The translations under genes were made by a program, and so were the position numbers. A stretch of DNA of 64,000 nucleotides from an uncultured delta proteobacterium (GTDB taxonomy: Bacteria > Desulfobacterota > Binatia > UBA9968): the NCBI GenBank assembly GCA_963771465.1, contig CAVYTU010000002.1, positions 32,001-96,000 of the forward strand, read 5' to 3'. The notes below the pieces were generated by a model. It worked only from the letters and a program-made list of their open reading frames with translations. It was not told the DNA's origin and searched no databases. This document shows positions 1 through 64,000 of the stretch, piece after piece (the first letter of the stretch is position 1; each line of letters opens with the position of its first letter).

Positions 1-287
1 AATTCAACACCTGCATCTATAAGGCGAGCGACGTACCCGCCAAGACGCGACGAGACAATCTGGATTTTGCAAAACCCATCAGCTGCTTTGAGTGGCAAAA
101 TATTTATGTCTACGATTTTGCAACGGCAAGTTTCCGGACGACTCTGGCCGATGTTCCCACATGGGAAGAACCAGCCACGCCTGTAAATCTGTACTCACTC
201 GTAATCATCGTCATGTGTTCAGCGGCACTCGGGCTGATCATCTTTTTGCTCTCAGGCAAGTTTCGCCGCCAAAAACTTCACTGCTAA
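1..287 (+). CDS. 3' end of an unknown protein with a C-terminal membrane anchor (partial, runs off the window)
   Basis: Frame 3 is open from base 3 to TAA at 285-287 and reads ...PVNLYSLVIIVMCSAALGLIIFLLSGKFRRQKLHC, a hydrophobic helix followed by a basic tail. Not in the ORF track because no start codon lies in the window. Confidence 0.5.
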   Translation, partial: FNTCIYKASDVPAKTRRDNLDFAKPISCFEWQNIYVYDFATASFRTTLADVPTWEEPATPVNLYSLVIIVMCSAALGLIIFLLSGKFRRQKLHC

Positions 288-410
288 TCTGCAAAACATC
301 GGTGCGTTGTCGTTTTATTCCCGAGTCCACCGTGAGTCCGCTCTACGGCAAATGAACCCACCACCACATTATCGCACTGCAAGACTTGCCGCCTAATTTC
401 AATCGGTAGT

Positions 411-1113
411 TCATATATCCAGCCCCGCGCCATGCTTCCTCAGCCACTCTTTGCGCTCTTCGTAATCCGGCATCATTTTGTCCACTTCGTTCCAGAAAGC
501 ATCGGTATGGTCGAGCTGATGCAAATGGCAAAGCTCATGGACAACGATGTAGTCGATAATCGTCGGTGGGGCCATCATGCATTTCCAGTGGAACGCCAAC
601 TTTCCACTTGGAGAACAAGACGCCCATCGATAGCCGAGTTCCCGGACGTCCATCCCGCGTCAGTTTAACGCCGACTTTCGGAGCGTAATATTTCACTCGC
701 TCTCGTGATCCGATCTTGTCCGCGTACAACGTAATAGTCGCGAAATGCCGCCTGGGCCGCCGCAACGTCGCCGCGGTCAACGAAATCACGTCGCAAGCAA
801 AAGCGACCATCTTTCAACTGCACCGGCGCTTCTTGGTCCGCGACCAGTAGAAGGCGATAGGAGCGACCAAGGTACAAAAATCCTTCACCGTTCCGGTATT
901 CTCGTAGAACGCGAGTCGCGTTGAGATCGCGCCACTCAGCCAGATTCTTGTAGATCCAATAGCGCTTCGCTTCGACAATGTCTTCGATGCGCTCGTCGGG
1001 GAATGTGGCCGGCGCGCGGACAACGATTTTGCCATTCCGCTCGACGACGATATCCGCCGTGGAGCGGCGGCTGCGCACGACTTCGTAGGAGATGTCTTTA
1101 TCGCGTGAGGCTT

Positions 1114-1117
<4 letters not shown>
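411..1117 (-). CDS. M48/YgjP (DUF45, SprT-like) zinc metalloprotease downstream of hsdR; frameshifted
   Basis: ORFs 665..1117 (SRRSTADIVVE...GEGFLYLGRSYRL) and 411..653 (RWASCS...IIDYIVVHELCHL...HTDAFW) together give the family with its HExxH motif. The start overlaps the hsdR stop. Confidence 0.85.
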
Positions 1118-4377
<3,260 letters not shown>

Positions 4378-4401
4378 GGGTCTGGCAGTGCAAGATTCGG
4401 A

Positions 4402-5669
4402 TTATTTTCGTTTTCCTGTTTTGCCTTTTGGTTTCTTGGAACTCTGCTTCCAGGGTGTCTTCGTCACCTCATCCAAATCCAAAGTCAGAGCAGTATCACC
4501 TCCATCGCCGATGGCGGCCACGGTGAAGAGTTCGTCAGGGTAAAACTCTTGCTCTGCGTACCAACTTAGCCCACTTTTGCGCTTCTTAACTTCCGCGAAA
4601 AGTTCATACGCGTCTTCCCCTTCATTTTCAAAGTCGGGGTAAGTTATGAAGGTAACAAATCGGCCACGCGGCGGCGGGCTCCCTTGGGTGCACTCATAAA
4701 ACACGTTGACGGTATAGTAATCCTCGTGCTCCCTGACCGTCGCCGTAAGGCGTCGATGACCGTTATCATCTAATATGCCAAAAAGTTCCTTGTTCGGATC
4801 GTCAAGCTCGTAGTCGTGAATCACCGGGCGATCGCCCGGCGGAATTCGAAACCGCACGGGAAACTCGGGATAAAATTCGCAGAGTCGTCGGCTCGGAATG
4901 CACCACGAAATATGATCTTTCGACAATTCTAGAACCACCAACCCGATAAACGCATTCAAGTCCGATGACCACACCGGCGCTCCACTAAACCCTCCCATCA
5001 CGGACAGCGCGCCGCCGCGATCCATCTGCACTAAGCCCTTGGCATTTGCGGCGTGGAGAAGTCCAGCAGCATTGCGTCCTTGCTGATCGCTTCCCGGAAA
5101 GCCCATTACGGAATAAGCCTTGCCGCCATGCCTCAAAGGACTGGCGAACGACACCGGTTGAATGCTAACGAAAGACAAAGGGTTTAGAATCTCCAGCAAC
5201 GCCAAATCATTTTCCGAGCCATCACGATCTTCGACTTTCATCACCTTGGTTCTTATCTTTGGCTGGCCAACGACACCAATAAGTGTTACGTCCAGCTCTT
5301 TGCCAAGAGGCGTTACTTCCTCGTCGGGATTTTCCTTTTCCAACGCATTGGCAACGACGTGACGACAAGTCAGGATGTGTCGGTGATTGAGCAAACAGGC
5401 TGCTCCAAGAATTTGGCCGTCGAACCGATGCACGGCCACAACGCGAGCCGTCTCTGATCCGTTACGCGCAGGCTTAGCGGCGGTACTTGGTTTGCTTCGA
5501 ATGATTTTGTGGGATCGTATTTGAACGATCCCGGCACATAGACTGTTTCAGGGTAGACAACGCGCGAAGTTGAAGAGGTGTCAGCCGCCTCAAGCATTTT
5601 AGTCGGGTCAGGACGGTTCTCCGGCTCCAGTGCCGGCTTTGGCTTCTTAGTATGAGTCGGTTCTTTCAT
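4402..5669 (-). CDS. Trypsin-like serine protease with N-terminal extension and pYEATS-like C-terminal domain; one frameshift near 5455
   Basis: Triad motifs LTCRHVV, NDLALLE and GFSGAPV. ORF 5370..5669 joins ORF 4402..5439 if one base is added (RVTD-PETARVVAVHRFDGQILGA). No signal peptide. Confidence 0.85.
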
Positions 5670-5998
5670 TACTTCGTCTTTTTGTCGTTAGCCCATTTGA
5701 GAGTGATCTTGAAGTTGGCCTTTGCCGAGCCTTCCATGATCATGGGGATACCTCCCTCACCACCCAACTCGAGCCCGAATTCCACTTCTATTTCTGAAGG
5801 ATTGTTGGCAGCAATCAAGGCGTTGCGAATCGTGTCGGCCACGGCGGACAGCGGCTCGAGCTGTTCTCCGAGTTCTTTAGCAACCTTGCGAACAATGTCC
5901 CTCGACGCGTTGCGCGGTATACCTTGATCGTCAGAAGACTCGACTAGAATGAAGTGTTCCTTTTTCTCGGACTTTACCTTGTATGCGACTGTAGCCAT
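5669..5998 (-). CDS. Trypco1 / CU044_2847-family small protein (trypsin co-occurring domain)
   Basis: 109 aa from ATG 5998 with an AAGGAG RBS. Motif PSEIEVEFGLELGGEGG...GSAKANFKITLKW. Stop/start overlap (TAATG) with the trypsin gene. Confidence 0.8.
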   Translation of the reverse strand: MATVAYKVKSEKKEHFILVESSDDQGIPRNASRDIVRKVAKELGEQLEPLSAVADTIRNALIAANNPSEIEVEFGLELGGEGGIPMIMEGSAKANFKITLKWANDKKTK

Positions 5999-6026
5999 AA
6001 AGCTCCTTTTGTTAATGGGTGTTTGT

Positions 6027-6197
6027 TTATAGACTTCCGCTGCGCGCCGCCTGCACCATCTGGTCATGCGTCCGCTACCGCTTGTCCAGGAACCGATCGC
6101 AGAATACGTCAGTGCCGTCGTAGATTATCTCCGTCACCTGATACGACTGCAGCCGATAACCGCCGTGCAGCCGCGACGTGGCGTTGTCGCCGCTCAT
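6027..6197 (-). pseudogene. Truncated four-helix-bundle (23S rRNA IVP/Avd-like, four helix bundle suffix family) gene remnant
   Basis: The ATG overlaps the hsdS TGA. Translates MSGDNATSRLHGGYRLQSYQVTEIIYDGTDVFCDRFLDKR*RTHDQMVQAARSG then loses similarity. In-frame TAG at 6075-6077. Confidence 0.7.
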
Positions 6198-7477
6198 CAC
6201 CCGTCCACCTTCACTCGCCCGGTCAGGAGGTCGTGCATGAGGCCGTGTTTTTGTTGGCGGAGTTTAGCGACTTGACGGTTCAGTGAATCAGAATATTTGT
6301 TGAGCACACCGATTCGAGCCTCAATTTCTTGCTGCTCCTCGTGGTTGGGCAGCGCTAATGGAAACCCTTTTAGCTGAGTGGAGTTAATTGAGGCGAGGTT
6401 GGTGGACTGCTTCGAACTCATCACAAAGTATTTTTTTCCGAATTCCGACTGAGACCAATACGCCAAGTAGTTCGATTGGAGCCGACTTGAGTGAGAACGA
6501 ACTCGGAAGACGTGGTTTTGATGGATGCATGGAGTATATCTCTTCGTTCCAAACCGTTCCACGTCCAAGTTTGTCGTAATCGCCCCCTTCGTTCATTAGA
6601 ACATCTCCACGTTTCAGACACAGTTTTTCGAGTTGGTCAAAAGACACTCGAATTGTCTTGATCTCATGCAGGTCAAGATAACCATCTTGCACGTTAGCGA
6701 CTCGAAGATATGGAATTTCTATGCCGAATTTTATCTCGGCTTCTGAACCGAGGGTTACCCCAGAAACAATCTCCGCGAGTGTACCCAACTGCTGTATCTG
6801 CCACTCCTTCGGAATCCAGCCGAGGGGGGATTCTTTGTAGAGTTGCGGCGCTTCGGCGCGGGTGGGGCGGAGTTTGCCGTCAGGCGTGACGCCGCGGGTA
6901 AACAGGTCGTGCATCAGCCCCGCCTTGATCTGCTGATACTTCGCAATCAGCGCCTCCGTCTGCTCAATCGAGCGTCTAGTATCAAGGATATCGGCGATAC
7001 CTTGTTGAACTTCGAGTTTGGAGTGGAAACCTGAGAACGCTCGAAAACGTTCTGATAAAGATGCATCCATTGTTGAGCCCGCCAAATTCAGATTCAGAAA
7101 TTCATCGAACACACTCGACCGAAGTAAGAAGATACAGAAACCGGTGAGTTACACCTTCCGTCCGCGCAGCGAAGTAAGAACACGCCACTAATAAGAACCA
7201 GCGTTCTCAGGGCAATCTGTACACAAAGGCACTTTGCCGATTAGTTCCGTCCACGGAGTGAACAGAGATCGCCGTTGCGGACATGAATGTATGCGCCTGT
7301 CTTGAAATCTTGCTTCGGTGACGTGGTAAAGGAATCCCAGTCAATGCTTCCATTCCGAAAGTCTTGCCAGTGATAAGATGGGGACCGTCGATCGAGAAAT
7401 CGTCGGCGTGCAACTGTGCCAAGGCCAGTTCTGCAATTAACCGCCACTGACGAACTTTGATGGGCGTCTGAGGCCAT
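6197..7477 (-). CDS. hsdS: Type I R-M specificity subunit; frameshifted
   Basis: Two TRDs with conserved spacer IAKYQQIKAGLMHDLFTRG...YKESPLGWIPKEW and C-terminal KHGLMHDLLTGRVKV; YLRVANVQDGYLDL. Confidence 0.9.
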
Positions 7478-7505
7478 TACTCTTGGTGACTTGACACAAA
7501 CTCAC

Positions 7506-9977
<2,472 letters not shown>

Positions 9978-10096
9978 CAAGAAAACCGAATCGAATTTCT
10001 AATAGTAAATTGTTGCAGATTCTACGCGAAACCGTGCGCGCATGCCAAGTGTTCAACAGTTCAATATTCCATCGTTCCAAACGTTCAGCCACTTCC

Positions 10097-10138
10097 AAAA
10101 ACAAACAACGCCGCTAACAGTTTCCCGCTAGCGGCGTT
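10097..10138 (-). terminator. Rho-independent terminator after the queuosine-precursor transporter
   Basis: Minus strand AACGCCGCTAGCGG-GAAA-CTGTTAGCGGCGTT followed by GTTTGTTTTT. Confidence 0.75.
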
Positions 10139-10164
10139 CTCAACAATTTTATTACAATTGAAAA

Positions 10165-10868
10165 TCATACCACCGCCTCCTCGCTCGCCTTGGCCGATTG
10201 CTCGATTAGCTGATGCGCCTCTTCCGTGCCGAGGAATCGGTCGATCGCCGCGTGGCCGGCGTAGAGCAGCGGTGTGATACCGACGGCGACAATGAGTTTG
10301 AATGAATAGTTGGACGCCGCCACGGCCAAAAACTCGGCAGTCTTCACCTTGCCCGGCAGCCAGAAAGCAATCCCGATGATGACGATGCTGTCGATCAGTT
10401 GCGAGACCACGGTGGAACCGGTGGCGCGCATCCAGAGATATCGCCCGCCAGTCTTGTGGCGCACTAACCAAAAGATAAAAACATCGATCATCTGACTTAA
10501 AGCAAAGGCGATGACGCTGCCGACGATAATCCACATTGACTGGCCGAACACGGCTTGGAATTGACGTCGCTCACCGGCGAAAACGACACCGCGGGAACCT
10601 GCATCGCCAGGAAGAGCACGATGAACGCATAGACGATCAGACCGATGGTCATGAACGTCAGCCGGCGCACTCCTTCTCGGCCGAAATACTCGTTGATCAA
10701 ATCGGTGGCGATAAAAACCACCGGCCAGGGAATCACGCCGATGCTCAAGGTGAATGGCCCGAAGGTAAATAATTTGCCGCCGGTGAGCTCGCCCAAAATC
10801 GCGTTGGTCACGAAGAAACCGGCCAACGCCATGTAGACGATATCCCTGCGGCTTTGTAGTCCAATCAT
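10165..10868 (-). CDS. Queuosine precursor transporter (VUT/YhhQ family); frameshift near 10555
   Basis: PVVFIATDLINEYFGR and LWMRATGSTVVSQLIDS motifs; multiple TM helices. Confidence 0.85.
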
Positions 10869-10912
10869 AGATGCCTCAATCCGCGCGCAATGAAACGTTA
10901 GGCGCCAACCGC

Positions 10913-11939
10913 TCACTTCATGCCGAGATTCTTAAGAAACCCAGACTTGGTCAGGGCATCGACGAAACTATTGTCGTAGAAATCTTTTGGGTCGGCGTTT
11001 TTGACCTTGGGGAATTCTTTTTCGTCGATGTATTCGAATTGCCCTCTGATCGCCTCGGGACGCACGGCTAGACTCATCGCCCAATAGGGCGCGAAAGCTT
11101 CGTAAGTGCCGTCGATCGTCGGCCCGTCATCGAGCTTCGCGTACTTGGCGATCGCTTTTTTCGCCGCGGCGGGATCTTGTTTCGCCAGCGCGACGCCTTC
11201 AGCGATCGCTTTTAGGAACGCGTAAACGGTATTGGGATTATTTTTGAGATACTTTTCCGTCGCGCCGTAGGCGACTTGGAGGGCCGGGATGTTAAGCTTG
11301 CCGACATCCACCAACAAATTTAATCCAGCATCTTTGGCCTTGATCGTATTCGGTGCCGACAGCGTCCCGGCCGCGGTTTTGCCGCCGAGTATCGAGCTTA
11401 GAATCGCCGGCACCGATTGCACGTAAAGAATTTGCACATCTTTATCCGGCATCAGGCCGTTTTTCTTGAGCGCCTCGCGGGTCGCGGTGTCCAGCGCCGC
11501 GCGCGGCGTGCTGGCAGCAACCGCCTTGCCTTTCAAGTCCCGAATCGTTTTGATCTCCTTGGCCGCCCAAATCTGAAACACCAGCTGCTGGATCGTGCCG
11601 CCAAAATATTTCACCTGCCCGCCGTGCAAGCGCGCATTGATCAAATCGGGTCCATCGGTGTAGAAGTCCGCCTCTTCTGAGATCACCGCCTGGGCCGAAA
11701 CCTGCGGCGTGAGAAGCTGCAAAGTCGCATTCAATCCGTATTTTTTGAACAACCCCGCTTCATGCGCCAGCCAGATCGGCGTAAACGCGCCGCTCGGTTG
11801 CGCATAGGTCACGACCACGTCGGATTTTTCGGGCTTGCCGCCAGCGTCCGCCGCAAAAGAAGAGTGAATCAGCACACACAACCGAGATCAGCAGCAGCGC
11901 AAGAGCCGCTACAAGCCAATTTGATTTACCATGCTGCAT
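10913..11939 (-). CDS. ABC-type substrate-binding protein (NMT1/THI5/SsuA-like); frameshift in signal region
   Basis: Signal peptide, PIWLAHEAGLFKKYGL, IKTIRDLKGKAVA and DPKDFYDNSFV. Confidence 0.8.
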
Positions 11940-11976
11940 CGAACTCACCTCTTACAAACTTTTCTCGGAGACAAAG

Positions 11977-13716
11977 TTAAATCGAAACCATCGATGACCG
12001 CCGCACATCGGCGATCTTCAATTCGACGCTGGTTGCGCCGTTCCACTCGTTCTCGGTCAAGCGATAGACAACGTCCATCTGCTCTCCCGGCATGCCAGGA
12101 TAATCATCGCCGACGCCGAAGATAACGCCGCTGATCACCCGGCCGGCTTGGCGCAAACGGTAGCGCACGCCGGCGGAGAAGACCTTGCGTTCGCAAATCT
12201 CTGCGCCGCTAGTGGTAAACACCGGTTCCGGATTGCCGACGCCGAACGGTTGCAAGATATCCAGCTCGCGCATGAGCGGCATGCCGATGGCGGAAAAATC
12301 CAACTCGGCATCGATCTCAAGCCGCGGCGACAACTGCTCGGGCGAAAGCGTTTGCCGCGCGGCATCTTCAAAAGCTTCAGTAAATCCATCCAACTGCTCC
12401 GGCTTCATCGATAATCCACCGGCGTATTCATGGCCGCCGAATTTTTCCAAACTAACGGCGCAGCGGCGCAGCCCGTCGACCATATGAAAGCCGCGGATGC
12501 TGCGCGCTGAACCCTTGCCGGCGCCGTCATTGAAACCGATGACGACGGTGGGCCGGTAAAACTTTTCGACGATGCGTGACGCGACGATGCCGAGCACACC
12601 GGGATGCCAGCCTTCTCCGGCCAACACCAGCGAATGGCGCTGGCCGCCAGTCATCGCCACGCTCGCCTGCGCCAGCGCTTGCTCTAATACCCGGGCTTCG
12701 ATGGCGCGCCGCTCTAAATTATGCTCTTCCAACTCCTGCGCGATGCGCTCGGCTATCTCCCTCGACTCGGTGGTCAACAACTCGACGACTTTGATGCCGT
12801 AATCCACTCGTCCCGCCGCGTTGATGCGCGGCCCCAAACGAAACCCCACTTGGCCGGCGCTGACTGCGCCCGCCGTGATGCCTGAAACTTGCTTGAGCGC
12901 GACTACGCCGGGGCGCGTTGAGGTAGCCAATTCCTCAAGACCGCGCTTGATCAAAGTACGATTGACGCCTTTGAGCGGCACCATGTCGGCGATGGTGCCG
13001 AGCGTGACGATATCGAGATAGTGGCGAATATCCGGGTCGGCGCCATTCTTGAACCAACCGACATCGCGCAACTTGGCGCGCAGGCCGATGACTAAATAAA
13101 ATGCCAACCCAGCGGCGCACATCCCTTTGTCAGGAAACGTGCAGTCTTTGCGGTGCGGATTGATCACCGCCACCGCCAGCGGAAACTCGTCCGGCGGCTG
13201 ATGATGATCGACAACGACGATGTCGAGACCGAAGGTGCGCGCCGCCGCTACCTCTTTGGCATTAGAAATACCGCAGTCCACGGTGACGACCAGATCGACG
13301 CCGCGCTCTTTGAGCCGCCTTAATCCTTCAGTATTGAGGCCGTAGCCTTCTTCGATGCGATGCGGCACGTGGTAAATCGGTGCCGCGCCGATCTCACGCA
13401 AGAATGAGACGAGCACCGAAGCGCCGGTGGTGCCATCGACGTCGTAGTCGCCCCAGATGCCGATCTGTTCGCTGTTTGTGATCGCGCCGACAATGCGCCG
13501 AACCGCCGGCTCCATGTCAGCCATGATGAATGGCGAAGGCAGGTCTGCGCGCAGGCTGGACGAAAGATAAGTTTTGGCCGCAGCACAATCGGCAAAACCG
13601 CGCAGCGCGAGCATGTGGCCGAGCAGTGGCGAAACACTTAACTGCTGGCAATAATTGGCGACAAGCTGTGGATCGACGTCCTTAAGCACCCAACGTTTGG
13701 CAAGATCATTTGGCAT
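11977..13716 (-). CDS. recJ: ssDNA-specific exonuclease RecJ
   Basis: GDYDVDG, TVDCG, DHH, GTIAD, PRINAAGR, KGSARS, GGH and PFGVGNPEP. Confidence 0.97.
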   Translation of the reverse strand: MPNDLAKRWVLKDVDPQLVANYCQQLSVSPLLGHMLALRGFADCAAAKTYLSSSLRADLPSPFIMADMEPAVRRIVGAITNSEQIGIWGDYDVDGTTGASVLVSFLREIGAAPIYHVPHRIEEGYGLNTEGLRRLKERGVDLVVTVDCGISNAKEVAAARTFGLDIVVVDHHQPPDEFPLAVAVINPHRKDCTFPDKGMCAAGLAFYLVIGLRAKLRDVGWFKNGADPDIRHYLDIVTLGTIADMVPLKGVNRTLIKRGLEELATSTRPGVVALKQVSGITAGAVSAGQVGFRLGPRINAAGRVDYGIKVVELLTTESREIAERIAQELEEHNLERRAIEARVLEQALAQASVAMTGGQRHSLVLAGEGWHPGVLGIVASRIVEKFYRPTVVIGFNDGAGKGSARSIRGFHMVDGLRRCAVSLEKFGGHEYAGGLSMKPEQLDGFTEAFEDAARQTLSPEQLSPRLEIDAELDFSAIGMPLMRELDILQPFGVGNPEPVFTTSGAEICERKVFSAGVRYRLRQAGRVISGVIFGVGDDYPGMPGEQMDVVYRLTENEWNGATSVELKIADVRRSSMVSI

Positions 13717-13741
13717 TTCCAAGTTTTCGCTGGTGCGCTCA

Positions 13742-13831
13742 CGCGCGCTACGATGCTAACCTGCATCCCACGGGTCATGTCTGAGTCGTGGGGTCGCCCA
13801 GCACACCTGTCGCTGAATGTGCTAGCGCGCG
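13742..13831. ncRNA. Candidate structured RNA element (four-way junction) between secF and recJ
   Basis: 9-bp closing stem CGCGCGCTA/TAGCGCGCG enclosing three hairpins: ATGC/GCAT, CCCACG/CGTGGG and GCACA/TGTGC. Confidence 0.35.
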
Positions 13832-13859
13832 GTAATTACAACATTGACTTGGGGAAAAG

Positions 13860-14783
13860 CTAACGCCGCAATCTGTCGCCCCACATCAGGATCACCGGAC
13901 TGGCGATAAAGATCGTCGAGTAGACGCCGGAAATAAACCCCACCAGCAAGGCAAAGGCGAACGGCCGGATCACCGCGCCGCCGAGAACATAAAGCGCCGT
14001 CAGCACCAACAAAGCCGTGCCCGTGGTAAGAATCGTCCGGCTCAACGTCTCGTTAATGCTGGTGTTGATAATATTTTCTAGGGTCTCACGTTTGATCTTG
14101 CGCAGGTTCTCGCGAATACGGTCGCAAATCACCACCGTGTCGTTGACCGAAAAGCCGACGATCGTCAGCAGCGCGGCGACGACCGTGAGATCGAATTCGT
14201 AGTTGGCCAGCATCAATGCGCCGACGGTAATTAAAACATCGTGCACGAGGGCGATCACGGCGCCGAGTCCAAAGTTCAAACCAAACCGAGCGCCGAACGC
14301 CGAGGCGAAACGAATCCAGATATACACGCCCATCATGATCGTCGAGGCGATGACCGAAATCGTCGCGCGCCAGCGCAATTCCTCACCGATCTTCGGACCG
14401 ACGAACTCGATCCGGCGAATCTCGAATTTATCGGCGCCAAACTTTTGCGTGAGTGCCTGCTTGATTTGTTCCCCAATGGCGCCGACTTCCAAGCCTACTT
14501 TTTCCACGCGTATCAGGTATTCGTTCAAGTCCTCTTGGCCGAAGTCCTGAATCACGCTGCCGCCGAGTTGGACGCTCTCGAGGGCCTGGCGAATATCTGC
14601 AATCGTCATCTTCTGGTTAAATTTCAACTGCACCATGGTGCCGCCGGCAAAATCCACGCCCAGACTCGGGCCCTTAAAAAACAGAAACGCGAGAACGATG
14701 ACATTGACCACGGTGGATAGGATTACCGCCAGCTTGCGATATTTTGTAAACGGTATCTTGGTTCCGGGCTTGATCAGTTCCAT
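13860..14783 (-). CDS. secF: Protein translocase subunit SecF
   Basis: LGVDFAGGT, VGPKIGEEL, GFSVNDTVVICDRIREN and ETLSRTILT. Confidence 0.97.
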   Translation of the reverse strand: MELIKPGTKIPFTKYRKLAVILSTVVNVIVLAFLFFKGPSLGVDFAGGTMVQLKFNQKMTIADIRQALESVQLGGSVIQDFGQEDLNEYLIRVEKVGLEVGAIGEQIKQALTQKFGADKFEIRRIEFVGPKIGEELRWRATISVIASTIMMGVYIWIRFASAFGARFGLNFGLGAVIALVHDVLITVGALMLANYEFDLTVVAALLTIVGFSVNDTVVICDRIRENLRKIKRETLENIINTSINETLSRTILTTGTALLVLTALYVLGGAVIRPFAFALLVGFISGVYSTIFIASPVILMWGDRLRR

Positions 14784-14792
14784 TGGATTTTC

Positions 14793-16418
14793 CTAGATGC
14801 TGATGCGCTCGAGCTTACGCGCACTGATACGATAGTCATAATAGATTCTGGTGAGATAAACCGCCGTGACCACGGTGGTGATGATACCGATGCACAGCGT
14901 CACGGCGAAACCTTTGATCGGCCCGGTGCCGAACTGAAACAGGATGACGCCGGAAAGGAAGGTCGTGACATTGGAATCCAAGATCGCCGGCAGCGCATTC
15001 TGATAGCCCGCCTCGATGGCCGAACGCACCGCTCGGCCCGCTCTAAGCTCTTCCCGAATGCGTTCGTTGATCAAAACGTTGGCGTCAACCGCCATACCGA
15101 CGGTGAGCACGATGCCGGCGATACCCGGCAACGTGAGAACAGCCTGAAAACCGGCCAGCAAGGCGATCATGAAAAAAACATTGAACACGAGCGCGACCAC
15201 GGCGACTAAACCCGCGCCTTTATAATAAGAGATCATGAACAGCACGACGAAGGCGGCGCCGACGATAAACGAAGTGATGCCTTGATTGATCGAGTCTTGG
15301 CCGAGGGACGGACCGACGGTGCGCTCTTCGGCGATCTCCACCGGCGCCGGCAGCGCGCCAGCGCGCAGGACGATCGAGAGATCGCGCGCTTCTTTGATAT
15401 CGAAGTTGCCGGTGATCGATGCCCTGCCGCCGCCGATCCGTTCTTGAATCACCGGGGCGGAATAAACCCGGTTATCGAGCACGATGGCGAGGCGGCGTTT
15501 CACGTTGGCGGCGGTGATCTGTTCGAAGAGCCGGCCGCCGGCGTTGTTCAGAATCAACTCAACCGACGCCCCTGACAATTGCTCCGCCGGTCGCACCCGC
15601 GCGTCTTGAATATATTCGCCCGTCATCAACGCGCGCGCTTCCAGGACATAGGGCTGCTTCTCCGTGCCCGCGCCCTCGCCCCTGCCGGCGTGGCCGTAGA
15701 GCACCTCGCGTCCCGGTGGCGGACCGGTCTTGGCCGCCTCTTCCGCATTCCCCGTGTCGTCGACGAGTTTGAATTCGAGCAGCGCCGTCTTGCCGATAAT
15801 ATCTTTGGCCCGCGCGGGATCTTGGATACCGGGAAGTTGGATCAAGATGTTTGTCAGTCCCTGACGCTGAATGATGGGCTCGCTGACGCCGAACTGGTCG
15901 ATGCGATTGCGGATCGTTTCCAGCGACTGGTCGATGGCATAGTCACGCACCGAACGGAGCTCTTCTTTGCTCAAAGTCAGAAAGAAGTCGGTGCCGGCCG
16001 CGGAAGTTTGCGGCGTCTTCGCTTCCACCAAGTTACCGAAGTCGCCTTTGAGAATGCCGCGTACGCGCTCGGCGTTGGCGCTGGTCGCTTTGACTCGAAT
16101 CAGGGTACCCTCGACGCGTTCCACTGACACATCGGGGACACCCTTTTCCTTGAGGGCGTTAGCCAGGTTAGCCCGTTCCCGCTCAACGTGATTCTCCACC
16201 GCTTTGTCGACTTTTACTTCGAGCACAAGGTGGCTGCCGCCTTGGAGATCGAGTCCCAGGTGGATCTTTTCCCCCGGCAGCCAACTGGGCCACCAATCCG
16301 GCATCGCGTCCTTTGCGTCAGGGCCTTTCGCAGTGAGAAACGTCGGGGTCAAATATAAAAGCGAAAACAGGATCGCAATCAAAAACATCGCCGCCCTTAC
16401 CGAAACCCCTCGTCGCAT
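14793..16418 (-). CDS. secD: Protein translocase subunit SecD
   Basis: LGLDLQGG, IRNRIDQFGVSEP and GMAVDANVLINERIREE. Confidence 0.97.
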   Translation of the reverse strand: MRRGVSVRAAMFLIAILFSLLYLTPTFLTAKGPDAKDAMPDWWPSWLPGEKIHLGLDLQGGSHLVLEVKVDKAVENHVERERANLANALKEKGVPDVSVERVEGTLIRVKATSANAERVRGILKGDFGNLVEAKTPQTSAAGTDFFLTLSKEELRSVRDYAIDQSLETIRNRIDQFGVSEPIIQRQGLTNILIQLPGIQDPARAKDIIGKTALLEFKLVDDTGNAEEAAKTGPPPGREVLYGHAGRGEGAGTEKQPYVLEARALMTGEYIQDARVRPAEQLSGASVELILNNAGGRLFEQITAANVKRRLAIVLDNRVYSAPVIQERIGGGRASITGNFDIKEARDLSIVLRAGALPAPVEIAEERTVGPSLGQDSINQGITSFIVGAAFVVLFMISYYKGAGLVAVVALVFNVFFMIALLAGFQAVLTLPGIAGIVLTVGMAVDANVLINERIREELRAGRAVRSAIEAGYQNALPAILDSNVTTFLSGVILFQFGTGPIKGFAVTLCIGIITTVVTAVYLTRIYYDYRISARKLERISI

Positions 16419-16421
16419 GCC

Positions 16422-16757
16422 CTATTCCTTCCCTTCCTTCGCCGGCGTTTTCTCGGCGTTCAATACAATCGCGATCTGCGGCCGGTGTACGCGGATGCGC
16501 ACGTTCGGCGCCACTTCTAAAGTCACCACGGTTTCCTTTAAGTCGACCACCTTACCGTAAATTCCGCCGGAGGTCATCACTTCGTCGTTCTTTTTGAGCT
16601 TGTTGAGCAGTGCTTGGTGATCCTTGGCCTTTTTCTGCTGCGGCCGGATCACCATGAAATACATGATCGCGAAAATTAGAATGAACGGGAATATCGTCAA
16701 CATCGGGCCCGGTCCGCCGACTCCCGGCGCGCTTTGGGCGTAGGCTATGTCGAACAT
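16422..16757 (-). CDS. yajC: Preprotein translocase subunit YajC
   Basis: YFMVIRPQQKK...EVMTSGGIYG; lies between tgt and secD. Confidence 0.95.
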   Translation of the reverse strand: MFDIAYAQSAPGVGGPGPMLTIFPFILIFAIMYFMVIRPQQKKAKDHQALLNKLKKNDEVMTSGGIYGKVVDLKETVVTLEVAPNVRIRVHRPQIAIVLNAEKTPAKEGKE

Positions 16758-16780
16758 GAAACCTCCTGAGAGTTTTTGGC

Positions 16781-17890
16781 TTAAGGATTCGCGTCGGCTT
16801 CGAGCCACTGAGGCCAAAGCTCGGAGCGCCCGGCGCGAATCGCTTCCCGACACTTATCCATGAGCCGATGATAAAAGTAAAGATTGTGCAGGCTATTTAG
16901 TTGCGAAGAAAGAATTTCGCCGGCCAGGTACAGGTGGCGCAGATAGGCGCGGGAAAAATTCTGACAGCAGTAACAGCCGCAGGATGGGTCCAACGGGCGC
17001 GCGTCGTTAGCGAACTCGGCGCGTTTGATATTGATCTTGCCCTGCCAGGTGAACAAGGTGCCGTTGCGCGCGTTGCGCGTCGGAATCACGCAGTCAAACA
17101 TGTCGAAACCGGCGCCCACGGCATTGACAATGTCCTGCGGCCGCCCGACACCCATCAGATAGCGCGGCTTATCTTCGGGTAGCAATTGCGCCGTGAAGCT
17201 GCCGACCGCATTGAGTTGCTCCTCGCCCTCACCCACACCTAAACCGCCGACGGCGAAGCCGTCGAAAGCCATCGGCGCCATCTCGTCAACGCACCAGCGG
17301 CGCAAATCGTCGAACAAACCGCCTTGAATAATGCCGAACATCAGCTGATCGGCTTGGCTGCGCGCATCGAGGCAGCGCTTGGCCCAGCGAATCGTTCGTG
17401 CTGTGGAACTTTGAACATAATCGCGTGCCGCGTCGTGCGCAATGCACTCGTCCAAGATCATCGCGATGTCACTGCCGAGAGCTTCTTGAATCTCCACCGC
17501 CTTTTCCGGCGTCAGCAAATGCGCCGAACCATCGAGATGGGATTGGAAGCGCGCGCCGTCTTCGGTAATTTTGCGCATCGCACCCAGGCTAAACACCTGA
17601 TAGCCACCGCTATCGGTCAGGATCGGCCCGTCCCACGACATGAAGCGATGCAGTCCGCCCAACTGGCGAATCAGTTCATGTCCCGGGCGAAGATAGAGAT
17701 GATAGGTGTTGCCGAGGAGAATCTGACAGCCGAGCTCGCGCAAATCGCGCGGCAACATCGCCTTCACCGTCCCTTGCGTCCCCACCGGCATGAAGCACGG
17801 CGTTTCCACTACCCCATGCGACGTGACCAGGCGGCCGAGGCGCCCTTTCGTTGATGAATCGCGCTTGATAACAGAGAAATGTTTAACCAT
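16781..17890 (-). CDS. tgt: tRNA-guanine transglycosylase
   Basis: TPCFMPVGT, NTYHLYLRPG, TDSGGYQVFSL, FDCVIPTRNARNG and Zn ligands CGCYCC...H. Confidence 0.97.
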   Translation of the reverse strand: MVKHFSVIKRDSSTKGRLGRLVTSHGVVETPCFMPVGTQGTVKAMLPRDLRELGCQILLGNTYHLYLRPGHELIRQLGGLHRFMSWDGPILTDSGGYQVFSLGAMRKITEDGARFQSHLDGSAHLLTPEKAVEIQEALGSDIAMILDECIAHDAARDYVQSSTARTIRWAKRCLDARSQADQLMFGIIQGGLFDDLRRWCVDEMAPMAFDGFAVGGLGVGEGEEQLNAVGSFTAQLLPEDKPRYLMGVGRPQDIVNAVGAGFDMFDCVIPTRNARNGTLFTWQGKINIKRAEFANDARPLDPSCGCYCCQNFSRAYLRHLYLAGEILSSQLNSLHNLYFYHRLMDKCREAIRAGRSELWPQWLEADANP

Positions 17891-17896
17891 GGACCA

Positions 17897-18027
17897 ATTT
17901 TGGATTTTGGATTAAAGATTTTGGATTAGGGAACAACCGATTCGCGAACGTACTATAACCTGCGGCATCGACTCCGAATCCGACAATCCAAAATCCAAAA
18001 GCGGCCCCGCAGACGCGAATCCAAAAT
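17897..18027. repeat. Inverted clusters of heptamer repeats (ATTTTGG / CCAAAAT)
   Basis: ATTTTGGATTTTGGATT...ATTTTGGATT on the left and AATCCAAAATCCAAAA...AATCCAAAAT on the right. Confidence 0.7.
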
Positions 18028-18028
18028 T

Positions 18029-19069
18029 TCATAGAATTAGCATCGCATCGCCGTAACTGTAAAACCGATAGCGCCGCTCGATCGCTTCTTGGTATGCCCG
18101 CCGGACAAGATCGAGTCCGGCGAACGCGGCGAGCAAAATCAGCGGCGTCGAACCGGGTAGATGAAAGTTCGTAATCAACGCGTCGAGGACACGAAATGAA
18201 TCGCCGGGCCGAAGGTAAAGCCGCGCGATGCCCTCGTCGGCAACGACCTTTCCCTTTTGCCGCGCGATCCATTCCAGCGTGCGCGTGCTCGTCGATCCGA
18301 CGGCGACGACGCGCCGGCCCGCCGCTTTTGTCGCATTGATCTTTGCCGCGGTCGCCGCGTTAAGGCTATATCGTTCGCCTTCCATGCGATGATTTTCAAT
18401 TTCATTGTGACGCACAGGCTGGAAAGTACCCGCGCCGACGTGCAGCGTCAACATTGCGCGCTCGATTCCCTTGGCGGATAATTTTGCGAACAATTCCGGG
18501 GTAAAATGAAAACCCGCGGTGGGTGCCGCGATGGCGCCTGGATGAGCCGCGTAGACGGTCTGATAACGCTCACGGTCGAGCGCCTCGGTTTCCCGCTGGC
18601 GCCGCACGTAGGGCGGCAACGGCGGTTGGCCGAGCATGTCCAATTGCGCGTTGAACTCGCCGTCGTGATGAAACTCAAGACCAAAGCGGCCGTGGCCGAT
18701 ATCGCCGATCACTTCGGCGCTCATGTTGCTGGCAAAATAAAGCAGGCTGCCGACCCGCGGTTTCTTCGCGCCATCGACTAACGCCAGCCAGAGGCTTCGG
18801 CCTTCATCGGCAAAGCGTTCGAGCAACAGCACCTCAACTTTGCCGCCGCTGTCTTTGCTGCCGATGAGCCGAGCCGGAAAAACTTTGGTATCGTTCAGCA
18901 CCAACAAATCGCCGGCGTCGAGAAAGTTGCCCAAGTCCGAAAACACGCTGTGAATGATCTCTTCCGTGCCGCGCCGGATCACTAATAAGCGCGAGCCTTC
19001 CCGCTCCCGGCTCGGAAACGCCGCGATCAAAGAGTCAGGCAGTTCGTAATTGAATTCCGTGAGGTTCAT
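18029..19069 (-). CDS. queA: S-adenosylmethionine:tRNA ribosyltransferase-isomerase
   Basis: NDTKVFPARL, PLPPYV, YQTVYA, AAPTAGFHF, TNFHLPGST and YRFYSYGDAMLI. Confidence 0.97.
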   Translation of the reverse strand: MNLTEFNYELPDSLIAAFPSREREGSRLLVIRRGTEEIIHSVFSDLGNFLDAGDLLVLNDTKVFPARLIGSKDSGGKVEVLLLERFADEGRSLWLALVDGAKKPRVGSLLYFASNMSAEVIGDIGHGRFGLEFHHDGEFNAQLDMLGQPPLPPYVRRQRETEALDRERYQTVYAAHPGAIAAPTAGFHFTPELFAKLSAKGIERAMLTLHVGAGTFQPVRHNEIENHRMEGERYSLNAATAAKINATKAAGRRVVAVGSTSTRTLEWIARQKGKVVADEGIARLYLRPGDSFRVLDALITNFHLPGSTPLILLAAFAGLDLVRRAYQEAIERRYRFYSYGDAMLIL

Positions 19070-19081
19070 GGCTGACAAAAA

Positions 19082-19109
19082 GTAGGGGCGCAGCCTGCTG
19101 CGCCCCTAC
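19082..19109. repeat. REP-like palindrome (GTAG-type)
   Basis: GTAGGGGCGCAGC-CT-GCTGCGCCCCTAC, a perfect 13-bp inverted repeat. Confidence 0.7.
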
Positions 19110-19164
19110 CCGTTGCAATTTTTTGCGAATGCGAATTGCGGCTTGGCTGCGGGCTAATCGATGA

Positions 19165-19917
19165 CTAAGTGTCCTTTTTTAAGAACGGCGTCAAATAATC
19201 GATCGGCACCGGAAAGATCGTCGTTGAGTTTTTCTCCGAAGCTATTTCGACCAAACTCTGAAGGTAACGGAGCTGCAAAGCCATCGGTTGTGAAGCCATC
19301 ACTCCGGCGGCATCCGCGAGCCTCTGCGAAGCTTGGAATTCACCCTCGGCATGGATGACTTTGGCGCGCCTTTCGCGCTCCGCCTCAGCCTGTTTGGCCA
19401 TGGCGCGCTGCATCTCCTGGGGCAAATCGATGTGCTTTAACTCTACCAGCACAACCTTGATTCCCCACGGGTCGGTCTGCTTATCCAAGATATCCTGAAT
19501 GCGGGTGTTGATCTTTTCCCGCTCGGCTAGTAGCTCATCTAATTCGCCCTGACCGCACACGCTACGCAAGGTCACTTGAGCGAGTTGGGAAGTCGCGAAA
19601 AGATAATTCTCCACTTCCCTGACCGCCAGATTGGGATCGAGCACCCTGAAATAGAGCACGGCGTTGACCTTCACCGAAACGTTATCACGGGTGATCACAT
19701 CCTGCGGCGGGATGTCCATCGTCACCGTGCGCAAATCCATCTTCACCATCTTTTCGATGCCCGGAATGACGTAAACCATGCCCGGTCCGCGCGCCCCGAC
19801 CATGCGCCCAAGGCGAAAGACGACGCCCCGCTCATACTCTTTGATAATCTTGATGCCGCTGACGATCGCGGCTACCGCAATTATCAGAAATGTAAACGGC
19901 ACCCCAAGTCCAAACAT
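19165..19917 (-). CDS. Slipin/stomatin (SPFH, band 7) protein
   Basis: [27 protein letters not shown] and [22 protein letters not shown]. Confidence 0.95.
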
Positions 19918-19943
19918 TGCTGCCTCCTAATGATCGAGAGAGA

Positions 19944-21245
19944 TCAACTTTTGGAAGAACGTCTCACTTTAAGCCGCATCCCTTGGTAGCCGATGACCTC
20001 GACGTTCTCACCCACGTCAATCTCAGAATCGGCTTCCGCGTTCCAATATTCTCCGTGGACAAAAATCTTGCCCGCCGGTTCAAGTTTTCCGCGGACTTCG
20101 CCAATCTCTCCGACCAGTCCGTCCATGCCCATCGTCGGCGTCAATTTTTGCGATTTAAAAACTAGATAGCTGAGCGTCAGCATAATCGCTCCCACCGTGG
20201 CCACCGCGGTGAAAATAATCGAGCGGTCCACCGCCAGATCGGAGCTTTCCGTGTCGAACAGAAAGAGCGAGCCCAAAGCTAAGGAAATAATTCCGCCGAC
20301 ACCCAATACCCCGAAACTCGGCAGAAACGCCTCGGCGACGATCAACGCGATACCCAACGCGATCAGGGCCAACCCAGCGTAGTTGAGCGGCAACAACTGA
20401 AACGACGCTAACGCCAGCAGCAGGCAAATCGCGCCAGCGACGCCGGGAAAAACCACGCCGGGATGAGAGAACTCCATGTAGAGACCGAGCAGCCCCGCCA
20501 TCATCAGCAGATAGGCGATGTTGGGGTCGGCCAGGGTGTTGAGAATCTTTTGTTTTAGACTCATCTCATGACGGTCGATCTTCACGTCTTTGAGCGCCAG
20601 CACATGCGGTTTGCCGTCAAGATCGACCTTGCGGCCGTCGGCCTGCCTGAGCAAATCGTCAATATCTTTGGCGACGATATCGATGACGTTTTTCTTGAGC
20701 GCTTCGCTCTCGGTGATCGCCACGCTTTTGCGCACCGCTTCGATCGCCCACTCGGCGTTGCGGCCGCGTTTTTGCGCGATGCTTTCGCTAAACGACGCGG
20801 TGAAGTTTTCGATCTTCTCGCCCATCACGCCTTTGACTTCCTGGCCGCCGCCGGCAACGGGATGGGCCGCGCCGATGTTGGTGCCCGGCGCCATCGACGC
20901 CACGTGCGCCGCCATCGTGATAAACACTCCCGCCGAGCCCGCACCGGCGCCGCTTGGTCCGACCCAAATCATCACGGGAACTTGCGCGCCGAGCATTTCT
21001 TTAACGATGGTGCGCGTGGAACTGAGCAATCCGCCCGGCGTATCCATCTGAATGACCAGCGCGCGTGCACCGTTCGACTTGGCGCGGGCGATTCCCTCGC
21101 GAATGTAGTCATCGACGGCGGGGTTGATGCTGCCGTCGATGGCGATCATGTCGACATGCGGCGCAGCCGCGTCCTTTGCCTGAGCCCAAGCAGCCGAGGC
21201 GGCGGCGCAGAGAGAAATCAGCAATAGCAGTTTAAGTATTTTCAC
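19944..21245 (-). CDS. nfeD: NfeD family membrane-bound serine protease (long form)
   Basis: DTPGG, AGSAG, MAPGTNIGAAHPV, TM region and C-terminal OB fold (VHGEYWNA); adjacent to the slipin gene. Confidence 0.93.
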   Translation of the reverse strand: MKILKLLLLISLCAAASAAWAQAKDAAAPHVDMIAIDGSINPAVDDYIREGIARAKSNGARALVIQMDTPGGLLSSTRTIVKEMLGAQVPVMIWVGPSGAGAGSAGVFITMAAHVASMAPGTNIGAAHPVAGGGQEVKGVMGEKIENFTASFSESIAQKRGRNAEWAIEAVRKSVAITESEALKKNVIDIVAKDIDDLLRQADGRKVDLDGKPHVLALKDVKIDRHEMSLKQKILNTLADPNIAYLLMMAGLLGLYMEFSHPGVVFPGVAGAICLLLALASFQLLPLNYAGLALIALGIALIVAEAFLPSFGVLGVGGIISLALGSLFLFDTESSDLAVDRSIIFTAVATVGAIMLTLSYLVFKSQKLTPTMGMDGLVGEIGEVRGKLEPAGKIFVHGEYWNAEADSEIDVGENVEVIGYQGMRLKVRRSSKS

Positions 21246-21993
21246 CGCTGAGCTCTTTGATCACTTGCTTGATATCTTCCCAAACCAATTTCTTGTCCGC
21301 CGGATTACGCAGCAAATAAGCCGGATGAAAGGTCGGCATAAGTTTAATGCCGTGATAGCTATGCCAGTTGCCGCGCAGCTTGGAGATCGGCACATTGCTC
21401 TTAAGCAATGTCTGCACGGCGAATTTGCCCAAGCCAACGATGATCTCCGGCCGCACTAACTCGATCTGTTTCTTGAGGAATGGCTCGCAGGCTGCAACTT
21501 CGTCCGGCTCCGGATTGCGATTTTCCGGCGGCCGGCATTTCACCACGTTGCAAATATAAACGTCTTCCCGTTTGATGCCGATTCCCTTGGTAATAATATC
21601 GGTCAAGAGCTGCCCGGCCCGGCCGACAAACGGCTCGCCTTGCAGATCTTCGTCGCGTCCCGGCCCTTCACCGACAAACATTAGCTTGGCGCGCGGATTA
21701 CCAACACCGAATACGATATGGGTTCTTGCCGAACAAAGTTTACAGCGCTGGCAGTCGCCGATGGCGGCGCGTAGTTCTTCGAGAGAATTGGTTTGCGTGC
21801 CCGCTGGAGTGCCGGCAAACAAATCGGCCGCCGCGCTAGCGAACAAGCTGTCATTTTTGATGTTCACGGCTTTCGCTTGTGGCGGATCAGCTTTAGGCGA
21901 AAAACGAATGCCGGCGCGCCGGCGCCGTTCGAGATGGCGCTTGAGCGTTGTCGCGAGCGCCGCCAACTCGTCCGCATCACTGACTTCCGACAT
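21232..21993 (-). CDS. Family 4 uracil-DNA glycosylase (4Fe-4S)
   Basis: CQRCKLC, GEGPGRDED, GEPFVGRAG, KCRPPENRNP and TFHPAYLLR. Confidence 0.95.
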   Translation of the reverse strand: MSEVSDADELAALATTLKRHLERRRRAGIRFSPKADPPQAKAVNIKNDSLFASAAADLFAGTPAGTQTNSLEELRAAIGDCQRCKLCSARTHIVFGVGNPRAKLMFVGEGPGRDEDLQGEPFVGRAGQLLTDIITKGIGIKREDVYICNVVKCRPPENRNPEPDEVAACEPFLKKQIELVRPEIIVGLGKFAVQTLLKSNVPISKLRGNWHSYHGIKLMPTFHPAYLLRNPADKKLVWEDIKQVIKELSGENT

Positions 21994-22074
21994 TAGCCCA
22001 ACCTTTCATGGGCGGATCGTACCACCCGACCGCGAGAGGAAGCAATAACGTTCTGCCAAGAAAAGTGACCCTTG

Positions 22075-22263
22075 ATCCCGGATTCGGCAGTTGAAGTAAT
22101 TGCCTGCGCAGAGCGACGCGCGAGCCTGGAGTAGTGAAGACACCCGATGCTGCAGTTGCAAAGTCATTTTGCCTGTTGGCAAGCCGTTCCAATGGCTACC
22201 GGGGATTGCTCGCTCGGGAACGATGTCGGTTGCCTGCTCAAAGGCACAGGCCCATTGTCTTCA
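22075..22263 (+). repeat. Dispersed ~190-nt structured intergenic element, copy A
   Basis: About 82% identical by manual alignment to 36604-36793, with conserved stems. Confidence 0.85.
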
Positions 22264-22276
22264 GGTTGATATGCGG

Positions 22277-22813
22277 TCAGCCGATTTTGCGCAGTGCTTC
22301 GATATAGGCGGCGCGCAAACGCTGCAAAAACTCCAACGTCTCAGGCCAGAGATAATCGGCATAAGTGTAGGGCAAGCCATGAAAGCCGCCGTCGTGATAC
22401 ATCAGTGTCGCTTCGCCGTAGATGCCGCCGTTGAGATAGATCCGTTGACTGGCATTTTTCGTCGAAGCGAGCACGACTTTGAAGGCGTCTACATACCCCG
22501 GGTCAAGATTCACCCGCCGCCCCTTGAAAGTCACAGCGCGGTAGCGCTGTTCAATTTGTTGGGTTCGCAGTTTTATTGCGGCAAGCTCAGCCGGCGCGCG
22601 TAAACTTGCGAAAGACAGGAATCCGCGCCACAAACTCGGTCCCATTTCCTGCTCATAAAACTTCGAAGCCGTCCAAGGGAGCAATTCACCGCGGTCATCG
22701 ACGGCGCCCAAGAGTTCGGTCAAATCGTTTTCAACGGCAGTGAGAAGCTCGGCATCCGACAAAAGCAGCGCGACGAAATATTTCGCCGGCTTGGGCTCCT
22801 GAGGCGTGCCCAT
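22277..22813 (-). CDS. DUF4416 family protein
   Basis: FYEQEMG...LAAIKLRT...RRVNLDPGY...VLASTKN...RIYL...YTYADY. Confidence 0.85.
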   Translation of the reverse strand: MGTPQEPKPAKYFVALLLSDAELLTAVENDLTELLGAVDDRGELLPWTASKFYEQEMGPSLWRGFLSFASLRAPAELAAIKLRTQQIEQRYRAVTFKGRRVNLDPGYVDAFKVVLASTKNASQRIYLNGGIYGEATLMYHDGGFHGLPYTYADYLWPETLEFLQRLRAAYIEALRKIG

Positions 22814-22814
22814 G

Positions 22815-24020
22815 TCAGCGCGGTTTTTTCAATTCGAGGAAGTGATCGAAAATGCGATCGGCGAGCTCGTCTTTACTCATCAGCGGCAGCGCGCGGGACG
22901 CGCCGGTGCGATCGAGAATCGTCGCGATGTTGGTGTCGCCGTCAAAGCCGCTGCCTTCTTGAGCGATATCGTTAGCGACAATCATATCGAGATTTTTCTC
23001 GCTCAGTTTTTTGGCCGCGTTGGCGCTCAACTCTTCGGTTTCCGCGGCGAAACCGATTAACCACTTGCCGTCCTTAGCGGCGCCGAGGTCTTTTAGGATA
23101 TCGGGATTGGGTTCGAGCCTGATATCGATGGGAACTTTGCCGCGTTTGATCTTTTTCTTCGCGCTCGAAACCGGACGGTAGTCAGAAACCGCCGCAGCCA
23201 TGATGACCGCCGTCGAAGCGGGAAATTCTCTCAACACTGCGGCGCGCATTTCTGCCGCGGTAGTCACCTGAATCGTGCGCGCACCTGCCGGGGTTTCGAG
23301 CGCCGTCGGGCCGCTAACCAATGCGACTTCGGCGCCACGGCGCAGCGCCGCCCGGGTCAAGGCATAGCCCATTTTTCCCGACGAACGATTGGAAATATAA
23401 CGCACCGGATCGAGCGGCTCGCGATTAGGCCCGGCCGTGATCAAAAACCGTTCGCCAGCCAAATCCTTGGGCTTAAGTAATCGATGGATTTCTTCAGCGA
23501 TCGTCTCTGGATCGGGCAAACGACCTTTGCCTTCGTAGCCGCAAGCGAGAAAACCCTCCGCCGGCTCCAGCAGGTGATAACCGACTCGGCGCAGTTTACG
23601 GAGATTTTCCTGCAAGATCGGATTTTCATACATGTGAATATTCATCGCCGGCGCGAACAGCACCGGCGCTTGGGTGGCCATGAGCACGGTAGTCAATAAA
23701 TCGTCGGCGATGCCATTGGCGACTTTGCCGATGATGTTGGCCGTCGCCGGCGCGATCACAAACAAATCCGCCGAATCAGCCAAGTTGATATGGCCGATCT
23801 CCGACTCTTGCGTCAGGCTGAAAGTCTCCGTGGCCACCGGATGACCGGATAGCGTTTGAAACGTCAGCGGCGTGACAAACTCCATGGCGCTCCGAGTCAT
23901 GATCACTTGCACGGAGTAGTTCGCTTTGACTAAGAGGCGCACTAATTCCACCGCTTTATAACAGGCGATGCCGCCGCTAACCCCGAGCATGATTTTCGAC
24001 TGCGTGCGATCAGTAGGCAT
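22815..24020 (-). CDS. coaBC: Bifunctional phosphopantothenoylcysteine decarboxylase/synthetase
   Basis: GVSGGIACYK, APATAN, PAMN, LACG, DPVRYISNRSSGKMG and GFAAET. Confidence 0.97.
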   Translation of the reverse strand: MPTDRTQSKIMLGVSGGIACYKAVELVRLLVKANYSVQVIMTRSAMEFVTPLTFQTLSGHPVATETFSLTQESEIGHINLADSADLFVIAPATANIIGKVANGIADDLLTTVLMATQAPVLFAPAMNIHMYENPILQENLRKLRRVGYHLLEPAEGFLACGYEGKGRLPDPETIAEEIHRLLKPKDLAGERFLITAGPNREPLDPVRYISNRSSGKMGYALTRAALRRGAEVALVSGPTALETPAGARTIQVTTAAEMRAAVLREFPASTAVIMAAAVSDYRPVSSAKKKIKRGKVPIDIRLEPNPDILKDLGAAKDGKWLIGFAAETEELSANAAKKLSEKNLDMIVANDIAQEGSGFDGDTNIATILDRTGASRALPLMSKDELADRIFDHFLELKKPR

Positions 24021-24229
24021 GCTGCAAAAATACCCGATCCCAGATGGGGGTGCAAACTTTTGTTGGGACGCGGCGTTTCGGGCCGGCGAATGCCACATTG
24101 CTACGAAGTTGACACGGGAGTAACTTTTTGTCACCCCTAATCATCCAACGGTTCTATCTTCGCTTGTGACTTAACGACAGAAATCGCCACTTTTGGCCGC
24201 CATTCCGTCAAAACTTCGATTCAACGCGG

Positions 24230-24246
24230 CTGGCACAGATTTCGCT
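24230..24246 (+). promoter_or_regulatory. Candidate sigma-54 (-24/-12) promoter upstream of mlaA
   Basis: CTGGCACAGATTTCGCT has GG-N10-GC spacing, close to the TGGCAC-N5-TTGC consensus. Confidence 0.45.
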
Positions 24247-24339
24247 CCTCAGGCGACTTAGCCGTTCGATTCAGCACAAATTATCGCTGCGGCGTGACCT
24301 GAGACTTGACCGCTATTCGGACTTCGTATAACAACCAAG

Positions 24340-25194
24340 ATGAAAAGGGAGACAGTGATGAAAAGAAACTTTGGGTATCGCAAGTGTTTTTGCGCCATGG
24401 CAAGCATGTTGGCCATTGGCCTAGTCGCCATCCTCGCCAGCAGCCCTGCTTTCGCTGAGGAAACTTCAATGGACAACCAAACAGTCACGGCGGCTGTCGA
24501 GTCGCTTACCGACAACGTCGAAATGCCATCGCCTGGTTACACCGAGCCAACGGAACTCGCAACCGCGGCCACAGCTCCGGGCGAAGACTTCGAGGACGAT
24601 CCCTGGGAAGGCTTCAACGAGAAGATGTTTAGTTTCAACCGCGAAGTGCTTGATCGGTTTTTGCTAAAGCCCATCGCCACAGGGTGGGATTTTATTTTTC
24701 CCGATATGATGCAACGTGGCTTCCGCAATATGTTCGACAACATCGATGTCGTCCGCCGCGTGGTTAACAACGGCTTACAATTGAAGCTAACCGGCGCGGC
24801 TACCGAATTGGCTCGATTCACGATCAACAGCACCATCGGCGTGGTAGGCTTTTTCGACGTTGCCAAAGACGCTTTCGGCATCGAACAGCGAGACGAAGAC
24901 ACCGGACAGACCTTCGGCGTCTGGGGCGCGGGGCCGGGTCCCTATTTGATCTTGCCCTTCCTGCCGCCGGCGACCGTACGTGACGGTATTGGGTATTTGT
25001 TCGACGGGGCAATGTTTCCGCCCTCTTATTTCATTCCTTGGTGGGGCACCATCGCCGCAACATTTACTGAGACCGTCAACGAGCGGTCGTTAAACCTCGA
25101 CCGCTTCGAAAGGGTGGCCGAGTCGACAGTTGACCTTTACGGGGCCGTGCGTAACGCCTACCTGCAACGGCGCGCAGCGGCGATCAAGCAGTAG
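24340..25194 (+). CDS. mlaA: MlaA/VacJ family outer-membrane lipid asymmetry protein
   Basis: DPWEGFNEKMFSFN, RFTINSTIGVVGFFDVA, EDTGQTFGVWG and GPYLILPFL. Confidence 0.92.
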   Translation: MKRETVMKRNFGYRKCFCAMASMLAIGLVAILASSPAFAEETSMDNQTVTAAVESLTDNVEMPSPGYTEPTELATAATAPGEDFEDDPWEGFNEKMFSFNREVLDRFLLKPIATGWDFIFPDMMQRGFRNMFDNIDVVRRVVNNGLQLKLTGAATELARFTINSTIGVVGFFDVAKDAFGIEQRDEDTGQTFGVWGAGPGPYLILPFLPPATVRDGIGYLFDGAMFPPSYFIPWWGTIAATFTETVNERSLNLDRFERVAESTVDLYGAVRNAYLQRRAAAIKQ

Positions 25195-25224
25195 AACCCG
25201 AGAGCCGAAACTTTTCACCTCAAC

Positions 25225-25263
25225 AACGCGGAAGGTTGGCAACGACCTTCCGCGTTTTCATTT
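25225..25263 (+). terminator. Rho-independent terminator after mlaA
   Basis: AACGCGGAAGGTTG-GCAA-CGACCTTCCGCGTT followed by a T-rich tail. Confidence 0.75.
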
Positions 25264-25318
25264 GCGGCTTCGAACCCGCGGTCATTCATTCGTTTCAGCC
25301 TTCCGTCTGACGCATGAA

Positions 25319-26823
25319 TCAGAACTTCGCCCACCAAGGAATCGCTTCCTTGGTCACACCTTCGATCCTAACGTTGTAGGTCTGCAACAGCGTGCCCTCG
25401 GCCAGTTTCAATTTGGCCATGGAGTTATTGTAGTCAGTCAACGACCGTAGTTCCGCGCCCTCGGCGTCGATTAATCTCGATTGGAAGTCGATCACGTCTT
25501 TTTGCGTGATCAGGCCCACCTGGAAGCGCTTTTCTTGCATGCGCAAGTTTTCTTCGGCGAGGGTTTTTGCCTGCTGGCTGGTTTGAATGCGCTTGTAGCC
25601 GCTGTCGACATCGCCCAGGGATTTCTCAACTTCCAAGATCACCTGATTGACCAGCTCACGCTGACGCGCTTTTTCTTGCTCCAACTCGATGCGGGCCTGG
25701 GAGTGTTTACTATGGGCTTGGCCGTTACCCAACGGCACCTGCAGCACCACGCCGACGCTGTAATTGTAAAAGTCGCCACCCAACCGTTCGAGGGATGTAC
25801 CGTAGCCGCCGGGAAATGGATTCATCGTGCCGGGTTTCAACTCGCCGGCGATGCCGGTCAAACCCGCGCCAACGCGGAAATCCATGCGCGGCAGGAAATT
25901 GTGATCAGGATTGACATTGATAGTTAAGCGCAGCTTCGCACTGGCGAAGTCGAGATTGTTGCGGGCGACGATCAATTGCTCGTCGCGGCGCGCTTTCTCC
26001 GCCCGCGCTTCGATCACCGCGACCGCGGCGAACTGACCGGCATTGAATTCGCCTCGGCGTTTTTCTGCAACGCTTCGGCCAACTCGACACCTTTTTCTTG
26101 AACTCGCACGTTATCGGCGGCGAACACGACCGCGCAGTAGCGCTTCGACGATGCGTTGAATCAGTTCGGCCAATTTCGCGCGATAGCCGAGCACACTGAC
26201 TTCTTCGCGGTTTTGATGCGGACAAAAATCGTCGTCAGGCCCCAGCCAAAGTCGCGCAGCAACGGTTGGCTCAGGTAAATCCCAATCGCGGACGATACTG
26301 CGGCTTTAATACTTGGTTGGGCAAGCTGCCGACGAAGCGATTATTAAGAAAAGACAAATTAAGCTGGGTGCCGGTGGCAAAAAGCTTTTTCAGCGTCAAA
26401 TCCCAATCGCGGTTCTGACTGCTCTGCACCAGTTGGAAAAATGGGCTCGCTTCGGTACGGATCGATCGAGTAGCTTTTACGCAGGTATAAATTGACCGTC
26501 GGATCGAAGATCGAGCGTTCCGCGAGCGTCTGCTCGGCGGCGCGCAGCGGTTCGAGCCGTTCCACTTCGATGCCGGGATTGTTTTTGAGCCCAAGCAGCA
26601 CCGCGTCATTCAGGCTAAGCTGGGCCGACTCCGGCGCCGCCTTGCGGAGAAATTCCAGCGTGTAGCCGCTCGGCGTCGGCACAATCGTCGTCCACTGATT
26701 TTCTAACAGCTTGAGCGCCGGCGGCGTGGCGCGAAAATCTGCTTGCGGCGGAATCTCCTGTGCCGATGCCGGCGCTTGCGAAAGAAACAGGGCGAACCCG
26801 GTGATCGCGGCCAATCGCTTCAT
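25319..26823 (-). CDS. TolC-family outer membrane efflux protein; several frameshifts
   Basis: Signal peptide, LSLNDAVLLGLKNNP and C-terminal LAEENLRMQEKRFQVGL...AELRSLTDYN. Confidence 0.8.
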
Positions 26824-26950
26824 AAATGCTCCTTGTGCTGATTTCAGAGAACTGCGTCAACATTCTGCCGGTTGCTGCTATAATTTTGGCTACAGAGATC
26901 GATCGCCGAAGTCAATGTGACAGTTACGCGCGCCAATTCGTGCTTGACTA

Positions 26951-26979
26951 TTGACAAGCCGGGAGGCGTTCAATATGAA
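26951..26979 (+). promoter_or_regulatory. Candidate sigma-70 promoter for the ORF at 27050
   Basis: TTGACA-N17-TATGAA. Confidence 0.4.
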
Positions 26980-27049
26980 TTTAGGCCAGCTTACCAACGC
27001 CGCGCGAGGTGTTGGCGCGAACGAGAACAGGGAGCATTAGACGGGAAAG

Positions 27050-27409
27050 ATGCCAAGGACAAAAAAGAAAAGCGCGGGACGGCCAGCCAAAGATCGCACT
27101 TCCGACTATATCGACGACGGCAGCCATGACGAGTCGGACGACGAAGATCTTCCAAGTGACGAAGCGGGCCGGCGCAAAATCAAAAAAAATTACGAAGATC
27201 TCCTCGGTATCCGCATCGATAAGCTCAGAGGGCGGGTGCTCAACCGAGAGAAAATCAACAAGAGCATCGACGGCCTCTATTTCATTTGCTTCGAGTGCAA
27301 AAAAATCTGCCACAACCTTGATGATGGCTGGATGGAAGAAGCGGCGACGCTAAATAATTTTTGCGGCCCCTGCGCCAAGGCGAAAGGTGTCCGCAGCAGC
27401 GCCGCCTAG
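27050..27409 (+). CDS. Small protein with acidic tract and C4 zinc finger (DksA/TraR-like finger)
   Basis: IDGLYFICFECKKIC...FCGPCA; RBS-like sequence and candidate promoter upstream. Confidence 0.6.
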   Translation: MPRTKKKSAGRPAKDRTSDYIDDGSHDESDDEDLPSDEAGRRKIKKNYEDLLGIRIDKLRGRVLNREKINKSIDGLYFICFECKKICHNLDDGWMEEAATLNNFCGPCAKAKGVRSSAA

Positions 27410-28374
27410 AACTTTATTCCCAGTCGCTCTAAAACTTTTGTCAAATCAGCAGGGATCTCGCTGTCCAACTGCACCATCCGTTGAGTATCGGGGTGATGAA
27501 ATTCGAGCCGTTTGGCGTGCAAGAAGTGTCTTTCTAGGCCGAAGTTTTCTTTTCTTTCAGGTCCATATAAGCCATCACCAACAATCGGCCAACCGCTTGC
27601 CGCTAGATGAACACGAATTTGATGGGTGACGCCGGTGGCCATGATGACTTCCAACAAACTCATTCCTGGCGCCGCGCCGATTCTTCGATATTGCGTGAGC
27701 GCGGGCCAACTGCGCGTCGGCTTGCCGCTTGCGTCTGGATCAAACACGCGCATCTTCCGCTTATCCGAACGGTCATGCGCCAGTGGCGAGTGGATTTCCC
27801 CGCCATCGAGCGAATCGCCCCAGACCAGCGCCCAATAAGTCTTATTCACATCCCGGCGGCGAAATTGTTTGCGCAGGCTAGCGAATGCCGTTTGAGTTTT
27901 CGCGACGAGAAGCAAACCCGAAGTCTCGACATCGAGACGATGCACCAACCCAGGCTCCCAGCGGCTCTTGCCGACCGTCAGCAATTCCGGCCAGCGAGCC
28001 AAAACAAAATTTGCCAAGGTGTCATCGTCACGGGCGGAAAAGCCGTGGGTTGCCATACCCGCCGGTTTGTCGAGCGCAAGAATCGCTTCGTCTTCGTAAA
28101 CGATCGGCACGTCGGAGGGCAACGCCGGCGGCGGCTGCTCGGCCAACCATTCGACAGGGCCGGAAAACACGACGCGATCTCCTGTTGCGAGCCGGTCGCC
28201 TTTTTTTCCGACTCGACCATTGATGAGAAATAATTTTTCGCCGAGCGCCTGGTCAAGCGCGCGGCGCGAAAGATGCGGCAGCGCCCGACGCACAAACACA
28301 TCGAGTCGAAGCGACGCCGATTCCACCGGCACCAGCCATAGGCGAGTTCTCGCGCCCGCGGCTTGATCCACCAT
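27406..28374 (-). CDS. RluA/RluD family pseudouridine synthase
   Basis: S4-like RLDVFV, DKPAG, VHRLDVETSG and TGVTHQIRVHL. Confidence 0.93.
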   Translation of the reverse strand: MVDQAAGARTRLWLVPVESASLRLDVFVRRALPHLSRRALDQALGEKLFLINGRVGKKGDRLATGDRVVFSGPVEWLAEQPPPALPSDVPIVYEDEAILALDKPAGMATHGFSARDDDTLANFVLARWPELLTVGKSRWEPGLVHRLDVETSGLLLVAKTQTAFASLRKQFRRRDVNKTYWALVWGDSLDGGEIHSPLAHDRSDKRKMRVFDPDASGKPTRSWPALTQYRRIGAAPGMSLLEVIMATGVTHQIRVHLAASGWPIVGDGLYGPERKENFGLERHFLHAKRLEFHHPDTQRMVQLDSEIPADLTKVLERLGIKF

Positions 28375-28422
28375 GGGAGCTACCGTACTATAATTTTCAT
28401 TCTCATCAACTGGGACGACACA

Positions 28423-29535
28423 ATGATAAATCACTGTTACAGCGTCATCATCGCCGGCGGCAAAGGCACACGCTTCTGGCCGCTCAGCCGCGCCGAGCGG
28501 CCCAAGCAGTTGCTCAAAATCTTGAGCGATCGCAGCCTGATCGACGAAACTGCGGAACGCGTCCAAGCTGTGACGCCATCATCGCGCACACTCGTCGTCA
28601 CCGTCGCCGAGCAACTTGGCGCCATGCGTAAAGAGCTGCGCGCGTTACCGCGGCAGAATTTCATTGCGGAACCCCAAGGCAAAAATACTGCACCGTGCAT
28701 CGGCCTCGCCGCACTGGAAGTCCTCCGGCGCGATCCCGACGGCGTAATGATCGTGCTCCCTGCCGATCATTGGGTCGCCGATGTGAAAGGCTTCCAGCGA
28801 ACTCTCAAAGCGGCGGTCGAATTGGCCGTACAGCAAGATCGCTTGATCACCATCGGCATTCGCCCGGACTATCCGGAAACCGGCTATGGCTACATCATGA
28901 AAGGAAAGCTGACGGGCGGCGCGAAGCCAGCCTCATTCCAAGTCAAACGCTTTACCGAGAAGCCCGCCGTCGCGCTCGCCAAGAAACTTGTGCGCCAAGG
29001 CTCGCTGTGGAACAGCGGCATTTTCGTGTGGAAGGCCGCGACGCTCATTGAATTGCTCAATCGCTATCAGCCTGACATTGGCGCCAAGCTCGGCGCAATC
29101 GACAAAGCTTCCCACGGGAAATCGCTGGGCAACCCGAACCCAAAGCTCCGCGCCGTCATCGCGCGCGAGTATAAGAAAATGCCGAGCATCTCGATCGACT
29201 ACGCCGTCCTGGAAAAAGCCGGCGCCGAGGGCAGAGTCTTAACCGTCGAAGCCGATTTCGGCTGGAGCGACGTCGGCAGTTGGGCCGCCGTCCATCGCAT
29301 GATGCATAAAGACGCCCAGGGTAACGCCGGCAACGGCCGCTGGCTCCAGCTCGGCGCCAAGAACTGTCTGATTCACTCGCCGGACCGTTTGATCGTCTTA
29401 CTTGGTATCGAGAATGCGGTCGTCGTCGACACCGCCGACGCCTTGTTGGTCGGCGATCTCAGCCGTTCTCAAGAAGTGCGCGAACTGGTCGGCGAACTTC
29501 AGCGCCGAGGCCTTGGCCATTTGACGGTAAAATAA
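28423..29535 (+). CDS. manC: Mannose-1-phosphate guanylyltransferase
   Basis: AGGKGTRFWPLSR, PKQLL, EPQGKNTAP, PETGYGYI, WNSGIF and GWSDVGSW. Confidence 0.93.
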   Translation: MINHCYSVIIAGGKGTRFWPLSRAERPKQLLKILSDRSLIDETAERVQAVTPSSRTLVVTVAEQLGAMRKELRALPRQNFIAEPQGKNTAPCIGLAALEVLRRDPDGVMIVLPADHWVADVKGFQRTLKAAVELAVQQDRLITIGIRPDYPETGYGYIMKGKLTGGAKPASFQVKRFTEKPAVALAKKLVRQGSLWNSGIFVWKAATLIELLNRYQPDIGAKLGAIDKASHGKSLGNPNPKLRAVIAREYKKMPSISIDYAVLEKAGAEGRVLTVEADFGWSDVGSWAAVHRMMHKDAQGNAGNGRWLQLGAKNCLIHSPDRLIVLLGIENAVVVDTADALLVGDLSRSQEVRELVGELQRRGLGHLTVK

Positions 29536-29557
29536 CCACGCTTCTCCGCGCCGCACA

Positions 29558-30379
29558 ATGAACTCACGCTATCGCAAAGGCCCGTTTCAAGCCGACGAGC
29601 CGGTGATTTTGCTCGACCGCAAGGATCGCGAATACTTGTCTCGCCTCGATCAGCGCCGGCCCATCGCGATTCGCGGCGGTAAAGTCTCCGTCGACGATAT
29701 CATCGGCCGTGACGAAGGCAGCGTCGTCAAGTCGTCTTACAACGAGCCTTTCTTGGTTTTCCGGCCGAGTTTGGCGCAGTTAATTCCCAACTTGCCGCGC
29801 ACTGCCCAGGTAATTTATCCCAAGGATCTGGGACCGATTTTGATCTGGGCCGATCTGTTCCCCGGCGCGCGCGTTGTCGAAGCCGGCGTCGGCGCCGGCG
29901 CCCTCAGCATGGCGCTGCTGCGCGCCATCGGCGACGAGGGACAGCTTTTCTCCTATGAGCTTCGCGAGGATTTCGCTGCACTGGCGCAGAAAAACATCGC
30001 CCGCTATTTCGGCCCGTCGCCCAATTGGCAGGTCACACTGGGCGATGTCGGCGCCACGCTCGACGAAAGTGAAATTGATCGGGTGATTTTAGATTTGCCC
30101 GAGCCGTGGCATGTCATCGACCCGGCGTGGAAAGCATTGCGCCCGGGCGGCATTCTGCTTTGCTATCTGCCGACGGTCATTCAGGTAAAGAGTTTGGTCG
30201 ACGCGCTGCGCGACGACAAGCGCTTCGCCTGCATCGAGACTTCGGAAACGTTAATGCGTTTCTGGCATATCAAAGGCATGAGCATCCGTCCGCAGCACCG
30301 CATGGTCGCCCACACCGGCTTTCTCATCTCAGCGCGCCGATTGGCGGATGGCCAAAAAGACATTCCCCGAGCGCCGTGA
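29558..30379 (+). CDS. trmI: tRNA (adenine-58-N1)-methyltransferase
   Basis: PRTAQVIYPKD, VVEAGVGAGALS, LDLPEPW and RPQHRMVAHTGFL. Confidence 0.92.
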   Translation: MNSRYRKGPFQADEPVILLDRKDREYLSRLDQRRPIAIRGGKVSVDDIIGRDEGSVVKSSYNEPFLVFRPSLAQLIPNLPRTAQVIYPKDLGPILIWADLFPGARVVEAGVGAGALSMALLRAIGDEGQLFSYELREDFAALAQKNIARYFGPSPNWQVTLGDVGATLDESEIDRVILDLPEPWHVIDPAWKALRPGGILLCYLPTVIQVKSLVDALRDDKRFACIETSETLMRFWHIKGMSIRPQHRMVAHTGFLISARRLADGQKDIPRAP

Positions 30380-30408
30380 AGGGGCGACCAGCAGGTCGCC
30401 CCTTCACG
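30375..30408. repeat. REP-like palindrome / bidirectional terminator between convergent genes
   Basis: CGTGAAGGGGCGACC-AGCA-GGTCGCCCCTTCACG, a perfect 15-bp stem. Confidence 0.7.
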
Positions 30409-30418
30409 AAACCGTTTT

Positions 30419-31285
30419 TCACGCATAGCCTTTTTCGAGCCACCACTCAGCGATTTCGATGCGCCGAGCAAACCACACTTTGGGAAATCCTTTGGCGTAT
30501 TGAATAAACTCGTCGATGATCTTGGTGCGGAACGGAACCCCGGAGACGAAGGGGTGAAGATTAAAGGCAAAGTATTTCGGCGCCCCTTGTTCGCCTTCCC
30601 AGTAAAGATAGTCGAACTGGTCCTTCATGATCTGCAACAGATCTCTCGGCGTTCGCCCAGTCCCGTAGGTGGAGTAGTCGTTGCATCCCGGCACGTTGTA
30701 GGGAACGACGACGACTTTTTTTCCCCGCGCCTCGACGATGTAAGGATTGTCACTGTTGAGCGGATCTGCCCACCACACGAAACCGGCCTCGGCAACCAGC
30801 TCCAGCGTGTTCGGCGTCGAAGCGTGTCCCGGCGACAGATAACCCGTCGGTTTTTGTCCCAACACTTTTTCAAAGGCCGCCACCGTTTTCTGGATCGATT
30901 CGCGCTCCTGCTCTTTGGTGTACATGAAGGAATACTCATGTTCGTAGCTCTCGGACGAAAACTCATGGCCCTTGGCCTTAAATTCTTTGCATTCAGCCGC
31001 GAACTGTTCGACCTTCAAGCCGTTCATTAAAAAGGTCACCTTGAGATTATGTCGATCAAAAAGATCGGAAATTCGCCAGATCCCGGCCCGGTCGCCGTAT
31101 TCTCGCTCCGTGATGAGTGCCATGTTCTGTTTAAACACCGCTTTCGGCGGTGGAATCGTCGCGCCGCCTTGACGCTGCAGCGACTCGTGGCTGGCAAAAT
31201 TCTCCGGCCAAACTTCCCACGGCACAATGAACGTCACACAGATTTTGGCTTTATCCGGCCATTCAATTGTTGTTGGTCTGCCCAT
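30419..31285 (-). CDS. Polysaccharide deacetylase family (PuuE allantoinase-like)
   Basis: WPDKAKICV, EYGDRAGIWRI, TPNTLELV and LHPFVSGVPFR. Confidence 0.8.
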   Translation of the reverse strand: MGRPTTIEWPDKAKICVTFIVPWEVWPENFASHESLQRQGGATIPPPKAVFKQNMALITEREYGDRAGIWRISDLFDRHNLKVTFLMNGLKVEQFAAECKEFKAKGHEFSSESYEHEYSFMYTKEQERESIQKTVAAFEKVLGQKPTGYLSPGHASTPNTLELVAEAGFVWWADPLNSDNPYIVEARGKKVVVVPYNVPGCNDYSTYGTGRTPRDLLQIMKDQFDYLYWEGEQGAPKYFAFNLHPFVSGVPFRTKIIDEFIQYAKGFPKVWFARRIEIAEWWLEKGYA

Positions 31286-31469
31286 GTTTGCTCCTTTACT
31301 CTATAGATCTTTGACCGCATTAAATTCATAAAATGTGGTGCAAGCCAGAGGTATATGGCACGAAAAGTAGATCGTCAAGTGGGTTAACGCAACAACAAGT
31401 ACTGTTGGCGCGTAGCTCAACTTGACATCCTCGGTGCGCGCATCTAAACATTGATCGCTGCAGGTCCAA

Positions 31470-32441
31470 ATGAAAACGGGTGCGCCGCTATTTGCTCTTT
31501 TGCTGTTGGTTATTCTCACTTCCCACGCGCGCGGGCAATCGGCGCCGGAAAAAATCGTCATCACCTACCCGAGCCGTAGCATCGCTTCGGTTGATTTATA
31601 TATCGCCCAAGAACGCGGCTTTTTCCGCCAAGAAGGGCTGATCGCGGATGTGGTGCAAGTACGCGGCAACATCGGCGTCACGGCACTGCTCAGCGGCGAT
31701 GCGCACGCGATCAACAACGTCGGCACGCTGGTTCGCGCCATGGAGCGCAGCGATCTCCCCGCCAAAGTCGTTTCCCAAAGCCTTAGAAAAAATTTGTTCT
31801 GGTTGGTCACCAAACCGGACATCAAAAGCATCATGGAACTCAAGGGAAAAACTTTCGGCACCACGACTTTGGGTGGCTCGCAACACATGGCGGCAGTGCG
31901 CTTTTTACAGAAAGCCGGTCTCGACCCGGACAAGGACATCACGGTTCTAATCGGCGGCGATGTTCCAGCGCAGCTCCAGAGCCTGGTAAGCGGCGTGATC
32001 CAACTGGCCGCATTATCGCCGCCGACGGTTATCATTGCACGCGACAAGTTCAAGTTGAGAATTCACGGCAGCACCCTCGATGATTTACCTAGTTTACAGA
32101 ATGGCCTGGCATTTTCAGAAAGGCTCCTACGCGAGCGGCGCGACTTGGCCAAACGGATTGTCCGTGCCCGCTCCCGCGCGCATCGTTATCTATGGGAGAA
32201 CGAACGCGGCACGGCCGAAGTTTTAGCGAAGTATTTGAATGTGGAAATGGCGGTGGCGCTCGAATCCTATCGGCTCGCCCGCCCGGCGTTCACCACCAAC
32301 GGCCTCGCCAGCGACAAGGAAGTCGAAGACTTTCTCCGCGCCGACGCAGAGGTTTTGAAACTCAAGGAGCCGGTGCCGGCGGCCAAGATATTCGATTTCA
32401 GTTTGCAGCGCGAAGTGAATCAAGAGTTGGGCATCAAGTAG
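31470..32441 (+). CDS. ABC-type substrate-binding protein (NMT1/THI5/SsuA-like)
   Basis: Signal peptide, LYIAQERGFFRQEGL, ELKGKTFG and GLDPDKDI. Confidence 0.85.
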   Translation: MKTGAPLFALLLLVILTSHARGQSAPEKIVITYPSRSIASVDLYIAQERGFFRQEGLIADVVQVRGNIGVTALLSGDAHAINNVGTLVRAMERSDLPAKVVSQSLRKNLFWLVTKPDIKSIMELKGKTFGTTTLGGSQHMAAVRFLQKAGLDPDKDITVLIGGDVPAQLQSLVSGVIQLAALSPPTVIIARDKFKLRIHGSTLDDLPSLQNGLAFSERLLRERRDLAKRIVRARSRAHRYLWENERGTAEVLAKYLNVEMAVALESYRLARPAFTTNGLASDKEVEDFLRADAEVLKLKEPVPAAKIFDFSLQREVNQELGIK

Positions 32442-32482
32442 TCACACGCATCATCAGCAAACTCCCGAGGAGGCTATCTATC

Positions 32483-33434
32483 ATGAACATACTCATCACC
32501 GGCGCGGGATTGATCGGCACCCATGCGGCGCGGCAAATGGTCGACGCTGGACACAAAGTCGTGCTCTTCGATCTGTCGCCGAATCGGGACTACATCGGCA
32601 AAGTGGTCGGCAAAGACAAAGCCGATGTCGTCGCCGCCAACATGCTCGACTTGCCGGCGCTCTTGAGCGCGCTGGAAAGATTCGACGTCGACACCATGGT
32701 TCACACCGCGGGGTTGATCGGCGGGCGGGTACAAGAAAATTCGTACACCGGTGCGACGAATAATATTCTCGGCACTATCAACATCCTCGAAGCAGCGCGC
32801 TTGCGAAAACTGCGCCGGGTCGTCTACGTCAGCACGTTCGGCGTCTATGAGCGCGGCAAAATCACCGACGGCGTCGTCAAAGAAACCCATGCCATCGGCG
32901 GCCACAATCTCTACGCCACCACCAAAGTTTGCTCCGAACATTTGGTCCACGCCTACACCAGCATGTACAACCTCGACACCATCATCATCCGTCCCGGCGG
33001 CGTCTTTGGCCGTGGCTTTTACGTCGGCGGCTCGACGGTGGGAAAGATAATGCGCGATCTGGCGTTAGCGATGATCAAAGGCGAGCCGATCACGATCGAC
33101 GCAAAAACCTACGGCCCCAACGAATATGTCTACGGCAAAGATGTCGGCTTGGCGCTCTTCCTCGCCTGTCAAGCGCAGAATCCAAAGCAACGCATTTACA
33201 ACGCCGGCACTGGCGTCGTGCACGGCGCCGAAGAGTTGGCCCAAGTCGTCCGCGACGTCGCGCCGAAAATTAGAAGTCAAAGTCAGCGGTTCAACCACCG
33301 CGGATAAAAGCCGAAATATCCCGATGGACATCAGCGTTGCCAAAGCGGAGTTAGGCTACGCGCCAAAATTTCCGCTGAAAGATGCGCTGCGGGATTACAT
33401 GGACGAGTTATGGAACGAGGGCGCGAGAAGTTAG
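32483..33434 (+). CDS. NAD-dependent epimerase/dehydratase; frameshift near 33270
   Basis: ILITGAGLIG, YATTK (YxxxK) and C-terminal MDISVAKAELGYAP in a shifted frame. Confidence 0.85.
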
Positions 33435-33458
33435 CGATGAAACAAACTGACTGACGCC

Positions 33459-33488
33459 AAGGGACGCCGCCGGCGTCCCTTCTTTTTT
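33459..33488 (+). terminator. Rho-independent terminator
   Basis: AAGGGACGCCG-C-CGGCGTCCCTT followed by CTTTTTT. Confidence 0.7.
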
Positions 33489-33503
33489 GCGCTGTGCGCA
33501 ACG

Positions 33504-34214
33504 TCAATCGACGAATTTGAACCGAATCATATAATACAACGCCGCCACACCATCCTTCCAAGTGATTTTTTTGCCTTCCGCATAGGTGCGGCCGTGATAG
33601 GAGATCGGCACTTCATAGAAGCGGCAGCCTTTTTTAGCGAGCTTGATGGTAATCTCCGGTTCGAAGCCGAAGCGCTGCGATTTGAGCTCGATGCCTTTCA
33701 ACACTTCGGCACGAAAAACTTTATAGCCGACTTCCATGTCCGAGAGATTCAAATTGGACAGCATGTTGGAAATCAACGTGAGCAAACGATTACCCATGGA
33801 GTGCCAGAAAAATAGCACGCGGTGCGCACCGCCGCCGGCGAAGCGCGAACCGTAAACCACGTCGGCCAAACCCTTCGTAATGGGCTCGATCAAAGCTGGA
33901 TAATCCGCCGGATCGTATTCCAGATCGGCATCCTGAACCAGCACGATATCGCCGGTGACGTGGCTGAAGGCGCTCTTAAGCGCCGCGCCCTTGCCTTGAT
34001 TGTGCGATTGAAAGAAAACTCTGATCTGATTGAGCGGGTCGTTAGCCCGCTGATTTTCTTCCTGCAAGCGTGTGAGAATCTCGCGGCTCTTATCCTTCGA
34101 CCCGTCGTCGACGAGAATGATCTCCTTCGCCATCGGAAAGGCGCACACCCGGCGCACCACTTCCGCCAACGTGTGCTCCTCGTTGTAGACTGGAACTAGG
34201 ACGGAAAGCTTCAC
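33504..34214 (-). CDS. Glycosyltransferase family 2 (DPM1-like)
   Basis: PVYNE, VDDGSKD, NQGKGAAL, QDADLEYDP and YGSRF. Confidence 0.92.
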   Translation of the reverse strand: MKLSVLVPVYNEEHTLAEVVRRVCAFPMAKEIILVDDGSKDKSREILTRLQEENQRANDPLNQIRVFFQSHNQGKGAALKSAFSHVTGDIVLVQDADLEYDPADYPALIEPITKGLADVVYGSRFAGGGAHRVLFFWHSMGNRLLTLISNMLSNLNLSDMEVGYKVFRAEVLKGIELKSQRFGFEPEITIKLAKKGCRFYEVPISYHGRTYAEGKKITWKDGVAALYYMIRFKFVD

Positions 34215-34990
34215 TGCTCGAATTCGCGTTTCTTGAGCTCGCGCACGAATGCGACAAGTTTGGGGTCGGCGTTGACGGCTTCATTGATCTTGGCCTGAAA
34301 GTCGGCGGCGGCGCGCTCTAGCGGACTGGTGTCGACGCGCAAGCCGAGCCATTGATTGAGCCGGAGCAATAGCGCCAAGGTGCCGCGCGGATTGGGCGAG
34401 ACCGAGAGATAATGCGGGAGCGATGCCCATAGGCTCAAATGGGGCATGCCGGCTTGTCGGCAAGCATCGGTCAACACGCCGACGATACCGGTGGGACCTT
34501 GATAACGCGACGGCGACAGTTCGAGTTCGTCCATCAGTTTTGGATCGGTGGAAAAACCCGTGAGCGGCACCGGCCGAGTGTAGAGCACTTCATCCAAATA
34601 CGCGCCTAAGGTTACCACCATTTCAATGCCGCACTCGCGCGCGAAGCGCAGCATCGTTTCGGTAAACGTGCGCCAGCGTAAGTGCGGCTCGGCGCCGATG
34701 CCGAGGACGAAATCCTTTTCCATGCCCATGCCGGGCCCGACGTAAAAATCGTAGGACGGCCAATGAATCTCGCGAATCTTGCTATCGTTGATGCTCACCA
34801 CGGGGCGCTGTCGGAAAAAATCATAAAATTCTTCGGGATCGATGGTGGCGAACTTCTTGCTGGTCAGCTGATCGGCGAGATAGCGCACCGCGGTGGTGGC
34901 CGAAGCGCCAGCGTCGCTCCAGCCGGCGAACGCGAGCAACAAGATCGGGCTTCGCAACGAAGGGCGGTTATCGAAACTGAGCGCATCCAT
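34211..34990 (-). CDS. PAC2 family (proteasome assembly chaperone-like) protein
   Basis: AFAGWSDAGASAT, IDPEEFYDF...RP, EPHLRW, YQGPTGIVGVL and WASLPHY. Confidence 0.88.
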   Translation of the reverse strand: MDALSFDNRPSLRSPILLLAFAGWSDAGASATTAVRYLADQLTSKKFATIDPEEFYDFFRQRPVVSINDSKIREIHWPSYDFYVGPGMGMEKDFVLGIGAEPHLRWRTFTETMLRFARECGIEMVVTLGAYLDEVLYTRPVPLTGFSTDPKLMDELELSPSRYQGPTGIVGVLTDACRQAGMPHLSLWASLPHYLSVSPNPRGTLALLLRLNQWLGLRVDTSPLERAAADFQAKINEAVNADPKLVAFVRELKKREFEQ

Positions 34991-35103
34991 AGTTGAAATA
35001 ATGTATCACAAGTTCGACCTCAGCCTCTAGCAAAAAGATGGTCATGAAAAATCGCTCCGGCTAGGAGTTGGCGGCAGCGTTTGCTATATTAGCCCCATCG
35101 ATC

Positions 35104-35262
35104 ATGAGCGAACAAAAGCATCACCTGCTGCCGCTGTTTCAAGAAAGCGAAGTGCTGTTCGGTCACGACGGCACCACCGGCTTGATCGCTTGCGAGAGCG
35201 CCGGCAACGATAGGGAGGAAGAAATCCAGGAGACAGAACTGGCAATTCAGGAGGCCGATTGA
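35104..35262 (+). pseudogene. Short ORF; possible 5' remnant of a bacterial family-B DNA polymerase/exonuclease gene
   Basis: FQESEVLFGHDGTTGLIACE resembles the LFGxDxTxxIVAxE N-terminus I recall for such proteins; the ORF then runs into repeat-like sequence. Confidence 0.3.
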
Positions 35263-35317
35263 GCACTGGCTTCTGAATTCTGACTTTTTATTTTCTGGCT
35301 TGTTTTAGGTACGGAGC

Positions 35318-36052
35318 ATGACCAACAGAGTCGCTCTCATTACCGGCGGTGCCAAAGGTATCGGCCGGGCTGTCGCATTGGATTTGGCGGCGCGCGGCTG
35401 GGCGGTGGCGATCTGCTATCGAACCAGCGCGCAAGAAGCCGCCAACGTCATCGAAGCGGTACAGCAAACAGGCAGCCAAGGCATCGCCGTGGAATGCGAC
35501 GTCTCCAAGCCGGCAGCCGCTGTGAGTTTGATTGCGCGCGTGCAGGAAGAATACGGCCGCATCGACGCGCTCATCAATGGCGCCGGTCCCTATCATCGCG
35601 TTTCGCTGCTCAAAGAAACCAACGACGGTTGGCACTCGATGTTCGATAACAATTTGCACCCGGTATTTTATCTGACTCAAGCCGTCATCCCGGTAATGAA
35701 AATGCACCAGTGGGGCCGCATCGTCAGTTTCAGCATGGCCAACGCCGAGCAGTTGATCGCCCAGCCGCAGTTGGCCGCGCACTACATTACCAAGGTCGGC
35801 TTGTTGGCGTTGTCGCGCTCCTTCGCTAAATTGATCGCGCCCGATGGTATCACCATGAACTGCATCTCGCCGGGGTTTATCGATTCCGGCAGCGCGCCCA
35901 AAGACGAACTCGATAAGATGGTCAAGTTTATCCCGGCGGGTTACATCGGCACAGTCGACGACGCGGTCGGCGCCGTTCGCTACCTCTTGTCCGATGCAGC
36001 GCGCTATGTTAATGGCGCAAACATACAGCTCAGCGGCGCTTGGGGCGTCTGA
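35318..36052 (+). CDS. Short-chain dehydrogenase/reductase
   Basis: ITGGAKGIG, GRIDALINGAG and HYITK. Confidence 0.9.
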   Translation: MTNRVALITGGAKGIGRAVALDLAARGWAVAICYRTSAQEAANVIEAVQQTGSQGIAVECDVSKPAAAVSLIARVQEEYGRIDALINGAGPYHRVSLLKETNDGWHSMFDNNLHPVFYLTQAVIPVMKMHQWGRIVSFSMANAEQLIAQPQLAAHYITKVGLLALSRSFAKLIAPDGITMNCISPGFIDSGSAPKDELDKMVKFIPAGYIGTVDDAVGAVRYLLSDAARYVNGANIQLSGAWGV

Positions 36053-36118
36053 GAAACAAGCTTGAACGCGGCGAAATAAAGTAAGAAAATACGATTCGGA
36101 TGATTGACTAGGACGACC

Positions 36119-36604
36119 ATGACCACGCCCAGAGACCAAGAACGCGCCGTCGAGCTGATCGGCCAAGCGATGCAGCACCAGATGGCGCAGGAGTTTGACC
36201 AGGCGATCCGGCTGTACAAGGAATCCATCGCGCTCTATCCTACGGCCGATGCGCATACGTATCTCGGTTGGGCCTACAGTTTCAAAGGCCAGCTGAATGA
36301 AGCGATTGCGCAGTGCGAAATCGCCATCGAGATCGATCCCGAATTCGGCAATCCGTACAACGACATTGGCGTGTACTTGATGCAACAGCAAAAACTCGAC
36401 GACGCGATCCCGTGGCTCGAACGCGCCAAGAATGCGAAACGTTATGAGCCGCGCCACTTTCCCTATATTAATTTGGGCCGGGTTTATCTTTCCAAAGGAA
36501 TGATTCAACAAGCGATCAGAGAATTTTCCGGCGCGCTGGAGATTCATCCCGCCGACACCGAGCTCGCCGAGTTGGTGCAGGAGCTGCAATCCAAGCTGCA
36601 ATAA
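36119..36604 (+). CDS. Tetratricopeptide repeat protein
   Basis: AHTYLGWAYS, GNPYNDIGVYL and PYINLGRVY TPR motifs. Confidence 0.88.
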   Translation: MTTPRDQERAVELIGQAMQHQMAQEFDQAIRLYKESIALYPTADAHTYLGWAYSFKGQLNEAIAQCEIAIEIDPEFGNPYNDIGVYLMQQQKLDDAIPWLERAKNAKRYEPRHFPYINLGRVYLSKGMIQQAIREFSGALEIHPADTELAELVQELQSKLQ

Positions 36605-36793
36605 TCCCGTATTCCGCAGTTGCAGTAATCGCGCGCGCCAAGCGAGGCGCGATCCTGGAGTCGTGAAGACACCCAACGCTGCGTTGGCAAAGTCAATTTA
36701 CCTGGTTGGGAAGCTGTGCCGATGGCTATCGGGATTGCTCACTGGGAAGCGATGTCGGTCGCCTGCCCAGAGGCAGAGACCCATTGTGTTCAC
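36604..36793 (+). repeat. Dispersed ~190-nt structured intergenic element, copy B
   Basis: Homologous to 22075-22263; begins at the TPR gene stop codon. Confidence 0.85.
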
Positions 36794-36836
36794 TGCGGCG
36801 AGACTGCGCCTCAGTCTCGCTTTGCTTGCCTGGTTC

Positions 36837-38159
36837 TTAACTCGCCGCGCCAATCGCCGCGTCAAAGATGGTTACCGCAGTCGCCACTTCTTCTTCGGTG
36901 ACGATCAGCGGTGGACAAAAACGCAACGTGCTCTGGCCGCAGCTAAGCAGCAGCAAACCGCTCTCGAAGCAGCGCTGCATCACGTCATCGCGAAACTTTC
37001 CATCCGGCGCATGACTGCCATCGCTGCGCTCGAAGTCGACGCCGATCATCAGCCCCAAACCGCGCACGTCGCCGATCACGGCGTGGCGTTGCTTGAGCTG
37101 CGTTAAGCGATCTTTGAGAACCGCTCCGACCTTTGCTGAATTGGCGACCAGCCCGCCTTCCAGAAGCTCGATGGTCGCCAGCGCCGCCGCGCAAGCGACC
37201 GGATTACCGCCGTAGGTACTGCCGTGGGTGCCGTCTTTCCACGTGCTGACTTCCTCCCGCGCGATCATCGCGCCCAGCGGCATACCGCTGGCGATACCCT
37301 TGGCCGTGCAGATAATATCGGGTTCTATGTCCCAATGTTCACAGGCAAACATTTTGCCGGTGCGGCCAAAGCCGGTCTGGATTTCGTCGGCGACGAGCAG
37401 GATGCCATGCTTGCGGCAAAGTTCCTGGAGCATGGGCAAATACTCCGGCGGCGGCACGATATAGCCGCCCTCGCCTTGCACCGGCTCGACGAAGATGGCG
37501 GCAATTTCTTCGGGCCTGACATCGTGGCGAAAAACTAATTTCTCCAAAACGTTGACACACTCGATACCGCAGGAGCCGTATGTCAATTGATAGGGACAGC
37601 GGTAGCAAAAGCCATAGGGCACATGATGCACGCCGGGAATCAGCGGACCGAAGTGTGCTCGATGAGACGAACGGCTCGCCGTGAGCGACAGCGAGCCCAT
37701 GGAGCGGCCGTGAAACGCGCCATAAAACGCGATCACATGCTGCCGTTTGGTGTGATAGCGCGCCAGCTTGAACGCCGCCTCGACCGTCTCCGTGCCGGAG
37801 TTGGTGAAAAACACTTTCTTGCCCCCCTTGCCGGGTGCCAGTCGCGCCAGCTTCTCGGCCAACTCGACCATCGGCTCGTAGTAAAAATCGCTACCGCAAA
37901 TATGCAAAAACTTGCGCGCCTGGGCTTCGATCGCTTTAACCACGCGCGGATGGGCGTGGCCGGTGTTGGCTACGGCAATCCCGGCCATGAAGTCGAGAAA
38001 CAGATTGCCGTCGACATCTTCGATGACGCAGCCGCGTCCTTCCTTGACGACCAACGGATAAACCCGTCCATAAGCGGGCGCGGTAAACTTCTCATCGCGC
38101 TCGACGATGGCTTTCGCTTTGGGACCAGGGAGAGCTGTTTTGATGTGGGGTATTTTCAT
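36837..38159 (-). CDS. Class III PLP aminotransferase (acetylornithine/4-aminobutyrate type)
   Basis: DVDGNLFLDF, FTNSGTETVE, FHGRS, EPVQGEGG, DEIQTGFGRTG and AKGIASG. Confidence 0.93.
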   Translation of the reverse strand: MKIPHIKTALPGPKAKAIVERDEKFTAPAYGRVYPLVVKEGRGCVIEDVDGNLFLDFMAGIAVANTGHAHPRVVKAIEAQARKFLHICGSDFYYEPMVELAEKLARLAPGKGGKKVFFTNSGTETVEAAFKLARYHTKRQHVIAFYGAFHGRSMGSLSLTASRSSHRAHFGPLIPGVHHVPYGFCYRCPYQLTYGSCGIECVNVLEKLVFRHDVRPEEIAAIFVEPVQGEGGYIVPPPEYLPMLQELCRKHGILLVADEIQTGFGRTGKMFACEHWDIEPDIICTAKGIASGMPLGAMIAREEVSTWKDGTHGSTYGGNPVACAAALATIELLEGGLVANSAKVGAVLKDRLTQLKQRHAVIGDVRGLGLMIGVDFERSDGSHAPDGKFRDDVMQRCFESGLLLLSCGQSTLRFCPPLIVTEEEVATAVTIFDAAIGAAS

Positions 38160-38245
38160 AGGCGAACAACTTGGGTTAATGGGTTCCTGAAGTCAACGGC
38201 AATTGCAACCATCCGATACCTCCATCGCTCTATATCTCCATTCTT

Positions 38246-39737
38246 TTATTCCGCGTTATCAATCTGCGCCTTCTGCAGCTTGCCCGAATAGTCGACGTAA
38301 ATTGATTTCCACTCGGTAAAGATATCGTACACGGTCGTGCCCGCTTCGCGGTGGCCGTTGCCGGTGTCTTTGACGCCGCCGAAAGGTAGATGCACCTCGG
38401 CGCCGATGGTCGGGCCGTTGATATAAGTAATGCCGGCTTCGATATCCCGCATGGCGCGAAACGCCCGCGTCACATCGTTGGTGTAAATCGAACTAGACAA
38501 CCCATACGCCGTGCCGTTGAGTACGTTGATCGCTTCCTCGAAGCTGGAGATTTCAATAATCGACAGCACCGGCCCGAAAATCTCTTCCTGCGCGATACGC
38601 ATATGGGGCTTCACCTGATCGAAAATCGTCGGTTGGAAAAAGTAGCCATTGGCGCAATCGCCTGAATCGTAAATTGCCCCGCCGGTGCGTAGCCGCGCGC
38701 CTTCTTGGGCGCCGATCTCGATGTAGCGCATCACTTTCTCCCGCGCAGTCTGATTGATCAGCGGCCCCATCTCAACGCTTTCGTCGAGACCGTCGCCAAT
38801 TTTTATTTTCTGCGCCCGCTCGACCAGCGCGTCGGTTACCTTTTTTGCGACATCGCGATGGACGATCAAACGGCTGGTCGCCGTGCAGCGTTGCCCCGTC
38901 GTGCCGAAGGCGCCCCACAGCGCGCCTTCGATGGCGAGATCGAGATCGGCGTCTTCCATGACGATCTGCGCGTTTTTACCGCCGAGCTCCAGCGAGACGC
39001 GTTTGAGATTTTGGCCGCAAGCCGAAGCGATCTCACGCCCAACCGCGGCGGAGCCGGTGAAGGAAACCAACTGCACATGCTTATGGCGCACCAGCGCGGC
39101 ACCGACTTCTTCGCCGCGGCCATGAATCAAATTGACCACGCCTGGCGGCACGCCGGCTTCGGTGAGAATTTCGACGAATCGGGTCGCGGTGTGCGGCGTA
39201 TCTTCCGCCGGTTTGAGTATCACCGTGTTGCCGCAGATCAGCGCGGGAAACGAATTTCCAGGTCGGAATCGCCAGCGGAAAGTTCCACGGCGTGATCAGC
39301 GCGCACACGCCGATCGGCGTGCGCACCGACATGGCGAATTTGTTGGGCATCTCCGCCGGTGTGGTCTCACCAAACAGCCGGCGTCCTTCGCCGGCGTTGA
39401 GAAACGCGCAGTCGATCCCTTCTTGGACATCGCCGCGGGTTTCCTTCAACACCTTGCCCATCTCGCGGGTCTCGATGCGCGCCAGTTCTTCTTTGTTTTT
39501 TTTCAACAGCTCGCCGACGCGGTAGAGAATCTCGCCCCGTTTGGGTGCCGGCACCAAACGCCAGGAAGCAAAGGCTTTCGTCGCAGCCTGTACTGCCGCG
39601 TCGACATCGGCAACGCTCGAAGCGGGGAACGAACCGATCAGATCGTCGCGCTTGGCTGGATTGCGGTTCTCAAAAGTCTTTTCCGACTTGGCTGCTAGCC
39701 ATTGACCGTCGATGTAATTGAAAAATTTTTGCGCCAT
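38246..39737 (-). CDS. Aldehyde dehydrogenase; frameshift near 39250
   Basis: [26 protein letters not shown] and EEIFGPV. Confidence 0.93.
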
Positions 39738-39874
39738 AATCATTCTCCCGGCCGATTTCCCATCCGACCAGTTAACCTGCTCCGCCACGGCAATTGTAGG
39801 TGTCTCACGCGCCGAACACAACGTTAATGTGCCGATAAGCAAACAACCAAGCGACCCCGGATGGCGCTCCGCTT

Positions 39875-39905
39875 AATTGATTTTACGCCGTCAATTGGAT
39901 AGTTT
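39875..39905 (+). promoter_or_regulatory. Candidate sigma-70 promoter with overlapping inverted-repeat operator upstream of tctC
   Basis: TTGATT-N17-TAGTTT, overlapped by AATTGA-N10-TCAATT. Confidence 0.4.
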
Positions 39906-39959
39906 CTGGCCACCCAAGCGGCCGGCACTGCGAGCCAAACAAAGAAGGAGCTATCTATA

Positions 39960-40985
39960 ATGAAGACTGGAATATTCTCAACCCTCATCCTGTTCGCGAC
40001 GATGATGTCGGCTAGCAACGCCAGCGCTGCGGAAGAGTTTTTTAAAGGCAAATCGATTCGCATCGTCGTCGGCTTCTCCGCCGGCGGCGGCTTCGACACC
40101 TACGCGCGCGCCATCTCGCGCCACATAACTAAGCATATCCCCGGCAACCCAAATGTCGTCGTCGAGAACATGACCGGCGCCGGCAGCCTGATCGCCGCCA
40201 ATCATGTTTACAAAGTCGCCAAGCCGGACGGCTTGACCATCGGCCATTTCATCGGCGGTTTGTTTCTTGGCCAAGTTCTCGGCCAGGCCGGCGTTGAATT
40301 CGACGCGCGCAAGTTCGAATTCATCGGCGCGCCGATCAGCGATCACGTCGTCTGCGCCTTGACCAAAGCGAGCGGCATCACTAGCGTGGACAAGTGGATG
40401 GCATCGAAGACTCCGGTAAAACTCGGCGGTCTCGCTCCCGGTACTTCGACGCCGGACAACGCCACGCGCATATTGAAAGCCTCCTTAGGACTGCCGATTC
40501 AATTGGTCACCGGTTACAAAGGCACGGCCGATGTACGTCTGGCGGCGGATAGCGGTGAACTCGCCGGCGGCTGTTGGGGTTGGGATTCGATCAGCGTCAC
40601 GTGGCGCAAAGCCCTCGACACCGGCGACGCAGTCGTCGTGCTCCAGGCCAATCGCAGAAATCATCCCGACCTGCCCAACGTCCCGCAGGCGATCAAGCTC
40701 GCCAAAACCGAAGATGCCCGTAAGATGATCGAAATTGGCATCCACGGCGACAGTGATATCGTGCGGCCCTACGCCTTGCCGCCCGGCACGCCCAAAGACC
40801 GCGTGCAGATTCTGCGCAAAGCATTTGAGGCAACTCTCAAAGACGCGGAGTTCGTCGCCGATGCGAAAAAAGCTCGGCTCAATATCGATCCGATTCCGCC
40901 GGAGGAAATTGAGAAGGACATCGCCGGCTTGTTCAAACTCGATCCCGCGCTAATCACTAAGCTCAAAGATGTACTTTACAATTAA
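39960..40985 (+). CDS. Tripartite tricarboxylate transporter substrate-binding protein (TctC/Bug)
   Basis: GFSAGGGFDTYAR, VENMTGAGS, KPDGLTIG and GYKGT. Confidence 0.9.
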   Translation: MKTGIFSTLILFATMMSASNASAAEEFFKGKSIRIVVGFSAGGGFDTYARAISRHITKHIPGNPNVVVENMTGAGSLIAANHVYKVAKPDGLTIGHFIGGLFLGQVLGQAGVEFDARKFEFIGAPISDHVVCALTKASGITSVDKWMASKTPVKLGGLAPGTSTPDNATRILKASLGLPIQLVTGYKGTADVRLAADSGELAGGCWGWDSISVTWRKALDTGDAVVVLQANRRNHPDLPNVPQAIKLAKTEDARKMIEIGIHGDSDIVRPYALPPGTPKDRVQILRKAFEATLKDAEFVADAKKARLNIDPIPPEEIEKDIAGLFKLDPALITKLKDVLYN

Positions 40986-41047
40986 CCATGACACTGATAT
41001 TGAGCGGCGACTCATTTTGCTAAGCACACTACGGGGCCTAAGTTGAT

Positions 41048-43075
41048 ATGGATTTGGTCAGCGCGCTCTTTTCCGGACTCCTTCAAGTTTTCAACTGGTC
41101 GACATTTAGCTTGATGATTGTTGGAATTGCTGTCGGCTTCGTCGTCGGCATCCTTCCCGGCCTCGGTGGACCGACGGCGATGGCGCTCATGTTGCCGTTT
41201 GTTTTTAAGATGAACGCCGTCGAAGCCTTCGCCTTCCTATTGGGTATGACGGCGGTCACGGCGACTACCGGCGATATTACATCCGTACTATTTGGCGTTC
41301 CCGGTGAGCCGACCACTGCGTCGACCATCGTCGATGGCCATGCCATGGCACGCAATGGGGAGGCGGGCAGAGCGCTAGGCGCCGTTCTGATGAGTTCCTT
41401 GGTGGGAGCCATATTCGGCGCCGTTGCTATCGCCGTCGCCATCCCGATTGTACGTCCACTCGTGCTCTCCTTCGGTTCACCCGAATTCTTCATGCTCTCA
41501 CTGTTGGGGATTTCCTTCGTGGCGGCCCTTAGCGGTGAGGATGTGCTTAAAGGCATCGTCTCGGGGGGGATCGGATTGATGTTCGCGACTATCGGTCTCG
41601 ATCCGATCTCGGGTATTCAGCGTTACACCTTCGGTCAACTATTTCTTTGGGACGGGATCGGACTCGTTCCTATTACGATCGGCTTTTACGCCATTCCCGA
41701 AACCATCGAGCTGGCCGTGCTAGGAACCAGTATTTCTACTCAGAAGGTCGGAAAACTCGGCGGCGTCATGGAAGGCGTCAAGGACACGTTCCGTCACTGG
41801 TGGCTGGTCATCCGCTGCAGTGCGCTTGGCACATTCATGGCGATCATTCCCGGAATGGGAGCGGCTACCACCCAGTGGCTGTCCTACGCTCACGCGGTGC
41901 AAAGCTCACCGAATAAAGAACGTTTCGGAAAAGGAGATGTTCGCGGGGTGTTGGGTCCCGGCGCGGCAAACAACTCGACGCTCGGCGGGAGCTTGATTAC
42001 GACCATCGCTTTCGGCGTACCGGCTAGCGTCATCATGGCAATTCTCCTGGGTGCGTTTATCATCCAAGGTATCGTTCCCGGCCCTGACATGCTGATCCCT
42101 CCACCAAAGGGCAAACTCGATCTAACTTTTTCCTTCGTCTGGGTCATCATCATTTCTAATATAATTACCGTAGCGGTCTGCTTTCTGTTTTTGGAACCCC
42201 TAGCGAAAGTCACTCAGGTTCGTGGCGGCATCATCATCCCGATCATTCTGGTCTTAATCTATCTCGGCGCCTTCGCGGAGAAAAATGCTTTCGAAGACAT
42301 GATCATCGTACTCTTCTTTGGCGGCCTCGGTTGGATCATGGAGAAATTGGCATGGCCACGGCCGCCCGTGTTGTTGGGACTTGTGCTTGGCCCGCTGGCT
42401 GAGAACCGGCTTTTCTTATCCACCGACAATTATGGCTTGGCCTGGCTGCATAGGCCGGGGGTAATGGTAATCTTCGCGTTAACGCTTTTTGGTGTCTTCT
42501 ATCCAATGATAAAGAGCCGGCGGGAAGCGCGCGCAAAGGCCGCTCAACAACCTGTCACCCAGGCTCGCTCCGCCGAGGCTACAGCGCGACAATTACACTT
42601 TGGCGCGGCGACTGCGTATACGTTCACCGTTATAGTGCTGCTCTCGCTCGCACTCTGGCAGAGCCGCAACTTCGGTTTTCGCGCCGGCCTGTTTCCATGG
42701 GCCATCGGCATTCCAACCCTCATTTTGGCGATCGCTCAGCTCGGCCGGGACCTCTACGGCAAGAAGAAGACCGCTGCGGCGTCATTGATTGAAAACGTCG
42801 AAGAGAAAATCGATCCCGCCGTGATGCAGCAACGCACCATTGAGGTGATCCTTTGGACCATCGGCTTTTTCTTGGCCATTTGGCTCCTCGGGTTTACCTA
42901 TGCCGTGCCGCTAACGATCCTGCTTTATCTAAAATTCGCCGGCAAAGAGAGTTGGCTAATGACGGCGCTGGTAACTTTTTTCGCCTGGCTGTTTTACTGG
43001 GGCCTGTTCGAGAAGCTGCTCAACGTGCCGTTCCCGGAAGGGCTACTGATCGGTCTGATCAAAGGCGGACAGTAG
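41048..43075 (+). CDS. Tripartite tricarboxylate transporter TctA fused to a C-terminal TctB domain
   Basis: GILPGLG, GVPGEP, DGHAMARNG and LGLVLGPLAE, then about 160 aa TctB-like (FPWAIG...LGF...LFEKLLNVPFPEG). Confidence 0.85.
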   Translation: MDLVSALFSGLLQVFNWSTFSLMIVGIAVGFVVGILPGLGGPTAMALMLPFVFKMNAVEAFAFLLGMTAVTATTGDITSVLFGVPGEPTTASTIVDGHAMARNGEAGRALGAVLMSSLVGAIFGAVAIAVAIPIVRPLVLSFGSPEFFMLSLLGISFVAALSGEDVLKGIVSGGIGLMFATIGLDPISGIQRYTFGQLFLWDGIGLVPITIGFYAIPETIELAVLGTSISTQKVGKLGGVMEGVKDTFRHWWLVIRCSALGTFMAIIPGMGAATTQWLSYAHAVQSSPNKERFGKGDVRGVLGPGAANNSTLGGSLITTIAFGVPASVIMAILLGAFIIQGIVPGPDMLIPPPKGKLDLTFSFVWVIIISNIITVAVCFLFLEPLAKVTQVRGGIIIPIILVLIYLGAFAEKNAFEDMIIVLFFGGLGWIMEKLAWPRPPVLLGLVLGPLAENRLFLSTDNYGLAWLHRPGVMVIFALTLFGVFYPMIKSRREARAKAAQQPVTQARSAEATARQLHFGAATAYTFTVIVLLSLALWQSRNFGFRAGLFPWAIGIPTLILAIAQLGRDLYGKKKTAAASLIENVEEKIDPAVMQQRTIEVILWTIGFFLAIWLLGFTYAVPLTILLYLKFAGKESWLMTALVTFFAWLFYWGLFEKLLNVPFPEGLLIGLIKGGQ

Positions 43076-43094
43076 GGGAGCGCCTAGCAGAAGC

Positions 43095-43180
43095 TAGATG
43101 TCGGAAGTCAGAGGTCAAAAGTCAGTATCCTATTTGGATGCAGTGCTGATCTCTGACATCTGATCTCGGATCTCTGGTTC
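43095..43180. repeat. Imperfect inverted heptamer repeats (TCAGAGG / TCTGA-type) between convergent genes
   Basis: AGATGTCGGAAGTCAGAGGTCAAAAGTCAG ... CTGATCTCTGACATCTGATCTCGGATCTCTG. Confidence 0.5.
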
Positions 43181-43181
43181 G

Positions 43182-45497
43182 TCAATCGCTTATTTCAGCT
43201 CGCGCTACCAATCCGCGCCAGACCTTCTCCGGCGTGAGCGGCAAATCATACAAACGTAGTCCGGTCGCGCGATAGAGCGCATTGCCGATCGCCGCGGCGA
43301 CCGGCAATAACCCGCCCTCGCCCGTACCCTTCGAACCGAACGGGCCGGGACCGTTCTCGCTTTCAACTAAGATCGTTTCGAAATCCTTCGGCAAGTCGTT
43401 GAAACTCGGGATCCGATAATCGACCAGATTGGGATTCAATAGCTGGCCGTCCCGGTAAATCATTTCTTCCATCAAACTGTGACCGATGGCGTTCATGACG
43501 CCACCCTCGTCCTGCCCTTCGCAGAGCACCGGGTGGATCGCTTTGCCGACGTCGGCGAGAGAAACATATTTGAGCAATTTTACTTCGCCGGTGTCCGGGT
43601 CGACCTCGACTTCAGCGCCGCCCCAACTGATCTCCCAAAAATTGGTCGGCGACCCGAGCGCCGCCTTTGCGCTCTTGATCGATTGATAGGCGCCGCGGCC
43701 GATCATCTCGCCGGAGCGCGACAAGAAAACTTTCTGCATCAATTCGGTGAAGGTCAGCGTCTGGTTCTTGGCGCCGACAATCTTACCGTCGCGAAGAGCC
43801 AGTCGTTGCGCTTTGGTTTTGAGAATCTTCGCCGCGTGGCGCAAGATTTGCCGCTTTAAGTCCTGTGACGCGCGCTGCACCGACAAGCCCATCACCACCG
43901 TCGAGCTGCTCGCGTTGGTGTTGACGTCGTAGGGCGTCACGTCCGTATCAAGCTCGGCTACGGTTACGGCATCGAAGGGAATACCGAGTTCCTCGGCGAC
44001 CACTTGGCTGAGCGCCGTGCGCGCCCCTTGGCCGATTTCGACCGTGCCGGTCAATAAAACGACGCTACCGTCGGCGCTCATCTTGACTGCTGCGGATGAC
44101 ACTTTGTAGGTGCCGCCGCCGTCTTTCATGCAAACGGCAAGGCCTTTGCCCAATCGTTTACCTGGGCCAGGCTTGCGGCTTTTTAGTCCCCAACCGATCT
44201 CTTCGGCGGCCTGCAGCAAGCCGGCTTTGAGATCGCAATCCACCGGTGTGTCTCCCGGCGTGTAAAGTTCGCCTTTCTTTAAAAGATTCTTAAGCCGAAA
44301 ATCGAGCGGGTCGAGACCGAGCTTTTCGGCGATAATGTCCATCTGCGACTCGTAGGCCCAGGTAACCTGCAAAGTGCCGAAGCCGCGATAGGCGCCGGCC
44401 GGCACAGTGTTGGTGTAAACCGTATAGGCATCGGTCTTCATATGAGCCAAACGATAGGGCCCAAAGCAGCGATAGCCGGCTTTCTGCGTCACCCGCGGAC
44501 CGGCATCGGCGTAGGCGCCGGTTTCCATGTGAATAACGCACTGGCGCGCCACCAGCTTGCCGTCCTGGTTAACGCCGGTTTTGATCCGCACCCGGGCCGG
44601 ATGGCGGGTGATGGTTTTAAAACTTTCTTCAATCGTATGCGCCAAGCGCACCGGCCGCTTGGCCTTCCAAGACAACACCGCCGCCAGCGGTTCGGTCTTG
44701 ACCGCCAGCTTGCCGCCGTAGCCACCGCCGACATAGGGCACGATGACGCGAATCTTGTTCAGCGGTAGATGAAAAATATCGGCGAGATGTTCGCGCAAGG
44801 TAAACGGCTCCTGCGTGCCGGCCCACAGCGTCAGGCGATCGCCTTCGAAGTGCGCCACCGTGGCGTGCGGTTCCATCGCAAGATGCTGCACCCGCGGAAA
44901 AGTAAATGTGTTCTCGAAAACATGATCGGCCTGTTTGAAGCCGGCTTCGACATCGCCATTGGCGTAACTGAAACGATAACAGAGATTGGTGCCGCTGAAT
45001 TCCTTGGGCGCCTCGTAATGTTGCCCCATGAGCTCGCCGCCGCTGGCCGAGTATTCGTGCACCAGCGGCGCGCCGGGCGCCATCGCCTCATCCAAACTCG
45101 TCACCGACGGCAACTCTTGGTAATCAATTTCGATCATTTCCAACGCTGCGTTCGCCGTCGCTTCATCGACCGCGGCCACCGCCGCCACCGGATCGCCGGC
45201 GTAGCGCGCTTTATCGACGGCGACGATGGTTTGATCCTTATACGCGGCGCCGAACATGCGGATATTTTTCTGATCGTCGCGGGTGATTACCGCATAGACG
45301 CCGGCCAGCTTTTCCGCCTTGCTGCCGTCGACGCGAAGGATGCGCGCATGGGCGTAGGGACTGCGCAATATCTTGCCATGGGCCATGCCCGGCAGTTCGA
45401 CATCGACCGTGTAAAGCGCGTGGCCGGTAACTTTCTCCGCGCCGTCCGAGCGCGCTTCGGCTTTGCCGATAACTTTGTACGTCTGTGCTTTCTTCAT
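43182..45497 (-). CDS. Xanthine dehydrogenase family molybdopterin-binding (large) subunit
   Basis: KVTG, RSPYAHARI, VGGGYGGK, AYRGFG, EIGQG and GSKGTGE. Confidence 0.93.
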   Translation of the reverse strand: MKKAQTYKVIGKAEARSDGAEKVTGHALYTVDVELPGMAHGKILRSPYAHARILRVDGSKAEKLAGVYAVITRDDQKNIRMFGAAYKDQTIVAVDKARYAGDPVAAVAAVDEATANAALEMIEIDYQELPSVTSLDEAMAPGAPLVHEYSASGGELMGQHYEAPKEFSGTNLCYRFSYANGDVEAGFKQADHVFENTFTFPRVQHLAMEPHATVAHFEGDRLTLWAGTQEPFTLREHLADIFHLPLNKIRVIVPYVGGGYGGKLAVKTEPLAAVLSWKAKRPVRLAHTIEESFKTITRHPARVRIKTGVNQDGKLVARQCVIHMETGAYADAGPRVTQKAGYRCFGPYRLAHMKTDAYTVYTNTVPAGAYRGFGTLQVTWAYESQMDIIAEKLGLDPLDFRLKNLLKKGELYTPGDTPVDCDLKAGLLQAAEEIGWGLKSRKPGPGKRLGKGLAVCMKDGGGTYKVSSAAVKMSADGSVVLLTGTVEIGQGARTALSQVVAEELGIPFDAVTVAELDTDVTPYDVNTNASSSTVVMGLSVQRASQDLKRQILRHAAKILKTKAQRLALRDGKIVGAKNQTLTFTELMQKVFLSRSGEMIGRGAYQSIKSAKAALGSPTNFWEISWGGAEVEVDPDTGEVKLLKYVSLADVGKAIHPVLCEGQDEGGVMNAIGHSLMEEMIYRDGQLLNPNLVDYRIPSFNDLPKDFETILVESENGPGPFGSKGTGEGGLLPVAAAIGNALYRATGLRLYDLPLTPEKVWRGLVARAEISD

Positions 45498-45506
45498 CCA
45501 CCAACC

Positions 45507-46829
45507 TCAATGGCTAAATTTGTTCTTCACCCACGCGAGAGCGTCTTCCCGAGTGACTAATTCGCCACCGAGCTGAGCATCTTCCACCTGATGTAAGATT
45601 TGTCCGAACAACGGGCCCGGTTTGAAGCCCATTTCGATCAAGTCGCCGCCGCGCAGCAGCGGCTCAGGGCGAATCTCCTCGTCCTTGAGTTGCGCCAGCC
45701 GCTCGGTGCAAAATCGGTAATACTGTAAATCGCCGTTGGACGACAACGCATCGATGCGCGCCAATTCGAGCAGCTCGTCGATGCCCTCTTCGCGCAAGAA
45801 TCGCTTGAGCGTGCTCAAGCGCATCTGCGGTGCTTGCACCGGGCGCAAGTGATTGTGGACGAGATAAGCGACCCGCTCCCAAACGGCGCGCCCGCGTTTC
45901 AAGCGCTTGAGAATCTCCTCGGCCATCGCCACGCCCTGCTCGGTGTGGCCGTAAAAAGTTATCCGGTTGCCCTCCTGCCGTATACAAACCGGCTTGGCAA
46001 CATCGTGCAACAGACAGCCGTAGGCTAGCGTTTCGGACGGCGCATCCAAGTGGCTAAGCAGCAATAACGTGTGCGCGAAGACATCGCCCTCCGGATGATA
46101 ATCCGGACTCTGCACGGTCGTTTTCATCGCGACGATTTCTGGCAAGAGCGCAGCGAGCAAACCGCTCTCATCCAACAACTCAAAACCGCGCCGGGCGCCG
46201 CCCTCGGTAAGTATTCGCGTCACTTCATCGCCGATACGTTCCCATGAAACCTGCGTAACGGCGGTCGCCGACTGGCGAATCGCTTCGAACGTTGCCGGAT
46301 CAATGGCGAATTTCAGGCCAGCGGCGAATCGCAGCGCGCGAATCATGCGCAGTCGGTCTTCTTCGAAGCGCGCCTGCGGGTTGCCAATGGCGCGGATGAC
46401 GCGCCGCTCGAGGTCGTTTTGGCCATCGACCAAATCGATGACACGATCGTCGATGGGATCGTAAATCATTCCGTTGATGGTAAAGTCGCGACGCCGGACG
46501 TCTTCCTCGAGACTGCCGTAGCGCACATGGCTCGGGTGGCGGCCGTCCAAATACGGCCCGTCGTGACGAAAGCTCGCGACTTCGAAAGGCGTGCCGTCGA
46601 TGAGCACAAGTATCACGCCAAACTGCGCGCCGACGGGGAGGGTATCTGGAAAGATGCGCTGAATGTCTTCAGGTCGCGCGGCGGTGGCGATGTCGTAATC
46701 CTGGGGCTCTTTTTTGAGCAACATATCGCGCACGCAGCCGCCGGCGAGATAAGCCTCATAACCTTCGCGCCGCAGCCGTTTAAGGATAAAGACGGCGCTT
46801 TCACGCGCCGATGAATTTGCTAAAGCCAC
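45507..46829 (-). CDS. cca: CCA tRNA nucleotidyltransferase with HD domain
   Basis: AGGCVRD...DYD, RRRDFTING, EDRLRMIRALRF, HPEGDV and LLHDVAKP. Confidence 0.88.
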   Translation of the reverse strand: MALANSSARESAVFILKRLRREGYEAYLAGGCVRDMLLKKEPQDYDIATAARPEDIQRIFPDTLPVGAQFGVILVLIDGTPFEVASFRHDGPYLDGRHPSHVRYGSLEEDVRRRDFTINGMIYDPIDDRVIDLVDGQNDLERRVIRAIGNPQARFEEDRLRMIRALRFAAGLKFAIDPATFEAIRQSATAVTQVSWERIGDEVTRILTEGGARRGFELLDESGLLAALLPEIVAMKTTVQSPDYHPEGDVFAHTLLLLSHLDAPSETLAYGCLLHDVAKPVCIRQEGNRITFYGHTEQGVAMAEEILKRLKRGRAVWERVAYLVHNHLRPVQAPQMRLSTLKRFLREEGIDELLELARIDALSSNGDLQYYRFCTERLAQLKDEEIRPEPLLRGGDLIEMGFKPGPLFGQILHQVEDAQLGGELVTREDALAWVKNKFSH

Positions 46830-46869
46830 AATCGATGGATACTCGATTGGCAGTCAAAAAGGTAGCGGC

Positions 46870-47256
46870 CTAGAGCGGAAACGTGGTGCTGGTGGAAGGA
46901 ATCATCTCGCGTACTTTTGTTTGCAGCTCTTGAAAAGTAAACGGCTTGACGATGTAGCCGTTACAACCCGCCGCAGTGCAGGCGCTGAGATCGGCATCGC
47001 GAAAAAGCGCGGTGGCGGCGAGGATTGGAGTCGTTTTCATATCGTCATGGGCGCGAATTTGCCGCGCCACTTCCCAGCCGTCCATCTCGGGCATCATGAT
47101 ATCCAAAATGATCAGTTCGGGCTTTTCACTGAGCGCCATTTCCACGCCTTCCTTACCTTGTCTGGCGGTGATGGGCGTGAACCCCATCAGCTCGATCTGC
47201 CAACAGAGCAGCTCGCGCATGTCCGAGTGATCTTCAATGATGAGAATTTTTTTCAT
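46870..47256 (-). CDS. Single-domain response regulator (receiver)
   Basis: ILIIED, LDIMMPEMDG and KPF. Confidence 0.9.
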   Translation of the reverse strand: MKKILIIEDHSDMRELLCWQIELMGFTPITARQGKEGVEMALSEKPELIILDIMMPEMDGWEVARQIRAHDDMKTTPILAATALFRDADLSACTAAGCNGYIVKPFTFQELQTKVREMIPSTSTTFPL

Positions 47257-47470
47257 GGTTGGGGGCTCTGGCCTGTTGCAGAGGGAGTTTAAATCTTTAT
47301 GCCTGCAAGGCAGCCCAACTATGCCGCAGCGTAATTGTCGCTGTCAAGCAAAGTCGCGAAATTATCCTGCGTGTGAATCGCAGTTACAAACTGCGTCGCC
47401 GCGTTGCGCGGTAGGGCTCGATGGATGCGCTGGAATCGCGCCGATTCGAATCGGCAATATTTTCAGGATT

Positions 47471-48794
47471 TTAGTTTGGCGTGATTTTCTTTTGATTGGC
47501 GACGATGACGGTAATGAGCTTGTCAGGCTGCAAGAATTGCTTGGCCACGCGCTGAACATCCTCGCGGCTCACTTTGCGGACCAGCTCGGCATAGCGATCG
47601 GGGAAATCGAGACCGAGGCCGAAATATTCCACCAGCGTCAAAAAACCGGCGACCTTGCGATTGGTGTCGAACCGTAGGGCAAAACTGCCAACCAAGTACT
47701 CTTTGGCATCGTTCAATTCCTGTTCGCTCACCGGTTGCTCGCGAATCTTGCGGATTTCTTCGCGGGCGATGCGAATCGCTTCCTCGGCCGAATCGTTTTT
47801 CGTCTGCATGACGAATTGAAACGAGCCGTGACTTTTATCCGCGCCGAATAAGCTATAGACCGAGTACGCCAAGCCGCGCTCGTTACGGATCGAATCCATG
47901 GCCCGGGACGAAAAACCGCCGCCGCCGAGAATATAGTTCATCACTTGGATCGCATAGTAATCGGCGTGGCCGCGTGGCACGCCGGCGTGGCCAAGTATAA
48001 TATTGGCCTGGGTCAAATCTTTATTGATCCGCAGTGTCTGCACGGCACCGATTTGGCTCGGCGCCGATGGCGCTGCGCCCTCCGCGCCTTTGGTCCAACC
48101 GCGGAAAGCTTTATTGAGCGCCTGGGTAATTTCTGTTTCCGAAACATCGCCGACCACCGCCATGATCGAACGATTGGGCCGGTAGTAGCGCGTGAAGAAG
48201 TCCTTCAAGCTCTGCGCTTGCAAGCTTTTCACCGAAGTTTCGCTGCCTTCCACCGGCCGGCCGTAAGGACTCTGCGGAAACAGTGCTGCAGCGAATGCTC
48301 GGCCGGCAACCGTACCGGGATCTTCTTCCTGGGCTCTGATGCCAGCGATGATCGCTTGTTTTTGCCGGTCAATTTCATCCTGGGGAAACGTCGATGCGGT
48401 GAGAATCTCCGCTAACAATTCCAAACCGACCGCCAAATCCTTTTTGAGAATCGTCAGGCTCACGCTTGCGACATTCTCGCCCGCGCCGGTCGACAACCCT
48501 GCGCCGATGAAATCCAAAGTCTCGCTGATCTGCAAGGCGTTGCGTTTCTTGGTGCCGTAGATCAGCAACTTCGACGTCAAGATTTGCCAGTCCCGCTTGC
48601 TGCGCCGCTTCATGGCGCGAGCCAGCGTCGATCAATAATTCAAGCGCCACCATCGGCAGCGCGCGCTGCTCCGAAGTGAGCAACACCATGCCGTTGTTCA
48701 GCACCGAGCGTTTCGGCACCATGCCGGCGTCGGCGCGTGGTGCTAAGACAGCAAGCGCGAAGATCGCGATCAATCTTAGAAGAATTATTTTCAT
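47471..48794 (-). CDS. M16 (pitrilysin) family peptidase, non-catalytic-type subunit; frameshift near 48590
   Basis: Signal peptide, LNNGM, AGSRHE and ILGGGGFSSR...IRNERGLAYSVYS; no HxxEH. Confidence 0.85.
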
Positions 48795-50116
48795 TGGGCC
48801 TTTTCTTTGGTTGGAATCAGCACGCCAACCGTGCGGTGGTCGCGATCGAGATATTTCTTTGCCACCCGGCGCACGTCCTCCCGCGTGACTTTGCGCATGC
48901 CGGCCAAATAACTTTCCATCTGGCGCCAGCCGCCGGTGATCTCGTAGTAGCCGATCTTCATCGCTTGGCCAAAAATCGAGTCTTGCGCGAACACAAAAGC
49001 CGCTTCGACTTGATTCTTGGCCTTTTGCAATTCTTTTTCGCTGACCAAATCGTTTCTGATTCTTTCCGTTTCGCGATCGATCTCGCGCTCCAAGTCCGCG
49101 GCGCTCTTTCCCGGCAAGAGTTGCGCGCTGATCGAGAATCCCGTCGGATCGATCGACACGGCGCTATAGTCGGCGTCAATGCCGTTGGCCAAGCGCTTCT
49201 TGTAAACCAATTCGTGATGCAAACGCGAGCTGCGCCCGCCGGCGAGTACGACTGAGAGTAGATCCAATGCGAAGCTATCAGGATTTTTCAAATTGGGCGC
49301 GTGATAATACATCATGATGAACGGCAACTCGGCTTCCTTCTTGAGCGTGACACGCCGCTCACCGCGCTGCTCCGGTTCGTTCACGTTGATCTTCGGCGCT
49401 TCGGCGCCGCGCGGGATATTGCCATAGGCCGCTTTGATCCTGGGCAACAGTTCCCCGGTGACAAAATCGCCGGTTACGACGATGAAAGCATTGTTGGGCG
49501 CGTAGTACAGTTTATAGAAGTCGACCAGATCCTGGCGCGTGAGATTTTGAATATCTTCCATCCAGCCGACCACCGGCCGGCGGTAAGGATGGACCGTGTA
49601 CGCCACCGCGCTCGCTACTTCGCCGAGCGCTGCCGCGGGATTGTCGTCGGTACGCAGCCGCCGCTCTTCCTGAATGACTTTTTTCTCCGGCTCGAAATAA
49701 GTTTCGCCCAACAACGCGTTGGCCATCCGGTCCGCTTCCAGTTCGAGCTGGATATGAATCTTCTCCCGGCTCATGGTGGCGAAATAAACCGTCATATCGG
49801 TGGAGGTAAATGCGTTGGAGCGGCCGCCATTTTTGGCGATGATGCGCGAATATTCCTCAGGCCCGGTGGTCGGCGTGCCCTTGAACAAAAAATGTTCGAG
49901 AAAATGCGCCAGGCCACTCTTGCCGTCTTTTTCGTTGCGCGAGCCGACCCGATACCAAACTTGGAACGTCACCGACGGACTTTTGTGATCCTCGAGCAAC
50001 AGCACTTTGAGGCCGTTGTCGAGGACAAATTCTTGAACCGCTTCGGCCTGAGCCGCGCTGACCGTGATCAATAAACTGAGCAGCCACGCGAGGTGAAAGA
50101 TCGATCGCTTTATCAT
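48791..50116 (-). CDS. M16 (pitrilysin) family zinc peptidase, catalytic subunit
   Basis: WYRVGSRNE, GLAHFLEH, NAFTS, ELEADRM and YYAPNNA. Confidence 0.93.
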   Translation of the reverse strand: MIKRSIFHLAWLLSLLITVSAAQAEAVQEFVLDNGLKVLLLEDHKSPSVTFQVWYRVGSRNEKDGKSGLAHFLEHFLFKGTPTTGPEEYSRIIAKNGGRSNAFTSTDMTVYFATMSREKIHIQLELEADRMANALLGETYFEPEKKVIQEERRLRTDDNPAAALGEVASAVAYTVHPYRRPVVGWMEDIQNLTRQDLVDFYKLYYAPNNAFIVVTGDFVTGELLPRIKAAYGNIPRGAEAPKINVNEPEQRGERRVTLKKEAELPFIMMYYHAPNLKNPDSFALDLLSVVLAGGRSSRLHHELVYKKRLANGIDADYSAVSIDPTGFSISAQLLPGKSAADLEREIDRETERIRNDLVSEKELQKAKNQVEAAFVFAQDSIFGQAMKIGYYEITGGWRQMESYLAGMRKVTREDVRRVAKKYLDRDHRTVGVLIPTKEKAQ

Positions 50117-50164
50117 TATGTTTAGAAACTAAAGGATGGCGGGCCAAAGTCAAGTTCGGCGGCG

Positions 50165-51418
50165 TCAAGTCGCGTTCGGCGTCGGACGCCGAGCCAAGAA
50201 AACCAGCAACGCCGAACAAAGATAAGATCCTGTGAAGCAGAAAAAAATCAGCCGATAATTGCCGTAGTAATCGAACGCCGCGCCGGCGAGCAGCGCGCCG
50301 ACTCCGAGGCCACCTTTGTGGAACGGGTCGAGAACGCTACTGATGGCGCCGAACGCACGCCTGCCGTAATATCGCGCGATGAGAATTTGTCCGAGCACCG
50401 CCGCGCCGCGCGCATTGGTGCCGAAAAGAATCGCAAAAATGAAAGCGGCGGCAGGTCCATCGACTTGCGTGAGAAAGGCCACCGTCGTGGCGGCGACCAC
50501 CATGGTCATGACGTTCAAGCCGCGCGCGCTAACTCGTTCCGCCAACGCGCCCCACATGCCGCTACCGAGCGCGCCGCAGAGCGCCATCGTGCTCACTGCG
50601 CCAGCAGCGATGGGCGCGGGAATATTCACGTCGGTAAAATAAGCCGCGGTGTGAAACGCGGTGCCGCCGGTGCCGACAGAGGCGAGGAATGAACTCGCCA
50701 CCAACAACCAAAGCGTACCCGTGCGCAACGCATCGGCGCGCTCCCAACTCGTCTCCGAGCTGGCAATCGCCGAATGGTGCTCGGATACATCGAGCTGGCG
50801 ATCGCTCGGAGCCATGCCGTCTGGAAACAATCCGAGATCCTCGGGCTGCCGGCGTAAAAATATCAAGCCGGGAATGACGACCATCAACCAAAGCGCTATG
50901 CCAAGGGCGAGAAACGCGCTGCGCCAGCCGTAATGCGTCACAAAAAATTGATAAATTAATGACAAGCCCGCCGATCCCAGCGGCGTCGCCATCGCGACTA
51001 ACCCCATGGCCCGTGGCCGCTTGAGATGAAACCAATTGGCCACCGCGGTAAAAGCGATCATGCCGCAAAGCAGAAACTCGGTGAGCGCCCGCGCCGGAAT
51101 AAACGTCGCATAAAATTGCCACGGCTCGGTGCTGGCGCTCACGCCAAAGGCGAGCAATCCCACCAACGCGCCGCCCAGCGGCAACAGCACCCGTGGCCCA
51201 AAACGATCAGCCAGCGGTCCAAACAACGGCGAAAGCAAACCGCCAGATAGCGAGCCGACGGTAATCGCCGCCGCCATCAGTGTTCTACTCCAGCCAAGAT
51301 CCTCGCTGATCGGTTTGAGCACCACGGCCATCGTGATGTTGCTCACCCCCGCCGCGAGCACGCCGGCAATCATCACGATTGCGACGATCACCCAGCCGTA
51401 AAAAAAGGGCAGCTGCAC
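50165..51418 (-). CDS. Major facilitator superfamily transporter
   Basis: FFYGWVIV, GPLADRFGPR and about 12 hydrophobic segments. Confidence 0.9.
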   Translation of the reverse strand: MQLPFFYGWVIVAIVMIAGVLAAGVSNITMAVVLKPISEDLGWSRTLMAAAITVGSLSGGLLSPLFGPLADRFGPRVLLPLGGALVGLLAFGVSASTEPWQFYATFIPARALTEFLLCGMIAFTAVANWFHLKRPRAMGLVAMATPLGSAGLSLIYQFFVTHYGWRSAFLALGIALWLMVVIPGLIFLRRQPEDLGLFPDGMAPSDRQLDVSEHHSAIASSETSWERADALRTGTLWLLVASSFLASVGTGGTAFHTAAYFTDVNIPAPIAAGAVSTMALCGALGSGMWGALAERVSARGLNVMTMVVAATTVAFLTQVDGPAAAFIFAILFGTNARGAAVLGQILIARYYGRRAFGAISSVLDPFHKGGLGVGALLAGAAFDYYGNYRLIFFCFTGSYLCSALLVFLARRPTPNAT

Positions 51419-51500
51419 GAACCAGTCTTACTACACTTTAAGAAGGAATTTCACCGATAACGCTCAGCAGTTTGTCATCGACACGTCGCGCGACCGAGGA

Positions 51501-51529
51501 TTGACTCGCCTTTCCCTGCACCGTACTAT
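51501..51529 (+). promoter_or_regulatory. Sigma-70 promoter for the UbiD-family gene
   Basis: TTGACT-N17-TACTAT, followed by an AGGAGG RBS at 51542. Confidence 0.6.
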
Positions 51530-51549
51530 GACCAACAATTTAGGAGGAC

Positions 51550-52983
51550 ATGATGGCTGATGTTACTGACATGCGGGGTTACATCGAGTTACTGAAGGAA
51601 ATGGGCGAGCTGCGCGAATTGGACGGGGTGGATTTGAACTTGGAAGTCGGGGCGTTGACCGAGCGCGCGGCGGAAAAAGAAGGCGACGCGCTGCTGTTCA
51701 ACAATTTTAAAAACTATCCGTCGGGTTTTCGCGTGATCACCAACGTCTTTCGCACCTGCAAACGTACCGGTCCGGCGATGGGCATCGCGGCGCAGAACGG
51801 CATCGACTTTCTCCACGAATGGCGCAAGAAACTCGCGGCCTACAAACCCGTGCCGGTGCAGCAAGTCGAAGGCGGCCCGGTGATGGAAAATCAAATGGCC
51901 GACGATCAAGTCGACTTGTATAAATTCCCCACGCCCAAATGGCACGATCTCGACGGCGGGCCGTTCATCGGCACCGGCTGCGGCGTCATCACCAAAGACC
52001 TAGACTCGGGCAAGATCAACGTCGGCACCTATCGCGTCATGGTGCAGGACAAAAATCATGTCTCGGTGAAAATGAACATGGGCAAACATGGCCGGCTCTC
52101 CTTCGAACGGGCGCGCGACGCGGGTAAGCCGCTGCCCATCGCCATCACGCTCGGCCAAGGCCCGGCGGTTTTTCTCGCCGCGCAGATGCCGCTGCCGCCG
52201 GACGTCAACGAATTTGAATTTGCCGGCTACTTGCAGGGCGCGCCGGTGGCCGTCGCTCGCGGCGCCGTGACCGGCCTGCCGATTCCGGCCAATGCTGAAA
52301 TCGTCCTGGAAGGCGAACTACCGCCGATGAAAGATGAAGACATGCCGAAGGAAGGACCGTTCGGCGAGTGGCCTGGATACTTCACCGATGTTAACGTTTG
52401 CGAGACGCCGGTGATGACGGTCAAGCGTGTCTACTACCGAAACAATCCGATTCTACTCGGCGCGCCGCCGCTCAAACCGCCGGCGAGCTATCTGCCCATG
52501 CCGCTCGGCGCGGCGACGCTTTGGGAGCAACTTGAGAAAGCCGGCATTCCCGAAGTGAAAGGCGTTTGGGGTTTCGTCTACGGCGGACAGCCGGGGCCTT
52601 TCACCGTTGTTGCCATCAAGCAACGTTACGCTGGGCATGCCAAGCAGGCTTTACTGGTTGCGGCCGGCGCCCGCGCCGGCGCCTATGGCGGAAAATTCGT
52701 CGTCGTGGTCGACGACGACATCGATATCACCAATCCTGGAGAAGTGATCTGGGCCATCGCCACCCGCTGTTACGTGCGCGGCGGCATCGACGTTATCAAA
52801 GACGTCTGGGCCTCGGTTTGCGAGCCGGCAATGCCGCCGGAAGAACGCTCGCCGCGCGGCTACACCTCCGACCGTGTTTTAATTGACGCCTGCCGGCCCT
52901 ACAAATGGATGGATCAGTTTCCGGCGGTCAACGCTTTCGAAAAGGAATACAAAGATAAGATCGAAAGTAAGTTCAAATTATAG
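51550..52983 (+). CDS. UbiD family prFMN-dependent (de)carboxylase
   Basis: DGGPFIGT, NVGTYR, EIVLEG, EGPFGEWPGY and VVVDDDID. Confidence 0.93.
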   Translation: MMADVTDMRGYIELLKEMGELRELDGVDLNLEVGALTERAAEKEGDALLFNNFKNYPSGFRVITNVFRTCKRTGPAMGIAAQNGIDFLHEWRKKLAAYKPVPVQQVEGGPVMENQMADDQVDLYKFPTPKWHDLDGGPFIGTGCGVITKDLDSGKINVGTYRVMVQDKNHVSVKMNMGKHGRLSFERARDAGKPLPIAITLGQGPAVFLAAQMPLPPDVNEFEFAGYLQGAPVAVARGAVTGLPIPANAEIVLEGELPPMKDEDMPKEGPFGEWPGYFTDVNVCETPVMTVKRVYYRNNPILLGAPPLKPPASYLPMPLGAATLWEQLEKAGIPEVKGVWGFVYGGQPGPFTVVAIKQRYAGHAKQALLVAAGARAGAYGGKFVVVVDDDIDITNPGEVIWAIATRCYVRGGIDVIKDVWASVCEPAMPPEERSPRGYTSDRVLIDACRPYKWMDQFPAVNAFEKEYKDKIESKFKL

Positions 52984-53084
52984 CCGAATTGTCCAAACTC
53001 AAAGCGCGTCGCAATATTTTGCCGACGGCAGCGTCAAACTGGTTGAAATTCGAACGCATGGCGGCCTAAAAAAGGAGTCGTCCT

Positions 53085-53738
53085 ATGGGAACAATTGAAG
53101 CGTTGAGTTTGGCCATGGGCACAGCTTGGACATCAGGTATCAACCTGTATGCCACAGTGGCGGCGTTGGGCATCGCCAGGCAGATGGAACTGATTCAGCT
53201 GCCGCAGAATCTTGAAGTGCTCGGCCATCCGTTGGTGATCGCCATCGCCAGCATCATGTATTTCATCGAATTTTTTGCCGACAAAGTGCCCTACGTCGAC
53301 AGCGGCTGGGATGCGATTCATACTTTTATCAGAGTGCCCGCGGGTGCCATCCTGGCGGCGCGCGCACTCGGCGATATGAACCCGGCGTTGGAACTAGCCG
53401 CCATGCTCGCCGGCGGCTCCATCGCCTTGGCCGCCCATGGCACCAAAGCGACCGCACGGTTGGCGATCAACGCCAGCCCGGAACCGTTTAGCAACTGGGC
53501 TGCCAGCGTCACCGAGGACGTTGCCGTCCTCGGCGGCATCTGGATGATATTTAACCATCCTTTGATCATGCTGATTCTAGTCATCGCCTTCATGGCTCTC
53601 GGCATCTGGATCGTGCCAAAAATCTTTCGCGTGGCCAAGCGTGGCTTCACCGCGCTGCGCAATAAGATGCGCGGCAGCAAGCCGGATCAAGCTGCGCCTT
53701 CTGCCGGCGCCCAGCCACCGGCTGCGGTGAATCCCTAG
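53085..53738 (+). CDS. DUF4126 family membrane protein
   Basis: SGINLYA, EFFADKVPYVDSGWD.IHTFIR and SPEPFSNW..S..ED. Confidence 0.85.
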   Translation: MGTIEALSLAMGTAWTSGINLYATVAALGIARQMELIQLPQNLEVLGHPLVIAIASIMYFIEFFADKVPYVDSGWDAIHTFIRVPAGAILAARALGDMNPALELAAMLAGGSIALAAHGTKATARLAINASPEPFSNWAASVTEDVAVLGGIWMIFNHPLIMLILVIAFMALGIWIVPKIFRVAKRGFTALRNKMRGSKPDQAAPSAGAQPPAAVNP

Positions 53739-53754
53739 TGAACAAGCAAACCAC

Positions 53755-54614
53755 ATGGAACATTCACTATCTCAGCCACCGTCAAGCGCGCTTCCAGCGA
53801 CGCCCTTAACCCTCGACGGTGCCTACCTCCTGCACCAAATGTTTCGCGTTCGCTGGTCGGCCTGGAAAGGGCTCGGCAGACCGAGCAGAAACATATTTTA
53901 GCCAACGCGACGGCGCTATTCGGCGCCATGGAGCAGAACAAGCCCGAGCCGACCGGGCTTTTCTCCCTGCTCGGCCATAAAGGCGATCTGATGCTCGTCC
54001 ACTTCCGCAAGAAGTTGGACGACCTCAACCATGCTGAACTTTCGCTCACCCAGTGCGAATTAAACGAATATCTCGAGCCGACCACTTCCTATCTCTCCGT
54101 GGTCGAGCTGGGAATCTACGAAGCTTCGGTGAAACTTTACGCGGAGCTGACTGCCAAAGGATGGCAACCCGGGACCGCGGATTGGAACAGCGCAGTCGAG
54201 GCTGAACTGGTTAAGCAGCGCGAAGGCGCGGCGCCGCGCCTGTGGCCGGAGATTCCGCAACGCCGCTATCTGTGTTTTTACCCGATGAACAAGTTTCGCG
54301 GTGAAGCGAAAAATTGGTACAGCGAACCCATCCGCGAACGCCAACGAATGATGCGCGAACACGGCATGATCGGCCGTCACTATGCCGGCAGAGTCACGCA
54401 AATCATTTCAGGTTCCATCGGCTTCGACGATTGGGAATGGGGCGTCGATCTATTTGCCGACGATCCGCTGGTATTCAAGAAACTCGTCTACGAAATGCGC
54501 TTCGACGAAGCCAGCGCGGTCTATGGCCTGTTCGGCACATTCTTCGTCGGCCTGCGCTTTCCGGTAAGCCAACTGGCCGTCTTGTTCGACGGCAAGACGC
54601 CGAGCTTCACTTAA
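53755..54614 (+). CDS. hemQ: Coproheme decarboxylase / heme-dependent peroxidase (chlorite-dismutase superfamily); frameshift near 53880
   Basis: N-terminal PLTLDGAYLLHQMFRVRW, YPMNK...NWY, MMREHGMIGR and GFDDWEWGV...FKKLVYEMRFDE. Confidence 0.8.
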
Positions 54615-54673
54615 TTTCTAATCAGCCATCGGCCAATTTCGAGATCCGCTCTGGTGCGGCGCGGAGGAGAACC

Positions 54674-55435
54674 ATGAGACTTAAGGATAAAGTCACCATC
54701 ATTACCGGCGCCGCCCACGGCATCGGCAAAGCTTACGCGCGCCGCTTCGCCGAAGAAGGCGCTCATGTGGTCATCGCCGATATCGATGGCGCCGGCGGCG
54801 CAGCGACCGCGAACGCAATTCTCGACGCCGGCGGGTCGGCCTGGTCGAGAACCAGCGACGTGCGCAGTCTGCCCAATGTCCAGGGACTCATGCAGGAGAC
54901 CGTAAATAAATTCGGCCGCATCGATGTCCTGCTCAACAACGCCGCGATCTATGTCACGCAAAAACTCTGGAAAGGTCCGGTCGAAGATTTGGAATTGGCC
55001 GAATGGGACCGCGTCATCGAAGTCAATTTAAAAGGCGTATTTCTGTGCAGCAAAGCCGCGATCCCGATCATGAAGCAACAAAAGAGCGGCAAGATTATCA
55101 ACATCGCGTCGGGGACGTTTTTTAGCGGCTCGGGCAACATGCCGCACTACACGACAGCTAAGGGTGGCGTGGTCGCGCTCACTCGCGTCATGGCGCGACA
55201 GCTCGGCGAGTTCGGTATCAACGTGAACTGCATGACTCCCGGCTCGACCATGAGCGAAGAAAACGTCTCGGAAGAAGTATTGAAACGGCGCGAAGGCAGC
55301 ATGGACAAGCGCGCCTTTAAACGCGTCGAGACGCCCGCCGACATCGTCGGCACGGCGGTTTTCTTGGCCAGCGCCGACAGCGACTTCGTCACCGGACAGC
55401 TGCTCGTCGTCGAAGGCGGCGGCATCATGCATTAG
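54674..55435 (+). CDS. Short-chain dehydrogenase/reductase
   Basis: ITGAAHGIG, LLNNAA, HYTTAKGG and DFVTGQ. Confidence 0.92.
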   Translation: MRLKDKVTIITGAAHGIGKAYARRFAEEGAHVVIADIDGAGGAATANAILDAGGSAWSRTSDVRSLPNVQGLMQETVNKFGRIDVLLNNAAIYVTQKLWKGPVEDLELAEWDRVIEVNLKGVFLCSKAAIPIMKQQKSGKIINIASGTFFSGSGNMPHYTTAKGGVVALTRVMARQLGEFGINVNCMTPGSTMSEENVSEEVLKRREGSMDKRAFKRVETPADIVGTAVFLASADSDFVTGQLLVVEGGGIMH

Positions 55436-55582
55436 ATCTCGTTAACCGCAGCGGGCGATTAAGTGGCGCAAAACTCAGTCGCATCGAGAGAACGCGCGAA
55501 GCGTGTGGCAAACTCCGCCGGAAATTTGCCGTTTAAAAGCTCGCAAAACACGGATAGTGGCGACGCGTCTATAGCTTGGGGA

Positions 55583-56080
55583 TTAATTTGAATTCGGCGT
55601 TACGCCGTAAACGTGGCCGCAGGAGTCGCAGAAAACAATATTGAATGGCGCGAGGATAAACTGCTTGCCGCGGCCCGTCGGCGCGCCTCCGCGGCGGGAG
55701 AGCACATGTTCACTGCCGACCACGGCGCAGGAAGGACACTTGGGTTCCGCCTGGGGCTTGGCTTTGAATTCTTGCGAGAAATGAAATCCGTTGCCGACAT
55801 CTTCACTGAAGTTGGGCTTTTCGTCTTCGACTGTTTTTTCCGGCTCGGGCTGAGCCCCAGCGGGTTTCGTCACCGAATCATAGACCATTCGCTGCTGGCC
55901 GTCCGACAAGACTGCGTAGGCGTCCAGCACCTGCTTAAACTTTCCCGCCGCTTCGTCATCACCGGGGTTACGGTCCGGATGATAACGAAACACCATCTGA
56001 CGATAGGCGCGTTTGATCTCGTCCGCAGAAGCTGCTCGCTTCACGCCCAGCAATGAATAGTAGTCGGTATTGGTATCCAA
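55583..56080 (-). CDS. J-domain protein with C-terminal CxxC...CxxC zinc ribbon
   Basis: DYYSLLGV...YHPDRNPG (HPD motif) and CPSC...CDSCG. Confidence 0.85.
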
Positions 56081-56142
56081 TCGCTAATACCTAGTCGCGG
56101 CGGGATAAGCGAGCCATCGGGTCATGATCATGACGGGAATCT

Positions 56143-56628
56143 TTAGCGGCGCAAGCGCCCGCGCGCGCCGCCCGTACCGGTCAATTTGCCGCGCTGTTTG
56201 TACATAGCGACGCACAAGTCGTAAATCGCGGAGCCGGCGCGGTCGTCGACAACATGCTCGTGATCACGATTGATATATTCTACCACTAACGTGGTGTCTT
56301 TGGCTCCTCGCTGGTTGTTCGCTAGGCGAATCAATTTAGCTTCGTTCTTGTCCAGGAAACCACCAATCGTGCGAAAAATTTGCGCCTGATTGAGAAAATC
56401 TTTAGACGGCGAAACCTGATTCCGTTTCTCATCACCGCTCCGGTCGAGCTCCACAATATCGGCCGGACGATAGTAAATCGTTACCGGCGTCGGCGCCGGC
56501 GGATCTTGGTAACCGCATCGCGCGGTATAATCCTTGCCCTCGCAACGGACTTCGAAGCACTTAAGCCCACGGCGCTCCAAATCCTGGCCGATACAGCGCA
56601 GCGCAGTGGCGTAATTGATTTGCGGCAT
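56143..56628 (-). CDS. Hypothetical protein with internal duplication
   Basis: 161-aa ORF; ALRCIGQDLE and IFRTIGGFLD are similar segments. Confidence 0.6.
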   Translation of the reverse strand: MPQINYATALRCIGQDLERRGLKCFEVRCEGKDYTARCGYQDPPAPTPVTIYYRPADIVELDRSGDEKRNQVSPSKDFLNQAQIFRTIGGFLDKNEAKLIRLANNQRGAKDTTLVVEYINRDHEHVVDDRAGSAIYDLCVAMYKQRGKLTGTGGARGRLRR

Positions 56629-56821
56629 TCTTGGATCTCCGGCTCTAACCAATCGAATCATAAGACAAGCATTCACGGCCCACGCCGTTAAGTGTAAATG
56701 GTACGAACAGTGTGTGGAAAAAGCAACCAAAAACTTACCGCTACCGCTATGGAAAATAGCGGTCTGCGGGAAGTTTTCAGGAATTTCCGTGGATTGGCAG
56801 CAATCTTGTGGAGAAATGGAA

Positions 56822-57451
56822 TTATTCTGGCATCGCGGACAATGCGTCCATCACGCCAATCATGCTGTCGCGGGTGACTAGTTTTTCCAGCTCGGCGACG
56901 CTCAAACTCTCGGTTCCCACCGGGCGCAGCGGCAAGACGATGTAGCGAATGTCTGCGGTGCTATCATGTACCCGCACTTCCACGTCGTCGGCTAGTTCCA
57001 AACCAAATTCGCGCATCACGCCGCGCGGGTCGGCGACCGAGCGCTGGCGATAATTAAAACTCTTGTACCAATCGGGCGGCCGGCCGAGAATCGGCCGGGG
57101 ATAACAGGAGCAAAGCGTGCACACCACCATGTGGCGGACTTTTTCGCTGTTCTCCAACACCACAAACTCGTTGATCGCCGTGGCGTCAATTGCCATCTCT
57201 GCGCAGGCCGCTTTGGGATCGGCGATCAAGCGCGCTTTGAACGCGGCGTCGGTCCAGGCGCGCGCCACGAGTTTTGCGCCGTTGGCCGGTGTGCGCGCTT
57301 CCTGATATTCAATCTGGCACTGAATATCCTTTTCAGTGATCACACCTTTTTCAACCAATAGATCGCGAATCGCATAGATACGCTTGGCGAAATGGCTCAA
57401 CTCATGTTTCGGATGCTCATGGCCATGGTCATCGGTCACAGTATCGGCCAT
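56822..57451 (-). CDS. Co-type nitrile hydratase alpha / thiocyanate hydrolase gamma (ScnC)-like subunit
   Basis: Metal-binding VCTLCSCY (Thr/Tyr indicate Co type) followed by PRPILG; GAKLVARAWTD and VRVHDST. Confidence 0.9.
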   Translation of the reverse strand: MADTVTDDHGHEHPKHELSHFAKRIYAIRDLLVEKGVITEKDIQCQIEYQEARTPANGAKLVARAWTDAAFKARLIADPKAACAEMAIDATAINEFVVLENSEKVRHMVVCTLCSCYPRPILGRPPDWYKSFNYRQRSVADPRGVMREFGLELADDVEVRVHDSTADIRYIVLPLRPVGTESLSVAELEKLVTRDSMIGVMDALSAMPE

Positions 57452-57464
57452 CGTGCGTCCTCCC

Positions 57465-57752
57465 CTAAGCGAGCGGTTCCAACCAATGATCGTAAATATC
57501 GACCAGCACTTTATCCTTCGCCCCGGCCGATTTTCCCCACACATCGGCCTGGTTGAAAGCGACTAAATAAAGCGTCTTCTTGGGCAAGCCGTCCTTGCCA
57601 AAGGCGAGCAATTCGGGATTCAAGAAATCGCCGTAGACTTTTTCAATCCAACCCGCTTTGCCGCGAATATACCAAGGCGTGCGCAGGTGTCCGGGACGGT
57701 CTTCGAATTTCACTTTGACCCGGTCGCCGGGTTTGAATGGTCCGTTTACCAT
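57465..57752 (-). CDS. NHase beta C-terminal SH3-like / thiocyanate hydrolase alpha (ScnA)-like subunit
   Basis: FKPGDRVKV...GHLRTPWYIRGK.G...LYLVAF...VW...VDIYDHWLEP. Confidence 0.85.
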   Translation of the reverse strand: MVNGPFKPGDRVKVKFEDRPGHLRTPWYIRGKAGWIEKVYGDFLNPELLAFGKDGLPKKTLYLVAFNQADVWGKSAGAKDKVLVDIYDHWLEPLA

Positions 57753-57754
57753 GC

Positions 57755-58066
57755 TCACGGTTCGCCCCACTTGGCTTCGAATTCGGCGAGCTTGTTGTCG
57801 ATTTCTTCCTTGGAGAGAATATTTTTTTCGATGAGAATAGCTTCGATGCTAGCAATCCAGCGCTCATAATAAGTCATGTCCCGGTAAGCTGCCGAGTCCA
57901 TTTCTTCGCGCGCGCGGCGCATCTCGTCGGTGCGCTTGACGCCGCGCGCGCCGAGCGCTTGATTTACCGCGTCGGCGAGAATTTCCCAATCGGAAAGTTG
58001 GTGCTCGTTCACGTCGATGGCTCCCGCGCCGGGAAGCCCGCCAACGTCATGATGCCCGCGCGCCAT
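57755..58066 (-). CDS. NHase beta N-terminal / thiocyanate hydrolase beta (ScnB)-like subunit
   Basis: HDVGG, WE, DEMRRARE and YYERWI...LIEK. Confidence 0.82.
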   Translation of the reverse strand: MARGHHDVGGLPGAGAIDVNEHQLSDWEILADAVNQALGARGVKRTDEMRRAREEMDSAAYRDMTYYERWIASIEAILIEKNILSKEEIDNKLAEFEAKWGEP

Positions 58067-58075
58067 AATAGCCTC

Positions 58076-59848
58076 CTAAGCCTTTAATCGAGCGGCAAGC
58101 GCTTTGTGCTCGTCCTTGATACCGGTCGGCAAATGATCGCCGAAGGTAGCAAAAAAATCGCTCTGGCTCTTCAAGTTATTTTTCCATGCTTCCCGATCGA
58201 CTGAGACCAATTGATCGAGGTCTGCCTTGGAGACTTCCAGTCCATCGCCGCTCAAGCTCGCCGCTTTGGGCACATAGCCGATCGGCGTCTCATCCGCCTG
58301 GCCGCCGCCTTTTGAGCGCTCGATCACCCATCGCAGCACACGGAGGTTTTCGCCGAAACCGGGCCAGAGGAATCGGCCGCGCTCGTTACGCTGGAACCAA
58401 TTGACGCGGAATATTTTCGGCGGATTGGTCGCGCGCTGGGCCATCGACAACCAATGCCCCCAATAGTCGCCCATGTTGTAACCGCAGAAAGGCAGCATGG
58501 CCATTGGGTCGCGCCGCACCACACCGACCATGCCGGTTGCTGCGGCGGTCGTCTCCGACGCCAAAGTCGCGCCGAGAAAAGTACCGTGCTGCCAGTTGAA
58601 CGATTGATACACCAGCGGTACCAACTTTTGCCGGCGCGCGCCAAAAAGAATCGCGCTGATCGGCACGCCTTCGGGCTTTTCCCATTCGGGCGAATAGGTC
58701 GGCGCTTGTTTGATCGACACGGTAAAGCGCGCGTTCGGGTGCGCCGCCGGCTGGCCGCCTTCGGGATCCCAAGGCTTGCCGCGCCAATCTTGAGCATTGT
58801 CCGGCACCCGGTCATCGTGGCCTTCCCACCAAACCGTGCCATCATCACGCAGCGCGACATTAGTAAAGATGGTGTTCTTCTTCACCGTCTGCACCGCGTT
58901 GGGATTGGTGTTCGAGCCGGTGCCCGGTGCCACGCCGAAGAAGCCCGCTTCCGGATTGATCGCCCACAACCGTCCATCGGCACCGACGCGCAACCAAGAA
59001 ATATCGTCACCCACGGTGTGAATCTTCCAGCCCTTCATGCTTGCCGGCGGCACGAGCATCGCCATGTTGGTTTTGCCGCAGGCGCTCGGAAAGGCGCCGC
59101 AGATGTAAGTGATTTCGCCGTCCGGACTCTCGACACCGACGATCAACATATGCTCGGCGAGCCAGCCTTCTTTGTGACCGAGCTTGCTGGCGATACGCAA
59201 TGCCAAACATTTTTTTGCCAGTAAGGCGTTGCCGCCGTAACCGGAACCGACGCTCCAGATCGTGTTGTCCTGGGGATAGTGGCAGATAAAGCGCCGCTCC
59301 ATGTCGAGATCGGCTTTGGAATGGAGACAACGAGTGAAATCATCCGACGTGCCCAAATGATCCAAGGCGATTTTGCCCATGCGCGTCATCAACCGCATGT
59401 TGAGCACAACGTAAACGCTATCGGTAACTTGGACGCCGACCTTACTAAACGACGAGCCCTGCGGCCCCATCAAAAATGGAATGACGTACAACGTCCGGCC
59501 GCGCATCGAACCAGCGAATATCTTCGAGAGTTTGTCGTAGGACTCCGCGGGCGCCATCCAGTTATTGTTCGGTCCCGCGTCTTCCTGCTGTTCGGAACAA
59601 ACGAAAGTCAGATTTTCGGTGCGTGCCACGTCGTTCTGAGCACTGCGATGGAGATAGCAACCGGGCAGTTCCTTTTGGTTGAGCGGCAAAAGGTCACCGC
59701 ATTGAACCGCGACATGGGTTAATTTTTCCCGCTCCGCTTCAGAGCCGTCGCACCAGTAAACATTGTCCGGCTGGCACATCGCCGCCATCTGCTTGACCCA
59801 TTGTTGGATATGGATGTTATTCGGAACCGTCCCTGGGATATCGCTCAT
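58076..59848 (-). CDS. pckG: GTP-dependent phosphoenolpyruvate carboxykinase
   Basis: DVAR, GSGYGGNALLAKKC, WLAEHM, FPSACGKTN, VGDDI, AHPNARF and RRDPMAMLPFCGYN. Confidence 0.96.
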   Translation of the reverse strand: MSDIPGTVPNNIHIQQWVKQMAAMCQPDNVYWCDGSEAEREKLTHVAVQCGDLLPLNQKELPGCYLHRSAQNDVARTENLTFVCSEQQEDAGPNNNWMAPAESYDKLSKIFAGSMRGRTLYVIPFLMGPQGSSFSKVGVQVTDSVYVVLNMRLMTRMGKIALDHLGTSDDFTRCLHSKADLDMERRFICHYPQDNTIWSVGSGYGGNALLAKKCLALRIASKLGHKEGWLAEHMLIVGVESPDGEITYICGAFPSACGKTNMAMLVPPASMKGWKIHTVGDDISWLRVGADGRLWAINPEAGFFGVAPGTGSNTNPNAVQTVKKNTIFTNVALRDDGTVWWEGHDDRVPDNAQDWRGKPWDPEGGQPAAHPNARFTVSIKQAPTYSPEWEKPEGVPISAILFGARRQKLVPLVYQSFNWQHGTFLGATLASETTAAATGMVGVVRRDPMAMLPFCGYNMGDYWGHWLSMAQRATNPPKIFRVNWFQRNERGRFLWPGFGENLRVLRWVIERSKGGGQADETPIGYVPKAASLSGDGLEVSKADLDQLVSVDREAWKNNLKSQSDFFATFGDHLPTGIKDEHKALAARLKA

Positions 59849-60031
59849 GAGTGGCTATATGTCCTTTCCAAAATGCGTCGTTTGAAGCACCAGCCTGACA
59901 ACTCCGCGAGCGCTCAAAAAGATTCTGCAACCGAGCAAAAAATTTCTCCCAACAGGCCGGAGTCGTTGGGCTTTCTACTAGTCGGGAAGCCTACTTATTC
60001 ACTGAGGTGAAGTCAAATGAAGGGCGGCGGA

Positions 60032-60938
60032 TCACTCTTTGAAAATGCGCGCCAGCCGCCAGCGGCCGGCAGCGACATCTTCAGTCCACTCGGCGAGCGC
60101 GACTAACGTGCCCCGTGGATCAAGTATAGCGAGGAGTTTTTCGCCCTCGCGCGGCCGGCCGAGTTGCGGCTAGAACTTCTTGCTGGCCTAGGCGCAATCG
60201 AGAAATCAATTGGCTGCGCCACGCCACCGCGGGCAAATGACTTAATGCCGAGCGCAACGAAAGCAGCGGGGGCGCTCCGTTGGCACAGCGTTCCTCCAAC
60301 TCATCAGGCGTGAGCGCTTCGCTGATATTTAAATGGTCGCAGGCCGAGCGCCGGAGAGTTTTCAAATGTGCGCCACAGCCTAACTCCGTACCCATGTCCG
60401 CCGCCAACGTACGCACGTAGGTGCCGCGCGAACAGATCACCTCGAACTCAATTTCCGTCTCGCTTAATTGTCGAAGCGTGAGCGCTTTGATGCGAATCGC
60501 CCGCGCTTCACGGGGGATTTCCTTACCTTGGCGCGCCAACTGGTACAAACGTACGCCGTCTTTCTTGAGCGCCGAAAACATCGGCGGGACTTGCGTCAGA
60601 TCGCCGGTGAATTTGCTTTCGAGCATCGTGAGTTCCGCCCCTCCGACCGGGGGCACGGAGCGCGTTTCGATCACCTTGCCGGTACAGTCTTGCGAATCGG
60701 TCTCCACGCCCAACACCATCACGCCGACATAGCTCTTCGCGCCGCTAAGAAAAATATCGGCAATTTTGGTGCCTTCGTTGACACCGATGAGCAGCAAGCC
60801 GGACGCGAACGGATCGAGCGTGCCGAGATGCCCGACCTTTTTCGCCCCCAGAATCGTTTTCACCCGGTGCACCACTTGGGCCGAAGACGGCCCCACCGGC
60901 TTGTCGATCAGCAGCACACCGCTTTGCGTCGTTATCAT
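60032..60938 (-). CDS. truB: tRNA pseudouridine(55) synthase; frameshift near 60165
   Basis: DKPVG, GHLGTLDPFASG, QVPPMFSALK and CSRGTYVRTL; the C-terminus (...WRLARIFKE) is in a shifted frame. Confidence 0.93.
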
Positions 60939-61064
60939 AGGGAAAGAGGCCGTTCGAGAAAGAATGGAGTATTTTTAGAAAAAAGAACTACGATTCATCA
61001 CGAAAGATACGAAGTCCGCCCGGAACAAGTCAAAGGGAGCACGGAACTCGGAGTGAAAATCAAG

Positions 61065-61406
61065 TTAACTCTTTACCTGCTTCAACAATTCATCGATGCG
61101 CTGGGCTTCGTCTTCGCTGTCGTCGTAGGTAAATTCGATCGCCGGGACGAATCGCAGGTTGAGCTGATTGCCAACCCTCGAGCGGATAAATCCGCTGGCG
61201 CTCTTCAGACCCGCCGCTGCGTTAATGCGAGAATCTTGTCCGCCGCGAATGTTGAAATAGACTCGGGCATTGCGCAAATCTTTGCTGACTTTCACGCCGG
61301 TGAGTGTAACCGTCTGCACCCGCGGGTCACGGATGTCTTTGCGCAAAAGCTCCGCAATCACTTCAAGGATCAAATCACCGACCCGGTCTGAGCGTTGATA
61401 CTCCAT
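61065..61406 (-). CDS. rbfA: Ribosome-binding factor A
   Basis: RSDRV, IRDPR, VSKDLRNARVY and LRFVPAIEF.YD.S. Confidence 0.95.
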   Translation of the reverse strand: MEYQRSDRVGDLILEVIAELLRKDIRDPRVQTVTLTGVKVSKDLRNARVYFNIRGGQDSRINAAAGLKSASGFIRSRVGNQLNLRFVPAIEFTYDDSEDEAQRIDELLKQVKS

Positions 61407-61519
61407 GGATTTTAGGGTGACGAAAAATTTTGCGGCGCGAAGGACATGAAGATTCGGATTGTCAATTCTGCCCTTGGCGCCGTTTGCGGCCAATTGTCTG
61501 GCGTCCGAAAAAATATTCT

Positions 61520-61807
61520 TTAGCAGTAAAAAAATTCGATGCCGGCCGCGCCGACTTCGGCCAAACCCAACTCATCGACAAACTCGACGACCTTGGTCAG
61601 TGTCGCTTCGATGATCGGCCGGCTGGTGCCGGCGATCGCGAAGCCGAGCAGGGTGCTTTGCCACAAGTCCTGATCGCCGCACTCAGCAACGGAAATATTG
61701 AATCGATGCGACACCCGCGCCTGGATTCGCTTGATGACTCCCCGCTTGCCCTTGAGGGAATGATTTTCGGGAATCACCAGGTTGAGCTTGAGAACACCGA
61801 CAACCAT
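61520..61807 (-). CDS. DUF503 (YlxP) family protein
   Basis: SLKGKR...FNISVAE...QDLWQ; lies between infB and rbfA. Confidence 0.9.
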   Translation of the reverse strand: MVVGVLKLNLVIPENHSLKGKRGVIKRIQARVSHRFNISVAECGDQDLWQSTLLGFAIAGTSRPIIEATLTKVVEFVDELGLAEVGAAGIEFFYC

Positions 61808-61843
61808 GGAGAAAATGGCAACCGAAAGGATTGCGCCTACGAC

Positions 61844-64000
61844 CTAGACGCGCGCTTCACGCCCGGACGGAGTTGGATTGATCCTGCGAATGACGGGAAT
61901 CTTCTCGTAAGCTCTCGATCACATCGCCTTGTTTCAAATCCTGATATCCTTCGAGCGAGAGGCCGCATTCATAACCCGCGGCCACTTCGCGCACGTCGTC
62001 CTTGAACCGCTTCAAGCTTGCCAGCTTGCCTTCGTGCACCACCACTTGGTCGCGCAACAGACGAACCGAGTGGCCGCGCGCCACTTTGCCTTCAGTGACG
62101 TAGCATCCGGCGATGGTGCCGACGCCGACGATGTTGAAGATCTGGCGAATCTCGACGCGGCCGTGCACTTGCTCGCGGTAAGTCGGCTCGAGCATGCCTT
62201 CCATGGCGGCACGTACATCGGCGACCGCTTCGTAAATGATCGTGTAGAGGCGCACGTCGACGCCTTCTTTCGCGGCCAAGGCCGCGCCTTTCGATTCCGG
62301 CCGCACGTTGAAACCGATAACGATGGCGTTCGATGCGGCAGCGAGCAAGATATCGCTCTCGGTGATGCCGCCCACCGAACCGTGCAGAACTCTCAGCTTG
62401 ACGTCATTGGTGGACATCCGTGTTAAAGCCTCGGTCACCGCCTCGACGGAACCTTGCACATCGGCTTTGAGTACGACGCGCAGTTCTTTGACATCGCCGG
62501 CCTTGATTTGACTGTAAATTCTTCGAGCGACACTTTGCTCGATTTGACCAATTCGGTTTCGCGCTGCTTGCCGTGGCGGAACTCAGCCACTTGGCGCGCT
62601 TTGGCTTCATCGGCCACCGCGACGAATGAATCGCCGGCCAGCGGCACGCCCTGCAAGCCCAAAATTTCCACCGGGAACGACGGCGGCGCCGCATCTACTT
62701 TGCGCCCTTGATCGTCGATCATGGCGCGCACTTTGCCGTAAAACACGCCACAGACAAATGCGTCGCCGACATGCAGCGTGCCTTCCTGCACCAACACTGT
62801 CGCCACGGGACCGCGGCCGCGGTCGAGTTTCGCTTCGACAATCGTGCCGCGCGCCAGTTTGTCGGGGTTGGCTTTGAGCTCCAAGATATCGGCCTGGAGC
62901 TGGAGCATTTCCAACAAGTGCGGAATACCTTCATGGGTTTTCGCCGACACCGGCGCGAACACCGCATCGCCGCCCCAATCCTCAGAGAGCAGACCATATT
63001 CGGACAATCCTCTTTTTACTTTTTCCAAATCAGCATCGGGCCGGTCGATCTTATTGACCGCGACGAGGATCGGCACCTCGGCAGCGCGGGCATGGTTGAT
63101 CGCTTCCACCGTCTGCGGCATGACCCCGTCGTCGGCGGCGACCACCAACACGACGATGTCGGTGACCTTCGCGCCGCGCGCGCGCATGGCGGTGAACGCT
63201 TCATGGCCCGGCGTGTCGAGAAAGGTCACGCTACGGCCGTCGACTTGGACGTGATAGGCGCCGATATGTTGGGTGATGCCGCCATGTTCTTGCGCGGTCA
63301 CATGGGTGCTGCGAATCGCATCGAGCAAGGAGGTCTTGCCATGATCGACGTGGCCCATGATGGTCACGACCGGCGAACGTGGCATCAGTGCGCTTTCCTG
63401 CTCTTCCGCTTGATGCTCGACTTCCAACATGCTGTCGACGTCGAAGGCGACGTTCTCAACTTGATGATCGAATTCTGAGGCGATCAAAGTCGCGGTGTCG
63501 GCATCGAGCACTTGGTTGATCGTCGCCATCATGCCCATGCCCATCAGTTTCTTGATCACGTCGCCGGCTTTGACGCCCATCTCACGCGACAGATCGCCGA
63601 CGGTAACCACTTCGGAAATTTTGATAACGCGTTTGCTCGCCTTTGGAACCGTGATCTCGGTTTTGCGGACTTCTTTGCCAGGCAACACCCGGCGCTTTTT
63701 TTGAAACCGTCCGCCGCGCAGCTCACTCTCGCGGGTCTCCAACACATCTTGCTTTTTAACCACGCGTTTTTTGTGCCGTCCGGTTTTCGGTTTGTCCGCG
63801 TCGCCCGGTGCGGGTGGCGCCCCGTCTGCCGGCCTGGCCGCATCAGTGGGGCGAGACCCAGGCGCGCCTGCTGGAGGTCGGCGTAGGACCGGCGTCGGCG
63901 CCGGTTCGATGCGCATGGTTTGTTTAAGATCGATACGGCCAAGGATACGCGCGCCACGCGGTGCCTCGGGTTGTGCGGCCGGCGCCGGCTTCGCGGCTGG
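61844..64000 (-). CDS. infB: Translation initiation factor IF-2 (5' part beyond the window); frameshifts near 62515 and 61915
   Basis: [35 protein letters not shown] and [12 protein letters not shown]. Confidence 0.97.

Follow-up and report, generated by a model that had tools for sequence, protein, structure and literature searches.

Pepco proteins (equivalent to Trypco1/2) were demonstrated in experiments from 2025 to be 9-10-mer beta-barrel pore toxins that are switched on when a trypsin-like partner cuts after a conserved Ile (10.1101/2025.11.14.688446). Trypco1 is also known as a neighbor of a trypsin-like peptidase in the VMAP/iSTAND ternary conflict systems (Kaur et al., 2020, eLife, PMC7159879). 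Other conflict systems consist of a single protein, in which a C-terminal pYEATS domain (PF20305) follows an effector or enzymatic domain such as SIR2_2, TIR_2, CHAT or YLATT. A search of the literature on pYEATS or prokaryotic YEATS domains yielded one passing mention. Furthermore, genes are found embedded in Type I restriction-modification (R-M) operons ('guilt by embedding', 10.1101/2024.01.29.577857), including PrrC in EcoprrI, between hsdS and hsdR. PrrC, an ABC-ATPase anticodon nuclease, is nearly confined to Type I R-M. TgvAB, encoded on VPI-2 of Vibrio cholerae, acts without dependence on HsdR restriction (PMC11411939).

The locus described here lies in a stretch of 64,000 nucleotides from an uncultured delta proteobacterium, hereafter called the window, and consists of a Trypco1 gene and a gene for a trypsin-like protease, placed between hsdS and hsdR. 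The Pepco-protease modules of Evans et al., in particular SsPepco with trypsin-Avs4 from Streptomyces subrutilus, share with this locus a small Trypco-family gene immediately upstream of the protease gene, a conserved Ile/Val followed by a short charged C-terminal tail, and a protease with an extra non-catalytic domain that is a possible input. However, the window protease has as its candidate sensor a ~150-aa beta-sandwich of the pYEATS type, whereas the sensors given in section 8 of Evans et al. are a STAND ATPase, FGE and a peptidoglycan-binding domain. Unlike SsPepco with trypsin-Avs4, the window module contains no NTPase, and the tail of its Trypco1 has 11 aa versus ~20 aa in SsPepco, which may be either a Trypco1 or a Trypco2. 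The VMAP/iSTAND pairs have in common with the window the adjacency of a Trypco1-family gene and a peptidase gene, whereas no vWA, MoxR or STAND components are found near the window cassette, which is adjoined by hsdS and hsdR. The position of the pYEATS-type domain, C-terminal to an enzymatic domain, is that of the single-protein conflict systems, but the window domain appears to belong to a divergent subclade and the enzyme is a protease needing a separate effector gene. Embedding between hsdS and hsdR and probable co-transcription are shared with PrrC and other embedded genes, whereas the pair, unlike PrrC, is located mostly elsewhere; TgvAB is a better analogy than PrrC. In terms of architecture, the window pair amounts to a known antiviral suicide module with a different sensor, set apart from the modules of Evans et al. 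as these are presented in the main-text sections. Overall, the pair is probably an abortive-infection module of two genes and no NTPase, which rides as cargo between hsdS and hsdR in a Type I R-M operon that has spread horizontally.

Gene organization and integrity of the window cassette

The cassette and the hsd genes are all encoded on the minus strand, with the following features.

411..1117, minus strand: YgjP-like metallopeptidase gene downstream of hsdR, with 2 frame changes (Pfam PF01863)
1114..4377, minus strand: hsdR, in at least 6 frame segments (Pfam HSDR_N, SWI2_SNF2 and T1R_D3; tblastn with the intact HsdR of the homologous locus L002)
4405..4875, minus strand: C-terminal pYEATS-type beta-sandwich of the protease with a lysine-rich tail, candidate sensor (model pLDDT 89.1; profile search)
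4876..5439, minus strand: trypsin-like (S1, Trypsin_2) protease domain with His27/Asp78/Ser152 (Pfam PF13365; triad; model pLDDT 83.7)
5455..5457, minus strand: frameshift site, one base short relative to intact homologs (RVTDQ / ETARVV; P0002, P0003, P0004, P0012 and P0017 compared)
5458..5669, minus strand: 5' part of the protease gene, encoding a variable, probably disordered N-terminal extension in a frame different from the rest of the gene (three-frame translation)
5669..5998, minus strand: intact Trypco1 (Pepco) gene, 109 aa (Pfam PF19493; alignment of 14 homologs)
6003..6008, minus strand: Shine-Dalgarno sequence AAGGAG, 4 nt 5' of the Trypco1 ATG (read from the sequence)
6197..7112, minus strand: hsdS, in two overlapping ORF pieces (Pfam Methylase_S on 6197-6568; tblastn with L002 HsdS)
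7505..9980, minus strand: hsdM, in at least 5 frame segments (Pfam HsdM_N and N6_Mtase; tblastn with L002 HsdM)

The assignment of the upstream gene to Trypco1 and the location of the cassette between hsdS and hsdR, both made in a preliminary description of the window, are borne out by Pfam matches to the flanking genes and by a match of the gene product to PF19493 with 72.1 bits (cut-off 24.6; E 6.1e-20) over profile positions 9-97 of 98. Alignment of 14 homologs revealed the conserved motif EIEFGVELGG...AKANFK[IV]TLKW, followed by a short charged tail. Ile98 of the window protein lies inside FK[IV]TLKW, the sequence C-terminal to it being TLKWANDKKTK (11 aa, 5 charged), and isoleucine or valine occupies this position in each of the 14 aligned homologs. 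By analogy with I97 of SsPepco (10.1101/2025.11.14.688446), cleavage by the protease would most likely occur after Ile98.

The Trypco1 stop codon overlaps the ATG of the protease gene in the sequence TAATG at 5669. Translational coupling of two genes with their own ribosome-binding site, as originally described, is in this respect upheld by the overlap and by AAGGAG before Trypco1, but inspection of the sequence revealed no clear Shine-Dalgarno sequence for the protease gene, leaving coupling only, and translation from the ATG at 5669 would follow a 99-aa ORF (5370-5669) that is out of frame with the protease ORF. The distance from the hsdS stop codon to the Trypco1 ATG is 198 nt, and that from the protease stop codon to the hsdR start is 24 nt. 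Counts of promoters and terminators in a scan of 4200-6400 were not above those in shuffled sequence. The cassette (GC 0.49-0.55) was confirmed to be less GC-rich than hsdR/hsdM (0.60-0.65); since the contig averages are 0.54-0.57, hsdR/hsdM rather than the cassette are the GC outliers.

The protease ORF spans 4402-5439 and matches Trypsin_2 (PF13365) with E 3.9e-11 and 44.3 bits (cut-off 27.6). Its catalytic triad is intact, as noted before, with codons at 5359-5361 (His27), 5206-5208 (Asp78) and 4984-4986 (Ser152), and is invariant in 17 protease homologs (alignment A1). The N-terminus is hydrophilic, and judged by eye there is no signal peptide, in agreement with the preliminary description. 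PADLOC v2.0.0 returned weak protease-domain matches to LmuA (4e-6), RT-Protease_XI (3e-5), Avs1b (9e-4) and PDC-M35A (7e-3), and has no model covering Trypco1. Complex prediction for residues 60-415 of the homolog P0002 (A1) and the window Trypco1 (A4) gave a score of 0.00 twice, a neutral result obtained without controls. Two contigs (X5 record 29 and X3 record 21) were observed to match parts of the protease gene near-exactly.

An uninterrupted reading frame for the protease is absent in the window, which has a 1-nt deletion relative to P0002 and other homologs. The gene had been taken for a single ORF, and the frame break, like those of the whole hsd operon, had been missed. P0002, an intact homolog of 422 aa with 86% identity, reads ...LSLRVTDQETARVVAVHRF, which places the deletion at ~5455-5457, and one added G at this site would restore ...GATCAGGAGACG... 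in the window. The 5' part of the gene is colinear with residues 1-72 of P0002, the model of which has pLDDT <50 over most of residues 12-40. Programmed frameshifting was ruled out because the homologs all read straight through. To judge from the sequence, the window copy of the protease is either mis-assembled or inactive.

Similar breaks were found around the cassette: compared with the intact L002 proteins by tblastn, there are at least six frame changes in hsdR, at least five in hsdM, two in the YgjP-like gene and at least one in hsdS. It is possible, if on balance doubtful, that the cassette and the hsd operon are decaying pseudogenes without function in the host. The one frameshift in the protease and the at least 14 in hsdR, hsdM, hsdS and the YgjP-like gene together accord with such decay, as does a truly degraded copy at another locus (L008), in which Trypco1 and protease are both split and IS110 is adjoining. 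Five frame junctions, at 1359, 2090, 3051 and 3635 in hsdR and at 8385 in hsdM, are exactly one base shorter in related short-read contigs, indicative of indels specific to the window sequence; there are 11 sequencing runs containing only 5-8% of the sampled words, of which four were compared at the frame junctions. However, every disruption is a 1-nt indel, and the correct-frame HSPs contain no stop codons, with the pieces still 72-88% identical to intact L002 proteins, a pattern unlike neutral decay. Moreover, 854 frameshift-like same-strand ORF overlaps were counted genome-wide (1.24 per 10 kb), with some others in the window. Taken with the frameshifts in the hsd and YgjP-like genes, these overlaps make assembly error likely, and the frame breaks are likely to stem from an indel-prone assembly.

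The C-terminal pYEATS-type domain

The extra C-terminal domain had been proposed to be of the pYEATS type. Unlike the Trypco1 and Trypsin_2 assignments, which Pfam models recovered, this proposal received no direct Pfam match: the pYEATS model did not match the window domain at E≤1 or at E≤10, and PF20305 matches one of 23 clade members with E 0.022. A profile built from 23 such domains (A2), however, gave 277 matches at E≤0.001 among 1.84 billion proteins, the matches outside the core family having E values of 4.6e-11 to 6e-5 (whole library). Among the 117 matches listed outside the core family, 104 proteins were scanned, the scan leaving out 11 of ≤148 aa plus P0252 and P0254 (13 in total), and 100 of the 104 carry PF20305 at E≤0.001. 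The pYEATS-type identity of the domain is supported by this route. Comparison of A2 with seven pYEATS sequences by hhalign had given 3.4% probability and is superseded by the profile search.

Partner domains in the matched pYEATS proteins include SIR2_2 (13), YLATT (5), TIR_2 (3), SLOG cluster 4 (3) and CHAT (1). The consensus lines of the clade and of the pYEATS matches have the motifs DDPxxxxFG, VxFxxxPxF and FTVxAxxDxGxT in common. These data support the assignment of the window domain to a divergent pYEATS subclade missed by the Pfam model. The linker preceding the sandwich, VRFRIPPxDRPxIHDYxxDDPN, is nearly invariant. In structural comparisons with VIA-align, the domain matched YEATS2 (6lsd_A; Z 6.8, 92 aligned, rmsd 3.0), ENL (Z 6.6) and YEATS4 (Z 6.5), scores that are level with those of generic Ig-like folds, and Yaf9, YAF9A and Sas5 were matched at Z 5.5-5.8. 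When this domain was searched with Foldseek, no PDB entry matched at E≤0.001.

What does this domain contribute? Seven paralogs (six found by search, plus one at the locus L006) combine a protease-like domain, a pYEATS domain and a KAP NTPase in one protein. Inspected by eye, six of the seven have lost both catalytic residues, His and Ser, and at L006 the fusion gene immediately precedes an active Trypco1-protease pair. These paralogs hint that some versions of the system need an NTPase partner, absent here. Together with the near-invariant linker, as would be expected for an interface, they lend some weight to the unlikely alternative that the pYEATS domain serves for scaffolding or oligomerization and that activation comes from a trans partner, such as the KAP-NTPase paralogs, or from general stress. 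However, no KAP NTPase gene is nearby at most loci, the window included, and across the whole genome only a single Trypco1 gene and a single member of this pYEATS-type clade were found. Moreover, one source gives pYEATS domains of conflict systems a ligand-binding role (10.64898/2026.10.19.760177).

Distribution of the pair and the hsdS-hsdR slot

Trypco1 was found directly upstream of the protease gene in 15 of 32 homologous loci, with a broken copy in a 16th. In the remaining loci, the protease family is paired with a DUF900 alpha/beta-hydrolase (L007) or with other small proteins, which points to a modular protease-effector logic like that set out for Pepco (10.1101/2025.11.14.688446). The pair lies inside a Type I hsd operon, between hsdS and hsdR, at three of the 17 annotated loci (the window, L002 and L006), two of which, L002 and L006, also keep the YgjP-like gene in the same place as the window. 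At L041, the pair is located between an SNF2 helicase gene and an Eco57I-like methylase gene. At least seven of the 17 loci have housekeeping neighbors only, and 13 have no R-M gene within the examined 8-10 kb on each side. A quick tree did not group the proteases of the window, L002 and L006 into one clade and placed that of the window in a 99* clade together with those of L001 and L036, neither of which is hsd-embedded.

The pair is absent from all 12 related hsd operons of the window's phylum. In these operons, the hsdS-hsdR slot is empty in five and holds unrelated cargo in seven; the cargo was named by Pfam in five cases (GmrSD, AbiEi/AbiEii, Fic, Schlafen-AlbA_2 and a 23S-IVP protein), and the other two are a cargo without a Pfam match and a set of HerA-like and IS200-like genes. 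The near-exclusive association of PrrC with Type I R-M is not seen for the pair (3/17 loci; 0/12 related operons). Between the window and L002, identity is 72-88% for the hsdR/hsdM pieces, 62% for the protease and 43% for Trypco1.

Placement in the hsd slot at three of 17 loci, along with the helicase/methylase site at L041, is above chance and may reflect a functional tie to restriction. In a bolder and very unlikely reading, the pair would be a minimal NTPase-free switch, in which the pYEATS domain reads an infection-specific protein mark or small ligand, much as eukaryotic YEATS domains read acyl-lysine, and directly licenses the protease to open a pre-assembled pore. Its repeated independent capture by the hsd slot of one widely transferred R-M family would then represent a real restriction back-up that fires when phages escape or disable R-M, rather than hitch-hiking.

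Guarding of the R-M complex, as initially suggested for the pair, would mean that it monitors HsdMSR as PrrC does EcoprrI and fires upon inhibition or modification by phage. This is highly improbable, even though three operons belonging to a single hsd family have the pair in the PrrC-type position, a fourth copy adjoins the helicase and methylase genes of L041, the 24-nt gap to hsdR implies co-transcription, and R-M guards do exist, as PrrC and PARIS show (PMC12707154): most loci have no R-M genes around them, the slot cargo of the related operons is unrelated and independently acting, the hsd-embedded copies do not form one clade, the lower identity of protease and Trypco1 relative to hsdR/hsdM is unexpected for co-evolving partners, and pYEATS is likewise found behind SIR2, TIR and CHAT domains where no R-M link is stated for the protein.

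Proposed mode of action and significance

As a self-contained module, the pair would have Trypco1 as its latent effector, pre-assembled as a beta-barrel by analogy with SsPepco, and loss of the short charged C-terminal tail would convert Trypco1 to a membrane-permeabilising pore. The partner would be a cytoplasmic trypsin-like serine protease, whose sole extra domain, the C-terminal pYEATS-type beta-sandwich, is the probable input that licenses the protease upon infection; because domains of this type follow SIR2, TIR and CHAT-like effector domains elsewhere, a sensor role is probable here. The earlier proposal of a sensor-protease pair that causes arrest or death by cleaving Trypco1 matches the tested Pepco-protease mechanism (10.1101/2025.11.14.688446). 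The module most likely works alone. Its hsd position would then be due to the slot being a hot spot for cargo and to joint transfer or expression with the R-M genes, and the pair would not sense the R-M complex.

Protease-gated effectors (Pepco, EACC1, MBL and alpha/beta-hydrolase) have recently been shown to constitute a major logic of bacterial immunity, and the tested cases all rely on an elaborate sensor, such as a large NTPase. In the window clade, the system is reduced to a protease with one beta-sandwich of ~150 aa. The predicted protease-pore module joins the known cargo of the Type I hsdS-hsdR slot. Overall, this clade could be the simplest setting for studying the licensing of a bacterial immune protease and the ligands of prokaryotic YEATS-like domains.

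Gene layout and frame state of the cassette

All genes of the hsdM-to-YgjP region lie on the minus strand, with the Trypco1-protease pair placed between hsdS and hsdR.

Genes of the hsdM-to-YgjP region in the window
7505-9980, minus strand, hsdM
6197-7112, minus strand, hsdS
5669-5998, minus strand, Trypco1 (109 aa), separated from hsdS by a 198-nt gap
4402-5669, minus strand, protease, separated from hsdR by a 24-nt gap
1114-4377, minus strand, hsdR
411-1117, minus strand, YgjP-like metallopeptidase gene

The first gene of the pair matches the Pfam Trypco1 model (E 6.1e-20), in agreement with the preliminary description, and carries a Shine-Dalgarno sequence, AAGGAG, four bases 5' of its ATG. 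The proposed coupling of the two genes by TAATG was also found, the Trypco1 TAA overlapping an ATG at 5669. However, this ATG opens an ORF of only 99 aa (5370-5669), and the trypsin-like domain (Trypsin_2, E 3.9e-11) lies in another frame, in a 345-aa ORF (4402-5439); the second gene thus has the domain ascribed to it but is not one ORF. In P0002 (422 aa, 86% identical), the closest intact homolog, the frame continues unbroken as ...LSLRVTDQETARVVAVHRF... through the break site, indicating that one base is missing in the window at about 5455-5457. The window's copy of the cassette is frame-broken in the assembly. The catalytic triad that had been noted is complete (His27, Asp78 and Ser152) and is invariant among 17 homologs; the two products are members of the Trypco1 and S1 protease families, respectively. 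The cassette is indeed less GC-rich than hsdR/hsdM (0.49-0.55 vs 0.60-0.65), but the contigs average 0.54-0.57, and the compositional outliers are the R-M genes rather than the cassette.

The neighboring genes are broken as well. When compared with the intact proteins of L002, a homologous locus in a Burkholderiales MAG, frame changes were observed in hsdR (at least six), hsdM (at least five), the YgjP-like gene (two) and hsdS (at least one), giving at least 14 single-base changes over these four genes (window 411-9980), with Trypco1 intact. No stop codons were found within the correctly framed matches to the L002 proteins. At each of 1359, 2090, 3051, 3635 and 8385, all frame junctions of hsd genes, exactly one base of the window is absent from related short-read contigs (four public runs), so these indels are peculiar to the window sequence. 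Genome-wide, 854 cases were counted in which coding-like ORFs overlap out of frame on the same strand (1.24 per 10 kb, a crude index), suggesting an indel-prone assembly. Long, frameshift-like ORF pairs of this kind also occur in the window at 31470-33307, 38246-39842 and 53928-55435. On the basis of the missing in-frame stops, the window-specific indels and the genome-wide overlaps, we think assembly error more likely than true decay, the contig evidence concerning the five hsd junctions and not the protease site.

Assignment of the C-terminal domain

The window's protease protein is not matched by the Pfam pYEATS model, which recognizes only one of 23 clade members (E 0.022). The C-terminal domain alone is predicted to form an eight-stranded beta-sandwich (pLDDT 89.1). 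Foldseek returned no match to this model at E<=0.001; with an exhaustive structural aligner, YEATS domains ranked first or nearly so (YEATS2, Z 6.8; ENL, 6.6; YEATS4 and GAS41, 6.5; Yaf9, YAF9A and Sas5, 5.5-5.8), with scores that tie with those of ordinary Ig-like domains. Comparison of the domain alignment with seven true pYEATS segments by hhalign was likewise weak (3.4% probability). The decisive test was a profile built from the 23 domains, which, run against 1.84 billion representative proteins, gave 277 matches at E<=0.001. Outside the core family, a long series of matches (E 4.6e-11 to 6e-5) falls on a C-terminal domain of the matched proteins, at profile positions of about 23-138. Among the 117 non-core matches listed, 104 were scanned with Pfam (excluding 11 no longer than 148 aa, P0252 and P0254), and 100 of these contain pYEATS, in company with SIR2_2 (13), YLATT (5), TIR_2 (3), SLOG cluster 4 (3) or CHAT (1). 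The clade and pYEATS consensus lines have in common DDPxxxxFG, VxFxxxPxF and FTVxAxxDxGxT. By these matches and motifs, the C-terminal domain is a divergent pYEATS at the sequence level, which bears out the initial call although the Pfam model itself is silent. One source refers to pYEATS as a conflict-system domain that binds ligands (10.64898/2026.10.19.760177).

Distribution and the hsdS-hsdR slot

At least 156 protease relatives of similar length were found (45-86% identity), and the pYEATS domain of this family forms 21 representative clusters at E<=1e-30. It was found once in the window's own genome and in none of the 400 further genomes sampled from the phylum. Pattern scans gave nine family loci in species genomes (L001-L009) and 23 in metagenome contigs (L036-L058; L045 duplicates L004). 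Trypco1 lies immediately upstream of the protease in 15 of these 32 loci (in five the upstream DNA is missing or too short to judge, and five are unresolved), and in L008 as two fragments. Other upstream partners are a DUF900 alpha/beta-hydrolase with TCAD7 (L007), similar-looking hydrolase ends by eye (L047, L056), a 150-aa protein (L042, L049) and a 246-aa protein (L044). The window protease is nearest those of L001 and L036 (about 68%), whose Trypco1 proteins have a long PPQFF N-terminus and are only 37-39% identical; the window Trypco1 is nearest L043 (54%) and L006 (50%), whose proteases are more distant (alignments A1 and A4). This incongruence suggests shuffling of effector genes relative to protease genes. 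The L008 copy, in an Acidobacteriota MAG (L008:9476-11069), is degraded, its protease being two overlapping ORFs, with an IS110-family transposase gene 1 kb downstream.

Genomic contexts of the pair (40 neighbor proteins annotated from 16 loci; in L007 only the upstream partner gene was scanned)
L002 (Burkholderiales MAG): same operon, hsdM-hsdS-Trypco1-protease-hsdR-YgjP, all intact
L006 (Verrucomicrobiaceae MAG): same slot and hsd family, shared with a KAP-NTPase fusion, a DUF4357 protein and an AbiE pair
L041: between an SNF2 helicase and an Eco57I-like methylase
Other defense-type or mobile neighbors: L003 (Uma2), L004 (RadC), L008 (IS110), L038 (STAND-WD40, 23S-IVP), L040 (patatin, serine recombinase)
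Only housekeeping-type neighbors: L001, L005, L036, L037, L039, L043, L046

The preliminary description had proposed the pair, located where PrrC-type guards sit, as a candidate guard of the Type I R-M complex. Recurrence in the slot was observed for the window, L002 and L006, with L041 in a comparable setting, but seven loci have housekeeping neighbors only. In a quick maximum-likelihood tree of the protease (SH-aLRT support only), the window forms a group (support 99) with P0002, L036, P0003, L001 and P0012, and neither L001 nor L036 is embedded in an hsd operon; L002 pairs with L039, and L006 falls in the other main clade. The three hsd-embedded copies do not form one clade, and embedding in the slot was therefore gained, or lost, more than once. 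With three of 17 loci in an hsd operon, and the pair absent from the slot in all 12 related operons surveyed, the family-wide association expected of a PrrC-type guard fails, and by this test the pair is not such a guard.

That survey started from HsdR homologs, which were matched in 13 genomes besides the window's own among 401 of the phylum; the slot was inspected in 12 of these hsd operons. hsdS abuts hsdR in five, and seven hold cargo: GmrSD (GmrSD_N), AbiEi/AbiEii, Fic, Schlafen-AlbA_2 with Fic-like_C, 23S-IVP with Zn-ribbon, a 1106-aa protein lacking a Pfam match, and HerA-like plus IS200-like genes, one operon each. A YhcG PD-(D/E)xK gene lies between hsdM and hsdS in L096. Independent defense genes embedded in Type I R-M operons have been described for TgvAB (PMC11411939) and as 'guilt by embedding' (10.1101/2024.01.29.577857). 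The simplest reading is that the hsdS-hsdR slot is a cargo hot spot. The hsd pieces of the window are 72-88% identical to the intact L002 operon (HsdR and HsdM), which points to recent cross-phylum horizontal spread of the hsd family, while identity to L002 is 62% for the protease and 43% for Trypco1. Restriction-type operons house four of 17 loci, a share clearly higher than expected at random, and a looser functional link to restriction systems may therefore exist. In L041 (2388-10139), the pair is wedged, with frames overlapping or abutting, between genes for a 956-aa SNF2-type helicase and a methylase of >1145 aa (Eco57I-like, N6_Mtase), an arrangement resembling a DISARM-like or other helicase-methylase defense operon.

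Relation to Pepco and proposed mechanism

The names Trypco1 and Trypco2 were introduced for obligate neighbors of the trypsin-like peptidases of conflict systems (PMC7159879); a 2025 preprint replaced them with Pepco (10.1101/2025.11.14.688446). According to that preprint, SsPepco, from Streptomyces subrutilus, forms SDS-resistant beta-barrels (9-10-mer), the trypsin-like domain of its partner Avs4 clips a C-terminal tail of ~2 kDa after Ile97, and truncated SsPepco is lethal to E. coli, with the catalytic serine required for toxicity. The window Trypco1 has Ile98 within the conserved FK[IV]TLKW motif, followed by TLKWANDKKTK. As judged from sequence, the pair falls into the Pepco-protease class, with pYEATS membership by profile search and not by the Pfam model, and by gene content it is a two-gene form without the NTPase module, as initially noted. 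No description of a trypsin-pYEATS and Trypco1 module, inside a Type I R-M operon or elsewhere, was found in the literature searched, in line with the original impression, though supplementary tables of three key papers may list one.

That the pYEATS domain acts as a scaffold and not as a sensor seems unlikely to us. This alternative is retained because of a recurrent paralog in which a protease-like domain and pYEATS are fused to a KAP NTPase, the catalytic His and Ser being absent by eye in six of seven examples; such fusions suggest that the protease-pYEATS unit can also serve as an interaction module. These KAP-family P-loop NTPase fusions (L006:6035-9445 and P0121-P0126) are 1118-1441 aa long; P0123 retains both residues, and in L006 the fusion gene immediately precedes an active Trypco1-protease pair within the hsd operon. 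In the sensor reading that we favor, the cytoplasmic trypsin-like protease would stay inactive until an infection signal reaches its pYEATS domain. The activated protease would then, by analogy with Avs4, cut the tail from pre-assembled Trypco1 barrels after Ile98, and the clipped barrels would permeabilize the membrane, aborting the infection.
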